50,776 bases of DNA from a virus. Taxonomy: Duplodnaviria; Caudoviricetes. The position numbers were made by a program, and so were the translations under genes. The DNA lies in the IMG/VR virus record IMGVR_UViG_3300046816_000391, positions 1-50,776 of that record; one strand, given 5' to 3'. The notes beneath the pieces are model-generated. The model was given only the letters and a program-made list of their open reading frames with translations. It made no database searches and was not told the DNA's origin. This document shows, piece after piece, positions 1-50,776 of this stretch (position 1 is the stretch's first letter; every line of letters starts with the position of its first letter).

Positions 1-127
1 CATGACGAGCGCCCGGGCAGCCGGAAGTTGCGACCATGCTGGGTAATTGATCGACTCACGATGATCGACAAAAACTCCCGGATCGACCGACGCCTGACGG
101 CATTTCTCAAGGTCATTCATCCGCAGC
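1..127. repeat. 127-bp terminal direct repeat identical to 50650-50776 (circular-assembly overlap)
   Basis: catgacgagc...catccgcagc is identical at both ends; the hydroxylase ORF reads in frame across the junction. Confidence 0.97.
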
Positions 128-267
128 CAGATGTCATCGAGCTGTCGATGGGGCGACCCTTCTGTCTGGGTTCTCAAAGTGAACTGATTCCATAGATCCG
201 TCTTCGCCAGAGCCAGTTGCAATGGCACCATATCGATGCCATCGGCCAGCTTCACGAAATTCCTCAT
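1..267 (-). CDS. 5' part of aspartyl/asparaginyl beta-hydroxylase family 2OG-Fe(II) oxygenase (continues at 50649-50329; 195 aa total)
   Basis: ATG at 267 overlaps upstream TGA (ATGA); MRNFVKLADGID...DDIWLR joins in frame to MNDLEK of ORF 50329..50769. Confidence 0.85.
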   Translation of the reverse strand, partial: MRNFVKLADGIDMVPLQLALAKTDLWNQFTLRTQTEGSPHRQLDDIWLRMNDLEKCRQASVDPGVFVDHRESINYPAWSQLPAARALVM

Positions 268-935
268 TGTTTCCAAACCCGCACTTTCAGTGTCCCAGAC
301 GCAAGATTGACGTTCGTAGTGTGATTGTTTCGGATGTACACGGACACCGTATCTGCCGCCGTGACCTTCGCGACTAGTTCCACCTTGTCGGCATTCGAGG
401 TGGAAACATCCGCATGGGATGCCAGCGCGAAATCCCCTGCTGCTGCCCCGGTCACCGTCACCGTCGTGATATCGAGCGCATCTGTGGCAAGGTCCGGCGG
501 GTCATAGGTCTTGGAACCGCTCAGGACGTTCGCTGACAGGAGGTAGCGCGCATCCGCGGACGTCTTCGTGTAATAGTCGGCGAGCGCCGTAGCAAGCTCT
601 GCTGCGGTCGTATACACCGGATGCGGATCAGGGGCTGCAACATGCGCTGCCAGCGCATCTGATGCGCCCGTGGCCACTGCAACAACCGCTGATGTGCGCG
701 CGATGCTGAGCGGAATGTCTCCGTCATCCAGCGTGTCGTAGGCCATATCGGCCCCACGACGGATCAGAAGCTGACCAGTGGACCCTGCAACCTCAAGCTT
801 GATGAGCGTGACGGAATGATCCGCCAGCTGATCCGGACCGACGCTTCCGTCGGTGGGGATGACCTCGGTATCCTGAAAAAAACGAGCCCATTCACGTTCA
901 TTGGTCGGGGTAACCTTGAACGGTTTGATCGACAT
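264..935 (-). CDS. Virion structural protein (putative tail needle/fibre-like)
   Basis: Directly downstream of gp10-like gene; HVAAPDPHPVY fibre-type motif and beta-rich C-terminus. Confidence 0.55.
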   Translation of the reverse strand: MSIKPFKVTPTNEREWARFFQDTEVIPTDGSVGPDQLADHSVTLIKLEVAGSTGQLLIRRGADMAYDTLDDGDIPLSIARTSAVVAVATGASDALAAHVAAPDPHPVYTTAAELATALADYYTKTSADARYLLSANVLSGSKTYDPPDLATDALDITTVTVTGAAAGDFALASHADVSTSNADKVELVAKVTAADTVSVYIRNNHTTNVNLASGTLKVRVWKQ

Positions 936-2332
936 CAGTTCGCCGCCGCCTTGTCGACGCGATCTGCGATATCTACATTGGTCGTTGCAAGTATGAGCGT
1001 ACGCCTCACCGGATCGGAGATGGCATATTCATAGACGCGGTCACGAGACCAACCGAGCTGATTCCAGATCGTGCGCGCTGTATATTTTCCGGTCCGTCCA
1101 AGGCTTCGCCAATGTCCATTGGACCAGGTACGACCACCGTCATCTGACCAGCGCAACATGACCTGCGGATCTGATCCTTGGCCCGTGATGAGGCCGACGC
1201 CCTGCTCAAAGATCAGCTCGAGACGAAAGTGCCGTACGCGTTCGCCGTCGTTCGATACCGAGGCCGAGGCAGCGGAGCTGCGCAGGATCTCGTTCCACTC
1301 GGTGAAGATATCCGGGTCGAGCTTGCCGAGCTTGTTGCTGAATTGATCACCGACGAACCATTCGTCATAGGCTCTCAAGACAAAACGAGGTCGCCACTGA
1401 TCATAGCCGCGACTTTTTCGCTCGTGCCATTTACCGGTGGAGATGTCGTAGACGACCGCGCCACTGGATGAAGACAGGCCATAGAATTTATGGCCGCCCT
1501 CGACCCATGTCATTCCATAACAGGTCTTGTTTGGCCAGCCTTCTATGATCTGCTCGATCCAGTGAGTGGAAACTCTCTCTGGTTTATAACCATTCAGCTT
1601 GTAAACGATGCCGTCATGTCCTGGAAAGAAAATGGTGTTGTCGATCTTCCCGGGACCAAATCGTGACAGACAGCCCACCTCAAATATCCCGTTGGGAACG
1701 GCTTCGATTGGAAAGTCGGCATTTCCGGTATCGGTGAAAACTTCACCCGACATCTTGCCAAGCAAGATCAGCTCACCGTGATCCACGATCCCCGAGACGA
1801 TGTCATCCGGATAGCGCTCAGCGCTTGCGAAATCGAGCGCATCCCACGCGGCGGGATTTCGATTCGAACTGATCGCGAAGCGCCCACTGTTGGGAACCCC
1901 GACGATGAAATAGCCATCGAGCGTCTCAACCCAATCCGCGCCCGGGAAATCCTCATCCACGATCCGTGTGACCAGAGTGCCATCCCAGTAGTATCCAAGG
2001 CCTTCAGTGACCAGCATGACGTGCGTTTCATCGCCCGCCATATCCACATAGCCTGTGCCCGGAATAGATCCTAATTCGATGGCGGCGCCAGTTTCTGGAA
2101 TGCGATAGAGCTTCGTTCCCACGACCACATAAGGAACGCCGTTGACCGCAAGACCCCCGCGAACCTTCCCGCTTCCGATCGTGAGATGATCCGCAATCCC
2201 ATAACTCTGAACGATCGCCGCAAAGGTCTTCGCCTGCGCAGGCGCGATCTCCAGATAACAATTAATCATGCGCTGGGCAGAAAGCGACCGCGAACGATGC
2301 TGGTAACTCTCAAGCCCGAAGGACAGCCTCAC
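935..2332 (-). CDS. P22 gp10-like tail hub / packaged DNA stabilization protein
   Basis: 465 aa; GQGSDPQVMLRWSDDGGRTWS and GKY..R.IW.QLG..RDRVYE motifs; follows gp4-like gene. Confidence 0.88.
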   Translation of the reverse strand: MRLSFGLESYQHRSRSLSAQRMINCYLEIAPAQAKTFAAIVQSYGIADHLTIGSGKVRGGLAVNGVPYVVVGTKLYRIPETGAAIELGSIPGTGYVDMAGDETHVMLVTEGLGYYWDGTLVTRIVDEDFPGADWVETLDGYFIVGVPNSGRFAISSNRNPAAWDALDFASAERYPDDIVSGIVDHGELILLGKMSGEVFTDTGNADFPIEAVPNGIFEVGCLSRFGPGKIDNTIFFPGHDGIVYKLNGYKPERVSTHWIEQIIEGWPNKTCYGMTWVEGGHKFYGLSSSSGAVVYDISTGKWHERKSRGYDQWRPRFVLRAYDEWFVGDQFSNKLGKLDPDIFTEWNEILRSSAASASVSNDGERVRHFRLELIFEQGVGLITGQGSDPQVMLRWSDDGGRTWSNGHWRSLGRTGKYTARTIWNQLGWSRDRVYEYAISDPVRRTLILATTNVDIADRVDKAAAN

Positions 2333-3246
2333 CGCACATTTCTCGACAAGATGACCGAGGCGTTTTCAGTGTCGTAATCGAGCAATGTTTCGAGCTTTTT
2401 GGTGGCTCGGCGCTCCAGATCCATCCGCTCTTTGAGCGGCATGCCGTAATCAGGAGAAAGCTCCGAGGCCAAATTCCACACCAGCGCATTGGTCCATTCA
2501 ATGGGGAACTGCGGCGCATCGTTCAGCGCATCGAAGTTATCGACGAGGTTCTGCGTGATGAGCACGAGCTTGTCGCTTCCAGAGGTTGCCCAGACGAACA
2601 ACGTTCCATTGTCGAAGGTTGGCGTGTAGTACGCCTGATTCACATAGCCCGGCTGATCCTTGCGCGCGAGGCCCTGGTATTCCGTATCTCCGATCAGAGT
2701 GACCTCAACATCAAATCCTTGCGCATTACGGCGCAGGGCGTAGATCACTTTCTGCGGTCGATAGGCCTTATCCGTATAGGCATAGACGGAATTTCCGGCG
2801 GAAGCCCCCGAGACGAGCCCGTCCGCGATAATCACACTTGCCGCATCGGCAAGCGTGGACCAGTGAATCACGCCACTATCGAGCTTGATCCCGATGTGGT
2901 CCCCATCCGACATCCCTGTGATTGAGGTCAGCGCGAGAGCGATAGCCCCCGTATCTGCAGCGGTGGCTAGTGTCGTCTCGACATAGGCGCTCGTTGCATT
3001 GTCCCCCGTGGGACCGATGAGGTAGGACTGCTGCCCAGGCTGCACGAAGAGCGTGATGGTGGTACGCCACGGCACATCGATGCCGAGCGCCGACCATTCT
3101 TTCACCATCGTGTTGAGGGCGAACTTTGCGTCTTGCACTTCCTCTGGACTTGCCTGCTCACCGCTTTGGTAGACGCCCGCTTTCTTCAGTGCAGCCGCAA
3201 TGATGTCATTGCAGGTAACGCTCAAGTTCTTGGAACCGGAGGGCAT
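2329..3246 (-). CDS. P22 gp4-like head-to-tail adaptor (305 aa)
   Basis: Start re-placed at ATG 3246, coupled to upstream stop; DIIAAALKKAGV...ALNTMVKEW and FPIEWTNALVWNLASELSPDYG motifs. Confidence 0.8.
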   Translation of the reverse strand: MPSGSKNLSVTCNDIIAAALKKAGVYQSGEQASPEEVQDAKFALNTMVKEWSALGIDVPWRTTITLFVQPGQQSYLIGPTGDNATSAYVETTLATAADTGAIALALTSITGMSDGDHIGIKLDSGVIHWSTLADAASVIIADGLVSGASAGNSVYAYTDKAYRPQKVIYALRRNAQGFDVEVTLIGDTEYQGLARKDQPGYVNQAYYTPTFDNGTLFVWATSGSDKLVLITQNLVDNFDALNDAPQFPIEWTNALVWNLASELSPDYGMPLKERMDLERRATKKLETLLDYDTENASVILSRNVR

Positions 3247-3647
3247 CAGCTTTTCCTGAACTTGAGGATCAGCATGCCGATATTCGATGTGGAAACGACC
3301 CCGAATGTGTCGATCAGGAGCGCCCCCGTGCCGTCGATACCGGTTGCATTTGCAAGCGGACCGACGGGGCGAAAATCGATGTGATTGCTGGCACCAGGGG
3401 TGAATACCCAGGCTGTCTGATCGACCGGCGCATCGTATTTCACGCGTACCGCAAACCCGTTCAGGTCGTACCACGCCTCCACCAGCGCCATATTCGTGAT
3501 CGGGACGGGCTGGGAATTGAGGTCGGCCGGATCGAACAGCAGATAGTTGGACAGATCCGGCGCCGTACCATCGCCGTGAATCAGAACGCGAAGGATGAGG
3601 AAGCGATCCCCATCACTCGTTTTGGTGACGCTCACCGTGTGTGCCAT
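3246..3647 (-). CDS. Hypothetical virion protein
   Basis: GGAG RBS, beta-rich, lies in the structural operon. Confidence 0.6.
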   Translation of the reverse strand: MAHTVSVTKTSDGDRFLILRVLIHGDGTAPDLSNYLLFDPADLNSQPVPITNMALVEAWYDLNGFAVRVKYDAPVDQTAWVFTPGASNHIDFRPVGPLANATGIDGTGALLIDTFGVVSTSNIGMLILKFRKS

Positions 3648-3658
3648 GGAACTCTCCG

Positions 3659-3690
3659 CAAAAAGAGAGGGGGCTTTCGCCCCCTTTGGA
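3659..3690 (-). terminator. Rho-independent terminator
   Basis: GGGGGC-GAAA-GCCCCC hairpin followed by TCTCTTTTT on minus strand. Confidence 0.75.
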
Positions 3691-3693
3691 AAA

Positions 3694-4218
3694 TCACACC
3701 GGCACTTCGGCCCACGTCATCTCAGTGATTCCCACGGGGGCCGTGGTGATGTAGCTGATCTGAATGTAGGAGCCAGGAACGAGGATGATTTCGCCATCGA
3801 TCTGGGCTCGCATGGTGAGGCCACTGGCGGTCGCAGGCGTCGTCGGGGAATACCCGAGGATGCGGGTATAGACCGGCAGGTTTGGCGTTGTAGAGGCGCT
3901 GTAGGCGCGCCCTACCGCCTTGCCTGAGGCACCCGATCCATCGGCTGAGTAGACGTTTACGGCGGTTACGGAAGCATGCGCGATGGCACTTGGCGCAATG
4001 CTTTGCGCGAGGAAGATGATCGCCGTCGCAGTCGGTACCGTCGTGTAGGCGAATGCCGCCGAGAGCAGTGCCAGCTTCGCGTTCGAACCGAACGGATTGG
4101 AAAGAATGAACCCCGTCGCGGTTGAGGTGTTGATGAGGGTGACCGTCGCGGCGGCCTGATTGCAGGCGGTGAAGACCTGACCCCGGCGGTTGTAGTCGAA
4201 ACCATTGATGATGGACAT
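3694..4218 (-). CDS. Putative capsid decoration/fibre protein
   Basis: Ala/Thr/Ser-rich beta protein ending WAEV, downstream of capsid gene. Confidence 0.55.
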   Translation of the reverse strand: MSIINGFDYNRRGQVFTACNQAAATVTLINTSTATGFILSNPFGSNAKLALLSAAFAYTTVPTATAIIFLAQSIAPSAIAHASVTAVNVYSADGSGASGKAVGRAYSASTTPNLPVYTRILGYSPTTPATASGLTMRAQIDGEIILVPGSYIQISYITTAPVGITEMTWAEVPV

Positions 4219-4243
4219 GGAAAATCTCCGAAAGGGTTACAGA

Positions 4244-5215
4244 TCAGGATCCGTCACTGTCAGCGGCCGGGATCACGATTCCAGAGGAATCGGCGGTGCC
4301 TGACATGAGGTTGTTCGTAAAGCCGTACTTGCTACCGGTCGTGATGATGAGCATTCCGGCCACATCCAGAGACTTCACGTAGTTGTCGTAGACCATGCCG
4401 GTATTGGTCGTGGCTGTGGTCGTGATGAGAAGTCCGCCGCTCGATGTGTCGGTCGTCGGGCTGAACACGAGGTTTCGACCCATGTCGAGGTTTGTGACCA
4501 CGAGCGCCGCATGCGCAAGCACCGCGGCCGTATTGCTGATCGCAGCCCGGGTGAAGTAGTTGTCGCAGATCGTGAGCTTGTCCTGCGTGCCCAGAACCTT
4601 GATGGCAGTGGTTGCCGCCGTGGTCCCGAGAGATAGCACCCGATTACGCGAAAAGGTCAGATCGTCCGCTACCACCGCGACAGTCGTCGTGACGACAGTG
4701 AGGAAATTGTGAGTGGCATCCGTATCACGGAACTCGCAGCGCTCAACCGTAAAGCCCGGCGCAGTCGTGAGCAGGAACACCGTTGCGATGTCGGCAAAGT
4801 TTGCGACAAACACGCAGTTCTGAAACGAAACATTCGCTGCGGACACGGGGATCTTGGCGGTCGCGATCGTATCGATCGTGAAGGTCGGGCGTGCGGTGCC
4901 GATACCCAAGCCGATGATTGCAACGCCTGCGATGTTCGCCACCAACGCCGTGGCGGTTGACAGCGTTTCCGCATGCCCCGGCTTGACGAACACGATATCG
5001 CCACGACTTGCGACACACTGAGTGATCGCATAATTGACCGAGGCGAAAGGCGATTCGAAGGTCCCTCGATTTCCATCCGATCCGCCGCGATGCCCCTGAA
5101 GGACGGATGCAGCATTGTTTGAGACCCAAAACGCCTTGCCGGGGTGCGTCTGCACCAGCGGCACGCCCCGAATACTCACGGCATTGAAGCCGTTCGGGAA
5201 ATTGGAAGCAGCCAT
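4244..5215 (-). CDS. Putative head fibre/spike with parallel beta-helix
   Basis: GSDGNRGTFESPFASVNYAI...GDIVFVKPGH motif typical of beta-helix N-caps, repeated NCxF/Nxx turns; follows MCP. Confidence 0.6.
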   Translation of the reverse strand: MAASNFPNGFNAVSIRGVPLVQTHPGKAFWVSNNAASVLQGHRGGSDGNRGTFESPFASVNYAITQCVASRGDIVFVKPGHAETLSTATALVANIAGVAIIGLGIGTARPTFTIDTIATAKIPVSAANVSFQNCVFVANFADIATVFLLTTAPGFTVERCEFRDTDATHNFLTVVTTTVAVVADDLTFSRNRVLSLGTTAATTAIKVLGTQDKLTICDNYFTRAAISNTAAVLAHAALVVTNLDMGRNLVFSPTTDTSSGGLLITTTATTNTGMVYDNYVKSLDVAGMLIITTGSKYGFTNNLMSGTADSSGIVIPAADSDGS

Positions 5216-5265
5216 TTACAATTCTCCTGTGAACCCCGATGGGGTCCTTGGAAATTTCACAGTTT

Positions 5266-5298
5266 GAAAATGAGAAGGGCCCCGGAGTGGGGCCCTTC
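5266..5298 (-). terminator. Terminator after major capsid gene
   Basis: GAAGGGCCCC/GGGGCCCTTC 10-bp stem followed by TCATTTTC on minus strand. Confidence 0.65.
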
Positions 5299-5322
5299 AG
5301 ATCGAACTACCTTGCGAAGTCT

Positions 5323-6234
5323 TCAGGCACCGGGGCTTGCGTACACGGTGCGCGGGTCTCCCCATACGGTGCTAAAGCGACGATACACTTTCGCTTTGGC
5401 ATTCTCCGTATCGAAATCGGAGTCCTGCGTGAACTGCGTCATCTCGCGGTCGAACCACGTGAGGCCATTCGGCGCATTCGTCTTCACGAAGAATGCATCG
5501 GTGTCGGTCAGATAGTGGTTGATCGCGACTTCGGGAATGATGCCGCGAGCCTTCAATGCGTTGATCGCATTGTTGACCGTATCGTTCTGCAGCTCTGACT
5601 TCAGGATGCGATCCGCATCGAACACCAGCGCCGTCGGCAGAATCAGCCGCTTGGGCATCAGTGAGATCTTGAGCCCGCGCGGATTGAGCGCGTTCATGAT
5701 CTGCACCGCGAGGTCTTCGAGGGAAGCTTCCGAGAGATCCGCCGCGGTAGCGAGCGTATTCGACCATGTGCCGCCGATCGCCAGCGGATGCGAGGCCGAC
5801 GCCAATACCACGCCGTCACCACCGTTGTAACCGGAGGTGTAGGCACGATTCAGCACGTTGGCGCCGACGTTCTCTTCGGTCTGTCGCAGCGAAAAGGCGA
5901 GATTTGCCGCACGCTGCATCGACTTTTCCCCGTAGAGATTGTCCGCGAGTTCCTCCTTGGTCACGACATAGCCCAGCGAATAGGCCACATGCACTGCACG
6001 GGCGATGTAGCCCTGCGAGTGACTGTCGTACTTGGTCCCCTGTCCTTCGGGCTTCACCGGCACGAGGCCGAAGCCGTAGGACTGAACCATCTCCTCGTAG
6101 TTCTTCTGCGAGGTCGTGGTTTCGAAGATCTGTGTGTACTCGACCGGATGCTCGTCGTACTTGGCTCCGAACCAGGAGTAAACGCCTGGCCAGAGGGCCT
6201 TCGGATGATTGCCTGTTGCGATAATACCGGCCAT
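5323..6234 (-). CDS. Major capsid protein (HK97 fold, Mu gpT-like family)
   Basis: 303 aa; KPEG...YD, GDGVVLASASHP, LSEASLE, NHYLTDTDAFF, WGDPR motifs; position after scaffold. Confidence 0.88.
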   Translation of the reverse strand: MAGIIATGNHPKALWPGVYSWFGAKYDEHPVEYTQIFETTTSQKNYEEMVQSYGFGLVPVKPEGQGTKYDSHSQGYIARAVHVAYSLGYVVTKEELADNLYGEKSMQRAANLAFSLRQTEENVGANVLNRAYTSGYNGGDGVVLASASHPLAIGGTWSNTLATAADLSEASLEDLAVQIMNALNPRGLKISLMPKRLILPTALVFDADRILKSELQNDTVNNAINALKARGIIPEVAINHYLTDTDAFFVKTNAPNGLTWFDREMTQFTQDSDFDTENAKAKVYRRFSTVWGDPRTVYASPGA

Positions 6235-6236
6235 GT

Positions 6237-6794
6237 TCAGACTCCCGTGGCATCGCCGCGCAGCGACGATTCACTGATGCGAACCAGCAGTTTCGCGTAC
6301 TGGCCGACTTCGTTATCCGCTCGATCCGCAAAGCCGAGGATCATGATCGAGGCCGCCGAGGAACTCGACGTGCTCTGCCCATAGACCATCGCGGAAATCC
6401 CGGTCGTGGTGCTGCCCGAGCCCACCACGATGTCACCGAGTTCACCTACGGAGCCAGAGGTCGGCGTTCCGTTGCTCTGAATCTCGAAGATCACATCGAG
6501 CGCAGGAACGACCTGGCAGTAGCGCTCGGTTGAAGCCGTACGATACGTTTTTGAGAGGTCGTCCCGATTGGGATCGAAGGAGGTGATGACACCGAAGATC
6601 TCATTACCCGCCGCGGCCTGAATGACCGAAGGATATGCTCCCACGGAGTCGCCCGAGAGCTTCACCGCATCGCCGATGAAGGTTGCCGTGCCATCCCCCG
6701 AAGGAACCACACAGCGAATCGTCGCCCCGTTGTAGGGGCTGCCGTCGAGCATCGAAACAGGACGGAAGCCGAACGGGGTATTTGTGTTAGCCAT
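6237..6794 (-). CDS. Capsid decoration/cement protein
   Basis: MANTNTPFGFRPV...IFIGDAVK type N-terminus, immediately upstream of MCP. Confidence 0.65.
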   Translation of the reverse strand: MANTNTPFGFRPVSMLDGSPYNGATIRCVVPSGDGTATFIGDAVKLSGDSVGAYPSVIQAAAGNEIFGVITSFDPNRDDLSKTYRTASTERYCQVVPALDVIFEIQSNGTPTSGSVGELGDIVVGSGSTTTGISAMVYGQSTSSSSAASIMILGFADRADNEVGQYAKLLVRISESSLRGDATGV

Positions 6795-6807
6795 TTACCC
6801 ATCTCCG

Positions 6808-6834
6808 AAAAATGAAAAGGCCCACAAGGGGCCC
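6808..6834 (-). terminator. Terminator-like hairpin
   Basis: GGCCC-CTTGT-GGGCC followed by TTTTCATTTTT on minus strand. Confidence 0.5.
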
Positions 6835-6859
6835 GGATGAGCGGCAATGGCTATCGAAC

Positions 6860-7279
6860 TCAATTCTGCAACTGCACGTTGCCATACTGGTTCTCGACCG
6901 TCACACCGCCCGCTGTACCAACACGGACCGCTTCATCCACGCGCTTGTTCACGGCTTCCTTTTTCGCCATGTCTTCCGCGCGCCATTCGTCGCGGATCTT
7001 CATGAGGAAAGCCCGAACCGGCACGCCCTGAGCGTTCCGACCAACGACCCGACTCACCTTGGAGTTGAGGTCCGAATTACCGCCGTGGACTTCTTTGTCG
7101 CCCACACTGCCTATTTCGTCCGGCTTCACGAACTCATAGCCCGCATCCAGTGCTCGTTGAATGCGGCCACTTTCATCGTTGAAAAATCGCAAGTGATGAC
7201 CGGCTATCTGTTTATCTACCTGAAGACGCGTGCGATTCGCAGAAAAGGGAATGCGCTCGCGACGAGTTTTGTCACTCAT
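6860..7279 (-). CDS. Conserved head-module hypothetical protein
   Basis: Start MSDKTRRE at 7279; GHHLRFFND...ALDAGYEFV...AFLMKI pattern between scaffold and capsid genes. Confidence 0.7.
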   Translation of the reverse strand: MSDKTRRERIPFSANRTRLQVDKQIAGHHLRFFNDESGRIQRALDAGYEFVKPDEIGSVGDKEVHGGNSDLNSKVSRVVGRNAQGVPVRAFLMKIRDEWRAEDMAKKEAVNKRVDEAVRVGTAGGVTVENQYGNVQLQN

Positions 7280-7281
7280 GA

Positions 7282-8049
7282 TTAATCCCACCTGTAGCTT
7301 TCGAGGTATTTCTCCGGCGTGAAGCCCTTGATCGTGCGCACGAACATCGCGCACGCCTCCTTGGCATCCTGCGGAAGATCATCGAACGATCTGCCTTTCT
7401 TCTGACCTGCCTTCATCGTTTGTGTTTCCGTCACCGTTTCGGTCCGGCGCGGATTCACGAATTTATGCGGCATCTCTGCCTTTACCCGCTCCGTCAGCTT
7501 GTCGAGGAAAGCCCGGCCCTTGAGAGTGGGGTTTTCCTTCTTCACCAAATCAGAGAGACCATCGGCGATCGCCTGCAGCGCAGGGTCCGTGTTGTACCAG
7601 GCGTTGTCGTTGAGCCAGCCCTGCGTTTCTGTGCTCACACGCGGAGCGGTTTTCACCGGCTCCTCGGTGCGCAATTCCTTCAGGCGCGCTTCGGTCTGGA
7701 CGAACGTTTGCCCGTCACCTTCGGTTACTGCCTTTGCCCGCAGCGTCTCGAGCTCTGCGATCACCCGCTCACGCTCCTTCTGTTCCCGAGCAAGAGTCTT
7801 CTCGTGATATTCGCGAAAGAGACTCGATCCCTCTTCTAGCTCGCCGACCTTTTTCGTCAGCGATTCGACGGTTTCGACGAGATGCCGATTCTTCGCCTGC
7901 ACAATTGGCAGGATCTGGGCACCGCGCTCGACAAACGTCTTCGCATCGACCCATCGATCGGCGGGACCTTTCCATGACTCGGCCGGAACCCAGCCATCGG
8001 TGCGGGCGATTTCCTCGAAATTCTGCTCGGTCTCATTTTCGGGAGGCAT
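7282..8049 (-). CDS. Capsid scaffolding protein
   Basis: Acidic coiled-coil protein, GWVP..W...WVDA..FV and WLNDNAWY motifs, upstream of capsid genes. Confidence 0.7.
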   Translation of the reverse strand: MPPENETEQNFEEIARTDGWVPAESWKGPADRWVDAKTFVERGAQILPIVQAKNRHLVETVESLTKKVGELEEGSSLFREYHEKTLAREQKERERVIAELETLRAKAVTEGDGQTFVQTEARLKELRTEEPVKTAPRVSTETQGWLNDNAWYNTDPALQAIADGLSDLVKKENPTLKGRAFLDKLTERVKAEMPHKFVNPRRTETVTETQTMKAGQKKGRSFDDLPQDAKEACAMFVRTIKGFTPEKYLESYRWD

Positions 8050-8440
8050 GGAATGAAGTCCTCGCTTTTAGATCCGTGAAATTGACACCTTCTTCGACGA
8101 TTGCCGTCACATCGACGTCATTCATGATCCGGTAGGACTTTTCGTCCTTCCCCGTGACCTGCAAGCCGCCGTATTTGGCGAAGGCCACCCGGTCCCCGGG
8201 GCTCGCAAAGGCTTTGGTGAAGCCTCGCGTGGCCGTGATGCGCCCTTCCGAATCACGTTCGACGTGATCCTTGTACGCATCGGGACCGCAGGCGATGAAC
8301 GTGCCGATGGACTGGGCCATCGCGTGCAGTTCACCGACACTCCCCGGAATGATGATGCCGCCTTCGGTGACTTCCTCGATCTCATCGGGTTTTATGAGAA
8401 CCCGGTCTCCGCAGGGATGGATTCCCGACGTGTTCTTCAT
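8033..8440 (-). CDS. groES: GroES-like co-chaperonin
   Basis: HPCGDRVLIK...TEGGIIIP...GDRVAFAKYGG...YRIMNDVDV matches Cpn10 signature. Confidence 0.9.
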   Translation of the reverse strand: MKNTSGIHPCGDRVLIKPDEIEEVTEGGIIIPGSVGELHAMAQSIGTFIACGPDAYKDHVERDSEGRITATRGFTKAFASPGDRVAFAKYGGLQVTGKDEKSYRIMNDVDVTAIVEEGVNFTDLKARTSFHASRK

Positions 8441-8672
8441 CTAGCTCCTCCAGCTCACTCACTTGTTTCGATTCAAATGCCTCGATCAACTCGCTCAGAA
8501 CATCTTCCTGGCCCAACAAAAACGCTTTGCCTTCCTGGGTGCGATGCGGCTCGCCGGGGTAGTACACCTCCGCACGGCGCATGAAGGTCGCATCGAGCCT
8601 TTCTTTCAAAACCCTGAGGAACCAGCGGGTGGTTTCACCTTCCAGCCATTCCTCAATCTGCGGTTGCTGCAT
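8382..8672 (-). CDS. Hypothetical protein downstream of portal
   Basis: MQQPQIEEWLEGETTRWF; helical small protein in the usual post-portal slot. Confidence 0.65.
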   Translation of the reverse strand: MQQPQIEEWLEGETTRWFLRVLKERLDATFMRRAEVYYPGEPHRTQEGKAFLLGQEDVLSELIEAFESKQVSELEELDEEHVGNPSLRRPGSHKTR

Positions 8673-10839
8673 CTTTTTTATTCTTCGCAGCGGTGAGGGC
8701 TGCAAGGGCTGCGATTCGGTCAGTGAGCGCCTGGAACTGGCTGATCTCGACGTTCGCGTCGAGTTCCTGCGCCTTGTAGGCGTTCAACATGACGTTGCTC
8801 TGATCGACCAGGATCCCCGACTGTGCCGTCGCGGATGAAATCTCCATTCGGTGCTGGGCCTCGAGTGTCCGACGCTGCTCTTCTGATGCCTTGAGTGCGA
8901 TTTCCGGATTCTGCGGAGGAGGAATGACCGGCTGACCCTTCTCATCGACCGGGTAGATTTCCTGCACGTTCGGAATATCCATCGCGGCCAGAAGTCGCCG
9001 TTCCACTGCGGCGGGGTTGTACCCCGGGGTTGAGCCTGCGCGCTGGGCGAGGAACTGCGCTTTGAGCACATGTTCCATGTTGGAGAAGGCATTGGGGTCG
9101 GCGGCCGGCAGAACATCTTTCTCATCGGCGGTGTAGTCGTTCTGCGTGACCGAGAATCGCCCATCCATCGTCTCGTAGTAGTCGATCGGATTTAAGTACA
9201 CCCGATTGAGCACGTAGAGCTTTCGAAGTTCCTTTCGGAAGGAGCGATACAGGCGCTTGAAGATGCCGTTGAAGACCTGCAGGCCCTGTTCGAGCATCGC
9301 CTGCATGTTATAGGCCGGAGTATTCTGGCCCGGATTGTTGCCGCTCATCGCATCGTTGACGGAAGACACCTTCTCTCCGTAGTTGATGAGCATCGACAGC
9401 AGCTGAAAGAGCACCGTGGAGGGCTGATTGATCGGCAAGGGCACGAGCGAATCACGCAGGGTCGAGCCTGCAACATTCACCCGCTTCCACTCGAAGGGCT
9501 CGAAGCGCACCTTGCCGCCCTGGATTCTCGCCCCTTTGCCGATGAATCCCTGCGAGCCGTTCTGTAACGTTCCCGCATCGATCAACTGGTTGATGAGCGT
9601 GTTGACGCTATCGTTGATCGGACCCAGAAGGGCGCCTAACCCGAGGTCGTAAAACCCGCCATCCGGCGAAGGAATGAAGCCGCACTTGGTGTAACACTCA
9701 AGGGGCGCGATGCGCAGCACGGTGGGCGCGGTTTTGTCCTGTTGCTGAAGCTGCGCGATCTGGCCATCGAGGGCCTGCGCCTGCTGCTGCAGAAGATTCG
9801 CTTGCTGCGCGATGATCTGGGCGGCGGCCACATGGTTGTCGGTCTCGTTTCCGCTCGGAGGCGGGACCTGACTCACCAGATCCTGCACCTGCAGCAGCAG
9901 CATCTTCTTCTGATCGGTGAGCTGCTTTATGGCGAGCGACTGCTCGGTCACCACCTCCCCGAAACGGGACTTGAGGCGAAAGACCTGCTTGGAGCTTCGA
10001 TCCACCGTGACGATGTAGGGCTCGGGATAACCATCGCCATCGAGGTCGAGGTAACAGTGCTGCTCCAGGAACTCCCGGGGGGTGTGTTTACCCACAGGAG
10101 GCGCGGTGACGCCCTGGCGTTTATCGGAAAGCTTCACCTCTTTGGGCTGAACGGGGGCGAGATCCTTTTTCGAGTACAGTCCTTTCAGCTGCCGCTCTTT
10201 GATCTCGCGCTCGTAGAGCTCGAATATCTCGGTCTTGCGTTCACAGTCCTCGATGGTGCGGGTGTAGTAGTGCACCACGAGGTTCTGCGGCAGGACCAGG
10301 CGGGAGCAGTTCTTGCCTTTCAACGCATCCCAGTAGGTTTTCTTGAACGCGCACCCAATGATTGGAATGACGATGAACGCCCGGTCGGCGTCCTCTTCCC
10401 ATTCCTCGTCCTGATCCAAAAGCTGATAGGACATGTGGCGGGAGATACGCTCGGCCCGGGAGGCTTTCGCCCCATCCGGGTCCTCGCCCATCACCCGATA
10501 GCGCACGAGGTCCGGGGCTTTGACCAACGCCGGATAGGCACGTGCGGCAAACTGCAATGCCGCGATCGTGACGAGCGGAAACTTGACGTTCGAGGCCTTC
10601 GGCCAGGGGAAGGACTTCTCCTCCACCATCTGAAGCGCAAGTTTGATCGCCTCTTCCGAGCGGGTTTCCCATTCCTTGCGGCTTTGCTTATCCTCTTCAA
10701 ACGCGAGCACGACATCTGCCCCGATGCGGTCGGACTGCTCTTTGGTGAGCATCGGCTCGATGTTCTCGGCCGCCTCGATCTGGCGCAGGGGGAGTTGAAT
10801 CGCCGAATCGGAGGGCTGAAGGACCGCGGCCATCGTCAA
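8653..10839 (-). CDS. Portal protein
   Basis: 728 aa after TerL; KSFPWPKASNVKFPL, GCAFKKTYWD, LINQLIDAGTL, Q/A-rich C-terminal barrel helix. Confidence 0.9.
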   Translation of the reverse strand: MTMAAVLQPSDSAIQLPLRQIEAAENIEPMLTKEQSDRIGADVVLAFEEDKQSRKEWETRSEEAIKLALQMVEEKSFPWPKASNVKFPLVTIAALQFAARAYPALVKAPDLVRYRVMGEDPDGAKASRAERISRHMSYQLLDQDEEWEEDADRAFIVIPIIGCAFKKTYWDALKGKNCSRLVLPQNLVVHYYTRTIEDCERKTEIFELYEREIKERQLKGLYSKKDLAPVQPKEVKLSDKRQGVTAPPVGKHTPREFLEQHCYLDLDGDGYPEPYIVTVDRSSKQVFRLKSRFGEVVTEQSLAIKQLTDQKKMLLLQVQDLVSQVPPPSGNETDNHVAAAQIIAQQANLLQQQAQALDGQIAQLQQQDKTAPTVLRIAPLECYTKCGFIPSPDGGFYDLGLGALLGPINDSVNTLINQLIDAGTLQNGSQGFIGKGARIQGGKVRFEPFEWKRVNVAGSTLRDSLVPLPINQPSTVLFQLLSMLINYGEKVSSVNDAMSGNNPGQNTPAYNMQAMLEQGLQVFNGIFKRLYRSFRKELRKLYVLNRVYLNPIDYYETMDGRFSVTQNDYTADEKDVLPAADPNAFSNMEHVLKAQFLAQRAGSTPGYNPAAVERRLLAAMDIPNVQEIYPVDEKGQPVIPPPQNPEIALKASEEQRRTLEAQHRMEISSATAQSGILVDQSNVMLNAYKAQELDANVEISQFQALTDRIAALAALTAAKNKKDAATAD

Positions 10840-12347
10840 TATCCAGTCACTGCATTGCGGCCCGAATCGGTCTGCGAATCAAACGCCATCTGGTATTCCT
10901 CGTCCTCGATCTCTTTGTCGGTCTGCGGCTCGATCATTTCTTCCAGGATCAACCCCAGCCACGCAAAGGCATCGACCTGGTCCTTGTAGGGGAATTTCGG
11001 ATACTTCAGGAGTTCTTCCTCGAAGGCGGCATACCAGTCGGCGTCCTTGTCAAAGCGCACCTTCCCGGCTCTCATACGGGCCTGAATACTCCTCGCCCGT
11101 TTGTCTTTGTCCTTCGTCGGGGAGGCCGATTCAATCTGGATGTAGCACTGTTCCTCATCCATGCGCCGATAGAGAAAGGGCCCAATTGCCTTTTCGATGC
11201 TCTCGGACTCGGTCCGGAACAAGGCGGGCTCCCACCGTCGGTGGACCGAGAAGAGCTCGTTCACGATCTGCTCACCGTCCATACGGGAGCGACGCACATC
11301 AACGATGTTGAGGAAGCCTTCCGCGTCGAGCCCTCCCACCACCATGGCGGTATAGGCATTGCGCTCGGTTTCCCCGATCGCCAGGTCCGCCGCGGCGTAA
11401 TAGGTCTTGCGGGTCTCGAAGTCCCCGGGCTTCATCGCAATGAAGTCCTGGGGGCGGAAATAGGCGGTGCCCTGATCGATCGGGTCGTTCAGGTATTCCT
11501 GCCCGTACACATCGAGCATGCCCATCGCGGCATACTCGGCGCGGATCTTCTGTAGTTCAGCCGCGTTCTTCTGCTCGGGCCAGAGAATTTCGGAAAAGTC
11601 CTCCGAGTGCGCCCGGTACTTGACCGAGGCCCAGCCGCGGGGTTTCTTCGAGTAGATCCGCAGAGGCTCCCGAACCGTATCCGGGGACTTCTCGTTCGGC
11701 ATCATCCGTTCAAGGAGCGAGTCGAACCCAATGATGGTTCCCACCCCGCGGATCTTCCCGCCACCGGCCAGAATCGGCCTCACCGTGCCGTAGAACCAGC
11801 GCCGGAATTTCTCCCGCCGCTGCTCGTTCAGCACCATCTCCTCATCCTCCATGTCGTCAAAAACCACATGGTCGGGACGCTTCCGCTCCCACTTGATGCC
11901 GCGCATCCTCTGCCCGGCACCCTTCACCAGAATCCTGAACTTGTGCCCGTCGGCCATCCGCACGACAAGCTCGGTCTCGGTCTCCTTCTGGAAGTCCTCG
12001 ACCCCGAAATCCCGCCGCAGCGCCTCGTTCTCCTCGAGCTCACTCTTGATGTCGTAGAGGAAGGCCGAGGCCAGCACCTCGTTCGAGCCCAGCAGCAGAA
12101 GGTGACTGGCCCGCCGGTCGAGCAGGATGTACAGCACATACGCAAACGTGATCCCGGTCGATTTCGCATGCCCCCGGGGAGCAGCAATCGCCACCTGCGG
12201 GAAATCCGACATGCACAGCGCCCACCACTCCCGGTGAGCTTCCGGTATCGCCCTGGGAGAGTCGTACCGGGAAACCAGGTACTCGCGCGAAAAGCCCTCC
12301 ACCTCCCGCGCCAGATCCCAATCGGCCGGGGTGAGGAACGGAATCAT
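10836..12347 (-). CDS. terL: Terminase large subunit
   Basis: Walker A APRGHAKST, Walker B VVFDDME, nuclease AADLA and FPYKDQVDA motifs. Confidence 0.95.
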   Translation of the reverse strand: MIPFLTPADWDLAREVEGFSREYLVSRYDSPRAIPEAHREWWALCMSDFPQVAIAAPRGHAKSTGITFAYVLYILLDRRASHLLLLGSNEVLASAFLYDIKSELEENEALRRDFGVEDFQKETETELVVRMADGHKFRILVKGAGQRMRGIKWERKRPDHVVFDDMEDEEMVLNEQRREKFRRWFYGTVRPILAGGGKIRGVGTIIGFDSLLERMMPNEKSPDTVREPLRIYSKKPRGWASVKYRAHSEDFSEILWPEQKNAAELQKIRAEYAAMGMLDVYGQEYLNDPIDQGTAYFRPQDFIAMKPGDFETRKTYYAAADLAIGETERNAYTAMVVGGLDAEGFLNIVDVRRSRMDGEQIVNELFSVHRRWEPALFRTESESIEKAIGPFLYRRMDEEQCYIQIESASPTKDKDKRARSIQARMRAGKVRFDKDADWYAAFEEELLKYPKFPYKDQVDAFAWLGLILEEMIEPQTDKEIEDEEYQMAFDSQTDSGRNAVTGY

Positions 12348-12442
12348 GGGACCCTAAAACGAACCGAATGTTTCTACTGGCTCGGAAGCACTCGGAATAA
12401 CGTTGCGTGAGAACGCCTCTGAACGAACCATACGTTTCGTCA

Positions 12443-12958
12443 TCAGCCCGTCTTGAGCACCGAAACACTCGCCGGCTCCCCAGCCACCGCCTTCAACCGC
12501 TCCCGTCGCTCCTCCCGGCTCTCGGGCTTGCCCGGCACATTCGCAAACTGCTTCAGCTTGTCCGCCGCAATCCCCGCAATGACCGCCGCTTCCTTCGCCG
12601 GAACCCCCTGCATCACCACCTTCCCATCCTTCGCAACCTTCGGATCCCCCTCCTCCAGACGCTTCTCCATCACCTCGATCGCCTTCCCCAGTACCCGAAC
12701 CCACCCCGGACGGTAATTCCCCTCAATCTCCACGATAAGTTCCGCACAGGTGCGATCCCACCACGCCCGATCCCGGTTCTTCCAGTTCATGATGCTCGGT
12801 ATCGGGATCCCCGTGTCCTGAGAGACACGATCGACCGTACCGTGCAGCAGGTACAGCCTCACCGCTTCACGCCGCTCAGCCTCGCTATAGGGCTCCGTAG
12901 AGCCTCTTTGCGACTCAGCGGTTTTGGACGGGGGTACCAGTGAATTTGGCTGACTCAA
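12443..12958 (-). CDS. terS: Terminase small subunit (HTH)
   Basis: YSEAERREAVRLY...VSQDTGIPIPSIMNWK HTH directly upstream of terL. Confidence 0.7.
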   Translation of the reverse strand: MSQPNSLVPPSKTAESQRGSTEPYSEAERREAVRLYLLHGTVDRVSQDTGIPIPSIMNWKNRDRAWWDRTCAELIVEIEGNYRPGWVRVLGKAIEVMEKRLEEGDPKVAKDGKVVMQGVPAKEAAVIAGIAADKLKQFANVPGKPESREERRERLKAVAGEPASVSVLKTG

Positions 12959-13266
12959 GTTTTGCCCCTGCCGGCCCCCTCAAAAGGGACCCGACGGCTA
13001 ACGTTATCGAACGTGGATAAGATCGCCTGGTAGCGGCGATGTCGCATTATGTCCAACTTAACATAAACGTTATTATATGTGCCGCGACCGCACAATGTGT
13101 TTGGTATCAGTGAATTACTACTCGCTCACTCAGTGCCAATAATCTGCTCATGCACGCTCACCTGCTGATGTGTGCATAAACCACATGATCGAGGCCAATA
13201 CTCAGTGCCACTGATGGTTGCAATGCTCACCAATCGCAGTGCATCAAGGGGTGAAAATCAGGCCAA

Positions 13267-13752
13267 TCAGTCCGATTGAATCGAGTGAAGCGCGGGGGTA
13301 CCCCCTACGCTCGTGTATCTCGTCACCTGAGCCATTCCTGCGTCATTCACAAGCACGGTGATCTCTCCTCCGGTCCAGGCATCGAAGCGCATGGCGAGCT
13401 CTACAGCCTCTCTGGCGCTTCTCCCTATGTACATGGCGGACAGGGCGAAGTCTCGGCCTGATCCCACAGCATGGAAGCTCTCAGCGATGGGCATGAGGAC
13501 GCACTTGCTTTCGATTCGGTAACTGCGTGTTCCGTCGATGAGCAGACCTGAGAAGTCATCGAGCTTGTCGGGCTTCGTTCCGCCATTCAGCCAGTCACGA
13601 ACCAGCAGCACTTCCTGATACTCGCCTGAGCCGCCGTATAAGCGGCCATCGGTGAGTCGGAAGATCTTCTCTGCCGTTCGTTTCAGTCCACCGCCACTCA
13701 CAGCGAGGGTATCGGCGGCCAGTGTCTTGCCGTCCCATGCAATCGTGGTCAC
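13267..13752 (-). CDS. HslV/proteasome beta-subunit-like Ntn peptidase
   Basis: MTTIAWDG...AADT N-terminal Thr nucleophile, KI, GSG, AVGSGRDFA, D..TGG motifs. Confidence 0.8.
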   Translation of the reverse strand: MTTIAWDGKTLAADTLAVSGGGLKRTAEKIFRLTDGRLYGGSGEYQEVLLVRDWLNGGTKPDKLDDFSGLLIDGTRSYRIESKCVLMPIAESFHAVGSGRDFALSAMYIGRSAREAVELAMRFDAWTGGEITVLVNDAGMAQVTRYTSVGGTPALHSIQSD

Positions 13753-13988
13753 CAGAACAGCCCTTGGGGGCGTGTAGAGCGTATGGCGTTACATAGCTCA
13801 CGATGGCGGCGTTCTTCGGTACGCTCTCTGCGTCGTCGCTCCCGAGCTTCTCGGTGAGCTTGCAGGGCCTCGTAGCGATGTTCTGCGGGCAGGGTATTGA
13901 TGTACTCCAATGCCTTGGCTTCGTACTGTCTCTCGGCCTCTGCTTCAGCTAAGGCGGATGCAGCAGCGATGACAAAGCTCGCGAACAC
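13749..13988 (-). CDS. Hypothetical protein
   Basis: Charged helical ORF coupled to peptidase start (GTGA overlap). Confidence 0.55.
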   Translation of the reverse strand: MFASFVIAAASALAEAEAERQYEAKALEYINTLPAEHRYEALQAHREARERRRRERTEERRHRELCNAIRSTRPQGLFW

Positions 13989-14062
13989 GCTTACAGCCCC
14001 TCACTGTGACGGATGGGGTAGAGATAGCCGGAATCTTCAGGTGCTTCACAGGTCATCGATCG

Positions 14063-14242
14063 TCACCTTAACGAGAGCAGTCGATCCAGAGGCGTGCGGG
14101 GTAGCCATGTCCTCAATTCCTCTTCGGTCATTGGCGCATGGCCTTCGATCTTGAAGCGGCCGTCGCGCATTCGGCTGCATTCCCCCAAGGTGGGGATCGA
14201 GACGGAATGCTGCCGATGGAATCGCCATTCCTCGTCGGTCAT
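14063..14242 (-). CDS. Hypothetical 59-aa protein (MTDEEWRFHRQ...)
   Basis: Read by eye, below the ORF-track cutoff; more protein-like than the overlapping 14046..14249 frame. Confidence 0.45.
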   Translation of the reverse strand: MTDEEWRFHRQHSVSIPTLGECSRMRDGRFKIEGHAPMTEEELRTWLPRTPLDRLLSLR

Positions 14243-14245
14243 GGT

Positions 14246-15595
14246 TCACAGCTCACTGGCGCTCACCTCTTCCTCTACGAACTGGTCGGGACCTTCGGGT
14301 CTTACGCTGCCCACGTGCTTCTCGGGGCGTCCCTTGACGAAGTCCTGCATGTGCCTGGGCTCCCAGGATTGTTTGCGGACCTTGGCGCCGGTCCATTCGG
14401 TCGTGAGGGTGCCGGCGGGCTGCTTGAAGCCTGTTCGGTCACAGATCTCATAGTTGCTCGGGATCGCGACGGCCTGGGCGTTCTGGGGCCCGAGGTCGAC
14501 AATGATCGGCAGGGGTTCGAAGAGCCCCAGCAGATCACTATGGACATCTTCCAGGGTGAGCTGGATGTAGCCGACATCGGCATAGCCGGTGAGCGCAAAA
14601 CCGGTGATCGAGGCGCTGAAGTCTTCGAGACTCGAGATGAGCTGCGCCACGGTGTGCGTGAGCAGCTGCTGGCCCTGAAAGTTGGCCTGCGCATCATCGA
14701 GCGTGCTGGCGAGTGCACCGGTGCGCACCACTTGCGCCGCCAAGCCGGTGAAGCTTGCGCTCGCATCCTGCAGGGTGACGGCAATCGCACCCACGGCGCC
14801 CGCGGGGTTGGCATGCGTGCCAGCGAAGGCGCTCGTCGCTGCCTGAAGTAAGACACTGATCGAACCACTGGCCGAATCCGGTGGCAGGATGACGCCGGTT
14901 GCCGCGCTGGTCGTATCGGCCAGGGTGACGGCAATAGAGCCGGTGAAGACATCGCTCGCTGTGATCTGCCAGCCGATCCCGATTGGGACCGTGAGGTCCA
15001 CGTATTCGGTCTGGGCAATCGAGCCGACAAACGCCGCACTCGCATCCGCAAGCGTCGGGGCGAGGTTCCCGGTAACCGTGCCTGATACCGCGAAGGTACC
15101 GGTAAAGGTTCCCGTCGCAGTATCCAGCGTGCTGGCAAGAGACCCTGTGGAAAGACCAGGCTCAACATCCTGCCAGTAATGGGCGCCCCAATAGTGCGGA
15201 GCCCAGTAAAACTCCGCCCAGTAGTTACCCAGATTGACCGATGGGGCGAATGTGCCGGTAAAAGCGCAGCTTGCCGCATCGAGCGTGACTGCGATCGTTC
15301 CGGTGGCAGAGCTTGGCTCGTGGTCCTGCCAGTAATGGGCGGACCAATATTGACCGTGCCAGTAATTCTCAGCCCAGTAGTTCCCGAGACTGATCGCCGT
15401 GCCGGTAAAGGCGCTCGTCGCGTTCTCAAGGGTAACTGCAATCGACCCGGTCCGATCAGACGAGCCTATCGAACCGACAAATGCGGCGGCGAACGGATCA
15501 AGAGTAGGAGCTATCGAGCCGCTGTAATTCCCCTGGCTCCAGTAGCTGAGCGGCCAGTAGCTGTCTTGCCAGTATCGGGCAGACCAGTAACGCAC
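14246..15595 (-). CDS. Repeat-rich putative fibre scaffold protein (449 aa)
   Basis: Three blocks of four YW pentads, about 11 GxIAxTLxxAxxxFxG repeats, C-terminal CDRTGFK...WEPRH.QDF domain. Confidence 0.75.
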   Translation of the reverse strand: MRYWSARYWQDSYWPLSYWSQGNYSGSIAPTLDPFAAAFVGSIGSSDRTGSIAVTLENATSAFTGTAISLGNYWAENYWHGQYWSAHYWQDHEPSSATGTIAVTLDAASCAFTGTFAPSVNLGNYWAEFYWAPHYWGAHYWQDVEPGLSTGSLASTLDTATGTFTGTFAVSGTVTGNLAPTLADASAAFVGSIAQTEYVDLTVPIGIGWQITASDVFTGSIAVTLADTTSAATGVILPPDSASGSISVLLQAATSAFAGTHANPAGAVGAIAVTLQDASASFTGLAAQVVRTGALASTLDDAQANFQGQQLLTHTVAQLISSLEDFSASITGFALTGYADVGYIQLTLEDVHSDLLGLFEPLPIIVDLGPQNAQAVAIPSNYEICDRTGFKQPAGTLTTEWTGAKVRKQSWEPRHMQDFVKGRPEKHVGSVRPEGPDQFVEEEVSASEL

Positions 15596-15599
15596 ATGC

Positions 15600-16247
15600 T
15601 TAGTCCGTGGCGTCCAGTGTGACGGTGGTGCGCTGGTTGCTCGAATCGGTGACCGTGGTCACGCGGGTCTTTACGTTGTCTGCGGTCTTGAAGGTCACCG
15701 TGGAACCACTGATGGAGACACGACCCATGATCACCGCGCTCATGAGACGCATCAGGCCCTTGAACGTGAGCGTGCCATTATTCTCTGTGGTCGTGCCCAT
15801 GAGTTCGGTGACCACTGCGGTATTTCCGGTTGAGGTCAGCGCCACATTCCCGGAAGTGGTGGCAAGCTGCGCAGTCCCCGTGCCATTGGTCAACAGTGCC
15901 CCGGCACTTCCGCTTGCGACATTGGGGAATGCCGTGAGGCCCATGCGCACACCATCATGCACATCCATGGCGACGACGTCGTAGAGCGTGTCCGTGGGAT
16001 CAGCACCCGTCGCCGACGCATGCAGCAACAGAGGCCCGAGTGTGTTGCAGTCCGTGGAGTTGCCGGCCACGGTATACCAGCCATTGGCGATTTCCGTGAC
16101 CGCCCCCGAGGGCGAGGCGAATGAACCCGCCACTTTTCGAATCGTCACCGTGGGCGACAATCCCGTCTTCCCGGTGACATGATCCGTCGAATCGGTCATG
16201 AAGAAGTTGAGCGGGCGAGTCCCACTCAACGGCAGCATGTAGCTCAT
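15600..16247 (-). CDS. Putative virion fibre adaptor protein
   Basis: GKTGLSPTVTIRK...VTEIANGWY Ig-like N-domain; LMRLMSAV.MG...KTRV..VTD..NRT C-domain. Confidence 0.6.
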   Translation of the reverse strand: MSYMLPLSGTRPLNFFMTDSTDHVTGKTGLSPTVTIRKVAGSFASPSGAVTEIANGWYTVAGNSTDCNTLGPLLLHASATGADPTDTLYDVVAMDVHDGVRMGLTAFPNVASGSAGALLTNGTGTAQLATTSGNVALTSTGNTAVVTELMGTTTENNGTLTFKGLMRLMSAVIMGRVSISGSTVTFKTADNVKTRVTTVTDSSNQRTTVTLDATD

Positions 16248-16966
16248 AGGTAAGGACCTGTTTCAGAAGTTCGTTGACGGTGTCTGCGTTGAGGCGCGGT
16301 ACTGCCCGTGGCCGCTTTGTACGTGGCAACGAACGCCACCGCGTCATCGTTGGCCGTCCACGTTATCGTCGGGTTCTGCACACCCGTTGCGGCCACAACC
16401 TTGTAGCCACCGATGCCGGCCGAATGCGCGGCGGCGTTGTCTTGCTTGAAAAGCTGGGTGTAGCCACCCGGTAGCGCGAAACCCTTCGGGTTGCCGCCGT
16501 TGTTACGGCCGCCCGCCATTGCATAAACGATCTCATTGGCCTGAGTCGTTGCGGCAGTGGTAGGCGTGAGCGACGTTGCCGCGGTGAACACCGTCTCTGC
16601 GGTTGCTGTCTTATCGACGGCCGAGCTCTGCGCGCTACCGGCTTCCTCGATCAATGCGCCGGTGAGGTAATCCCCCGCCGTCGTTGGGATGGTGACCGTG
16701 AACGTCCCGGCAGAGGTATTGATCTTGTCGCACTTGAAGAGATAGCCGCGCGTACTCGAGCTGTTGCTGTTCTGGATCGAAATCTCTTGCGTCCAGGTAT
16801 TGCCACCGCCCTGATTGTCACTGACGGAGGCAACAGCCCCACCAGACTGGCTGAACATCAGTCGCGCGGCATTGCCCACTGTCGGCAACGAACCGAAGGA
16901 TACGGTGATGCTCGTTCCCGTATTGTCGTTCGTGAACGCCTGTACCTGGGGGACGGTCTGCGCCAT
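16244..16966 (-). CDS. Putative virion fibre/adhesin protein
   Basis: Two T/S/A-rich beta-sandwich halves and a basic C-terminal tail; coupled to neighbours. Confidence 0.6.
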   Translation of the reverse strand: MAQTVPQVQAFTNDNTGTSITVSFGSLPTVGNAARLMFSQSGGAVASVSDNQGGGNTWTQEISIQNSNSSSTRGYLFKCDKINTSAGTFTVTIPTTAGDYLTGALIEEAGSAQSSAVDKTATAETVFTAATSLTPTTAATTQANEIVYAMAGGRNNGGNPKGFALPGGYTQLFKQDNAAAHSAGIGGYKVVAATGVQNPTITWTANDDAVAFVATYKAATGSTAPQRRHRQRTSETGPYL

Positions 16967-19900
16967 TTATGCAACCCCAGTCACGGCTACGGGGGTAGCG
17001 GGCGCGTTAGGCGTGTCACTCACCGGGTTGTACCCATCCCATGCTCCGACAATCGTGACTCCGGCGGTTGAACCGCCGATGGTTGAATTGAACGCACGCC
17101 ATGTCGCACCACTCGTTTTCTGGATGCCATTCGCCAGCGAATCCTGATTCATCGTCCACGCCCCATCACCGCCCGAGGATTCACCGCCCCAGACGTTGTT
17201 CCAGCTGAAAAGCGTCTGACCCCACCCGTTGCCGCCGTAGAACAGAAGTGGCCGACCCGTCCCGAATCCGGTACAGGTGTTGTGGTAGAAGTACCCGCCG
17301 AACGGGCACAGGTTGACGGGGTCCCCTCCGTTCGAGCTGTCGCCCATTGAGACTGCTGTCACGGTCGAATTGACGTTCACGAAGGTGTTGAACGCGATAT
17401 CGACAGGTCCCACCGGATTGCGCACACGGATGCACGGGCCATCCGAGCCCGCCTGCGTCACCGTGAAGGTGTTCCACAGCACCTTGTGCAAACACTGATT
17501 GATCGTCGTGGGCGGCGATTCGAGTTTGCCGTCGAGATTGATCAGGCGCTGAGTCGTAGAGTTCGCGCCGTTCGAAATCGCGTTGTCATGGATGAACGCA
17601 CTGATGGGCGCGGAGAACGCCGACAGTCCGTAGGCACTATGGAAAAATGCCTGCAGACACGTGCCCGTCGTCGTGAACGTGTTGGCCCACGCCTCGTAAA
17701 CGCCGCACATCCCGAACATGCCGGAGCGATGCGCCACCGAGGACATCGTGCACGTGTTGTCGTATGCCAGGAAGTTCGTGCAGTACGCCACCATCGATAC
17801 GCCCTCATCGGGCGATGCCACCGGATAGGTGTTGAGGCACGTGTTACCAAAGATTCGTGCGCCATTGATGTTGCAGCCGTTGCCGCCGTTGCCATCAAGC
17901 CCCGCATTCTGCCGGCAGACGAAGTTGTTTCTGGAAAAGAAACAGCCCGTGCCGATCGAGCTCGGCAAGCGGATATTCGATCCCGTTCCAGAGGCATGCG
18001 AGAAAGCAATGCCATCGATCCAGACATTCGTGACGCCACTCGCCAACACAATTCCGTGCACGCCCGAGCCGTGCGTCAACGTGCGCTTCGTCACACCGTC
18101 GTCGTTGAAGCCCGTCAGGTAAACATTGCTCGCGCTGATTGTGATCGGGCCCGTCGCGCCGCTCGCTGCAATCCGATACTCCCCGGCAGAGGTGATGTTG
18201 TTCCCACCAGGAACCGCGCTATTGGCCCGCGTCGCAGGGACATAGACCGCCGCTGTGCCGGCAAACTCCGCGCTATCGGCACTCTCGTTGCCGGCACTGT
18301 CTATCGTACGGACGCGGACATAACAGGCGCCGCCCACCGCAAGTCCCGTGATGCGACACTCGGTCGCAAGGCGCTGCGCAGTAGTCGAGAGGTCGAGCCC
18401 CGCAATCAGGTTCGATGCGCCCGGTGTCGTTCCTGCAAAAATCCTGAATGTCTTGAGGTCGTGCAGGTTCGAGGTGTCGGTGTTCGTCGCGGGCCGACCC
18501 CAGCGGGGCGCCACGCGCGCAATGCCTGCACCGACGTCCAGCTGCAAAATGCCGCCCGAAATCGACGCCGAGAATGCGGTGGGAGTATTCGACAGAACAA
18601 GCCCAGTGCCAGCCGCAAGCGTCACGGACGTGACAGGGGCGCCGTTGTTCGTGACCGGGTCGTGCGTGCCGACCAGGCGATAAAATATGCCGCCGAGGTT
18701 TACCGAGCTGTAGGTGGCACCTGGCGCGGCCCACAGATAGATGCCGTTGACGCAGTCGCGCCGATAGATACCAATTCCATTTGCGCCGGCCTGATAGCGC
18801 GGCGTCCACTGCGGCGGATCGATCGCCGGACCCAGAGCGAACGTCTTCTCGTCATAAACGACCGAGCCCAATTCCTCCGCGAGATAGCCACTCGTGAGGT
18901 GCAGGTACAGGTAGGTACCCGTGAGACCTGCGATGCAATGCCAGTAGCGCATCACATCGTAGGAGGTCGCCGATGGCAGTTGAATTTCGAGCACGCCGAG
19001 CTTGGCGCCCCGGTAGGCATCCACCTGCACCTTGATCGCGTTCAGCAACGACGTTGCGGTGGAGCCCCGAAAGCCGTTGACCCACTCATCGATGTTCTCC
19101 ATCAGGCCGCCGTCGTATTGCTGATCGAGCGGCTGACCAGCAAGGCCGGCCGGATACCAGACGGGCCAGTCCGTGGAATTAGCGAGCAGAAAAGAGTTCG
19201 CAGGAGCGAGCGATCGCCAGTACGCGCAACTGCTCGCGTGACTGGAATTGATCAGGCTGATGTTGGCGGCGCTGGACACCGCTTCTGATACGCCATCAAC
19301 GTTGTAGTCGCCCGCCGAACGCTCGCGCGCGTAAATGTTGTCTTCGTAGCGACCGTCGAGGGCGGGCGTGGCAGTGACGTTCTGATTGTTGACGCCGTCG
19401 CTGAAGACACCGCCGGTGTACAGCAGCTTGTAGTCCCAGCGCGCCTTCCACTTCGATGCGATATCGCCGGCAACCGGCGGGCAAGAGGTCGTGTAATTGG
19501 GCTTCGACTGATCGCTCTGACTGCCCTGAATCTTGCCGGTGTGCGTCAATCCGTTCGTGTAGACGAACCACTGATTTGCAGTGAGCTTGTTGTAGACCTC
19601 CCAATTCGCCTGCGGCGCGGTACCCCACGAATCGAACGCATCGGTCGAGAGCGTGTAGGGAATGATCTTCGAGCCGATCGTGCTCGCCGCTTTTACCGCG
19701 TTAACCTTCGATTGCAGAGTTCCGCGGCTATTTTCCCAGCCGGGCCAGTACGAAATGATGTTGACGTGAGTAGCGGCAAGCGCCGCATTCGTGGAGTTCG
19801 CGGTACCGCCGAGCGCATAGGAGCCAAAGCGCGGATAGTCAGGATTGTAGAACCCGCCCTGCGCAACCCCCGTCGTCTTTGCGCTGGCTATCGTGCTGTA

Positions 19901-20410
19901 GCCAGAAGAGTTCCCCGCCACATCATAGGATCGAACGCGATAGAACTGCGTTGTCCCGACCGGCAGACCTGTATCGATAAAGGTCTGCGCGGTATTTTGA
20001 TAGATCTGCGTCCACGCCGTTGCGCCATCGGCACTGCGCTCGAGCTTGTATCCTGCAAGACCTGACCCGCCGGTATCGGAGGAACTTCCCCATGAAGGCT
20101 GCAGAGAAGTGTCCCCCAACACCGCAACCGTCAAAGCACCCGGGACCGTGGGCGCCGTGAAATCCGATTGCGAGCTGCCCTGCAAGGCCGCTGTCGCATT
20201 GTCGAGTATTGAGACGAACGTGCCGATCCGATTCGGATTGGCGATGAATGCGCCCATCACCTGCGAGGCGTGATCGGCGAGCCGTGCCGCAATCGTCCCA
20301 GTCCTGCCTGCAGGCAGCACATGCGTACCTGCGATGGATGCCGTCGAATCCGCTAAAGTTGACTGCATCAGCCCAATGAGGACTGAACGATCAACAAATC
20401 GAATCGGCAT
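16967..20410 (-). CDS. Large multidomain receptor-binding/depolymerase-like protein (repeats, FN3, putative glycoside hydrolase, FN3, beta-helix)
   Basis: FN3 motifs APTVPGAL...YRVRSYDVAGNSS and YVRVRTIDSAGNES; DGGLMEN and YRRDCVNG resemble putative GH (GHL15-like) domains; Asn-ladder C-terminus. Confidence 0.7.
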   Translation of the reverse strand: MPIRFVDRSVLIGLMQSTLADSTASIAGTHVLPAGRTGTIAARLADHASQVMGAFIANPNRIGTFVSILDNATAALQGSSQSDFTAPTVPGALTVAVLGDTSLQPSWGSSSDTGGSGLAGYKLERSADGATAWTQIYQNTAQTFIDTGLPVGTTQFYRVRSYDVAGNSSGYSTIASAKTTGVAQGGFYNPDYPRFGSYALGGTANSTNAALAATHVNIISYWPGWENSRGTLQSKVNAVKAASTIGSKIIPYTLSTDAFDSWGTAPQANWEVYNKLTANQWFVYTNGLTHTGKIQGSQSDQSKPNYTTSCPPVAGDIASKWKARWDYKLLYTGGVFSDGVNNQNVTATPALDGRYEDNIYARERSAGDYNVDGVSEAVSSAANISLINSSHASSCAYWRSLAPANSFLLANSTDWPVWYPAGLAGQPLDQQYDGGLMENIDEWVNGFRGSTATSLLNAIKVQVDAYRGAKLGVLEIQLPSATSYDVMRYWHCIAGLTGTYLYLHLTSGYLAEELGSVVYDEKTFALGPAIDPPQWTPRYQAGANGIGIYRRDCVNGIYLWAAPGATYSSVNLGGIFYRLVGTHDPVTNNGAPVTSVTLAAGTGLVLSNTPTAFSASISGGILQLDVGAGIARVAPRWGRPATNTDTSNLHDLKTFRIFAGTTPGASNLIAGLDLSTTAQRLATECRITGLAVGGACYVRVRTIDSAGNESADSAEFAGTAAVYVPATRANSAVPGGNNITSAGEYRIAASGATGPITISASNVYLTGFNDDGVTKRTLTHGSGVHGIVLASGVTNVWIDGIAFSHASGTGSNIRLPSSIGTGCFFSRNNFVCRQNAGLDGNGGNGCNINGARIFGNTCLNTYPVASPDEGVSMVAYCTNFLAYDNTCTMSSVAHRSGMFGMCGVYEAWANTFTTTGTCLQAFFHSAYGLSAFSAPISAFIHDNAISNGANSTTQRLINLDGKLESPPTTINQCLHKVLWNTFTVTQAGSDGPCIRVRNPVGPVDIAFNTFVNVNSTVTAVSMGDSSNGGDPVNLCPFGGYFYHNTCTGFGTGRPLLFYGGNGWGQTLFSWNNVWGGESSGGDGAWTMNQDSLANGIQKTSGATWRAFNSTIGGSTAGVTIVGAWDGYNPVSDTPNAPATPVAVTGVA

Positions 20411-20802
20411 CAGCCGATTACCGTCGAAAGATCAACGGCGAGTTTCTTTCCTGCTGCCGCGACGAATGCGACTGTCAGATCCTTGAAGTGCCGACATACC
20501 GAACCGCGAATGATCGCAACTCCGGTTACTGTCGCAGACCAGCCCCCCGTTGCCGTCCACGTGGGATTGACCGGTGAGCCGTGGGAATAAGTGAGAATCC
20601 CGTTGACGCTAATCCATGTGCCGTCGAGCGTAATCGGCGCATATCCGTTCGCCGATGAGGGCTGCGTCAGATCGGATGCGACCGTCGTCGCCCCCAGCGA
20701 TGAGGCCGTGTTGACGTACGCTACAAGCGTGAGCGCTCCGGAAACATATGCAAGCGCTGCAATGTCATCGAGTCCGCCATTGGGACTTCCAAAGGAGGCC
20801 AC
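20410..20802 (-). CDS. Small fibre shaft-like structural protein
   Basis: 130 aa; SSANGYAPITL...TWTATGGW motif typical of small minor tail/fibre subunits. Confidence 0.6.
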   Translation of the reverse strand: MASFGSPNGGLDDIAALAYVSGALTLVAYVNTASSLGATTVASDLTQPSSANGYAPITLDGTWISVNGILTYSHGSPVNPTWTATGGWSATVTGVAIIRGSVCRHFKDLTVAFVAAAGKKLAVDLSTVIG

Positions 20803-20818
20803 TCAAAACCCCTAATTT

Positions 20819-21223
20819 CTAGGGATTGCCACAAGTGATCGTGGCACTCGACACGGCGACAGTGCCACCGAGCACAATACTCGTGGAGTCGAGCTGCAAA
20901 TCTCCCGTGCCCGCCGCGACCGTTGTAACCGATCCGTCGAGCACATGAGTTGAGCCACCTGACTGCACGATGCGAAACCACGTGGCCGTACCGGTCGCCG
21001 CGGCGGACGTGGCCGACGCAATGGCGTTCAGCGTCAGAACACCACCCGAGGCGCCTGGAGCGAACGTGGCGTTACAGGTGAGCTGCGCGAGCAGGTTGGT
21101 GGCCGTACCGCCTGTGGCCGGCCTGCTGCCGTCATAGATTCGAAGCAATGCACTGGCGCCAGCACGCGTCGTGATCGCGTCGAGCATCGCATTGCGCGTC
21201 GTCGTGTTGATGCCAAGTGTCAT
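20819..21223 (-). CDS. Small fibre shaft-like structural protein
   Basis: 134 aa; RNAMLDAI...LRIYDG..P...TGTATWFRI...DGSV...GDL.L motif; GGAG RBS. Confidence 0.7.
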   Translation of the reverse strand: MTLGINTTTRNAMLDAITTRAGASALLRIYDGSRPATGGTATNLLAQLTCNATFAPGASGGVLTLNAIASATSAAATGTATWFRIVQSGGSTHVLDGSVTTVAAGTGDLQLDSTSIVLGGTVAVSSATITCGNP

Positions 21224-21240
21224 TTACGAGCTCCAGAAAT

Positions 21241-21265
21241 GAAAAAACCGCCTCAGGGGCGGTTC
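21241..21265 (-). terminator. Rho-independent terminator
   Basis: AACCGCC-CCTGA-GGCGGTT followed by TTTT on minus strand. Confidence 0.7.
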
Positions 21266-21291
21266 GTTGGGAAATGGGCGGTGGGTTCGGA

Positions 21292-21465
21292 TCAGTGCAT
21301 GGCCTGGCGCACGGAGTCCACCATGCGACACAGCTCGTCCGGGGTGGGCGGGGCTCCGCCCGTCTGCTCCATGAGCGCGTGAAACGCATCGTCAGGCAGA
21401 GAACGGCGCGCAGCATCCATCATGTCGGCGGGGGGCGTGACCTCACCTACGAATTTCTTATCCAT
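21292..21465 (-). CDS. Hypothetical 57-aa protein (MDKKFVGEVTPPADMM...)
   Basis: Read by eye; GAGG RBS upstream of ATG 21465. Confidence 0.55.
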   Translation of the reverse strand: MDKKFVGEVTPPADMMDAARRSLPDDAFHALMEQTGGAPPTPDELCRMVDSVRQAMH

Positions 21466-21510
21466 CACAACCTCAGTGCATGAGCCTGCATAGAAACAGG
21501 CACAGGGATC

Positions 21511-21807
21511 TCAGGATTCGGTTAGACGCAAATTGGTGGGTGCATCGGGTGGCACAAAATCCAAAGGGCCGCTCACCTGAGCGTGTTTGCTCTCAAGCCC
21601 TACGTCATCGATGGCGTTTACCGAGAAGTGATAGTCCCCATCGGCATTCGCCAGAAAGGGGATCTGGGTGAGATCGACGAAATCGACGTTACCTGCCGGA
21701 TAGGCAGGATCGCTATCCACTGGATCGACATCCTTCTTCGCACGAACGCTGTAGCCGACAACATCGGCGGATGTCGACTTGTCCCATCGCAGGAATCGAT
21801 TCGCCAT
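21511..21807 (-). CDS. Single FN3-like domain protein (first late gene)
   Basis: LRWDKS...VVGYSV...YHFSVNAIDDVGLES...PPDAPTNL; GGAG RBS before ATG 21807. Confidence 0.7.
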   Translation of the reverse strand: MANRFLRWDKSTSADVVGYSVRAKKDVDPVDSDPAYPAGNVDFVDLTQIPFLANADGDYHFSVNAIDDVGLESKHAQVSGPLDFVPPDAPTNLRLTES

Positions 21808-21970
21808 TATGTAGGCTCCATAGAGTTCATAGGCCAGCCAATCTGCATCGACGGAAACTGAAACATCGAAAGCGACAATCACTCTCGATGCCTCCGAAAA
21901 TAGAGGGCCCGCGTGACCAGCCGGGGTGTCTAAATCAAGACGCTAGAGTGAGCTGGGGCGGGCCAAACCA

Positions 21971-21999
21971 AAGCAAAAAGCCCGCACAGGGCGGGCTTC
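21971..21999 (-). terminator. tR'-like terminator downstream of late promoter
   Basis: AAGCCCGC-CCTGT-GCGGGCTT followed by TTTGCTTT on minus strand. Confidence 0.75.
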
Positions 22000-22027
22000 A
22001 GGGACAGTTAGGCAGGTTGATGGAGTG

Positions 22028-22056
22028 AATTTAGCCCCGGAATCGCATCAACGCAA
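22028..22056 (-). promoter_or_regulatory. pR'-like late promoter
   Basis: TTGCGT (22056-22051), 17-nt spacer, TAAATT (22033-22028); the -10 equals that of lambda pR'; terminator about 30 nt downstream. Confidence 0.6.
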
Positions 22057-22441
22057 GTAGGTCGCTGTGTTTGCTCTCAATAAATTTCCACTGCAGGAAG
22101 TTCAACGAGATTTGCCACGCAATGGTGAGCGTGCGCTCCGTGAGATTCAGTTGGCTTGCGATGACTGGCTGCGGAAGCTGCGTGCGATACCACTTCACGA
22201 TGATGCGCTTGGTCTTCTCGGGCGACTTCAGGATGATCTGGTCGACCACGATTGCGGTCACGTCATCGAGCGGAGGCGGACGCGAGGCCATTCCGTCCAT
22301 CCAGGTATCGGTGGGTAGTCCGAGCCCGACCGAGACGGCCCAGCGCTGGCAGATTCGATCGGTAGTTGCAAGTTCTGCCGGCATCGCTTGCCGGGTGCGG
22401 CCGAGCCATTCGGCTTTCTGAGCAACCGAGACTGCGTTCAC
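22031..22441 (-). CDS. Putative late antiterminator (Q-like) / sigma-4-type HTH regulator
   Basis: DRICQRWA N-terminus, VDQII...IIVKWY...IASQLNLTERTL HTH; followed by promoter and terminator. Confidence 0.6.
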   Translation of the reverse strand: MNAVSVAQKAEWLGRTRQAMPAELATTDRICQRWAVSVGLGLPTDTWMDGMASRPPPLDDVTAIVVDQIILKSPEKTKRIIVKWYRTQLPQPVIASQLNLTERTLTIAWQISLNFLQWKFIESKHSDLLALMRFRG

Positions 22442-22752
22442 ATCATCCCCTTTTCGTTCTCTATACTGACGATCTGAGTGATTACGCTCACATGAGGGCG
22501 CCGGCGTTTCCGCATCAAAATCTCCATGAGCGCCAAGAACTCCCGTTCGTTGGTAAGCGCTCGGAGTAACGCTTCTTTCGGTACTCTTTCCCCCGTTCTA
22601 CGGATCTTGATCAGGCGCGCCATGACATTGGTGAGGTAGTTGCACGGGATGCCAGTCTCGTGCGAAAGCGTCTTGTAGGCAGGAACCTCGATAACGTGAC
22701 GAGCGACTTCGTCTAGCCGTTCGATGTACTCCTCGACCTGACTGTGTTTCAT
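22438..22752 (-). CDS. Hypothetical protein (possible HTH)
   Basis: YKTLSHETGIPCNYL; coupled to both neighbours. Confidence 0.55.
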   Translation of the reverse strand: MKHSQVEEYIERLDEVARHVIEVPAYKTLSHETGIPCNYLTNVMARLIKIRRTGERVPKEALLRALTNEREFLALMEILMRKRRRPHVSVITQIVSIENEKGMM

Positions 22753-23189
22753 GCAACCTCGACTATTTCGATGCCGTGTTCTGCCCGCAGATGAAGGCGC
22801 TTCCATTTGTAGATTGCGGTCCGGGTGGAGCTGTTCTTCTTCGGGTCCTTCACGTCCTCGTGAATCTTCTTCCCGCTGGCGTGGTCGAGATACTCAAAGT
22901 CGAGTTCGATATAGCCGAGCAGGAGCCCGCAGGCGTGGAGATCGTAACGAGGGTGTATGGAGAGCCCACTGATGGCGCCAGCCTCCTGCATGAGCTTGAG
23001 GTCCATGTACCGTCGAAGTTCAGCCTGTGAGCCGAAGTAGATGCCATCGTGCCATTGCGGTTTCGCGGTGTACTTCGGCTTTGATACGCGCGCGATCATC
23101 GGCACCGAGTGATTGCTGACGGTACCGGATGGGCCGACAGTCCGGGCCTGATACCGCTCTAGGTCTGCCTCTGACCAGCGCAGGCTCAC
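22749..23189 (-). CDS. DUF1064 family PD-(D/E)xK endonuclease (putative resolvase)
   Basis: KY.AK...DGIYFGSQAE.RRY..LK...AGAISGL..HPRYDL...Y.LDFEY...EDVK. Confidence 0.8.
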   Translation of the reverse strand: MSLRWSEADLERYQARTVGPSGTVSNHSVPMIARVSKPKYTAKPQWHDGIYFGSQAELRRYMDLKLMQEAGAISGLSIHPRYDLHACGLLLGYIELDFEYLDHASGKKIHEDVKDPKKNSSTRTAIYKWKRLHLRAEHGIEIVEVA

Positions 23190-23377
23190 TTTGGCTGCGC
23201 CCCCACGCTATCAGTGCACTCCACGATGCCGTAGATCCGATCCGCGATCTCGTCCTCGCCCGGTGTTGAAGCTCGTAACCAGAATGGCGGATCGCATCGA
23301 CATCCAAGTTGATGCTGGCAACCAGGGCGGATCTGTGGAGGTACGCGATAGGCGTTCAGCTCACGAGGTGGATTCAC
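23186..23377 (-). CDS. Hypothetical protein
   Basis: GTGA coupling at both ends. Confidence 0.5.
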   Translation of the reverse strand: MNPPRELNAYRVPPQIRPGCQHQLGCRCDPPFWLRASTPGEDEIADRIYGIVECTDSVGAQPK

Positions 23378-23532
23378 AAAGGCCCCTCCGGAACGGTGTC
23401 TTTCTGGTCTGGTTTATTTTCAAGGCGGTCGATCTCATGTCGAGCCGCTTCGCAAACGGCCGCCCAACCGTCTTTCCCTGCCGCTCGCAGCGTCTTCTCG
23501 AGGAGTTCAAGCCGTTTGGCGTGAGGATTCAC
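23374..23532 (-). CDS. Hypothetical 52-aa protein (MNPHAKRLELLEK...)
   Basis: Read by eye; fills the gap with GTGA overlaps on both sides. Confidence 0.55.
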   Translation of the reverse strand: MNPHAKRLELLEKTLRAAGKDGWAAVCEAARHEIDRLENKPDQKDTVPEGPL

Positions 23533-23903
23533 TGAGCTGCCTCGCAAAGCTGTTTAGCTTCATCACTTGTTCGGCAGCAGCCGAGTGGCTCAGGCATTTC
23601 CTTGTAGCGTTTCCCGTTCGCGAACATGTCGGGGTGGCGGCGCCACGCGGAATACGTGAACCCAAGTTCATGGGCGTCCTTTGAGACCGTAAACCGCCCA
23701 CACGCTGTTAGGAGGTAGCCGGAACCGAGAGGGCCGTGCGAGCTCGTCCACACCGGCGGGTTCCATTGGAGACTTACTTTCGCCTTCGGCGACTGCGCTG
23801 CGTTTGAGACTTGAGCTTGAGGCTTCGTGTTTCTGGCCAACTTCTCCCACATGTCCTCCTGAGTAACGTGCTTCTGCGGCTCGTGCAGCGGGCTGTAGGG
23901 CAT
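23529..23903 (-). CDS. Hypothetical protein
   Basis: ACGRFTVSK...YSAWRR...LG...TSDEAKQLCE phage-type small domain. Confidence 0.65.
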   Translation of the reverse strand: MPYSPLHEPQKHVTQEDMWEKLARNTKPQAQVSNAAQSPKAKVSLQWNPPVWTSSHGPLGSGYLLTACGRFTVSKDAHELGFTYSAWRRHPDMFANGKRYKEMPEPLGCCRTSDEAKQLCEAAQ

Positions 23904-23904
23904 T

Positions 23905-24365
23905 ACCCGGCCCACGACTTGCTACACCATACTGTATTAGCGATGTGATACACTAACTTCGTGCAGAACGTCATGGAAAAGCTCACCACTCTGTTGCTCG
24001 AGCACCCGGAGCGCTTTACGGCTAGCGAAATACCCTGCTGCCTTCTCGGTATCTGGGAGTCAGCTCTGGAGCTGTTACCTGACCCTGTATCCGTACCCCT
24101 GAGTGGCAGGCAGAATGAACCCCAGCCCCGAAACATTCGGAGTCTGGAGTTCACCTGACCCTCGTAGAGCCGCATGGCCCGTCGAGCAGGAACAGTCACA
24201 GCAGCGGTCTGTTTCCGGGTTCACTTTCGAGAGGACTTGCTCTCTCGTCAGCTCGGGCCACCCGTTTCACTCGGCCCTATCGCGTGCGCTGAAGCCCACC
24301 AGTGGCGATTGATGAAGTGGTGCGCGCTGATGTCTTGGTAACCGTCCGCGCACCGCTGGAGTTCT
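23905..24365 (-). ncRNA. Putative structured non-coding RNA / replication origin element
   Basis: No convincing ORF; several helices whose mismatches become G-U pairs on the minus strand. Confidence 0.5.
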
Positions 24366-24366
24366 G

Positions 24367-24678
24367 TTAGCTGGGTGCCGGTCTCCCGGATAAGTCCTCG
24401 ATATCAACCTGAGTGACACCAGGAACGCGCACATAGCGCCGAGGTCCGCCGTCGTACGTGAGTTCGAGACCGCGGAACCAAAGCTCCCGATCGTTCACCG
24501 CATCGACACCGTGCGCGTGGGCCGCCCTCGGCCAGCGCTTGAGGATGTCGTAGTCGTTACGGGTGAGCGTGAGGTGTTGCTGATTCGGTTTGAACTTTCG
24601 CGTCCACTCAGCCAACGGGCCGACACGCTTCATGATGTCTTCAATGAGGCGGTAGCCCTGCGAGACACGGTCAGCCAT
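24367..24678 (-). CDS. Hypothetical protein
   Basis: GGAGG RBS; part of the cro operon. Confidence 0.65.
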   Translation of the reverse strand: MADRVSQGYRLIEDIMKRVGPLAEWTRKFKPNQQHLTLTRNDYDILKRWPRAAHAHGVDAVNDRELWFRGLELTYDGGPRRYVRVPGVTQVDIEDLSGRPAPS

Positions 24679-24904
24679 CGCGCGCCTCCGTAAGTCGCAA
24701 CGTCCCGTTCCATCGGGCTGAAGGCGTTAGCTTTCGCAGGCGACGCACATATGTGAATTCAGGTGCTCGTGGAGCACGCTGTCTCGGAATCTGGGGGCCA
24801 CCGATCACCCGCATGCGCTTTGCCCAGCCGCGGCAGTGCTTGCAGCCAGACATGTGAAGTTCATGTATTTCGCAGGGCCGGTGATACTTGCGCGGGGCCG
24901 GCAT
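24671..24904 (-). CDS. Hypothetical basic protein (C-x2-H-x5-C-x2-C)
   Basis: Coupled to cro stop (TGATG). Confidence 0.5.
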   Translation of the reverse strand: MPAPRKYHRPCEIHELHMSGCKHCRGWAKRMRVIGGPQIPRQRAPRAPEFTYVRRLRKLTPSARWNGTLRLTEARDG

Positions 24905-25152
24905 CAGTTCGCTCGCGGTTCAGCACGCTCACGAAACCGTTTCGCCGCTTGATATTCGTTGAGAAACGCGAATAGTTTCTCGAGTCGCTTCACGCCCGGG
25001 TCGTCAATGCCGCCATAAACAATCTTGCGGACCCACTCGTGGCCGACCTCGGCGCCCTCTGCGATCTGTCGCAAAGTTAAATCACCGCGTTGATCCAGCA
25101 GCTTTTTTGTCTTTGCCAGGAGGGATTCTGTCGCATCGCGCTTTTCATCCAT
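24904..25152 (-). CDS. cro: Cro-like HTH repressor
   Basis: LTLRQIAEGAEVGHEWVRKIVYGGIDDPGVKRLEKL; divergent from the repressor gene. Confidence 0.8.
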   Translation of the reverse strand: MDEKRDATESLLAKTKKLLDQRGDLTLRQIAEGAEVGHEWVRKIVYGGIDDPGVKRLEKLFAFLNEYQAAKRFRERAEPRAN

Positions 25153-25159
25153 GAACCAA

Positions 25160-25189
25160 AGTGTAGTTTATGACACAGCATGAGTGCAA
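25160..25189 (-). promoter_or_regulatory. pR-like promoter overlapped by operator GTGTAGTTTATGACAC (25161-25176)
   Basis: TTGCAC-N18-TACACT ending 7 nt before cro ATG; operator matches two copies at 25676 and 25706. Confidence 0.6.
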
Positions 25190-25626
25190 CCACAAACACA
25201 CCACTTCCCTTACCGTACGGGGGAATGCGTAGCGAGATACACAGCAAGGACCCCAAAACGATCTTGGGGCGAAACTTGAGCGCCGCCTTTAAGAAGCGCG
25301 GGCTCAGTGCGCGTTCTGTTGCGCGCTCGTTAGCTGCCTCCGGCATGAAAATATCGAACAAGACCGTGAGCAACATGCTCAACGGTGAAGGTAACCCGCA
25401 GCTCGACAATCTACTTGCCGTCGCGAAACAGGCTCGTGTCCCCCTCTGGCAATTACTGAGCCCAGTAATGGATTTATCTCACCTCGGTAAGGAAGATTTG
25501 CACGAACTCATTGAGGGAGTTGCTGGGCTGTCAGAGATCGGACTTAGCCAAGTGCGCCGCGTCATCCAGGGCGAGCACGCCATCAATAAGCTCGCTGAAG
25601 CCCAATCGGCACGTTCCGATCGATAG
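25180..25626 (+). CDS. CI-like XRE-family repressor (start 25180 or 25225)
   Basis: LSARSVAR...ISNKTVSNMLNGEGNPQLDNLLAVAK...PLWQLL HTH; no peptidase domain. Confidence 0.8.
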   Translation: MSATTNTPLPLPYGGMRSEIHSKDPKTILGRNLSAAFKKRGLSARSVARSLAASGMKISNKTVSNMLNGEGNPQLDNLLAVAKQARVPLWQLLSPVMDLSHLGKEDLHELIEGVAGLSEIGLSQVRRVIQGEHAINKLAEAQSARSDR

Positions 25627-25675
25627 CTAAACCATTGTCTGTGTAAGCAATTTCAAGCATACGCACGTGTATGCT

Positions 25676-25721
25676 GTGTAGTAGTTGACACGCTCACTGT
25701 TTGTTGTGTAGTCTATTACAC
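25676..25721 (+). promoter_or_regulatory. pL-like promoter with two operators (GTGTAGTAGTTGACAC, GTGTAGTCTATTACAC)
   Basis: TTGACA (25685-25690)-N18-TAGTCT; GTGT-N8-ACAC palindromes cover the -35 and -10. Confidence 0.75.
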
Positions 25722-25743
25722 ATTGAGAACGGAGGGCGAGACG

Positions 25744-26058
25744 GTGAGCCAGACCAACCAGACGCGCAGTGAAGAGAACATGACCTCAGTCGAGGTCGTG
25801 AATCAGTCCACCAAGAGCTATTCGAACTTGCGCCGCACGGTGACCTACCTCGAGGGCCGCGCCGGCAAGCACCACGCCACGATCGCTGTTGCGCACGGTT
25901 CCGATGTGCAGGTCATCGTGCACAACGCCGCTAATCGCTGCTGGCGCGGAATGGGGAAGAACTACCCGACGATCGACAAGGCGCTGGCTGCATACAAGAC
26001 GCCGGAAGTTCGCGCAATCATCCAGGCCGCTGCGGATGCCGCGAAGGCGGCGGCATGA
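25744..26058 (+). CDS. Hypothetical protein, first gene of early operon
   Basis: GGAGG RBS before GTG 25744. Confidence 0.65.
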   Translation: MSQTNQTRSEENMTSVEVVNQSTKSYSNLRRTVTYLEGRAGKHHATIAVAHGSDVQVIVHNAANRCWRGMGKNYPTIDKALAAYKTPEVRAIIQAAADAAKAAA

Positions 26059-26318
26059 GCGCTACCGTGCAGAACGAGTGGACCAAGGAGTACTGCCGCG
26101 TGCAGCACCTTGTAAAGCGGCAAGGAACCAACGGTCGCTGGGCCACCGTCACGAACTGGGGCTCATTCGCGGAACTGGACGGCTGGTATCAGGGCTGCCA
26201 GTTCAGCCCCCACACTTCGACCTTCCGCACCATCGAGGAAGCTCGCGCCGCCGGTGAGCGGTGGACGGAGAGCGGCGTTTTCCCGGCGACTGATGAATAC
26301 GGCTGGGTGCGCTCGTGA
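26055..26318 (+). CDS. Hypothetical protein
   Basis: ATGA/GTGA coupling. Confidence 0.65.
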   Translation: MSATVQNEWTKEYCRVQHLVKRQGTNGRWATVTNWGSFAELDGWYQGCQFSPHTSTFRTIEEARAAGERWTESGVFPATDEYGWVRS

Positions 26319-26539
26319 CTTCCTCACAGAGCAACAGTGCGCCGGACTTCGTGGAGATCGCCGCGCAGGTTCGTAAGGCAATGATCGACTGCCTCGATCG
26401 TCGCGAGGATGGCCGCTACTACGCCACTGAAGCCGGCTGCGTGAAGCTCCGGCAGATCCTCGCCAATCACGGCATCAACGCGAAGGTCTCCATCGACGAC
26501 GACGAGCGCTTTGAAGTTTCGCTTGGGGTGTCGCAGTGA
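26315..26539 (+). CDS. Hypothetical protein
   Basis: GTGA coupling. Confidence 0.6.
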   Translation: MTSSQSNSAPDFVEIAAQVRKAMIDCLDRREDGRYYATEAGCVKLRQILANHGINAKVSIDDDERFEVSLGVSQ

Positions 26540-26877
26540 CCCGCTCACAAGAAAAACGATTAGCTCGGCACACACCGGGGCCGTGGTCGGTTGAAGACCC
26601 GATCGATCATGAGCTGTCCATTGTCGAGGCCGGCAAGCCGACTCATGAGTGGCAGTTCATCGCCTGTGTTCCGCACGGTGGCAAGAGTGAGGGCGACTTC
26701 CCGAGAGTCACCGCCGAAGCCAACGCCCGTCTGATCGCCGCCGCTCCTGAGTTGCTCGAAGTGCTGCGTATCTACGCGGCATATGACGAGTACATCAACG
26801 GCGTTGAGGGCGATCCTTCGACCGATCGCCTGCAGAAAGCCAAGGCCGCCATCGCGAAGGCGGAGGGCCGGTCATGA
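26536..26877 (+). CDS. Phage hypothetical protein (HTPGPW...ANARLIAAAPELL family)
   Basis: Widely seen phage motif. Confidence 0.75.
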   Translation: MTRSQEKRLARHTPGPWSVEDPIDHELSIVEAGKPTHEWQFIACVPHGGKSEGDFPRVTAEANARLIAAAPELLEVLRIYAAYDEYINGVEGDPSTDRLQKAKAAIAKAEGRS

Positions 26878-27143
26878 CGCTCCGCTCAGTGGAAGAGAAC
26901 GCCTCTCCGTGGATCAGCACGAAAGAGCGCCTGCCCGAAGTGGGCGCGACGGTCCTCGCGTACTGGCCGTCAATCAGCATCCAGAAAGATGCGTATCCGG
27001 CGATGTATGGCGTCGCGACGTACCAGCGACGCAGTGCTCGCCACGAACTCAATCGCCAGATCTGGCACAACCCCGAGGCTCGTGAGGATGAGTTCAGCAT
27101 CCCCGAGTATTGGATGCCGCTGCCGGAGGTGCAGCGCCCATGA
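26874..27143 (+). CDS. DUF551-like protein
   Basis: WISTKERLPE...YWMPLPE. Confidence 0.75.
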   Translation: MTLRSVEENASPWISTKERLPEVGATVLAYWPSISIQKDAYPAMYGVATYQRRSARHELNRQIWHNPEAREDEFSIPEYWMPLPEVQRP

Positions 27144-27340
27144 CGTCATCACACACCAGGAAGAAAGCCAAGCGGCAGTCCGTTCGGCAGTTCATGTCCG
27201 ACGCGACGCATCCGTCCACAACGCTCTCGCGCTACGGCTTCGGGCCACACGTGCGCTTCCTGCTGCAGAAGGCGTACCGCATTGGGCTCAATAACGGGAA
27301 GTTGCTGGCTTCTAAGTCGGATGAGGACGTAAGCAAGTGA
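27140..27340 (+). CDS. Hypothetical protein
   Basis: Coupled both sides. Confidence 0.55.
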   Translation: MTSSHTRKKAKRQSVRQFMSDATHPSTTLSRYGFGPHVRFLLQKAYRIGLNNGKLLASKSDEDVSK

Positions 27341-27579
27341 ACGCTCGTCTCGAAACGCTTCCGGAAGCCCTGCAGCCGCCCACGTACGACAACGAGTATC
27401 TGGGCTGGGAGTCCGACTGGATCGCCGCCAACAGGACCGCCCTGCTCGACTGGTGGCATGCGCTGGGTGAGCAGATCGGTGACACGAGCGAGAACGAGTT
27501 CCCGAGCTTTGCCCGCAGCCAGCACGACATCGAACTGGCGCGGCGCGAGGACTTTCGCAACACACTGAGGCAATACTGA
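27337..27579 (+). CDS. Hypothetical protein
   Basis: Coupled both sides. Confidence 0.6.
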   Translation: MNARLETLPEALQPPTYDNEYLGWESDWIAANRTALLDWWHALGEQIGDTSENEFPSFARSQHDIELARREDFRNTLRQY

Positions 27580-27785
27580 TGTTTGCCATCGACGACATTC
27601 TTGAGTTCCGAAACGAGAGCCTGCAGCGCTTCGTTGCCAATCGTGGCCAGGAACGGCTGCTGCTCGACGAAGAGCGCAAGTTCTGGCGGGGGAAGCTTTC
27701 GCGCGCGGTGACTGCGGCCGAGGTAAAGAGCATCCGCGAAGAGCTGGACAAGCTCGACGAGATGGAGGCGGCATCACGTGGCTGA
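27579..27785 (+). CDS. Hypothetical protein
   Basis: GAGG RBS, TGATG overlap. Confidence 0.6.
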   Translation: MFAIDDILEFRNESLQRFVANRGQERLLLDEERKFWRGKLSRAVTAAEVKSIREELDKLDEMEAASRG

Positions 27786-28008
27786 CGAATCCGTGAGCCT
27801 CGCTGAGGCCCTGCCTCGCGAGATGGCGCGTGTGCGCGATGAGATTCTGCCGCAGTTTCTCGCCATGCGCGGCATGCCGAACGTCATCGTGGAGCCGCAA
27901 ATCATGATGATGCGCGCCGAGCTGGACGAGGCCGCACGGGCAATGGTGACAGGTGACGTCGTGGCGATGCTGCGCGTGTACCAGTCGCTGAAGGACTACG
28001 AATCGTGA
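27778..28008 (+). CDS. Hypothetical protein
   Basis: GGAGG RBS; LPREMARVRD...GDVVAMLRVY. Confidence 0.65.
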   Translation: MADESVSLAEALPREMARVRDEILPQFLAMRGMPNVIVEPQIMMMRAELDEAARAMVTGDVVAMLRVYQSLKDYES

Positions 28009-28481
28009 GCGACCGAAACATCCCCACTGAAGAGCGCGTCGAGCGCCTGTGGGTTACCTCAGGCAACGAAGTCTTTCGCGAGAAGCCCAAGACCATTCTC
28101 GCCGTCGAGTATGCCCGCGTGCGCCGCCATGACGGAGAACACGGACGCAGAGTGGATGCACCGCCCGGCGGTAGCCCGCAAGGGAGCCGAACCGGAACCG
28201 CGCTGACCGTCGCTCGTGCACGTCAGATTGACGTCATGGCGGCCATCGGTGCCTTGCGCGCCATCGTTGCGTTCGCCTATGAGAGCGGCTTCCACGAACT
28301 TGGGTACGACCCAGTTGATGAGTTGGCGACGGCGCTTACCGGTCGCTACGACCGCCTCACGATGATTCGCGACGCCGCGAAGGATGGCGCGAGCCTTACG
28401 TGGATTCGTGCCGTTGCTGACGAGGGCATGCGAGACGAGCCCATGGCTAACCTCACCGCACTTCAGGAGAGCCAGAAATGA
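28005..28481 (+). CDS. Hypothetical protein
   Basis: Coupled both sides. Confidence 0.55.
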   Translation: MSDRNIPTEERVERLWVTSGNEVFREKPKTILAVEYARVRRHDGEHGRRVDAPPGGSPQGSRTGTALTVARARQIDVMAAIGALRAIVAFAYESGFHELGYDPVDELATALTGRYDRLTMIRDAAKDGASLTWIRAVADEGMRDEPMANLTALQESQK

Positions 28482-28927
28482 GTCAGCAACCAGGCTTTGG
28501 CGCGATGATCCACTACCTCGGCGGCGGCTCGAAGAAGAACGCATCCGACTACTACGGCCGAAAAATCATCGCTGCCTCAACGTCCACCGAGCCGGGCTAT
28601 CGGAGCATTGGCGACGGCGAGAAGGCGGCGCTCAACATCACCTTCGATGACGGCGTAACGATTCGCCTGACCGACGAGGGGCAGTCCTGCTGCGAGCATC
28701 GCTACATGACCTGCGACGACGACCTGTCGAAGCTGGTGGGTGGCAAGCTGACCAAGATCGAGGTCCGCGAACTCAAGGACGAGACCGACTCGGAAGGCTG
28801 CGGCGATCACGAGCAAGCGTTCGTGGAAGTCGCGACGGACGAGTGCTTCGTCACAGTCGTCACGCACAACGAGCACAACGGCTATTACGGCGGGTTCGGC
28901 CTGTCGATTGACGAGGTGCGCTCGTGA
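28478..28927 (+). CDS. Conserved phage protein (QSCCE...HNGYYGG motif)
   Basis: AGGAG RBS; recurrent phage motif. Confidence 0.7.
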   Translation: MSQQPGFGAMIHYLGGGSKKNASDYYGRKIIAASTSTEPGYRSIGDGEKAALNITFDDGVTIRLTDEGQSCCEHRYMTCDDDLSKLVGGKLTKIEVRELKDETDSEGCGDHEQAFVEVATDECFVTVVTHNEHNGYYGGFGLSIDEVRS

Positions 28928-29673
28928 CTCACGGGACCTCAAATCCGGTGAATGCGTGGCCTGAGTTCGACGACTTCGCGCGGGAGGCGATGCGCGATAA
29001 GGCGCGGCCTAACATCGCGAACAAGACGGAAGCCTACGGCCACATGAGCGACGAGTGGGTCGCGAATCGAGTTCGCATGCTCCACCGCAGCGACTTGGAG
29101 TTCGAGCCGATCTGCTCGGCAGGCCGAGATCGCATCATGCGGCTGTCGATGGAAGTGGCAGAGCTGCGTGGGATTCTCGCAGCGAGACGTGCAGACGAGA
29201 CAGCCCGTGAGCCTGCGCGCGATGCGGAGCACTGCGACTTCCCGGACTGCGAGCAGCACTACAAATACCTGTTCCTGTTGGCCCTGAGCCACGTGGACAT
29301 GGGGGCGCTGGAAATCTCGCACCGAAAGGATTGGGCGACATTGCGCGTCGGAAAAACAGGGCTGGATCACGGCCCTGCTCCTGAGACGGCAGAAAAGCCT
29401 GTTTCCGGCTGCCCGATCCATGGGCGCTGCCCTGTGTGCACAGCGATGGACGTTCTCGGAGATCCACGCGTGGGCGTGGTAATCGCCGGACCGGATGCCG
29501 GCGCGGTCTTCAAGGTCGGTAGCACGCTCTACACCGCTGCGCCAAATGCCGCCGCCGCAGCTCAGCCGGGCGTCTTCGCGTGGGTGTGCACGAAGCACGG
29601 GAACATTCCGTTTCAGGACTGCGCGCAGTGCGCGGAGGAACAAGTGAAATCCTCCGGTGAGGTGGCGCCGTGA
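28924..29673 (+). CDS. Mosaic Cys/His-rich hypothetical protein
   Basis: Several CxxH/CxxC motifs; coupled. Confidence 0.6.
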   Translation: MTHGTSNPVNAWPEFDDFAREAMRDKARPNIANKTEAYGHMSDEWVANRVRMLHRSDLEFEPICSAGRDRIMRLSMEVAELRGILAARRADETAREPARDAEHCDFPDCEQHYKYLFLLALSHVDMGALEISHRKDWATLRVGKTGLDHGPAPETAEKPVSGCPIHGRCPVCTAMDVLGDPRVGVVIAGPDAGAVFKVGSTLYTAAPNAAAAAQPGVFAWVCTKHGNIPFQDCAQCAEEQVKSSGEVAP

Positions 29674-29825
29674 ACTGGCTCCGCTCTCTCTGGGCCGCAT
29701 TCAAGCGCGAGCGCAATCGCCGTCGACGCTGGGCCTACCGCAATCGAATTCATTACACCTGGCAGGACCCGCGTTGCTGGCAGGATCAATTCAACGCGGC
29801 CGAACGCCGCGCGAGGCAATCATGA
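29670..29825 (+). CDS. Hypothetical 51-aa basic protein
   Basis: Read by eye; GAGG RBS, fills gap before ERF. Confidence 0.5.
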   Translation: MNWLRSLWAAFKRERNRRRRWAYRNRIHYTWQDPRCWQDQFNAAERRARQS

Positions 29826-30496
29826 ACGACTTTGCAGAACTGGAACCACGTTTGAAGGACATCTCTGCGGCCCTCTCCGCTGCGCAGGGAGAGTTTGGCG
29901 CGGTGATTCGTGACAAGACCGTCACCGTGACAATGAAGTCCGGTGGCAAATACACGTTCAGCTACGCGCCGCTTGAATCGATCTTGCATGCGGTAAAGCC
30001 GGCCCTGAGCAAGAACGGGCTGTCGTTGACGCAAGCCATCATCTTCATCGAAGGGAAGGAGTACGTCGAAACGACGCTGCGCCATTCCAGCGGGCAGACG
30101 ATCAGTAATCGCATTCCGATCTTCGTTCGGGAGGATGGACCGCAGGCCTACGGTTCAGGCCTTACCTACGCGCGCCGCTATGGCGTGACCCTTCTGCTGT
30201 GCATCTCGGCCGACGACGACGACGACGGGAACGCGGCCGAAGGTAACTCGGCCGAGGCGAAGCAGAAGGAAGCCAGCACCAGCGCCAAGTTGCTGGCAAG
30301 CAGTTTCAAGGCCGCTTTGAAGGTGGGAGACAAGAAGGTCTCCGAGGTGCACGAGAGTGCGAACAAGGATCAGGAACTCTACAACGAGGCCTGGGGGCTG
30401 CTCGACTCGAAGGAGCGCAAGGAGATCAAGGCAGCGATTGAGCGCGTGCGCGTGCCCAATACCAACCGCCCTGCGCGGGAGCCGGTCGAAGCATGA
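29822..30496 (+). CDS. erf: ERF-family ssDNA annealing protein
   Basis: ALSAAQGEF...YAPLESI...LRHSSGQ...PQAYGSGLTYARRY...DDDDGN. Confidence 0.9.
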   Translation: MNDFAELEPRLKDISAALSAAQGEFGAVIRDKTVTVTMKSGGKYTFSYAPLESILHAVKPALSKNGLSLTQAIIFIEGKEYVETTLRHSSGQTISNRIPIFVREDGPQAYGSGLTYARRYGVTLLLCISADDDDDGNAAEGNSAEAKQKEASTSAKLLASSFKAALKVGDKKVSEVHESANKDQELYNEAWGLLDSKERKEIKAAIERVRVPNTNRPAREPVEA

Positions 30497-30660
30497 GGCG
30501 CGGCCAACTGCAAGCCACTGATGTGCGCGCGATTCGTCGTGCGCTCGCCAAGCATCGGCGGACACGAACGCCGTTGCAGTTGGCCGGTATCTATCAAGTG
30601 AGCAAGTCCACAGTGCTCAAGATCGAGCAGCGGCGGCTCTACAAGTGGGTGCGGCCATGA
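30493..30660 (+). CDS. Small HTH protein (55 aa)
   Basis: LQATDVRAIR...QLAGIYQVSKSTVLKIEQRRLYKWV resembles the C-terminal HTH of HNH endonucleases. Confidence 0.6.
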   Translation: MRRGQLQATDVRAIRRALAKHRRTRTPLQLAGIYQVSKSTVLKIEQRRLYKWVRP

Positions 30661-31124
30661 AGCCGGTCATTATCCCCAAGGGTGCACGCGCGCGCATGCG
30701 CACGGTGGAGCTCACACAGATTTCCATCGCGAATCTCGACCCTGACGAGGCCTGGAAGATCACAGCGGAGCCTGTCAAGGCCACTCGCAGCAACTCGCAG
30801 AACGCCTATTTGTGGGCAGTCCCGTACAAGCTCATTTCGGAAGCGACGGGATACGAGGTGGAAGAAGTGCACGAATATTTCCTCGGGCGCTTCTTCGGCT
30901 GGAAGGACAAGAAGGTTCCAAAGACGCCACGCAACCCCGAAGGCGTGGAATCGGTGCCCATGCGCACTACAACGACCGACGAGCATGGCAAGCGTTCGGT
31001 CCTTTCTTTCGAGGTCTTCAGCGAGTACGTGGCCTACATCCAGCGCTTCGGCGCGGTGAAGCTGGGCCTCGTGATCCCGGACCCTGACCCGATGCATAGC
31101 GAGCAGCAGGAGCGCGCGGCATGA
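30657..31124 (+). CDS. NinB/Orf-like recombination mediator
   Basis: TRSNSQNAYLWA...ATGY..EEVHEYF...FSEYV.YI...LG..IPDP. Confidence 0.7.
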   Translation: MKPVIIPKGARARMRTVELTQISIANLDPDEAWKITAEPVKATRSNSQNAYLWAVPYKLISEATGYEVEEVHEYFLGRFFGWKDKKVPKTPRNPEGVESVPMRTTTTDEHGKRSVLSFEVFSEYVAYIQRFGAVKLGLVIPDPDPMHSEQQERAA

Positions 31125-31474
31125 TCTGGCATGCGAACGCGAAGCCCTGGAGGAAGTTCGAGCAGGAGCGCGCGGATCGTATGGCGCTTGAAATTGGCTG
31201 CATCTTCTGCTGGCTGGACGAGGGGCAGCGGGGCCCGTGCGAGTGCCGGCACCACATCATCAGCGGCAACAAGCGCATGGGCCACTGGTTCACGCTGCCC
31301 TGCTGTAACCGGCATCACGCCGACTGCCACAACAGTACGTTCAGTCACGCGGTGCAGATTGATCGGTGGCTGAAGGTGCAGCACGCGCTTGGCTTACCTG
31401 ACGATCTGCCGCCGTCGAAAATCTACAAGCGTCGTGAGGCGCTTCCCGAAGCGGATGTTTCAAATGCCTCTTAA
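31121..31474 (+). CDS. Ref/NinG-like HNH-type nuclease
   Basis: GCIFC...CRHH...RMGHWFTLPCC.RHH. Confidence 0.7.
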   Translation: MIWHANAKPWRKFEQERADRMALEIGCIFCWLDEGQRGPCECRHHIISGNKRMGHWFTLPCCNRHHADCHNSTFSHAVQIDRWLKVQHALGLPDDLPPSKIYKRREALPEADVSNAS

Positions 31475-32009
31475 GACCATTCCAGGCTTACCTGACGACC
31501 AGTACAACGCCCGCTGGATCGCGCGATTGATGCAGCGTGTACGGCCGGGCGAGAACGGCTGCATAGAGGTCGACGGGTTCCACAACGCTGACGGCTACGC
31601 GAACGCCTACCATCGGAAGTGGGGCGACTTTCCGCACCGGGTGTTGATGATCATCCTGCACGGCCCGATTGCACCGGGGCTGATGGCCTGCCACCGCTGC
31701 GGCAACCACGGCTGCGTGAATCCCGATCATCTGTACATCGGCACGATGAAGCAGAACGCACGGGACACCGTGAACCACGGCCGCCACCTCGAAGCCAACA
31801 AGACCCACTGCGTCCACAATCATCCGTTCGATGAAGAGAACACGTGGATCTGCAAGAAGGGTAAACGTCACTGCCGTACATGCGCGCGCATCAATGGGCG
31901 AATCGCCAACGGCTGGACCCGAGAAGAGGCTGAGGCGGAGCCCGTCCAAAACGTCGGCGGACGACTGGGCCGGAAATACCTGGAACGCCACAAGAGTCCG
32001 CAGGCATGA
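31464..32009 (+). CDS. HNH endonuclease
   Basis: HRV...ACHRCGNHGCVNPDHLYIGT..QN..D plus KTHC..NHPF...RHCRTC zinc motif. Confidence 0.9.
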   Translation: MPLKTIPGLPDDQYNARWIARLMQRVRPGENGCIEVDGFHNADGYANAYHRKWGDFPHRVLMIILHGPIAPGLMACHRCGNHGCVNPDHLYIGTMKQNARDTVNHGRHLEANKTHCVHNHPFDEENTWICKKGKRHCRTCARINGRIANGWTREEAEAEPVQNVGGRLGRKYLERHKSPQA

Positions 32010-32179
32010 CCGAAGCGGACCCCATGCCCGAGCTGTGCCACCACGACGATTCTTCGTGGTGTAACGAGGAATGCGAAGAGAAGGCGCGCAAGTTTGATGA
32101 GTGGATCAAGCGCGAAGTGCAGCGGACCGGCGATATCGCGACGATCTTGGAAATCACTGGAGGGAATCGAAAGTGTTGA
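32006..32179 (+). CDS. Hypothetical 57-aa protein
   Basis: Read by eye; ATGA overlap. Confidence 0.5.
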
Positions 32180-32373
32180 TACTTACCCGCAAAACTGGCG
32201 AAGAAATCGACATCACGCTGGAGGACGGCCGGCGCATCACCATCACGCAGCTCGGCGTAAAGGGCAACCAAGTGCGTTATGGAGTTTCTGCGCCAAAGAC
32301 CGTCATCGTAGACCGTCACGAGATAACGGAGCGGAAGTGGGATGAGCAACACCCGGGGAATGGCAATGTCTGA
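32173..32373 (+). CDS. csrA: Carbon storage regulator CsrA/RsmA homolog
   Basis: GGAGG RBS, GTG start; [12 protein letters not shown]...[21 protein letters not shown]. Confidence 0.92.
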
Positions 32374-32635
32374 CGCGCTCAGTACCGAACAGCAGGTCGC
32401 GTATCGGCACACGCACATGTGCATCGACGTGCGCGGCGCCCTTCGCAACTACAAGGCCAGCCTGTGGCGTGGCGTCGTGTCGCGCGAGAACGGGACGAGG
32501 ATGACGGCCAACGAAGCGCGGGAGTGGCTGATGGATCAGCTCGCGATGGGTCGCAAAGTGATCCCGTTCGGCAAGCCGTGCGATGGCTTCAGCTACGAGA
32601 CCGGCTGCCCCGGTCATGAGGGGCCATCGAAATGA
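32366..32635 (+). CDS. Hypothetical protein
   Basis: H.CIDVRGAL...CDGFSY.TGCPGH. Confidence 0.65.
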
Positions 32636-32805
32636 GCGACCCCGTCCTGCACTATGGGCCTCACTACGGTGACCGGCTTCTGCCGTATGGCCATTCGCTA
32701 GCGGCCTGCCGTCCCGGCGAAGTGCCAAGCAATCTCACGACGCACAAGCCGTGGGTGACCTGCGAAGCGTGCAAACAAACCGAGGCGTATCGCAATGGCA
32801 AATGA
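32632..32805 (+). CDS. Hypothetical 57-aa zinc-finger-like protein
   Basis: Read by eye; VLH...AC...VTCEAC. Confidence 0.55.
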   Translation: MSDPVLHYGPHYGDRLLPYGHSLAACRPGEVPSNLTTHKPWVTCEACKQTEAYRNGK

Positions 32806-33001
32806 TGTTGATACCAGCGATCTGGAACAGACCTTTGATGCGTGGCTTGATGCTCGTGACCCGCACGCAAGCACGGCCCAGCGATTGAGCTACTGGTTCG
32901 CGTTCAAGGCCGGCGCCGAATGGGCGATGGCTGAAATTCGCAAGAACGCGCGCTTGCCAGAAACACAGCCGGACGACGTGGAGGCGCTGCGCCGTGGCTG
33001 A
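32795..33001 (+). CDS. Hypothetical protein
   Basis: GAGG RBS; AFKAGAEW motif. Confidence 0.6.
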   Translation: MANDVDTSDLEQTFDAWLDARDPHASTAQRLSYWFAFKAGAEWAMAEIRKNARLPETQPDDVEALRRG

Positions 33002-33440
33002 GCTACTGACTGCAGATCTCGTGACTCGGCTGCGAGCCGAAGTGGTCGTCCCATACAAGGAAGGATACGAACCATTTCGCGCACCGCCGAGCAAGTTGAT
33101 GACCGACGCAGCGGACGAGATTGAGCGGCTGCGCGCTGAGCTGGCCCGCATCAATGGGCTTGCCGTCCACCTGAGCAGCGGCGGTCGAGACCCGGACGAG
33201 AAGTGCTACACGAAGCGCGATGTCGAGGCATTGATAGCGATCACGCGCGCCGTGGAGAAGAAGCACGACACGAAGCGGCGCGGGGACAAGAGCTACCTTG
33301 ACGGCAAGGGCGGCCACTTCTGGACCTGCGCGAAATGTCAGTACGTCAACGACGCCGGCATTCGATTCAATCGATGCGGCGAGTGCGGTGAATTTCAGAG
33401 CGGCTACGCTGACACAAGGTCGGGAGAGCCTCATGGCTGA
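32994..33440 (+). CDS. Hypothetical protein with C-terminal zinc ribbon
   Basis: AADEIERLR; WTCAKCQYVN...RCGECG. Confidence 0.65.
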   Translation: MAELLTADLVTRLRAEVVVPYKEGYEPFRAPPSKLMTDAADEIERLRAELARINGLAVHLSSGGRDPDEKCYTKRDVEALIAITRAVEKKHDTKRRGDKSYLDGKGGHFWTCAKCQYVNDAGIRFNRCGECGEFQSGYADTRSGEPHG

Positions 33441-33636
33441 AGAAGTCTTCACGCATGTCGCGTGCGGCCCCAGCTCCGCGAGCTGCAAGTGCCAGTGCCC
33501 CAATGGGCCGTGCGAGCACAAGTGGGACGGCGAAGAGCGCGTGCACGAGTATCCAGAAGGTGGTTGCTCCTGCTCCGTTACCTGCTCCCGCTGCGGTATG
33601 GATTCGATGAGTCACGATATGTGGGTGATGCCATGA
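33433..33636 (+). CDS. Cys-rich hypothetical protein
   Basis: CEHKWDG...VTCSRCG; GGAG RBS. Confidence 0.6.
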   Translation: MAEEVFTHVACGPSSASCKCQCPNGPCEHKWDGEERVHEYPEGGCSCSVTCSRCGMDSMSHDMWVMP

Positions 33637-33914
33637 GCAGCTACACGCTTACCCAAGACTGGGTGCGCCGTCTCCGTAATCCGCTTGCCGGCCTGCGCTG
33701 GTTCAGTCGCTGCAGCGACGACGCCCCAATGATCGTCGCCAGACACTACCCGCACCTGTTGTGCTGGTCGTGGTCGATCACATGGCGACCGCACGGAGCC
33801 CTCTGGGTCCACCTCATGCGCCACAACTGCGGTGGCAATGCATGGATTGGCTCTCTGTGCTTCGACTGGCAGAACTACCGCATCAGACGCACTGAGAGCG
33901 AGGAAGGAAAGTGA
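33633..33914 (+). CDS. Trp-rich hypothetical protein
   Basis: Coupled both sides. Confidence 0.55.
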   Translation: MSSYTLTQDWVRRLRNPLAGLRWFSRCSDDAPMIVARHYPHLLCWSWSITWRPHGALWVHLMRHNCGGNAWIGSLCFDWQNYRIRRTESEEGK

Positions 33915-34177
33915 GCAGCGCTCAAAAGTATGCGGAGACCAATCCGCTGGAGTTCACCGCTGAGCAAGTGCGGAAAAAGCTATGGCTGTCCGTCGCCAGT
34001 AAGCCGCGCCGCATTGGCGGCCACACGCAGTTGAGTCTGGCTGCCGCCATCGGCATCTCCGCGCAGTACCTGAACGACATACTGCACGGCAATCGTGAGC
34101 CCTGCGAGAAGTGCTTGGCGTATCTGGGGCTGGAGAAGGTCGTCGTGTATCGCGTGCCGACGAAGCTTTCAAGGTAG
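33911..34177 (+). CDS. XRE-family HTH protein
   Basis: TQLSLAAAIGISAQYLNDILHGNREP...LGLEKVV. Confidence 0.8.
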   Translation: MSSAQKYAETNPLEFTAEQVRKKLWLSVASKPRRIGGHTQLSLAAAIGISAQYLNDILHGNREPCEKCLAYLGLEKVVVYRVPTKLSR

Positions 34178-34191
34178 ATGGACCTGTAGAC

Positions 34192-34569
34192 ATGGCCGAA
34201 GTCCCATTCGACGCACTCGCTAAGCTCGCCGGCACCCGCAAGGTGAAGGCCGTGGCGATGTGGTGCGCGCGATATCGCATCCTGACGTTTCGGGATACGA
34301 AGGGCCGGCCCTGCACGACCGAGACCGCCCTTGACCGCGGACTGTTCCGCGGCAAGGATGACGAAAACGAACCGAACTACGAGCCGCCGCCGTGTCACAG
34401 CTCTCCTGCGGACTCTCAATCCCCGGTGTCGTCGAGAAAGACGGCCGGTATTACAAGATCATCCGCAACAAGTGGCACCCCCTCAGCCGAATCGACGAGG
34501 GGCAGAACGCCCTTTACCGCGCGCTCTACGAACTCGACCCGGCCCGGCCCGGAACGATCGGGGAACTGA
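34192..34569 (+). CDS. DUF4224-like putative excisionase
   Basis: LAKLAGTRK..AV..WC...I....D.KGRP..T; immediately upstream of and overlapping the integrase. Confidence 0.65.
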   Translation: MAEVPFDALAKLAGTRKVKAVAMWCARYRILTFRDTKGRPCTTETALDRGLFRGKDDENEPNYEPPPCHSSPADSQSPVSSRKTAGITRSSATSGTPSAESTRGRTPFTARSTNSTRPGPERSGN

Positions 34570-35312
34570 TCAACGTGTACCGAGCGACCGGCATGGACAA
34601 TCTGCGCACGAGCACACAGGCCCGCTATGGGCTGATGCTCACGCGCCTGGATCATCACTTCGGGAAAATGCGGATCGGTGCGCTGAAGCCGAGCCACGTC
34701 GCCGTGTTCCTCGAGAAGCGACGCAAGGCAGGACGCGGGGCAACGGCGGCGAACAGGGAGTTTGCCGTCCTGTCCTCCGTCCACAACTTCGGCATGCGTC
34801 AGGGCTGGCTTGAGACGAACCCCTGCAACGGAATACGCCGCAATCCCGAGAAGCCCCGCAAGCGTTACGTGACAAACGCCGAGTTCTTAGAGGCTTTCGA
34901 CAAGAGCCCCGAGCCGTTCCAGGACCTCATCGCGTTCGCCTATCTGACGGGCATCCGCCAGACCGATGTCATGAACCTTAAGCGCGCCGAGCACCTGAAG
35001 CCCGAGGGGATCGAGTGGGTGGAGAGCAAGACCGGCAAGCTGCACAAGCAGGAATGGTCCGATGCCGTGCGCTTCTTCGTACGTCGCGCGATGGAGCGCT
35101 TCCCCGAAGCCGAATACGTGTTCACCAACCGCTTTGGCCAGCAGTGGGGCGTCTGGGCGATCAACAGCCAGATAGCCAGGCTGGGAAGAGCGTGGTCGTT
35201 CAAGGACCTTCGTGCGAAGTCCCAGAGCGACGCTGAGCACTCGGTCCTAGGCCACGATGCCGCGATGGAGCGGCTCTATCGCAAGGTCATCAAGACGAGG
35301 CCGGTGCGATGA
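34392..35312 (+). CDS. int: Tyrosine recombinase / integrase
   Basis: ANREFAVLS...TNPC...RKRYVT; AYLTGIRQTD (R), SKTG (K), FKDLRAK (K replaces H in HxxR), LGH, LY (Y). Confidence 0.92.
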   Translation: MSQLSCGLSIPGVVEKDGRYYKIIRNKWHPLSRIDEGQNALYRALYELDPARPGTIGELINVYRATGMDNLRTSTQARYGLMLTRLDHHFGKMRIGALKPSHVAVFLEKRRKAGRGATAANREFAVLSSVHNFGMRQGWLETNPCNGIRRNPEKPRKRYVTNAEFLEAFDKSPEPFQDLIAFAYLTGIRQTDVMNLKRAEHLKPEGIEWVESKTGKLHKQEWSDAVRFFVRRAMERFPEAEYVFTNRFGQQWGVWAINSQIARLGRAWSFKDLRAKSQSDAEHSVLGHDAAMERLYRKVIKTRPVR

Positions 35313-35313
35313 A

Positions 35314-35498
35314 TCTTAGAGGCTACGGCGTGTTTCTTAGAGGGAAAGTGGTGGGCCGTGAAGGAGTCGAACCTTCGACCAAGAGATTAAGAGTCGGTCG
35401 CCTTTATACTGGATTCACGCAGAAAACAGCGTTATTCCCTCTAAGCATGGCAGCGACGATGGGCTGTTTTTCGGCCTCATTTGCGGGGGACCTTAGAG
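35314..35498. repeat. Putative integrase arm-type sites (CTTAGAG)
   Basis: TCTTAGAGG at 35314 and 35335, inverted CCTCTAAG at 35438, CTTAGAG at 35492, plus TCTTAGAGG at 34885 inside int. Confidence 0.7.
35349..35395 (-). mobile_element. attP: attP core: 3' half of tRNA-Lys(CTT)
   Basis: Minus strand GACTCTTAATCTCTTGGTCGAAGGTTCGACTCCTTCACGGCCCACCA gives anticodon loop CTT, T-arm and CCA; no 5' half; 36 bp after int. Confidence 0.9.
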
Positions 35499-35591
35499 AC
35501 TTTCCGAACTACCTCGCCGACAGAATGAGGCGCTGTCCGAAAAACGGTAGAGCGTTGATATCTGCCATCGATCCGCGTAATAAGCTACTTG

Positions 35592-36002
35592 ATGGAAGCC
35601 TTCGAAGACGTCGCTCTACGCGCACGTATGCGCTATTTAGCGCTCCGCAAACAGCCGGCTCGGCAAATCTACGTGATGCCGGCACGCGAATATCTGAAGA
35701 TCGGTATGGCGATCGATCCGGCCGCCAGATGGCGAACGCTGAGCAGCGCAAACCCATTCATCGAACTGCCGATTTATGTGAGCCGCAGCATGGCTTCCGC
35801 CCGCATGGCGGAACGAGAAATCCACCGAAGGCTCCGTCAGTACCAGGTGCTGAGCGCCATCGCAGGACGAGAGTGGTTCAGTTGCAGTCGTCAGCTCGCG
35901 ATAGAAATCGCTACACAAGTAACGGACGAATGGGCCACGTGGGAGCAGCAAGATGATCGATCTGATTACGGTACCGCGATTCTGCGCGCTCACCGGCTAT
36001 AG
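35592..36002 (+). CDS. GIY-YIG (T5orf172/MUG113-like) nuclease
   Basis: IYVM...LKIG...DP..R...L...NP...EREIH..L...GREWF. Confidence 0.8.
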   Translation: MEAFEDVALRARMRYLALRKQPARQIYVMPAREYLKIGMAIDPAARWRTLSSANPFIELPIYVSRSMASARMAEREIHRRLRQYQVLSAIAGREWFSCSRQLAIEIATQVTDEWATWEQQDDRSDYGTAILRAHRL

Positions 36003-36147
36003 CGACGATGCCGTAAGGGCGAAATTTCAGGCCGGCATCTGGAAGGAAAACGAGGTCTGGCTCAGAGCGCCGGACAATCGAATCCTCATCAGTATCCTGG
36101 GTTACGAGGATTGGGCCCGCGGACGTACCAAGAAGGGGAAGTCTTGA
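35953..36147 (+). CDS. Excisionase-like protein
   Basis: RFCALTGYSDDAVRAK...GIW.E..VW.RAPDNRILI...GYE.W. Confidence 0.8.
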   Translation: MIDLITVPRFCALTGYSDDAVRAKFQAGIWKENEVWLRAPDNRILISILGYEDWARGRTKKGKS

Positions 36148-36184
36148 ACACTCAATCACCTCCTACATCCACACCGGAGCATCC

Positions 36185-36421
36185 ATGAGCACTGCCGGAG
36201 ATTGGTTCGCCGACGAGCACGAGTTCCGCCAGCTCTGTGGCGATGCTCAGTCGCAAGCCGTTGGCGAGTCGTCGCAGGACTTCGCGGCTGAGATGGTCAT
36301 CAAGGCGAAGGAGCGTGGCCTTTCCACGTATCTGAGCGACAAGCAACTGGCGTGGCTCTGCAAGCTCGCCGATTGGGACCTGCCGAAGCGGCGCTCCGGT
36401 GGCAATGGAGAAGCGAAGTGA
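36185..36421 (+). CDS. Hypothetical protein
   Basis: GGAG RBS; LSDKQLAWL motif. Confidence 0.7.
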   Translation: MSTAGDWFADEHEFRQLCGDAQSQAVGESSQDFAAEMVIKAKERGLSTYLSDKQLAWLCKLADWDLPKRRSGGNGEAK

Positions 36422-36657
36422 CCGCTTGGCTGCAGCGAATCTACTACCGCTACTTCTTCCGCTTTCGGTTCACCCACTTCGAGATCAAACCGAAGCGGAT
36501 TGGTTTCGTGCTTGTGCCCCACGAGCTCGCCAACGGCTTGATGAAGGACGGCTGGACCATTGCGCCGGAAGAAGATAGCAATCGCCGAGCCGGTATGGTG
36601 TTCCTTGAGAAGTTGGAGCAGCCGTCATTTGTCAGCGCAGGAGCGCCTCGTGAGTAG
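36418..36657 (+). CDS. Hypothetical protein
   Basis: GTGA coupling. Confidence 0.55.
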   Translation: MTAWLQRIYYRYFFRFRFTHFEIKPKRIGFVLVPHELANGLMKDGWTIAPEEDSNRRAGMVFLEKLEQPSFVSAGAPRE

Positions 36658-36862
36658 CTTCGACACATCGGATAGAGCGGCGCGACTTGAAGCTCACTAC
36701 TCGCGCATGTGCGTCTGCGGGCATCGATTCGGGACGCATACCCTGTTTTCCGGCTGCATACTTTGCGACTGCGGATGCGCGAACGACACACTTCGCACCG
36801 TCGAATACACGGACCTTACCAGCGTGAGCGGTCCTCCAACCGTGGGAGGTGAGCGTGGGTGA
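36650..36862 (+). CDS. Cys-rich hypothetical protein
   Basis: AGGAG RBS; CVCGH...H...C..CDCGC. Confidence 0.6.
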   Translation: MSSFDTSDRAARLEAHYSRMCVCGHRFGTHTLFSGCILCDCGCANDTLRTVEYTDLTSVSGPPTVGGERG

Positions 36863-37160
36863 GTCAATTCGACTGAGGCAGTTAGCCGCCGCCATCGAAG
36901 AGTACGAGGCCTTGAAGAGCTTCGACTTCAAAGTGGCCAGCGGCAGTGACGTCCGCGTGGAATGGCGACTCGGAGCCGCGTGCGTTGGCTACAAAGAAAC
37001 GGCCGCCGCTATCTCCACCATCGTTGGCGAACGATACGACGAACTGCGTGGTGAGGCGCTGTCTCGCGCGGCGGGGAAGATTCAGGCCGCACGAGTCGAT
37101 CTCGAAGACTGGCGGGCGCAACAAGGCCCCACGTCTTCAGCTCGGGAGGATGAGCGGTGA
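36849..37160 (+). CDS. Hypothetical protein
   Basis: GGAGG RBS. Confidence 0.6.
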   Translation: MSVGESIRLRQLAAAIEEYEALKSFDFKVASGSDVRVEWRLGAACVGYKETAAAISTIVGERYDELRGEALSRAAGKIQAARVDLEDWRAQQGPTSSAREDER

Positions 37161-37492
37161 GCATTATCTGTGTGAGAGCTACGTTCGAATGCGACGGATG
37201 CGGCGGGCAGTTCCGTATCGAAATGGACCCTGCCAGCATGAGACCGAAGGGCTGGTCTCTCACCGAAGAGGCCGAAGACTTTCTCAGGGGTATGTGCGGC
37301 GCTGACGGCGGGATGCCAGCGATGGTGCATGACATGCACCTTTGCGACGACTGTGCGGGCGTTGCCGCGAGCTGCGGCCCCGATGATCAGGAAGGGTATT
37401 CGTCCAAAGAGGTGATCCAAGAGGCATTGGCCAGGACGCCTCGCAAGCCGAAACGACGCTCTGCCTCACCACAGGAAGCGACTCATGACTGA
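37157..37492 (+). CDS. Zinc-finger hypothetical protein
   Basis: CDGCG...PKGW...HLCDDC. Confidence 0.65.
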   Translation: MSIICVRATFECDGCGGQFRIEMDPASMRPKGWSLTEEAEDFLRGMCGADGGMPAMVHDMHLCDDCAGVAASCGPDDQEGYSSKEVIQEALARTPRKPKRRSASPQEATHD

Positions 37493-37688
37493 CTGCTGGT
37501 GCTGGAATTGCTGCTATGGGATCAATGATCCACATACCGGCTTGCCAATTGTGGGAAGTCGTATGATCGTGTGCCCAAAGTGCGGCAACAAGCGCTGTCC
37601 GCGTGCGACCGACCATCGATTCGCGTGTACCGATAGCAACGAGCCTGGGCAGGCTGGCAGCCGCTTTGCAGATCAACCAATCGGGTGA
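37485..37688 (+). CDS. Cys-rich hypothetical protein
   Basis: CWCWNC...RMIVCPKCGNKRCPRATDH..AC..SNEPGQ. Confidence 0.7.
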   Translation: MTDCWCWNCCYGINDPHTGLPIVGSRMIVCPKCGNKRCPRATDHRFACTDSNEPGQAGSRFADQPIG

Positions 37689-37691
37689 TGT

Positions 37692-37934
37692 ATGACGACA
37701 GACGAAATACTCACTGCGTTGACCGACGGGTACGACAACAGCACTGTAAAGATTAGCCGCTCGCTTGGCCCGACAGGCTCCTATGCGTGGCTGTGGGACA
37801 TTAACTTCACTCGGTCCATGGGACGCTATCCTGATCCGCCATTGTACGTTGAGGCCAAAGAGACCGCCTTTACGTTGCAGGGCGCGCTAGAAGGGATCAA
37901 GCGCCAGGTTGACGAACAAGTGAAGCGCGGATAA
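37692..37934 (+). CDS. Hypothetical protein
   Basis: Tight operon packing. Confidence 0.6.
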   Translation: MTTDEILTALTDGYDNSTVKISRSLGPTGSYAWLWDINFTRSMGRYPDPPLYVEAKETAFTLQGALEGIKRQVDEQVKRG

Positions 37935-37942
37935 CAACCATG

Positions 37943-38140
37943 AGTGCCTACAGAGTGAGCGGTGTGGAAAGCAGACACACAGCGTGTGAACGTGTCGCGC
38001 GCCGCGTCGGAATCTCGCCCTTGCTGAACAAGGGAGAAGCAGGTGTAGGCGACCTGCACGGGCCACCTTTGAAGCACGTTGGGCCCGTTGGAGTTAAACA
38101 AGGCAGCCGGGGTAGCGTCCGGCCTCACTCTGTAGGCGCT
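37943..38140 (+). ncRNA. Putative tRNA-like multi-arm structured RNA
   Basis: Closing helix GCCTACAGAGTGAG/CTCACTCTGTAGGC (14 perfect bp, 17 with flanks) enclosing six hairpins. Confidence 0.7.
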
Positions 38141-38160
38141 GGTAACTCATCGGGACAGCC

Positions 38161-38409
38161 ATGAACGTCGGACAGCCAGTGATGACGATTGCAACGTGGG
38201 ACGAGGAAGCGTGGATGCCGCCTCCACCAATCGGCAGCGTGGGCACGATCAGTGGCCCACTGGATGAGGGCGACTATCTGGTGCTATTCGATGACTATCC
38301 CTGCCCGGTTGGCGAGCCTGACTGGTATACGCCGAAGTGGGCAATCGTTCCAATTGGCGATGACCCGGACTCACGCCGCGTCGAGATGAAGGAGACACTC
38401 ACGTGCTGA
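38161..38409 (+). CDS. Hypothetical protein (SH3-like)
   Basis: VGQPV...PPIGSVGTI...YLVLFD. Confidence 0.6.
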   Translation: MNVGQPVMTIATWDEEAWMPPPPIGSVGTISGPLDEGDYLVLFDDYPCPVGEPDWYTPKWAIVPIGDDPDSRRVEMKETLTC

Positions 38410-39353
38410 CAAACGAGCGGAGTCTGGATATTCCTGCGGACTACTTCAGCAGCGAAGAGTCGCGGGAGTATGTCGGCCGACAGTGGCAGCGGTTATGCGG
38501 CGAACTCGACGCAGCCGAGCAGAACGCGAAGATCCTGCGCGAGCAGATAGCCGCTCACGAACCGGTAAAGAGGTACTACGTCGATGCGGGCAAGCTTGCC
38601 GGCGTGACCGAATCGGCCGAGGGCGAGTTCGTACGCTATGCCGACATCAAGCACCTGCTACAGGTCGAACCGACACGTGAGCCGATGGCTACCAGCTCAG
38701 AGCGCGTCTCAGACGAGCGCCTCACGCAGATCAAACGCTCGTTCATCATGGCGCTCGACAAGGGCGACCCGAACTACATCGTGGACCTCGAATGGAACGA
38801 GGGTGTATCGATCCTGAACGAGCTGACGTTCAAACGAGCGATGTATAAGGGCAGCTGGGACGCGACCCTCTACGAATGGAATCGGCTGGCTGGGTCGGAA
38901 GCAAAGCCTGCCGCGAAATGCGTTCTGTGCGGCATGATGCCCGACGAGGTCGCGGCGCGGGGCTGCTTCTACGATTACGACAAAGAGCGCGGATGCGCAC
39001 AGGCGATCAAGGGGGCTGTGAACCGGCAGGAGCCATTCAGTGGTTCCATCTTCGGTGGCGGCCCGCCGCCGGGATCATACTACTCGTGGCAGGGCCGCTT
39101 CACATCGTGGAACGGAGACTTGCGCCCCCAACCGGTAGATGCTTCCAGAGCTGAGGAAATGAAGCGATGGGTTCTGCGTCGTCCTGATGGGAAGTACTAC
39201 GCTGAAGATGGCTGGGGCCGCGCGTTCTGGGTCAGCGACCCGACTCCATTCATCTGCACGCGCGCTAGTGCGGAGAGCCACAATCGGCAGGAGATCGCTG
39301 AGGGGTGCGCGCTTGAAGAGTTTCCTTTGAACCGGGAAGTAAAGCATGAGTGA
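38403..39353 (+). CDS. Mosaic hypothetical protein
   Basis: AGGAG RBS; patchwork of GEFVRYAD, VSDERL and CxxC segments. Confidence 0.65.
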   Translation: MLTNERSLDIPADYFSSEESREYVGRQWQRLCGELDAAEQNAKILREQIAAHEPVKRYYVDAGKLAGVTESAEGEFVRYADIKHLLQVEPTREPMATSSERVSDERLTQIKRSFIMALDKGDPNYIVDLEWNEGVSILNELTFKRAMYKGSWDATLYEWNRLAGSEAKPAAKCVLCGMMPDEVAARGCFYDYDKERGCAQAIKGAVNRQEPFSGSIFGGGPPPGSYYSWQGRFTSWNGDLRPQPVDASRAEEMKRWVLRRPDGKYYAEDGWGRAFWVSDPTPFICTRASAESHNRQEIAEGCALEEFPLNREVKHE

Positions 39354-39645
39354 TAAGGCGCGAGCCGGTACGCTGTTGTGCGTGGATTCTGGCTGCTATT
39401 CAGACTATGGCGTCACTGGTTTCTTCGTGGTGCTGAAGGACTTCGCGCCGAAGGCGGAGCTTGACGAGTTCGTTTCGACGCGGCCAGAGCAGGCTGCCGA
39501 CTACCAGTTTCAGGAGCATGAATTCATGGCTGCGTTACTGGCAAAGGGCTACTTACTGGAAGTCCCCTATGGAACGATGCATCTGACCGACTACAGCCGC
39601 GCGTCGGAGTTCTTTTTCACTCCCGCGGCCTCGGAGCCGCAGTGA
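39346..39645 (+). CDS. Hypothetical protein
   Basis: G.YSDY motif; coupled. Confidence 0.65.
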   Translation: MSDKARAGTLLCVDSGCYSDYGVTGFFVVLKDFAPKAELDEFVSTRPEQAADYQFQEHEFMAALLAKGYLLEVPYGTMHLTDYSRASEFFFTPAASEPQ

Positions 39646-39652
39646 GATCCGC

Positions 39653-39853
39653 ATGAGACCGAACTGCGGCACGTGTGGCAAGGACTCCGCCCAGCGCTAC
39701 CACTGCGGCGGTCCGAGCTACTGCGATCACGGCATCGGCCTGCAGCGCGAGTGCCCTGAGTGTCACGCGTCCAAGGTTGAGGAAACTGGCGCGAGCTACC
39801 AGTGGTTTTGCCATTGTGGGTGGCTGTCGGAACAAGTGAGCGCGCATGAATAA
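39653..39853 (+). CDS. Cys-rich hypothetical protein
   Basis: Four C/H pairs in 66 aa. Confidence 0.55.
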   Translation: MRPNCGTCGKDSAQRYHCGGPSYCDHGIGLQRECPECHASKVEETGASYQWFCHCGWLSEQVSAHE

Positions 39854-40040
39854 GCAAGTTGGCAACTTCGAAATCAAAACGTATCAGGACAGCGAGACGG
39901 TCACGGTCGTTTACCACCATAACGCCAGCTTTGCCGAGCAGGTCACCTTTCGTGGCGCCAATGATCTTTGGGACCTTCAATACGCGATTAGCTGCGCACT
40001 GCGCGAGCGTTCGGAACGCTCCGCTTCGAGAACCACATGA
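39846..40040 (+). CDS. Hypothetical protein
   Basis: Overlap-coupled. Confidence 0.55.
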   Translation: MNKQVGNFEIKTYQDSETVTVVYHHNASFAEQVTFRGANDLWDLQYAISCALRERSERSASRTT

Positions 40041-40285
40041 CAGCTAGAGACGGGCTTTTTCTATTGTTCGGCGCACTCTACGGCGTGGCGCCGTTCGTCT
40101 TGGCCGATCTATATCATCGTTGGCGCGCGCAGCGTCTAACCGGAGCAACGCCGTCGAGAGAGATCATCTGGCGGGCTTGGTGCTGGCTGCGCTGGCCGAA
40201 GAATGACGTTCGCCACTATGGTGCACGCGGTGATGGGGAGACTGACGACAGCGAAGCATTCAAACGCGCAGTGCGTCGAGGATAG
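40037..40285 (+). CDS. Hypothetical membrane protein
   Basis: N-terminal hydrophobic helix. Confidence 0.55.
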   Translation: MTARDGLFLLFGALYGVAPFVLADLYHRWRAQRLTGATPSREIIWRAWCWLRWPKNDVRHYGARGDGETDDSEAFKRAVRRG

Positions 40286-40291
40286 AAGCCC

Positions 40292-40537
40292 ATGACGATC
40301 GACGAAGAAATCGCGAAGTGCCAGCGCATGATAGATCTCGCGAAGCAGGTAAAGGTCTTCGCCAAAGAGCCGCTGAACGTCGGCAACATCCCCGGCGAGA
40401 TAGACCGGGCCCTCGGGCTGGCTTGGTGGAATGAGCGGCGCTATCGCCTTGTCGTATCGGTACACGAAGGCCAGTGCCGTCACGAGACTCGGCTAGCCGA
40501 GCTGCGCGGCCTAAAAGCGCAGATGTACGCCGGCTAA
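40292..40537 (+). CDS. Hypothetical protein
   Basis: GAGG RBS. Confidence 0.6.
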   Translation: MTIDEEIAKCQRMIDLAKQVKVFAKEPLNVGNIPGEIDRALGLAWWNERRYRLVVSVHEGQCRHETRLAELRGLKAQMYAG

Positions 40538-40585
40538 CATCCTAGCTGAGAATCAAAGCCCGAGACAGGGCAAAGGATAACGACG

Positions 40586-40801
40586 ATGGAACCGCAAGAC
40601 TTCCCGCAACAGGGAAACCTCGAAAATCACGAGTATGAGCCAGAAGGCCCTAAAATGCCGTGGGCGATAGCATTATGGAGAATGCTTTTGATCTTCCCGA
40701 TTATCGCGCTCTGCGGGATCGTGTGCGGCTTCGTGCTAATTGGCTGGGGCCCGAGACGGGCCCTGCGGTTCTGGGCCGATACGATGCGAGAGTCTGAGTG
40801 A
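40586..40801 (+). CDS. Hypothetical membrane protein, last early gene
   Basis: AGGA RBS; one long hydrophobic segment. Confidence 0.55.
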   Translation: MEPQDFPQQGNLENHEYEPEGPKMPWAIALWRMLLIFPIIALCGIVCGFVLIGWGPRRALRFWADTMRESE

Positions 40802-40926
40802 TTAGTGTAGCGACGTCAGGTGTCCTTCCTGTGCCGCATGCACACCTCCAAAGCCAGTTATCTCCTGCCAACCGCTTCACGGCGGTAAGCCTGCCATTAA
40901 CATCGCCGGGATTGGTGAGCATCTAT

Positions 40927-41439
40927 CTATTGTAGTCTTATCGCTCGCTGCTCTCTGTACCAATTCGTCCAGAACTCGACTCTGGCTGCATCGGCTTCGC
41001 AGTCGGTGCCAGTTCCTGTAATGCTGTCTCCAGCCGCTGTAGCGCGGCTTTCCCTTTCGGCGGCGTCAGCATCTCCGGTGACACTTCCGGCCACTCCGGA
41101 CACCGGCTCACGACAGGCACTGGCTGCTGCGATGCGCATGCTGAGATCATGAATGCGCCTATTAGCGCCAGCACTACGGAGGGTGAGCGATGAGAGGGCC
41201 TCGGCATATTGCTTCTCCAATTCCCGTGTTTGAGCAGTGCTCGCAGCTTCCAGCAACGCTGCACGAGCATTGGCTTCGTCGCGTGCGATCGCCGCGGCCG
41301 AAAACAGTGGCTGCCAGTGAGCCTCAGAAGCCGCGTAGCCGGATTTGTATCCTGCGTGATTCACCCATAGGGCCGCACCGATGAGGGCCATGGCGCCCGC
41401 GAGGATGGGCCAGAATCGTGCGAGTAGGCCAAGCCACAT
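40927..41439 (-). CDS. Rz-like i-spanin
   Basis: N-terminal TM helix plus Ala-rich coiled coil; downstream of holin. Confidence 0.8.
   Translation of the reverse strand: MWLGLLARFWPILAGAMALIGAALWVNHAGYKSGYAASEAHWQPLFSAAAIARDEANARAALLEAASTAQTRELEKQYAEALSSLTLRSAGANRRIHDLSMRIAAASACREPVSGVAGSVTGDADAAERESRATAAGDSITGTGTDCEADAARVEFWTNWYREQRAIRLQ
40938..41207 (-). CDS. Rz1-like o-spanin lipoprotein nested in Rz
   Basis: Signal VVLALIGAFMISAC lipobox followed by Pro-rich CPEWPEVSPEMLTPP. Confidence 0.78.
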   Translation of the reverse strand: MPRPSHRSPSVVLALIGAFMISACASQQPVPVVSRCPEWPEVSPEMLTPPKGKAALQRLETALQELAPTAKPMQPESSSGRIGTESSER

Positions 41440-41753
41440 CAGGGTTGTACCGTGGTTGTAATGGTGCTGGCGGAGGTGGTGCGCGTCGAGGTCGGCTGCT
41501 GGTTCCAGTCTCGACCGTTGGCCGAGTATTCGCTAAACACCATCTTCAGGAATCCCAGCACCGCGACAAAAACGATGCTCGCGAATCCAGATGCTTCGAT
41601 GCCGCGGTCTTCCTTGGGTAAGGCGATGTACCAGAACAGAAGCCAATGAGTGACTTCCACGGTCCAGAGGAAACAGCCGATCAGGAACAGACGCGGGAAG
41701 ATTCTCCAGCTATCGATGAGTTCCGCCCAATCTAGGAGCTTTGTTTTACTCAC
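41439..41753 (-). CDS. Holin (2 TM)
   Basis: GTG overlapping endolysin stop; IDSWRIFPRLF and two hydrophobic helices. Confidence 0.7.
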   Translation of the reverse strand: MSKTKLLDWAELIDSWRIFPRLFLIGCFLWTVEVTHWLLFWYIALPKEDRGIEASGFASIVFVAVLGFLKMVFSEYSANGRDWNQQPTSTRTTSASTITTTVQP

Positions 41754-42277
41754 GTAATCCCCAGCGCCTTTCGCGCATAGATGAAATGATCTATGCGATC
41801 GTCGATGCCGTTCCAACCGCCATTCCAAACCTTGCAGGCGGTACCGAACTTGTGCGCATCGGCAATAGCGCTCAGGCCATGCGTCGACCAATACCAGCCA
41901 GCCGACTGGGCTGCATATTCGGGCTGCTCGAGTAGTTCAGGCTGCGCCAGTAGATCGAGGCCGAGTGCAATACCGCAAACCGTGTAGTTTCGTCGCCCAG
42001 TGATCTGCCCCAACCCTCGGCCAAGGAATCGAGGGCCGTCACCTGGCTCGGTATTACCGAGATCTGCACGACCTTCATAAGCGCTCCCGTCGGTAAGTTC
42101 CCGCACGTAATGAAGACTGCCGCTCTCTACCGCGATCTGCGCAAGGAAGATGGCTTGCCGCATGGGGGTGCTGATCGAGAAGTGATCGAAGGCATCATTT
42201 ATCGGCTGGACGAAAAGTTCGATGCGGTCTGCCGTGGCATGGGGGAGTGCGATGGCGAGCTGTGTACTGGAGATCAC
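41750..42277 (-). CDS. Endolysin, glycoside hydrolase family 19
   Basis: FLAQIAVESG...YEGRADLGNTEPGDG.RF.GRG..QITGR.NY...SAGWYW...NGG.NG..DR. Confidence 0.93.
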   Translation of the reverse strand: MISSTQLAIALPHATADRIELFVQPINDAFDHFSISTPMRQAIFLAQIAVESGSLHYVRELTDGSAYEGRADLGNTEPGDGPRFLGRGLGQITGRRNYTVCGIALGLDLLAQPELLEQPEYAAQSAGWYWSTHGLSAIADAHKFGTACKVWNGGWNGIDDRIDHFIYARKALGIT

Positions 42278-42528
42278 CGTTCGTCCATCCTCCGCTGCTT
42301 CTCGATCGCTGTGGCGTCCTTTCGGTTCAGGTTTATCAGTTCGTCCATACGCTGATTCATCTGCACGTGTGAGGCATCGAGCTTATCGCTGTTGGAGGCA
42401 GAGACCGCCGTCCCCTCATCGATCTTGCGGCTATTGCGGCGACTGACCTGCACATTCCACAGGGAGGCAAGCGCCGCAATGAGCACACCAGCGCCAGTCA
42501 GGATTTGGCCAACTTCGGTTGGGCTCAC
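42274..42528 (-). CDS. Single-TM lysis-module protein (holin/antiholin candidate)
   Basis: N-terminal TM; H.Q.N.RMDELI motif; adjacent to endolysin. Confidence 0.6.
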   Translation of the reverse strand: MSPTEVGQILTGAGVLIAALASLWNVQVSRRNSRKIDEGTAVSASNSDKLDASHVQMNQRMDELINLNRKDATAIEKQRRMDER

Positions 42529-42743
42529 GGATCTTCAGCACTCATCACGGCCTTATCGATAGCCCAGCAGATGAAGAGTCGGTCCGAGAATGAGAAGGCC
42601 GCTGGAACTGGACGTGCTCGAAGCGCATCGATCTTGACAAGCTCCGCATCCGTGTAGTGATCGCGGACGCCTGCATACTCAGTACTGGCTGGATCGAAGA
42701 TGTCGAGCAGCGAATTCTGAATGATCACAATGCTGTGGCTCAC
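42525..42743 (-). CDS. Hypothetical protein
   Basis: AGGAG RBS, coupled. Confidence 0.55.
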   Translation of the reverse strand: MSHSIVIIQNSLLDIFDPASTEYAGVRDHYTDAELVKIDALRARPVPAAFSFSDRLFICWAIDKAVMSAEDP

Positions 42744-43124
42744 TTACTTTTTCTCCTGTGCATGTGGGTCGGTTTGAATGCCGCGTGCGGCGAGGGCCTG
42801 TTGCATGACACGTATATCCTCACGGGCTAGTGCGGAATTGCGCTCGGCAATCTGCACTCGGTCTCGCAGCGATTCCATGCGCTCGCTATAGACCATCGGC
42901 AAGACTATCGCCATGCCGAATGCCATCACGGAGAACGCGAACGCAATGATGGCAAGGTACAGTCCGGTACGGTCATGCAGTTCTGCATTTCCGCCTGTCG
43001 CGACGGGCCCGGTATTACCGGTGATCGATTCGTTCGGCGAGTCGTGATGGCGAATCAGAGTGGGTCTATCGTCTGTCACGGGAGAGCTGCTGGAGCTGCT
43101 GTTCGACACGGGTGGCTCGTTCAT
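42744..43124 (-). CDS. Single-TM coiled-coil protein
   Basis: LYLAIIAFAFSVMAFGMAIVLPMV helix followed by coiled coil. Confidence 0.65.
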   Translation of the reverse strand: MNEPPVSNSSSSSSPVTDDRPTLIRHHDSPNESITGNTGPVATGGNAELHDRTGLYLAIIAFAFSVMAFGMAIVLPMVYSERMESLRDRVQIAERNSALAREDIRVMQQALAARGIQTDPHAQEKK

Positions 43125-43527
43125 CCTGTTCCCTCTGGTGATCACGGATGTTCGAGATCATGGCCGACTGGGAAGAAATCTGCATGGATAGCGACCATGC
43201 GGCTCCGATTACGGGGCCTGCCACGCCCACCACAACCGCAACAACGGCCAGTACAAGGTGCCAGCGCTTGATGCTGTCACCCTTGTCCCCGTCACTGTCG
43301 CCATTCGAGAACCTAGGGGCCATGCTACGTCCGATGCGAATGCCCCTTTCTAAGTCATTTTCCGGATAGTCCTTCGGACCCCGCTCCTGCTGCTTCAGAC
43401 CCTCGAGCACGCCCCTTAGCGCAGCAAAGCGCGCGTCCAGCCAGAACTTGAATTTCGTGGTCTCGACTTCCGGGTCACGTTCCATGGCGCCCAGAAATGG
43501 AACCTCTTCGGTTTGTGCGTTCGGCAT
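43066..43527 (-). CDS. Single-TM coiled-coil protein
   Basis: LVLAVVAVVVGVAGPVIGAAW helix followed by coiled coil. Confidence 0.65.
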   Translation of the reverse strand: MPNAQTEEVPFLGAMERDPEVETTKFKFWLDARFAALRGVLEGLKQQERGPKDYPENDLERGIRIGRSMAPRFSNGDSDGDKGDSIKRWHLVLAVVAVVVGVAGPVIGAAWSLSMQISSQSAMISNIRDHQREQDERATRVEQQLQQLSRDRR

Positions 43528-43558
43528 GACTTCCCCGTCTAGCTTTTCTATTCTCTCA

Positions 43559-45820
43559 TCACTGCGCCAAATACCGGGACGACGGCGCAGAGTCGTTGTT
43601 GTCGATATGCGGAACTCGCGCCCTCAAGGTCGCATTGTCGAAATAGACAGTCTTCCCAATGGCGGCGCTCGCACGCGCGAGGAGATCCGTTGCCGTAGAG
43701 GAAATGAATCCGCCAACTTTGAGCAGTTTCCAGCCGCCGCCGGGATGATTCACGCCGCTTGAGAAAGTAGATCCGTCCGTCCAGAAAAGAGTTATGGAGC
43801 CATCCGCAGCCGCATCGGCCTTGACCCACATGGAAAGTTCCACGAAGGCCCCGAGGGCATATTTCAGACCATCCGTGATGAGCGTCGAATCCCCGCTTGC
43901 TGCGCTACTTCCGCCGACGAGCACCAAAGATGCCGGACTCTTGCGATTTGCTCCCGTGTGCCGGGATGACGAGCCGCCGCCGGGCGTCGAAAAAGTCCAG
44001 TTCGTAACATCCGCATCGAAGGTCGGATTCAGCAGCAGCTCGGTGTAATCGAGCGGGCAATCCGGAACTAGCACGTTCTGGCCACTGGCGAGATAGCCCG
44101 AGATCGCCTTGAAGCCGGTGTAATCCACGGGGCCCGGCAGAAAGCCGAAGCCGTCCACCTTGATGACGCCGTTCACGTTGTTGTCGAAGAACACCCCGTT
44201 ATGCTGGACGCGTTGGGAGATCTGCCAGCCACTCACGATGCTGGCGAGTGTGACCCCATTGTTGGCAGTGGTGGTGATGCTCACCGAGCCGGCAGAGTCG
44301 GTGGTAATCGTGCCGTAGCCTTGGAAGACGTTGTTCGCGTTGTAGAGCGCTACACGCGGGTAGCTGGTGGAAAGCCCTGAAGTCCAGCCGGTGGCGGTGA
44401 TGACACGCGGGGACGTTCCGGACGCGGCCGTGATGGGCCGCAGCTGTCGATCGTCGTAGCACTTGGCATCCACATTGATGCTGGTCGACCCGGCCGAAAA
44501 GTAAATGCCGTTCGGGAAGCTCGAGGCGAACGCAAGGACTCCCAGCGCTCGACCGTTGTTGTAGTACCGACCGCCTTTGACCGTGACGTTGTGCGAGGGA
44601 TCGTAGGAGGCGATCCCAGAGGCGTAGTTGTCGTACGCCTCACAGTCGATGTACTCGATGTCGTAGCAGGTCTCGGCCTCACCAGAAACGCCTGTGCCAC
44701 TGTCGTCAGCCGCGAGTGTGAAACCACCGTCATTGTTCTGCCAGCACAGACACCCGATGTACTTGATCGCATAGCTTCCCTGGTTGACGTTCAGCCCATC
44801 GCGGCCATTTTCTTGTGCCTCGCCTGCAATAATCGTGATGTGATGAGATCGATAACGAATCGCCATGCCGAAGGCGATAAAGCCGCTCGTGCTCAAGGTG
44901 AGCTGATAGCCGTAGCCGTTCCTATTCCAAGTACAACCGATAAATGTCTCATAGGATGAGGCGATGTGCTCAGAACCAAGCCCCGCATTGTCATCGAAAT
45001 GGCAGCGTGTGAATCTGGTACCGGTGGAGTAGTCACGCAGCCCGACCGCAGGACTTCTCGTGAGCACTACATCGGTCATTACAATATCGGATGCCGTATC
45101 GGCAAACTGCATAAGCCGCCCAACAGGCTCAGCGATAAAGGCAGATTGATTTCCGTCGACGGTCAAACCTGCGATCTTCACTCTGTCGCCCGTAAAGAGC
45201 AGATGCGTCGAGCCGTCCCCAACAAGACTCCAGCTATTGGCCTTGACCTTGAAGGTTGATCCGTTGCCGCGGATCTCGATACCGGAAGCCGTGACCGTGT
45301 TGAGCGGTCCGCACAGGTAGGTTGCGAACGGCAGATCGATGATCGCCGACCCAGCCTGATTCAGGACTGCCACCCAGTTGTTGAGGGCGTTCGTGTCATC
45401 GGTAAGGCCGTTGCCCGCAACGCCATAGCGGAAGGGATGCAGTGGCGGGTACGCGGAGTTAACCGGCGTCACCAAAGCCGCAATCTCGGCGTCCGTGATC
45501 TTGAGTGAATCCAGGCTCCCAGCCACCTCTGCGGAACTTAGGATGAGAGGGCTTGCAGGGTCCGTTTCCTGTGGATTCCCACCGTCCCTATCCGTCATTA
45601 CGACTTTTAGTGCGGTGGTTGCAGATGTATAGATCGCTGGGAAATATCCATCATTTTCAGCTACTACCGGGTTTGAATGTTCAATCGTCAAATCCGAGTC
45701 GTGATACACGATGACTGGCGTGCTGGTGCCGCTCAGATAGAAGCTTGCGAGCGCTCCCGGATACGGTGTGCCGTTGGCATCCAGATAGGACAGCCGCGGC
45801 ATGCATAAGAGAGTTGCCAT
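43559..45820 (-). CDS. Tailspike (virion-binding N-domain, beta-helix, C-terminal CBM-like domain)
   Basis: DANG.P..GA...Y.SGTSTP..VY.D...NPVV..DG anchor; YGV.GNG.TDDT.A beta-helix cap; LLNPTFDAD..NW jelly-roll start. Confidence 0.85.
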   Translation of the reverse strand: MATLLCMPRLSYLDANGTPYPGALASFYLSGTSTPVIVYHDSDLTIEHSNPVVAENDGYFPAIYTSATTALKVVMTDRDGGNPQETDPASPLILSSAEVAGSLDSLKITDAEIAALVTPVNSAYPPLHPFRYGVAGNGLTDDTNALNNWVAVLNQAGSAIIDLPFATYLCGPLNTVTASGIEIRGNGSTFKVKANSWSLVGDGSTHLLFTGDRVKIAGLTVDGNQSAFIAEPVGRLMQFADTASDIVMTDVVLTRSPAVGLRDYSTGTRFTRCHFDDNAGLGSEHIASSYETFIGCTWNRNGYGYQLTLSTSGFIAFGMAIRYRSHHITIIAGEAQENGRDGLNVNQGSYAIKYIGCLCWQNNDGGFTLAADDSGTGVSGEAETCYDIEYIDCEAYDNYASGIASYDPSHNVTVKGGRYYNNGRALGVLAFASSFPNGIYFSAGSTSINVDAKCYDDRQLRPITAASGTSPRVITATGWTSGLSTSYPRVALYNANNVFQGYGTITTDSAGSVSITTTANNGVTLASIVSGWQISQRVQHNGVFFDNNVNGVIKVDGFGFLPGPVDYTGFKAISGYLASGQNVLVPDCPLDYTELLLNPTFDADVTNWTFSTPGGGSSSRHTGANRKSPASLVLVGGSSAASGDSTLITDGLKYALGAFVELSMWVKADAAADGSITLFWTDGSTFSSGVNHPGGGWKLLKVGGFISSTATDLLARASAAIGKTVYFDNATLRARVPHIDNNDSAPSSRYLAQ

Positions 45821-45832
45821 TCATGATCCCCA

Positions 45833-45857
45833 AATAAAAAACCGCCCGAAGGCGGTT
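45833..45857 (-). terminator. Rho-independent terminator between ejection genes and tailspike
   Basis: AACCGCC-TTCG-GGCGGTT followed by TTTTATTT on minus strand. Confidence 0.8.
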
Positions 45858-45884
45858 CAATGAATCACCAGCATTGAGTCGTAG

Positions 45885-47768
45885 TTACAGAGCGTTGCCT
45901 GACTGTTCAGCCACCGATCCGGCGGTTGCGCCAACTCCAGCTGCTTTCAAGCGCTCGGAGAACTGGGCCATTCGTTGAGGTGTTGCCCGCTGCAGCATCT
46001 GTGCTGCAAGCTTCGGGTCTAGCATTGCTCTCGTCAGCGCCTCGTTGACCCCTTCGTCCGATCCGCCGAGTTTGTAGAGCCAATCGACTGGCTTCGTGAG
46101 CACCTTCACAAACCCTGGCAGATTCTTCCCGCCTGCACCGATGGCCTGCGCAATCGAAAGATTCTGGAATGTGTCCGAACCTGGCGCCTTGATGAGTGCG
46201 CTGTTGAGCGTCTGCCCATATTGAAGATCGGTCCGGATAGCGTTGAGATTCTCCAGCTGCTGCTCGGAGAGTTGTCCGCCCTTTTTTTGAAGGGCTACAT
46301 CCAATGCGCGCGTAAAATTGGACGTCCCAAGAAACTGCTGCCCTGTCGTGACATCGGCGGATGTCAGTTGGGCGCGGCGCTGAATCTCCTGAATGATCTT
46401 GGCCTGATCGATTGGCTTGGACATCTCTGCATAGCGTTGCAGGTAGGCTTTGAATCCAGGCGCTGCAAACTCGATGGCATCATCGAGACTTGAGCGAACG
46501 TCCAGCAGCTCCTTACGGGCAAGCCTGAATTTCGCTGCATCCCCGCCGAGCTTGCCCGCCATGGCATCCCCGATGTCCTGACGAATCGCATAGAGCTGGC
46601 TTGGGTCGGTCTCGCCATCGAGCTTGTCGCGCACCCATTTAAGCGCGGCCGAAGGAATATCCCGATTGCCGATCGGGCTTGCGAGAATTGCGTCAATCTT
46701 GTCTGCCACGATGTTGACGGGGGCTCCGATCGTGCCACCCACAGGATTCCCCAGCGCCGCCTCCCGCATGGCGCCAGTTTCGGCATTGCGGGTATTTTGC
46801 ATGGCGGCAATATCCGCAGGAGTGCCCGCCAGATCTCCCAGCGCTTTCTGTCGCGCGACATTCTGCTCTGACACTCTCTCGCCAAAGGGGGCGGGGCTCC
46901 GCCCGCGTACGCCCTTCTCCAGCGCCATAAGGCCAATGTCTTTCGAGGCCTCGCCCGTATTGCGGGCCGACCCCGGAACGATTTCGTCAGCGTTTTGCAG
47001 GTTTTCAATAGCTCCAATCGGATCTCGGGCCTGATTCGCCATTACATTGCCAGCGATGCGCTCCTGCCCGCTTCGGGTAAGCGGGGCAACGATATTCGAC
47101 GCCGCCCGTCCCACGCCCCGCAGAGTTTCCTCAACCGCCATCGGCGCAAAACCACCGGCAAGACCGGCGATAAGTTGCACGCCCTGTCCGTAGCCCTGTT
47201 GGCGCGCAATCTCACTGGCGCCGGCACCACTGGCGCCAGCGACTCCCGTGCGCACGAGATTCGGGATCTGACTCATCGCAAGCGGTGCAGCATTTGCCAA
47301 TGCGCCGCCCGTCAATGCGGCAGTAGTACCGCGAGTTACGGCGGTCTCCATATGCTCAACCGGCGTCTCGGGGTTGTAAGCACCCGCCGCATCGAGCCCT
47401 TTGCGCGTCAGGGAACTGATCGTCATGTCCGGCATATCCGGGAGTCCAAGCTGCTTACCGATCGCATTCCTGATCGGTCCGATCAGTTGCTCTTTCATGT
47501 CGAGCGGCAGGGCCAGCGTGTTGATGACGCCTTCCGCTGCAGCTCGACTGATGAGCGCGATATGACGCGCGGCACCTCCGTCTGGAGTCACCGCTTCATG
47601 TGCGGCCGCAGAACCGCTCGGAACAAGCCCGCTCTCCGTAACGTCGAAGCTGCGGCCAGTGCCGAAGCGTGGCTTTGCATCAGCGAACTGCGCCCATGGA
47701 TCATTGCCTGATGTGTCTGGTGCAGCAGATGTCGGCGCATCGGGGAACTGGTCCCATGCATCAGCCAT
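45885..47768 (-). CDS. DNA ejection / internal virion protein (P22 gp16-like position)
   Basis: Ala/Gly-rich helical protein, D(A/P)W.QF.DA twice at N-terminus, GS.T motif, AMLDPKLAA C-terminus. Confidence 0.7.
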   Translation of the reverse strand: MADAWDQFPDAPTSAAPDTSGNDPWAQFADAKPRFGTGRSFDVTESGLVPSGSAAAHEAVTPDGGAARHIALISRAAAEGVINTLALPLDMKEQLIGPIRNAIGKQLGLPDMPDMTISSLTRKGLDAAGAYNPETPVEHMETAVTRGTTAALTGGALANAAPLAMSQIPNLVRTGVAGASGAGASEIARQQGYGQGVQLIAGLAGGFAPMAVEETLRGVGRAASNIVAPLTRSGQERIAGNVMANQARDPIGAIENLQNADEIVPGSARNTGEASKDIGLMALEKGVRGRSPAPFGERVSEQNVARQKALGDLAGTPADIAAMQNTRNAETGAMREAALGNPVGGTIGAPVNIVADKIDAILASPIGNRDIPSAALKWVRDKLDGETDPSQLYAIRQDIGDAMAGKLGGDAAKFRLARKELLDVRSSLDDAIEFAAPGFKAYLQRYAEMSKPIDQAKIIQEIQRRAQLTSADVTTGQQFLGTSNFTRALDVALQKKGGQLSEQQLENLNAIRTDLQYGQTLNSALIKAPGSDTFQNLSIAQAIGAGGKNLPGFVKVLTKPVDWLYKLGGSDEGVNEALTRAMLDPKLAAQMLQRATPQRMAQFSERLKAAGVGATAGSVAEQSGNAL

Positions 47769-49114
47769 CAGGGACGCACCTTCACTCGTCCGTCGGGCGT
47801 AACGAAATGTGTACCGGAAGGCAGTGCCATGGCCTCCTGAGGCGTTTTCACCTGCACCGGTCCCTTTGAAGCATCAGCTCCAGATGCGGTCGGTAACCCT
47901 TGCTGAGTGGCGAAATCGGCAATCGTGGCTTTGGAGTTCTTCGACTGCTGAAGCATGGTGATGTCGTGATGTGTGAAGGGAACAGATTTCTGCACATCAC
48001 CGATGATGCTGCGGATCAGGTCTTTCTGAGCGGGAGCCAGTTTCGGATTCGCAAGCTGCGGCTTCAGGTTCTCTTCCACAATCTGGCGCATCTCGGCCAT
48101 CTTGCGCAGCTTCGTCATCTGCGTATCGCCTTCACCCAGCAGCACGTTGTTCATCGAGTTGGTGATCGCGCCGTTCGGAGCAAGGCCCGCCGTCTCAATG
48201 GTCGAGAGGTTGCGCGAGACCCCCGCGACCATCGTCTTGAAATCCTGCGCTTCCTGCCCCGTGACTTTCTGAGCCAGAACATTCTTACCCGACTGCATGA
48301 GGCCGTGACCGGGTTCAGCAGTTCCAAACCATCCGGAGCTGCTCGTGACAGGAAGCTCCATGATGTTCTGAATCGCTTTCGTAGCCGCCTGCGCTGAGGA
48401 CGCTACGCGGTTGAACATCACGGAGCTACGAGAATCCATGCCGGTTGAGGTGGTATTGGGATCAGCCGGGCCGCCGGGAATCGGCTCAAGGCCGCTCTTG
48501 TCAGCTTTCCACTGGTAGCCCGATGGGGGCGCGGTCCCCGCTGCCGGCTTGCTCTTTTCCCAGTCCAACTTGGCTTGCTCCAGCTGCAGTCGCTGTTTGT
48601 CATTGCCGAGCTGCGCCTGTTGGTAAGCTGTAATCGCATCCGGCTTGTCCGGAACTGCAGCGATTTCCTTCGTTCCCTGATAACGCTTCTCGCCAGGTTT
48701 CAGGGTGTATTCATCGCCCTTCACTGGCGTGATGCCGAGTTCCGCTGCGGCATGTGCGCCAACACCTTGGGCGAGTTGTTTTACCGTGTTGTCATCAACC
48801 GTCGACCAGTCCCGCCCGTGAGCCTGATAGTCCTTGATGAACTCCGGAAACTGCTGCTCGACGAGTGCCTTCGGATTATCGGAGGCCATCACCTGCTGAG
48901 AAGCGGCGTAGACCTTCTTTGCCTGCACTTCCCCGAACTGAATCTGCGCCTGCTTCTGCTGGGTGTCGTGAGATTCCTGTGCGCGCGTGTTCTCAGCATT
49001 GGCAAGCGCCATGCGCTGTTCTTGAGAATCCTGCGACAGACGTAGTGCACGACCCTGAAAGAACGCGCTGACTGGCTGGGCCAGAATCTGTCCTGCGGCG
49101 ATATCGTATGGCAT
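47768..49114 (-). CDS. DNA ejection / internal virion protein (P22 gp20-like position)
   Basis: Gln-rich coiled coil, PPSGYQW...LEPIPGGPAD, C-terminal LPSGTHFVTPDG domain. Confidence 0.7.
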   Translation of the reverse strand: MPYDIAAGQILAQPVSAFFQGRALRLSQDSQEQRMALANAENTRAQESHDTQQKQAQIQFGEVQAKKVYAASQQVMASDNPKALVEQQFPEFIKDYQAHGRDWSTVDDNTVKQLAQGVGAHAAAELGITPVKGDEYTLKPGEKRYQGTKEIAAVPDKPDAITAYQQAQLGNDKQRLQLEQAKLDWEKSKPAAGTAPPSGYQWKADKSGLEPIPGGPADPNTTSTGMDSRSSVMFNRVASSAQAATKAIQNIMELPVTSSSGWFGTAEPGHGLMQSGKNVLAQKVTGQEAQDFKTMVAGVSRNLSTIETAGLAPNGAITNSMNNVLLGEGDTQMTKLRKMAEMRQIVEENLKPQLANPKLAPAQKDLIRSIIGDVQKSVPFTHHDITMLQQSKNSKATIADFATQQGLPTASGADASKGPVQVKTPQEAMALPSGTHFVTPDGRVKVRP

Positions 49115-49848
49115 CAGGAGAGCCCTCCATATTTTGGCGTGTAGTTCATGCCATACACGCCGCTACCGCCGTTGTTGCCACTGTTCCCGTACATCGCATA
49201 CCCCATGGCGGCCTGATTGATCGCGTTACTCCACGCGTTACCCTGCGCGATGTAGCTCGACGCACGGGCATCCCCCGCGTTCGTCAATGCAGTCCCCACA
49301 TTCGCACCAGTCTGCTGGATGATGTTGGTACTGGCATTCGTTGCGGTCTGGCCAAATCCAGCAATTCCCGCGATGCGGTTGTATACGTTCTGATATTCCT
49401 GGCTCGCGTAATTCTCAGCGTATCGAAGCGCGCTCTTAGTTGCCGCTCCAGAAAGAACGCCGCCTTTCGCGGCTAGCGAGTTCTGAACCGCCTTGTCGCC
49501 CTCGGCGAGCCGAAATGCGTATCCGGGATCAGTCTTGAAATCGTAGGTGGGATAATCGGCAAGGTTTGGTGTTTCGAAAACACCCGTCGAGGGATTCTGC
49601 GCAAGATCGATCGTTCGACCTGATGGTGTGCCACGGGACAAACCCGTCATGTCCATCAGTGCGGCCGTAGCTGCGTAGGATGCCTGACGGTATGGCGCCT
49701 GAAGGGCGAGTGCCTGATCGCGTGATTCACGCTGGAAGGCAATAGAATCTGAGGCGGCGCCTGTCTGCGCATTGGCGCCTTTCTTGGCCGCCATGTTGCT
49801 GCCGACGGCACCGACAACAGCACCTCCGACTATGGCGGCGGCTACGAT
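49114..49848 (-). CDS. DNA ejection / pilot protein (P22 gp7-like); probable ATC start
   Basis: QAPY..A...DPGY.FRL.EG..A..NS.AAKGG.LSGA..K...YA...ASQEY motif; frame extends 18 codons upstream of ATG 49794 to an ATC with GAGGAG RBS. Confidence 0.8.
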   Translation of the reverse strand: MVAAAIVGGAVVGAVGSNMAAKKGANAQTGAASDSIAFQRESRDQALALQAPYRQASYAATAALMDMTGLSRGTPSGRTIDLAQNPSTGVFETPNLADYPTYDFKTDPGYAFRLAEGDKAVQNSLAAKGGVLSGAATKSALRYAENYASQEYQNVYNRIAGIAGFGQTATNASTNIIQQTGANVGTALTNAGDARASSYIAQGNAWSNAINQAAMGYAMYGNSGNNGGSGVYGMNYTPKYGGLS

Positions 49849-49873
49849 GTTCGCTGCTCCTCATTCGGTGCCA

Positions 49874-50332
49874 TTACTCTGCTCCCAGGTACTTCGAATA
49901 ATAAGTTTCAACCGGCGTGTAGCCGAGCTTTTCAAAAAGCCAGTTCGTATCCCTGTGCAGCTTCGAGCCCATGAACATGCGCTGTACTCCCCGGCGCTTG
50001 GCTTCCTGTTCGACGGCTTTGAAAAGCTGCAACCCCGCGCCTCGGCCTCGGTAATCAGGATGAACGTAAAAGATGTCCATCGTGAGCGTTAGGCATGTCT
50101 TGTAGTGCAGACCAGGCGCGATGAAGCCGACGAAGTAGCCGACGAGCAGGCCCAGCTCTCTACCGGCGACGAAGAGAACCTCGCCATGCTCATCTCGTCG
50201 CAGGTAGATGTCATACTGCGGATCGAGCGGCACATTGCCTTTGTCGAGCGCCAGCTCTTCCCAGTGAAGAGGAAAAAGCGGCTTCATCTCTTCCAAGTGT
50301 TCGGTCAGAGACTCCACCGCAAAAGTAATCAT
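49874..50332 (-). CDS. GNAT-family acetyltransferase
   Basis: DIFYVHPDYRGRGAGLQL acetyl-CoA motif, LFEKLGY. Confidence 0.9.
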   Translation of the reverse strand: MITFAVESLTEHLEEMKPLFPLHWEELALDKGNVPLDPQYDIYLRRDEHGEVLFVAGRELGLLVGYFVGFIAPGLHYKTCLTLTMDIFYVHPDYRGRGAGLQLFKAVEQEAKRRGVQRMFMGSKLHRDTNWLFEKLGYTPVETYYSKYLGAE

Positions 50333-50776
50333 TTAAAGTGACTCGTGCGAATGTCGGCGACGATGTGAATGCGGTCATCGGCGCTGTTGTTGATGACTTC
50401 GTGCTCGAGATCGTTCCGAAAGAACCATGCTTCCCCGGTTCTCATGCAGACTTCTTCCTCTTCACAGCGAAAGAGAGAGCCCGGCAATCCCTGCACGCAC
50501 AGGTGAAACCGCGAGTAATACGGCTCGTTGTCGTAGTACTTCGTGAGATCCCCTCCGATGTCTTTGTGCGGCAGGATGCGATTTCCCGGAGGCAAGCGAG
50601 AAACCAGCGCCCGCCCCAGTCGTTCTCCCTGAACCATTACCATGAGCGTCATGACGAGCGCCCGGGCAGCCGGAAGTTGCGACCATGCTGGGTAATTGAT
50701 CGACTCACGATGATCGACAAAAACTCCCGGATCGACCGACGCCTGACGGCATTTCTCAAGGTCATTCATCCGCAGC
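50329..50776 (-). CDS. 3' part of aspartyl/asparaginyl beta-hydroxylase family protein
   Basis: ILPHKD (HxD), RFH, GEAWFF.N..EHEV.N.S.DDRIH motifs. Confidence 0.88.
   Translation of the reverse strand, partial: LRMNDLEKCRQASVDPGVFVDHRESINYPAWSQLPAARALVMTLMVMVQGERLGRALVSRLPPGNRILPHKDIGGDLTKYYDNEPYYSRFHLCVQGLPGSLFRCEEEEVCMRTGEAWFFRNDLEHEVINNSADDRIHIVADIRTSHFK
50650..50776. repeat. Right copy of the 127-bp terminal overlap
   Basis: Identical to 1-127. Confidence 0.97.

What the first reader, a model, noticed from the sequence alone, without database searches (positions are those of the whole stretch)
23905..24365. No replication genes; a large structured non-coding element occupies the O/P/ori slot
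Seen: in this apparently complete genome I recognise no initiator, helicase, helicase loader, primase, SSB or polymerase. Where lambdoid phages keep O/P and ori (cro operon, before the resolvase and Q genes) there is a ~460-nt gap. Its minus strand folds extensively: GGTGCGCG/CGCGCACC (24317-24356), TGGCCCGAG/CTCG..GGCCA, GTGAACTCCAG-ACTCCGAA/TTCGGGG-CTGGGGTTCAT (mismatches become G-U only on this strand), CAGCTC/GAGCTG. It also holds an imperfect direct repeat with the exact core ACCTGACCCT (24077, 24153). Known: ColE1-type replicons initiate from a folded RNA primer using only host proteins. Inference: this may be an initiator-independent, RNA-primed phage origin or a new large ncRNA class.
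Basis: partly seen in the sequence, partly recalled or inferred. Interest (0 to 1): 0.8.

Follow-up and report, generated by a model that had tools for sequence, protein, structure and literature searches.

The report
Conserved structured RNA in phage operon
The "gap" in this soil phage genome holds a real, conserved, about 280-base folded RNA plus a small gene on the opposite strand; nothing shows that the RNA starts DNA replication, and what it does is unknown.

Summary
The hairpins and the repeat are real. Window 24076-24356 (minus strand) is a 281-nt structured RNA element. It recurs in four other metagenomic phage sequences, at 68-81% nucleotide identity. 22 of 80 predicted pairs keep pairing through changes on both sides; shuffled controls give 8.4±2.0 and reach 22 in 0 of 500. 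Pairing favours the minus strand (93% of cells against 81%). No frame stays open across the five copies. No Rfam family reaches its threshold. The best match is Betaproteobacteria-1 (RF02932), at 21-25 bits against a cut-off of 49.4.

The gap is not wholly non-coding. Window 23973-24158 (+) encodes a conserved 61-aa protein that converges on the RNA and overlaps its 3' end by 83 nt.

I found no recognisable replication gene with Pfam, PHROGs, NCBIfam or six-frame searches with seven families. The same holds for two related complete genomes, and one of them (G155) lacks the RNA. So the absence of replication genes does not track the RNA. The two flanking proteins match no known fold.

Best reading: an accessory RNA made from the cro-side early transcript, probably regulatory. 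An RNA-primed origin is not excluded but has little support (about 0.07).

The parts
24076..24356 (-). Structured RNA element: 281 nt, about 79 consensus pairs in 10 helices
   Evidence: Covariance model R1, built from 5 sequences, matches here at 267 bits over model positions 1-276. RNAalifold gives 80 pairs, 22 of them with compensatory changes. Controls are; the strand control is.
24317..24356 (-). 5' hairpin: 10 pairs, with conserved loop letters GGNCGG ... AC..CAGC
   Evidence: 7 of its 10 pairs change on both sides among the 5 sequences. This is the part aligned to hairpin 1 of RF02932.
24279..24309 (-). Second hairpin: outer helix of 5 pairs, inner helix of 4 pairs, loop with CUGG.GGG
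   Evidence: Aligned to hairpin 2 of RF02932.
24215..24278 (-). Near-invariant core: GGGCCGAGUGAAAC..GUGGCCC, then GAGCUGAC and the covarying hairpin 24223-24252
   Evidence: The stretch is invariant in 5 of 5 sequences apart from two letters. The 23-letter pattern recovered L006, L007 and L008 from IMG/VR. The hairpin at 24223-24252 covaries (helix 6).
24108..24160 (-). Long hairpin of 23 pairs with conserved G-U pairs, flanked by the two GGGUCAGG motifs
   Evidence: helix 9: 4 pairs with changes on both sides, 92.9% of cells paired.
24077..24086 (-). 3' copy of the repeated motif (AGGGUCAGGU on the RNA strand). The 5' copy is at 24153-24162
   Evidence: Exactly two matches in the window against a chance expectation of 0.05. 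GUCAGG is kept at both sites in 4 of 5 sequences; at the 3' site L008 reads AUCAGG, so UCAGG is kept in 5 of 5.
24357..24380 (-). Conserved 5' flank that includes the stop codon of the upstream gene
   Evidence: GCACCCAGCUAR-like letters are shared by the window, L003, L006 and L007, although the upstream gene differs between loci.
23973..24158 (+). Small protein gene (61 aa) that converges on the RNA and overlaps its 3' end by 83 nt
   Evidence: The N-terminal motif M..LL.LLL.(H)P....(I)PC.L is present in 6 of 6 loci examined, including the RNA-less L024. Over the first 35 codons, differences fall mostly at codon position 3: 20 against 9 and 6 for window versus L007.
23904..23972 (.). Divergent spacer between the small + strand gene and the 124-aa gene. 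It holds TGATACACT (23946-23954), an extended -10-like word on the + strand
   Evidence: Read directly. The word GTGATACACT is shared by the window and L003 only (2 of 6 loci). The consensus scan reports no promoter here. The promoter role is inference.
23529..23903 (-). 124-aa protein of unknown fold, next gene downstream on the RNA strand
   Evidence: Homologues sit downstream of the RNA in G002, G003 and G004, and also in RNA-less G155. AF2 model pLDDT 74. No fold match.
24367..24678 (-). 103-aa protein of unknown fold, immediately upstream of the RNA
   Evidence: 16 relatives besides the window's own protein. AF2 model pLDDT 80. No fold match. L004 has a 48% identical homologue with no RNA after it.

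Best explanation
SHOWN. The window is a complete temperate phage genome: 50.8 kb, 127-bp terminal repeat, cI-like and cro-like divergent genes, Erf, NinB, integrase and P22/Mu-like head genes. Window 24076-24356 encodes, on the strand of the cro-side operon, a 281-nt RNA with a conserved multi-helix fold. It belongs to a small family of 5 members, all from metagenomic phage sequences. Next to it, on the other strand, lies a real 61-aa gene.

INFERRED.
- No promoter-like or terminator-like site flanks the element, so the RNA is most likely made as part of the early transcript that starts at the cro-side promoter.
- It acts as RNA and is an accessory regulatory module, not the replication origin.
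- My preferred mechanism is cis control of transcription or read-through into the downstream genes: the 124-aa gene, the resolvase, a possible late regulator at 22031-22441 followed by a strong terminator, then the roughly 20 kb of late genes. It would work in the manner of a nut/put-type or anti-Rho element placed just after cro.
- The almost equally likely alternative is that it is cut out of the transcript, for example at the 23-bp hairpin, and works in trans.

CONFIDENCE. About 0.85 that it is a genuine structured RNA family. About 0.35, the figure given below, that it works as a cis transcription-control element.
For: Structure:
- 5 sequences at 68-81% identity.
- 80 consensus pairs, 93.4% of cells paired.
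- 22 pairs changed on both sides, against 8.4±2.0 in shuffles (0 of 500 reach 22) and 1-7 when the partners are slid.
- 54 of 390 cells are G-U. The opposite strand would pair only 81.3% of cells against 93.3%.
- No frame is open in all five copies, and the indels are mostly 1-2 nt.

Place:
- It lies on the same strand as cro, with zero to two intervening small genes. In G003 it begins 178 nt after the cro-like gene. In G002 it follows the 77-aa homologue. In the window and L003 it follows the 103-aa gene.
- No promoter-like or terminator-like site flanks it.
- Strong intrinsic terminators lie downstream on the same strand, at 21999-21977 and 21265-21245.
- No N-like protein was recognised.
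- In RNA-less G155 the same position holds two small protein genes of 131 and 73 aa. This is a module swap like N+nut versus put.
- PMC12315714 (passages read) makes the same inference for an N-less lambdoid phage.
Against: - There is no expression data. No RNA run holds the locus.
- The element is about four times longer than put RNAs (size recalled, not from a call).
- There is only one copy. No second copy turns up in the cI-side operon or anywhere in G000, G002, G003 or G004.
- No intrinsic terminator lies between the RNA and 22031, so a need for antitermination there is not shown.
- In G004 a terminator-like hairpin sits directly upstream of the RNA, not downstream (read by eye).
- The invariant loops and the 280-nt size fit a trans-acting RNP or ribozyme at least as well.
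- With five sequences, invariance of the loops is weak evidence.
Confidence: 0.35

Rival explanations
1. Trans-acting stable ncRNA. The element is excised from the early transcript, for example by RNase III at the 23-bp hairpin. It then binds a host or phage protein or RNA as a sponge, decoy, anti-defence RNA, or ribozyme/RNP.
For: - The fold is complex, with near-invariant loops and junctions, while the stems covary.
- Its distribution is accessory: present in 5 loci, absent from G155 and L004, which share the flanking genes.
- The best Rfam match, RF02932, is typed as an sRNA gene.
- There is a precedent, recalled rather than from a call: DicF is processed from a prophage immunity-region operon.
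Against: - No own promoter or terminator was found, and there is no expression data.
- A CsrA-sponge role was considered because the phage encodes a CsrA homologue at 32101-32373. It does not fit: the GGA motifs are not conserved in the loops (reading).
Confidence: 0.3
2. One reading: an RNA-primed (ColE1/R-loop type) replication origin that lets the phage replicate with host proteins only.
For: - No replication family was recognised in the window.
- No iteron array was found elsewhere in 20000-41000.
- A phage with the same genome plan, BPP-1, carries primase, polymerase and helicase. Every one of 314 enterobacterial lambdoid phages in PMC12315714 has at least an O homologue (passages read). 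So the absence here is unusual.
Against: - G155 is complete and lacks the RNA, yet it lacks the same 7 replication families (0 of 5 records in each). The RNA is therefore not what goes with the absence.
- G003, G004 and G155 pass from this module straight to tail or terminase genes, so there is no dedicated replication slot.
- There is no own promoter, no antisense partner over the 5' end (the antisense gene overlaps the 3' end), and no Rfam match to RNAI or other plasmid replication RNAs.
- About half of the ORFs have no family hit, so an unrecognised initiator is the simpler explanation.
Confidence: 0.07
3. Riboswitch-like cis sensor that couples a ligand or temperature to expression of the downstream genes.
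For: - The architecture is a multi-helix junction with invariant joining letters.
- It lies inside an operon, upstream of genes on the same strand.
Against: - No expression platform was found: no terminator and no start-site-sequestering helix.
- The next same-strand gene starts 172 nt after the element, and an opposite-strand gene occupies that interval.
- No riboswitch family matched at E <= 10.
Confidence: 0.1
4. The structure works as single-stranded DNA, as a single-strand initiation or primosome-assembly signal or as a recombination site. It is not an RNA.
For: - Strand-specific hairpins with G-T wobbles are also possible in ssDNA.
- The main text of PMC5737381 notes that motifs found this way may act as ssDNA and may serve plasmid replication (passages read).
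- No phage primase or helicase was recognised.
Against: - 54 of 390 cells are G-U, and these are less stable as G-T.
- The element lies on the transcribed strand of an operon.
- There is no nickase or rolling-circle Rep. No Pfam replication family was found in 75 ORFs.
Confidence: 0.05

Closest known systems
Rfam RF02932, Betaproteobacteria-1 RNA motif (candidate sRNA, function unknown)
   Same: It is the only family that comes up, and it does so in three of the five members, at the same place and on the same strand: window 21.4 bits, L007 24.8 bits, G004 21.8 bits. In the printed alignments the two 5' hairpins come in the same order. The family's strongly conserved loop letters are matched: GG.CGG, AC..CAGC, CUG.GGG, then GG ... 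GGGU.
   Different: All scores are less than half the gathering score of 49.4. The three hits are homologous to one another, so they are not independent. Chance hits of 26-29 bits turned up in 151 genomes. The Rfam model is 120 positions long, whereas this element is 276, with a further 3' domain of about 180 nt. The family's description sits in supplements of PMC5737381 that I could not open; its main text does not name it.
HK022 putL/putR processive-antitermination RNAs
   Same: Both are RNA elements on the early transcript just downstream of cro, in a phage with no recognised N protein. Both would act without a phage protein.
   Different: put RNAs are two stem-loops of roughly 70 nt and come in two copies, one per early operon (recalled). 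This element is 281 nt with about 10 helices and is single-copy. No sequence or structure likeness was tested, because I had no put model.
ColE1 RNA II primer with RNA I antisense control
   Same: Both are long folded transcripts. Both have convergent transcription from the other strand.
   Different: No own promoter was found. The antisense transcript here would cover the 3' end and encodes a conserved protein. There is no Rfam match to plasmid replication RNAs. Presence of the element does not track the lack of replication genes.
Orphan large phage-associated RNAs (GOLLD, ROOL)
   Same: All are structured RNAs of unknown function carried by prophages and found through covariation (PMC5737381, passages read).
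   Different: Those are described as large RNAs often located near tRNA genes. This one is 281 nt, lies inside the immunity-proximal early operon, and has no tRNA anywhere in the window. Neither family matched.

Membership tests
Rfam RF02932 (Betaproteobacteria-1) | cmscan score at or above the gathering score of 49.4 bits | tested here: not met
   21.4 bits (window), 24.8 bits (L007), 21.8 bits (G004). L003 and L006 gave no hit at E <= 10.
Rfam RF02932 (Betaproteobacteria-1) | Two 5' hairpins with the family's conserved loop letters | tested here: inconclusive
   The letters are matched in the printed alignments. The E-values are only 0.071 and 0.46.
Rfam RF02932 (Betaproteobacteria-1) | Occurrence in Betaproteobacteria | not testable with these tools
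   The host is unknown. The nearest isolate by TerL that has a named host is an Alcaligenes phage at 43% identity. No true RF02932 member was found in the 151 genomes sampled.
ColE1-type RNA-primed origin | Dedicated promoter for the primer RNA | tested here: not met
   No sigma-70-like site on the minus strand between 24357 and 25152. This is a consensus scan only.
ColE1-type RNA-primed origin | Short antisense RNA complementary to the 5' part of the primer | tested here: not met
   The only conserved opposite-strand unit is a protein gene that overlaps the 3' 83 nt. There is no RNAI match.
ColE1-type RNA-primed origin | Supports replication with host RNase H, Pol I and PriA only | not testable with these tools
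   Needs a cloning experiment.
HK022 put-type antiterminator RNA | One copy in each early operon, just after the promoter-proximal gene | tested here: not met
   Single copy in the window, G002, G003 and G004. Its position after cro does fit.
HK022 put-type antiterminator RNA | Makes RNA polymerase resistant to downstream terminators | not testable with these tools
   Downstream terminators exist at 21999-21977 and 21265-21245, but the activity itself needs an assay.
Lambdoid O/P-type or other phage replication module in the window | Initiator, helicase, loader, primase, polymerase or SSB domain | tested here: not met
   PF04492, PF03796, PF09250, PF00476, PF01695, PF00436 and PF00665 each gave 0 of 5 records in six-frame searches. 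No such family appeared in the Pfam, PHROGs or NCBIfam scans. In some searches only the first 25 of 29 and of 28 families were listed.
Riboswitch | Aptamer followed by an expression platform next to the regulated gene | tested here: not met
   No terminator or adjacent start site. No riboswitch family at E <= 10.

The most novel reading that the evidence does not exclude
A clade of soil temperate podoviruses carries no recognisable replication protein: no hit to seven replication families in 3 of 3 complete genomes examined. Some of its members use this 281-nt folded element, as an R-loop or primer RNA or as a single-strand initiation signal, to recruit the host replisome. That would be a protein-independent phage origin of a new kind.
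Probability: 0.07. Interest if true: 0.9.

Novelty: new variant of a known kind. Interest (0 to 1): 0.55.

Why it matters
The element is a well-supported new structured RNA of about 280 nt. It sits at a regulatory hot spot, just after cro, in phages from soil that have never been cultured. It may be an extended relative of an orphan Rfam motif whose function is unknown, so settling one could explain the other.

If it controls read-through into the late genes, it would be a second and much larger kind of RNA-only antitermination device after put.

A separate point also deserves follow-up. Three complete related genomes showed no hit to any of seven replication families in six-frame searches. 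That means either an unknown initiator family or an unusual replication strategy.

Tried and rejected
- blastn (distant mode) of 23500-24700 against 50,697 GenBank phage records: no match.
- The search for related loci with the single flanking proteins: nothing. With the resolvase: only L002, which has no element.
- Profile A1 in viral and genome collections: nothing.
- The exact 23-letter core in 185,579 species genomes gave one hit, L009. The rest of that locus does not align, so I treated it as chance and dropped it from all counts.
- A pattern from the 3' domain found only the same three viral loci.
- RF02932 in 151 genomes of the phylum of G001: two sub-threshold hits. By eye they read like coding DNA (no ORF call was made) and bear no likeness to the element, so I rejected them.
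[quoted passage not shown] The known DGR RNA of BPP-1 was found, which serves as a positive control.
- Sequencing runs: no RNA holder listed. Three soil DNA runs were listed, one of them the likely source. Laying them added nothing.
- Atlas look-alikes for the 316-aa and 249-aa proteins: scores 0.83-0.84, unnamed clusters only.
- PDB sequence searches for six proteins or profiles found nothing credible. The A8 profile hit antibody VH frameworks through a GRF(T/S)IS(R/K)D-like stretch, which I judged spurious.
- A Walker-A-like word occurs in only 2 of 73 ORFs and is weak.
- Iterons: no array of 3 or more copies.
- GC skew follows the direction of transcription and gives no origin signal.
- CsrA-sponge idea: the GGA motifs are not conserved.
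- Literature: 'Betaproteobacteria-1' gave 3 unrelated papers. A search for prophage/cro/structured RNA/covariation gave nothing on this element. I therefore know of no description in the held library. Supplements were closed.

Full report
WHAT THE WINDOW IS. The window is one whole IMG/VR virus record of 50,776 bp with a 127-bp direct terminal repeat, rated 100% complete.
- A cI-like gene (25180-25626, +) and a cro-like gene (24904-25152, -) diverge.
- The + strand operon carries DUF7448, Erf, NinB, an HNH endonuclease, a CsrA homologue and a tyrosine integrase.
- The minus strand runs from cro through a DUF1064/Holliday-junction-resolvase-like gene (22749-23189). It continues to large terminase, portal and P22-type connector genes.
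- The nearest isolates by TerL are an uncultured Caudoviricetes record (48% identity) and an Alcaligenes phage (43%).

THE OBSERVATION. The inverted repeats and the repeat ACCTGACCCT (24077 and 24153; chance expectation 0.05) are real. Folding the single sequence is only weakly better than shuffles. The minus strand gives z -1.83, with 6 of 100 shuffles as good. The plus strand gives z -0.60. Rfam at gathering thresholds finds nothing in the window, and there is no tRNA.

RELATIVES.
- The 103-aa protein upstream of the gap has 16 relatives.
- A profile of them pulled a 6-kb metagenome contig, L003. About 300 nt downstream of the homologous gene in L003 align to the window's minus strand, with visibly compensating changes.
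- Exact patterns taken from the invariant core found three IMG/VR records: L006/G002, L007/G003 and L008/G004.
- The same pattern in 185,579 species genomes gave one hit, L009. Its flanks do not align, so I dropped it as chance.
- The family therefore has five members, 68-81% identical pairwise.

THE STRUCTURE.
- RNAalifold predicts 80 pairs in 10 helices, and 22 pairs keep pairing through changes on both sides.
- Counting on that structure, 93.4% of 395 cells pair. The 22 doubly changed pairs compare with 8.4±2.0 in column shuffles (0 of 500 reach 22), and with 1-7 when partners are slid by 1-3 columns.
- One long-range helix of that first model (alignment columns 90-96 with 261-268) has no covariation. 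On the trimmed alignment RNAalifold replaced it with a local hairpin, GGGCCG/GGCCC. That part of the fold is open.
- 54 of 390 cells are G-U. The opposite strand would pair 81.3% of cells against 93.3%, so the minus strand is the structured one.
- No reading frame is open in all five copies, and most indels are 1-2 nt.
- A covariance model (R1: 276 positions, 79 pairs) places the element at window 24076-24356. It finds exactly one copy in each of the five sequences.

THE GAP IS NOT ALL NON-CODING.
- On the + strand, 23973-24158 encodes a 61-aa protein. Its first ~35 residues are conserved in all six loci examined, including two where the gene lies away from the RNA and one, L024, that has no RNA.
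- Between the window, L007 and L008, differences in these 35 codons fall mainly at position 3: 20 against 9 and 6, 19 against 11 and 7, and 19 against 11 and 5.
- The gene converges on the RNA and overlaps its last 83 nt. Its C-terminal tail is not conserved.
- The 69-nt spacer to the next minus-strand gene carries an extended -10-like word shared with L003 only. A promoter there is inference.

COMPARISON WITH KNOWN RNAs.
- With permissive thresholds the only family that appears is RF02932, Betaproteobacteria-1, a 120-position candidate sRNA. It scores 21.4, 24.8 and 21.8 bits in the window, L007 and G004, against a gathering score of 49.4.
- The two 5' hairpins and the family's conserved loop letters line up, so a distant relationship of the 5' third is plausible. 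I put it near 0.4-0.5.
- Membership fails the family's own threshold. The three hits are not independent. Chance hits of 26-29 bits occur in bulk genome searches.
- The family is not named in the main text of the paper that introduced those motifs, and the supplements were closed.
- No true member was found in 151 sampled genomes or in two phages.

CONTEXT.
- The element is always on the cro strand, with zero to two small genes between it and cro.
- Downstream come the small antisense gene and, in 4 of 5 loci, a homologue of the 124-aa protein. The resolvase follows in the window, G002 and L003.
- In G003 and G004 the operon then runs directly into tail-fibre-like genes: Laminin_G_3/PASTA and a weak polysaccharide-lyase-like hit, below Pfam's cut-off.
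- A sixth locus, L024 in the complete record G155, has a clear P22_Cro gene, then genes of 131 and 73 aa, then the small antisense gene and the 124-aa homologue, and reaches the terminase within 3 kb. It has no RNA element, even with the search filters off.
- L004 has a homologue of the 103-aa protein and no element.
- The RNA is therefore a separable, accessory module.

REPLICATION GENES.
- No replication family appears in Pfam scans of 75 ORFs, PHROGs scans of 40, or NCBIfam scans of 65. In two of these outputs 25 of 29 and 25 of 28 families were listed.
- Six-frame searches with Phage_rep_O, DnaB_C, Prim-Pol, DNA_pol_A, IstB_IS21, SSB and rve gave 0 of 5 records each. Three of those records are complete genomes.
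- No iteron array was found.
- AlphaFold models of the two flanking proteins (pLDDT 80 and 74) match nothing at E <= 0.001 in PDB. The 124-aa model matches nothing at that level in BFVD either.
BPP-1 has the same genome plan and carries primase, polymerase and helicase. A survey of 314 enterobacterial lambdoid phages reports at least an O homologue in every one (PMC12315714, passages read).
- G155 lacks the RNA and lacks the same families. The missing genes and the RNA are thus not linked by co-occurrence, and many ORFs remain unassigned.

MECHANISM.
- Shown: a conserved, strand-specific, non-coding fold on the cro-operon strand, with no promoter-like or terminator-like site of its own.
- Inferred: it is transcribed with the early genes and acts as RNA.
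- I rank cis control of elongation or read-through first (0.35). The reasons are its place just after cro, the absence of a recognised N protein, the strong terminators further down, and its replacement by two small protein genes in G155.
- A processed trans-acting RNA comes a close second (0.30).
- A riboswitch (0.10), the RNA-primed origin (0.07) and an ssDNA signal (0.05) follow.
- Counting against the first choice: the size, the single copy, no terminator between the element and 22031, and a terminator-like hairpin just upstream of the element in G004 (read by eye).

VERDICT. The finding is real but is relabelled. It is a new, small family of 281-nt structured phage RNAs, possibly an extended relative of an orphan Rfam motif, lying beside an overlooked small gene. 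The origin hypothesis is not excluded but has no positive support. No RNA holder was listed among public runs, so expression is untested.

Noticed in passing
window 32101-32373 (+): A phage-encoded CsrA homologue. Pfam CsrA 3.7e-14, NCBIfam 4.9e-15, and the translation contains LILTRK...VRYGVSAP...VDRHEI. It sits in the cI-side operon. I asked whether the RNA could be its sponge, but GGA motifs are not conserved in the RNA.
   Followed up: partly
G000, G004, G155 (three complete related genomes): All three give no hit to Phage_rep_O, DnaB_C, Prim-Pol, DNA_pol_A, IstB_IS21, SSB or rve in six-frame searches. The only early genes shared by all three are the 124-aa family and the small antisense protein. 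An unknown initiator may be among them.
   Followed up: partly
window 21977-21999 and 21245-21265 (minus strand): Two strong intrinsic-terminator-like hairpins lie just after the 136-aa gene at 22031-22441, which has a weak HTH_23 hit. The arrangement resembles a late regulator followed by its terminator.
   Followed up: no
L010 (G004) about 1613-1650, minus strand: A GC-rich hairpin followed by a T-poor tail lies directly upstream of the RNA element, after a small gene that looks HTH-like by eye. Not scanned with a tool.
   Followed up: no
window 35309-35956 (+): This 215-aa ORF directly after the integrase gene is Arg-rich and of low complexity, with no family hit. It may not be a gene, and the stretch could hold attP. 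That is inference only.
   Followed up: no
window 24671-24904 (-): The 77-aa protein between cro and the 103-aa gene is very basic and has a CxxH...CxxC-like pattern. A homologue lies directly upstream of the RNA in G002. It is a candidate RNA-binding or DNA-binding partner. Untested.
   Followed up: no
window head module (exact ORFs not mapped): Among 65 ORFs there are hits to Cpn10/GroES, GNAT acetyltransferase, Asp/Arg beta-hydroxylase, RecA-dependent nuclease, glycoside hydrolase 19 and Mu gpT-like head protein. The Alcaligenes phage shares the GroES, GNAT and gpT set.
   Followed up: no
alignment A8 (124-aa family): Its profile hits more than 1,000 antibody VH chains in PDB sequences, through a short stretch like LEW...GRF(S/T)IS(K/R)D. 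I judge this a compositional coincidence. It warns against reading that search at face value.
   Followed up: yes
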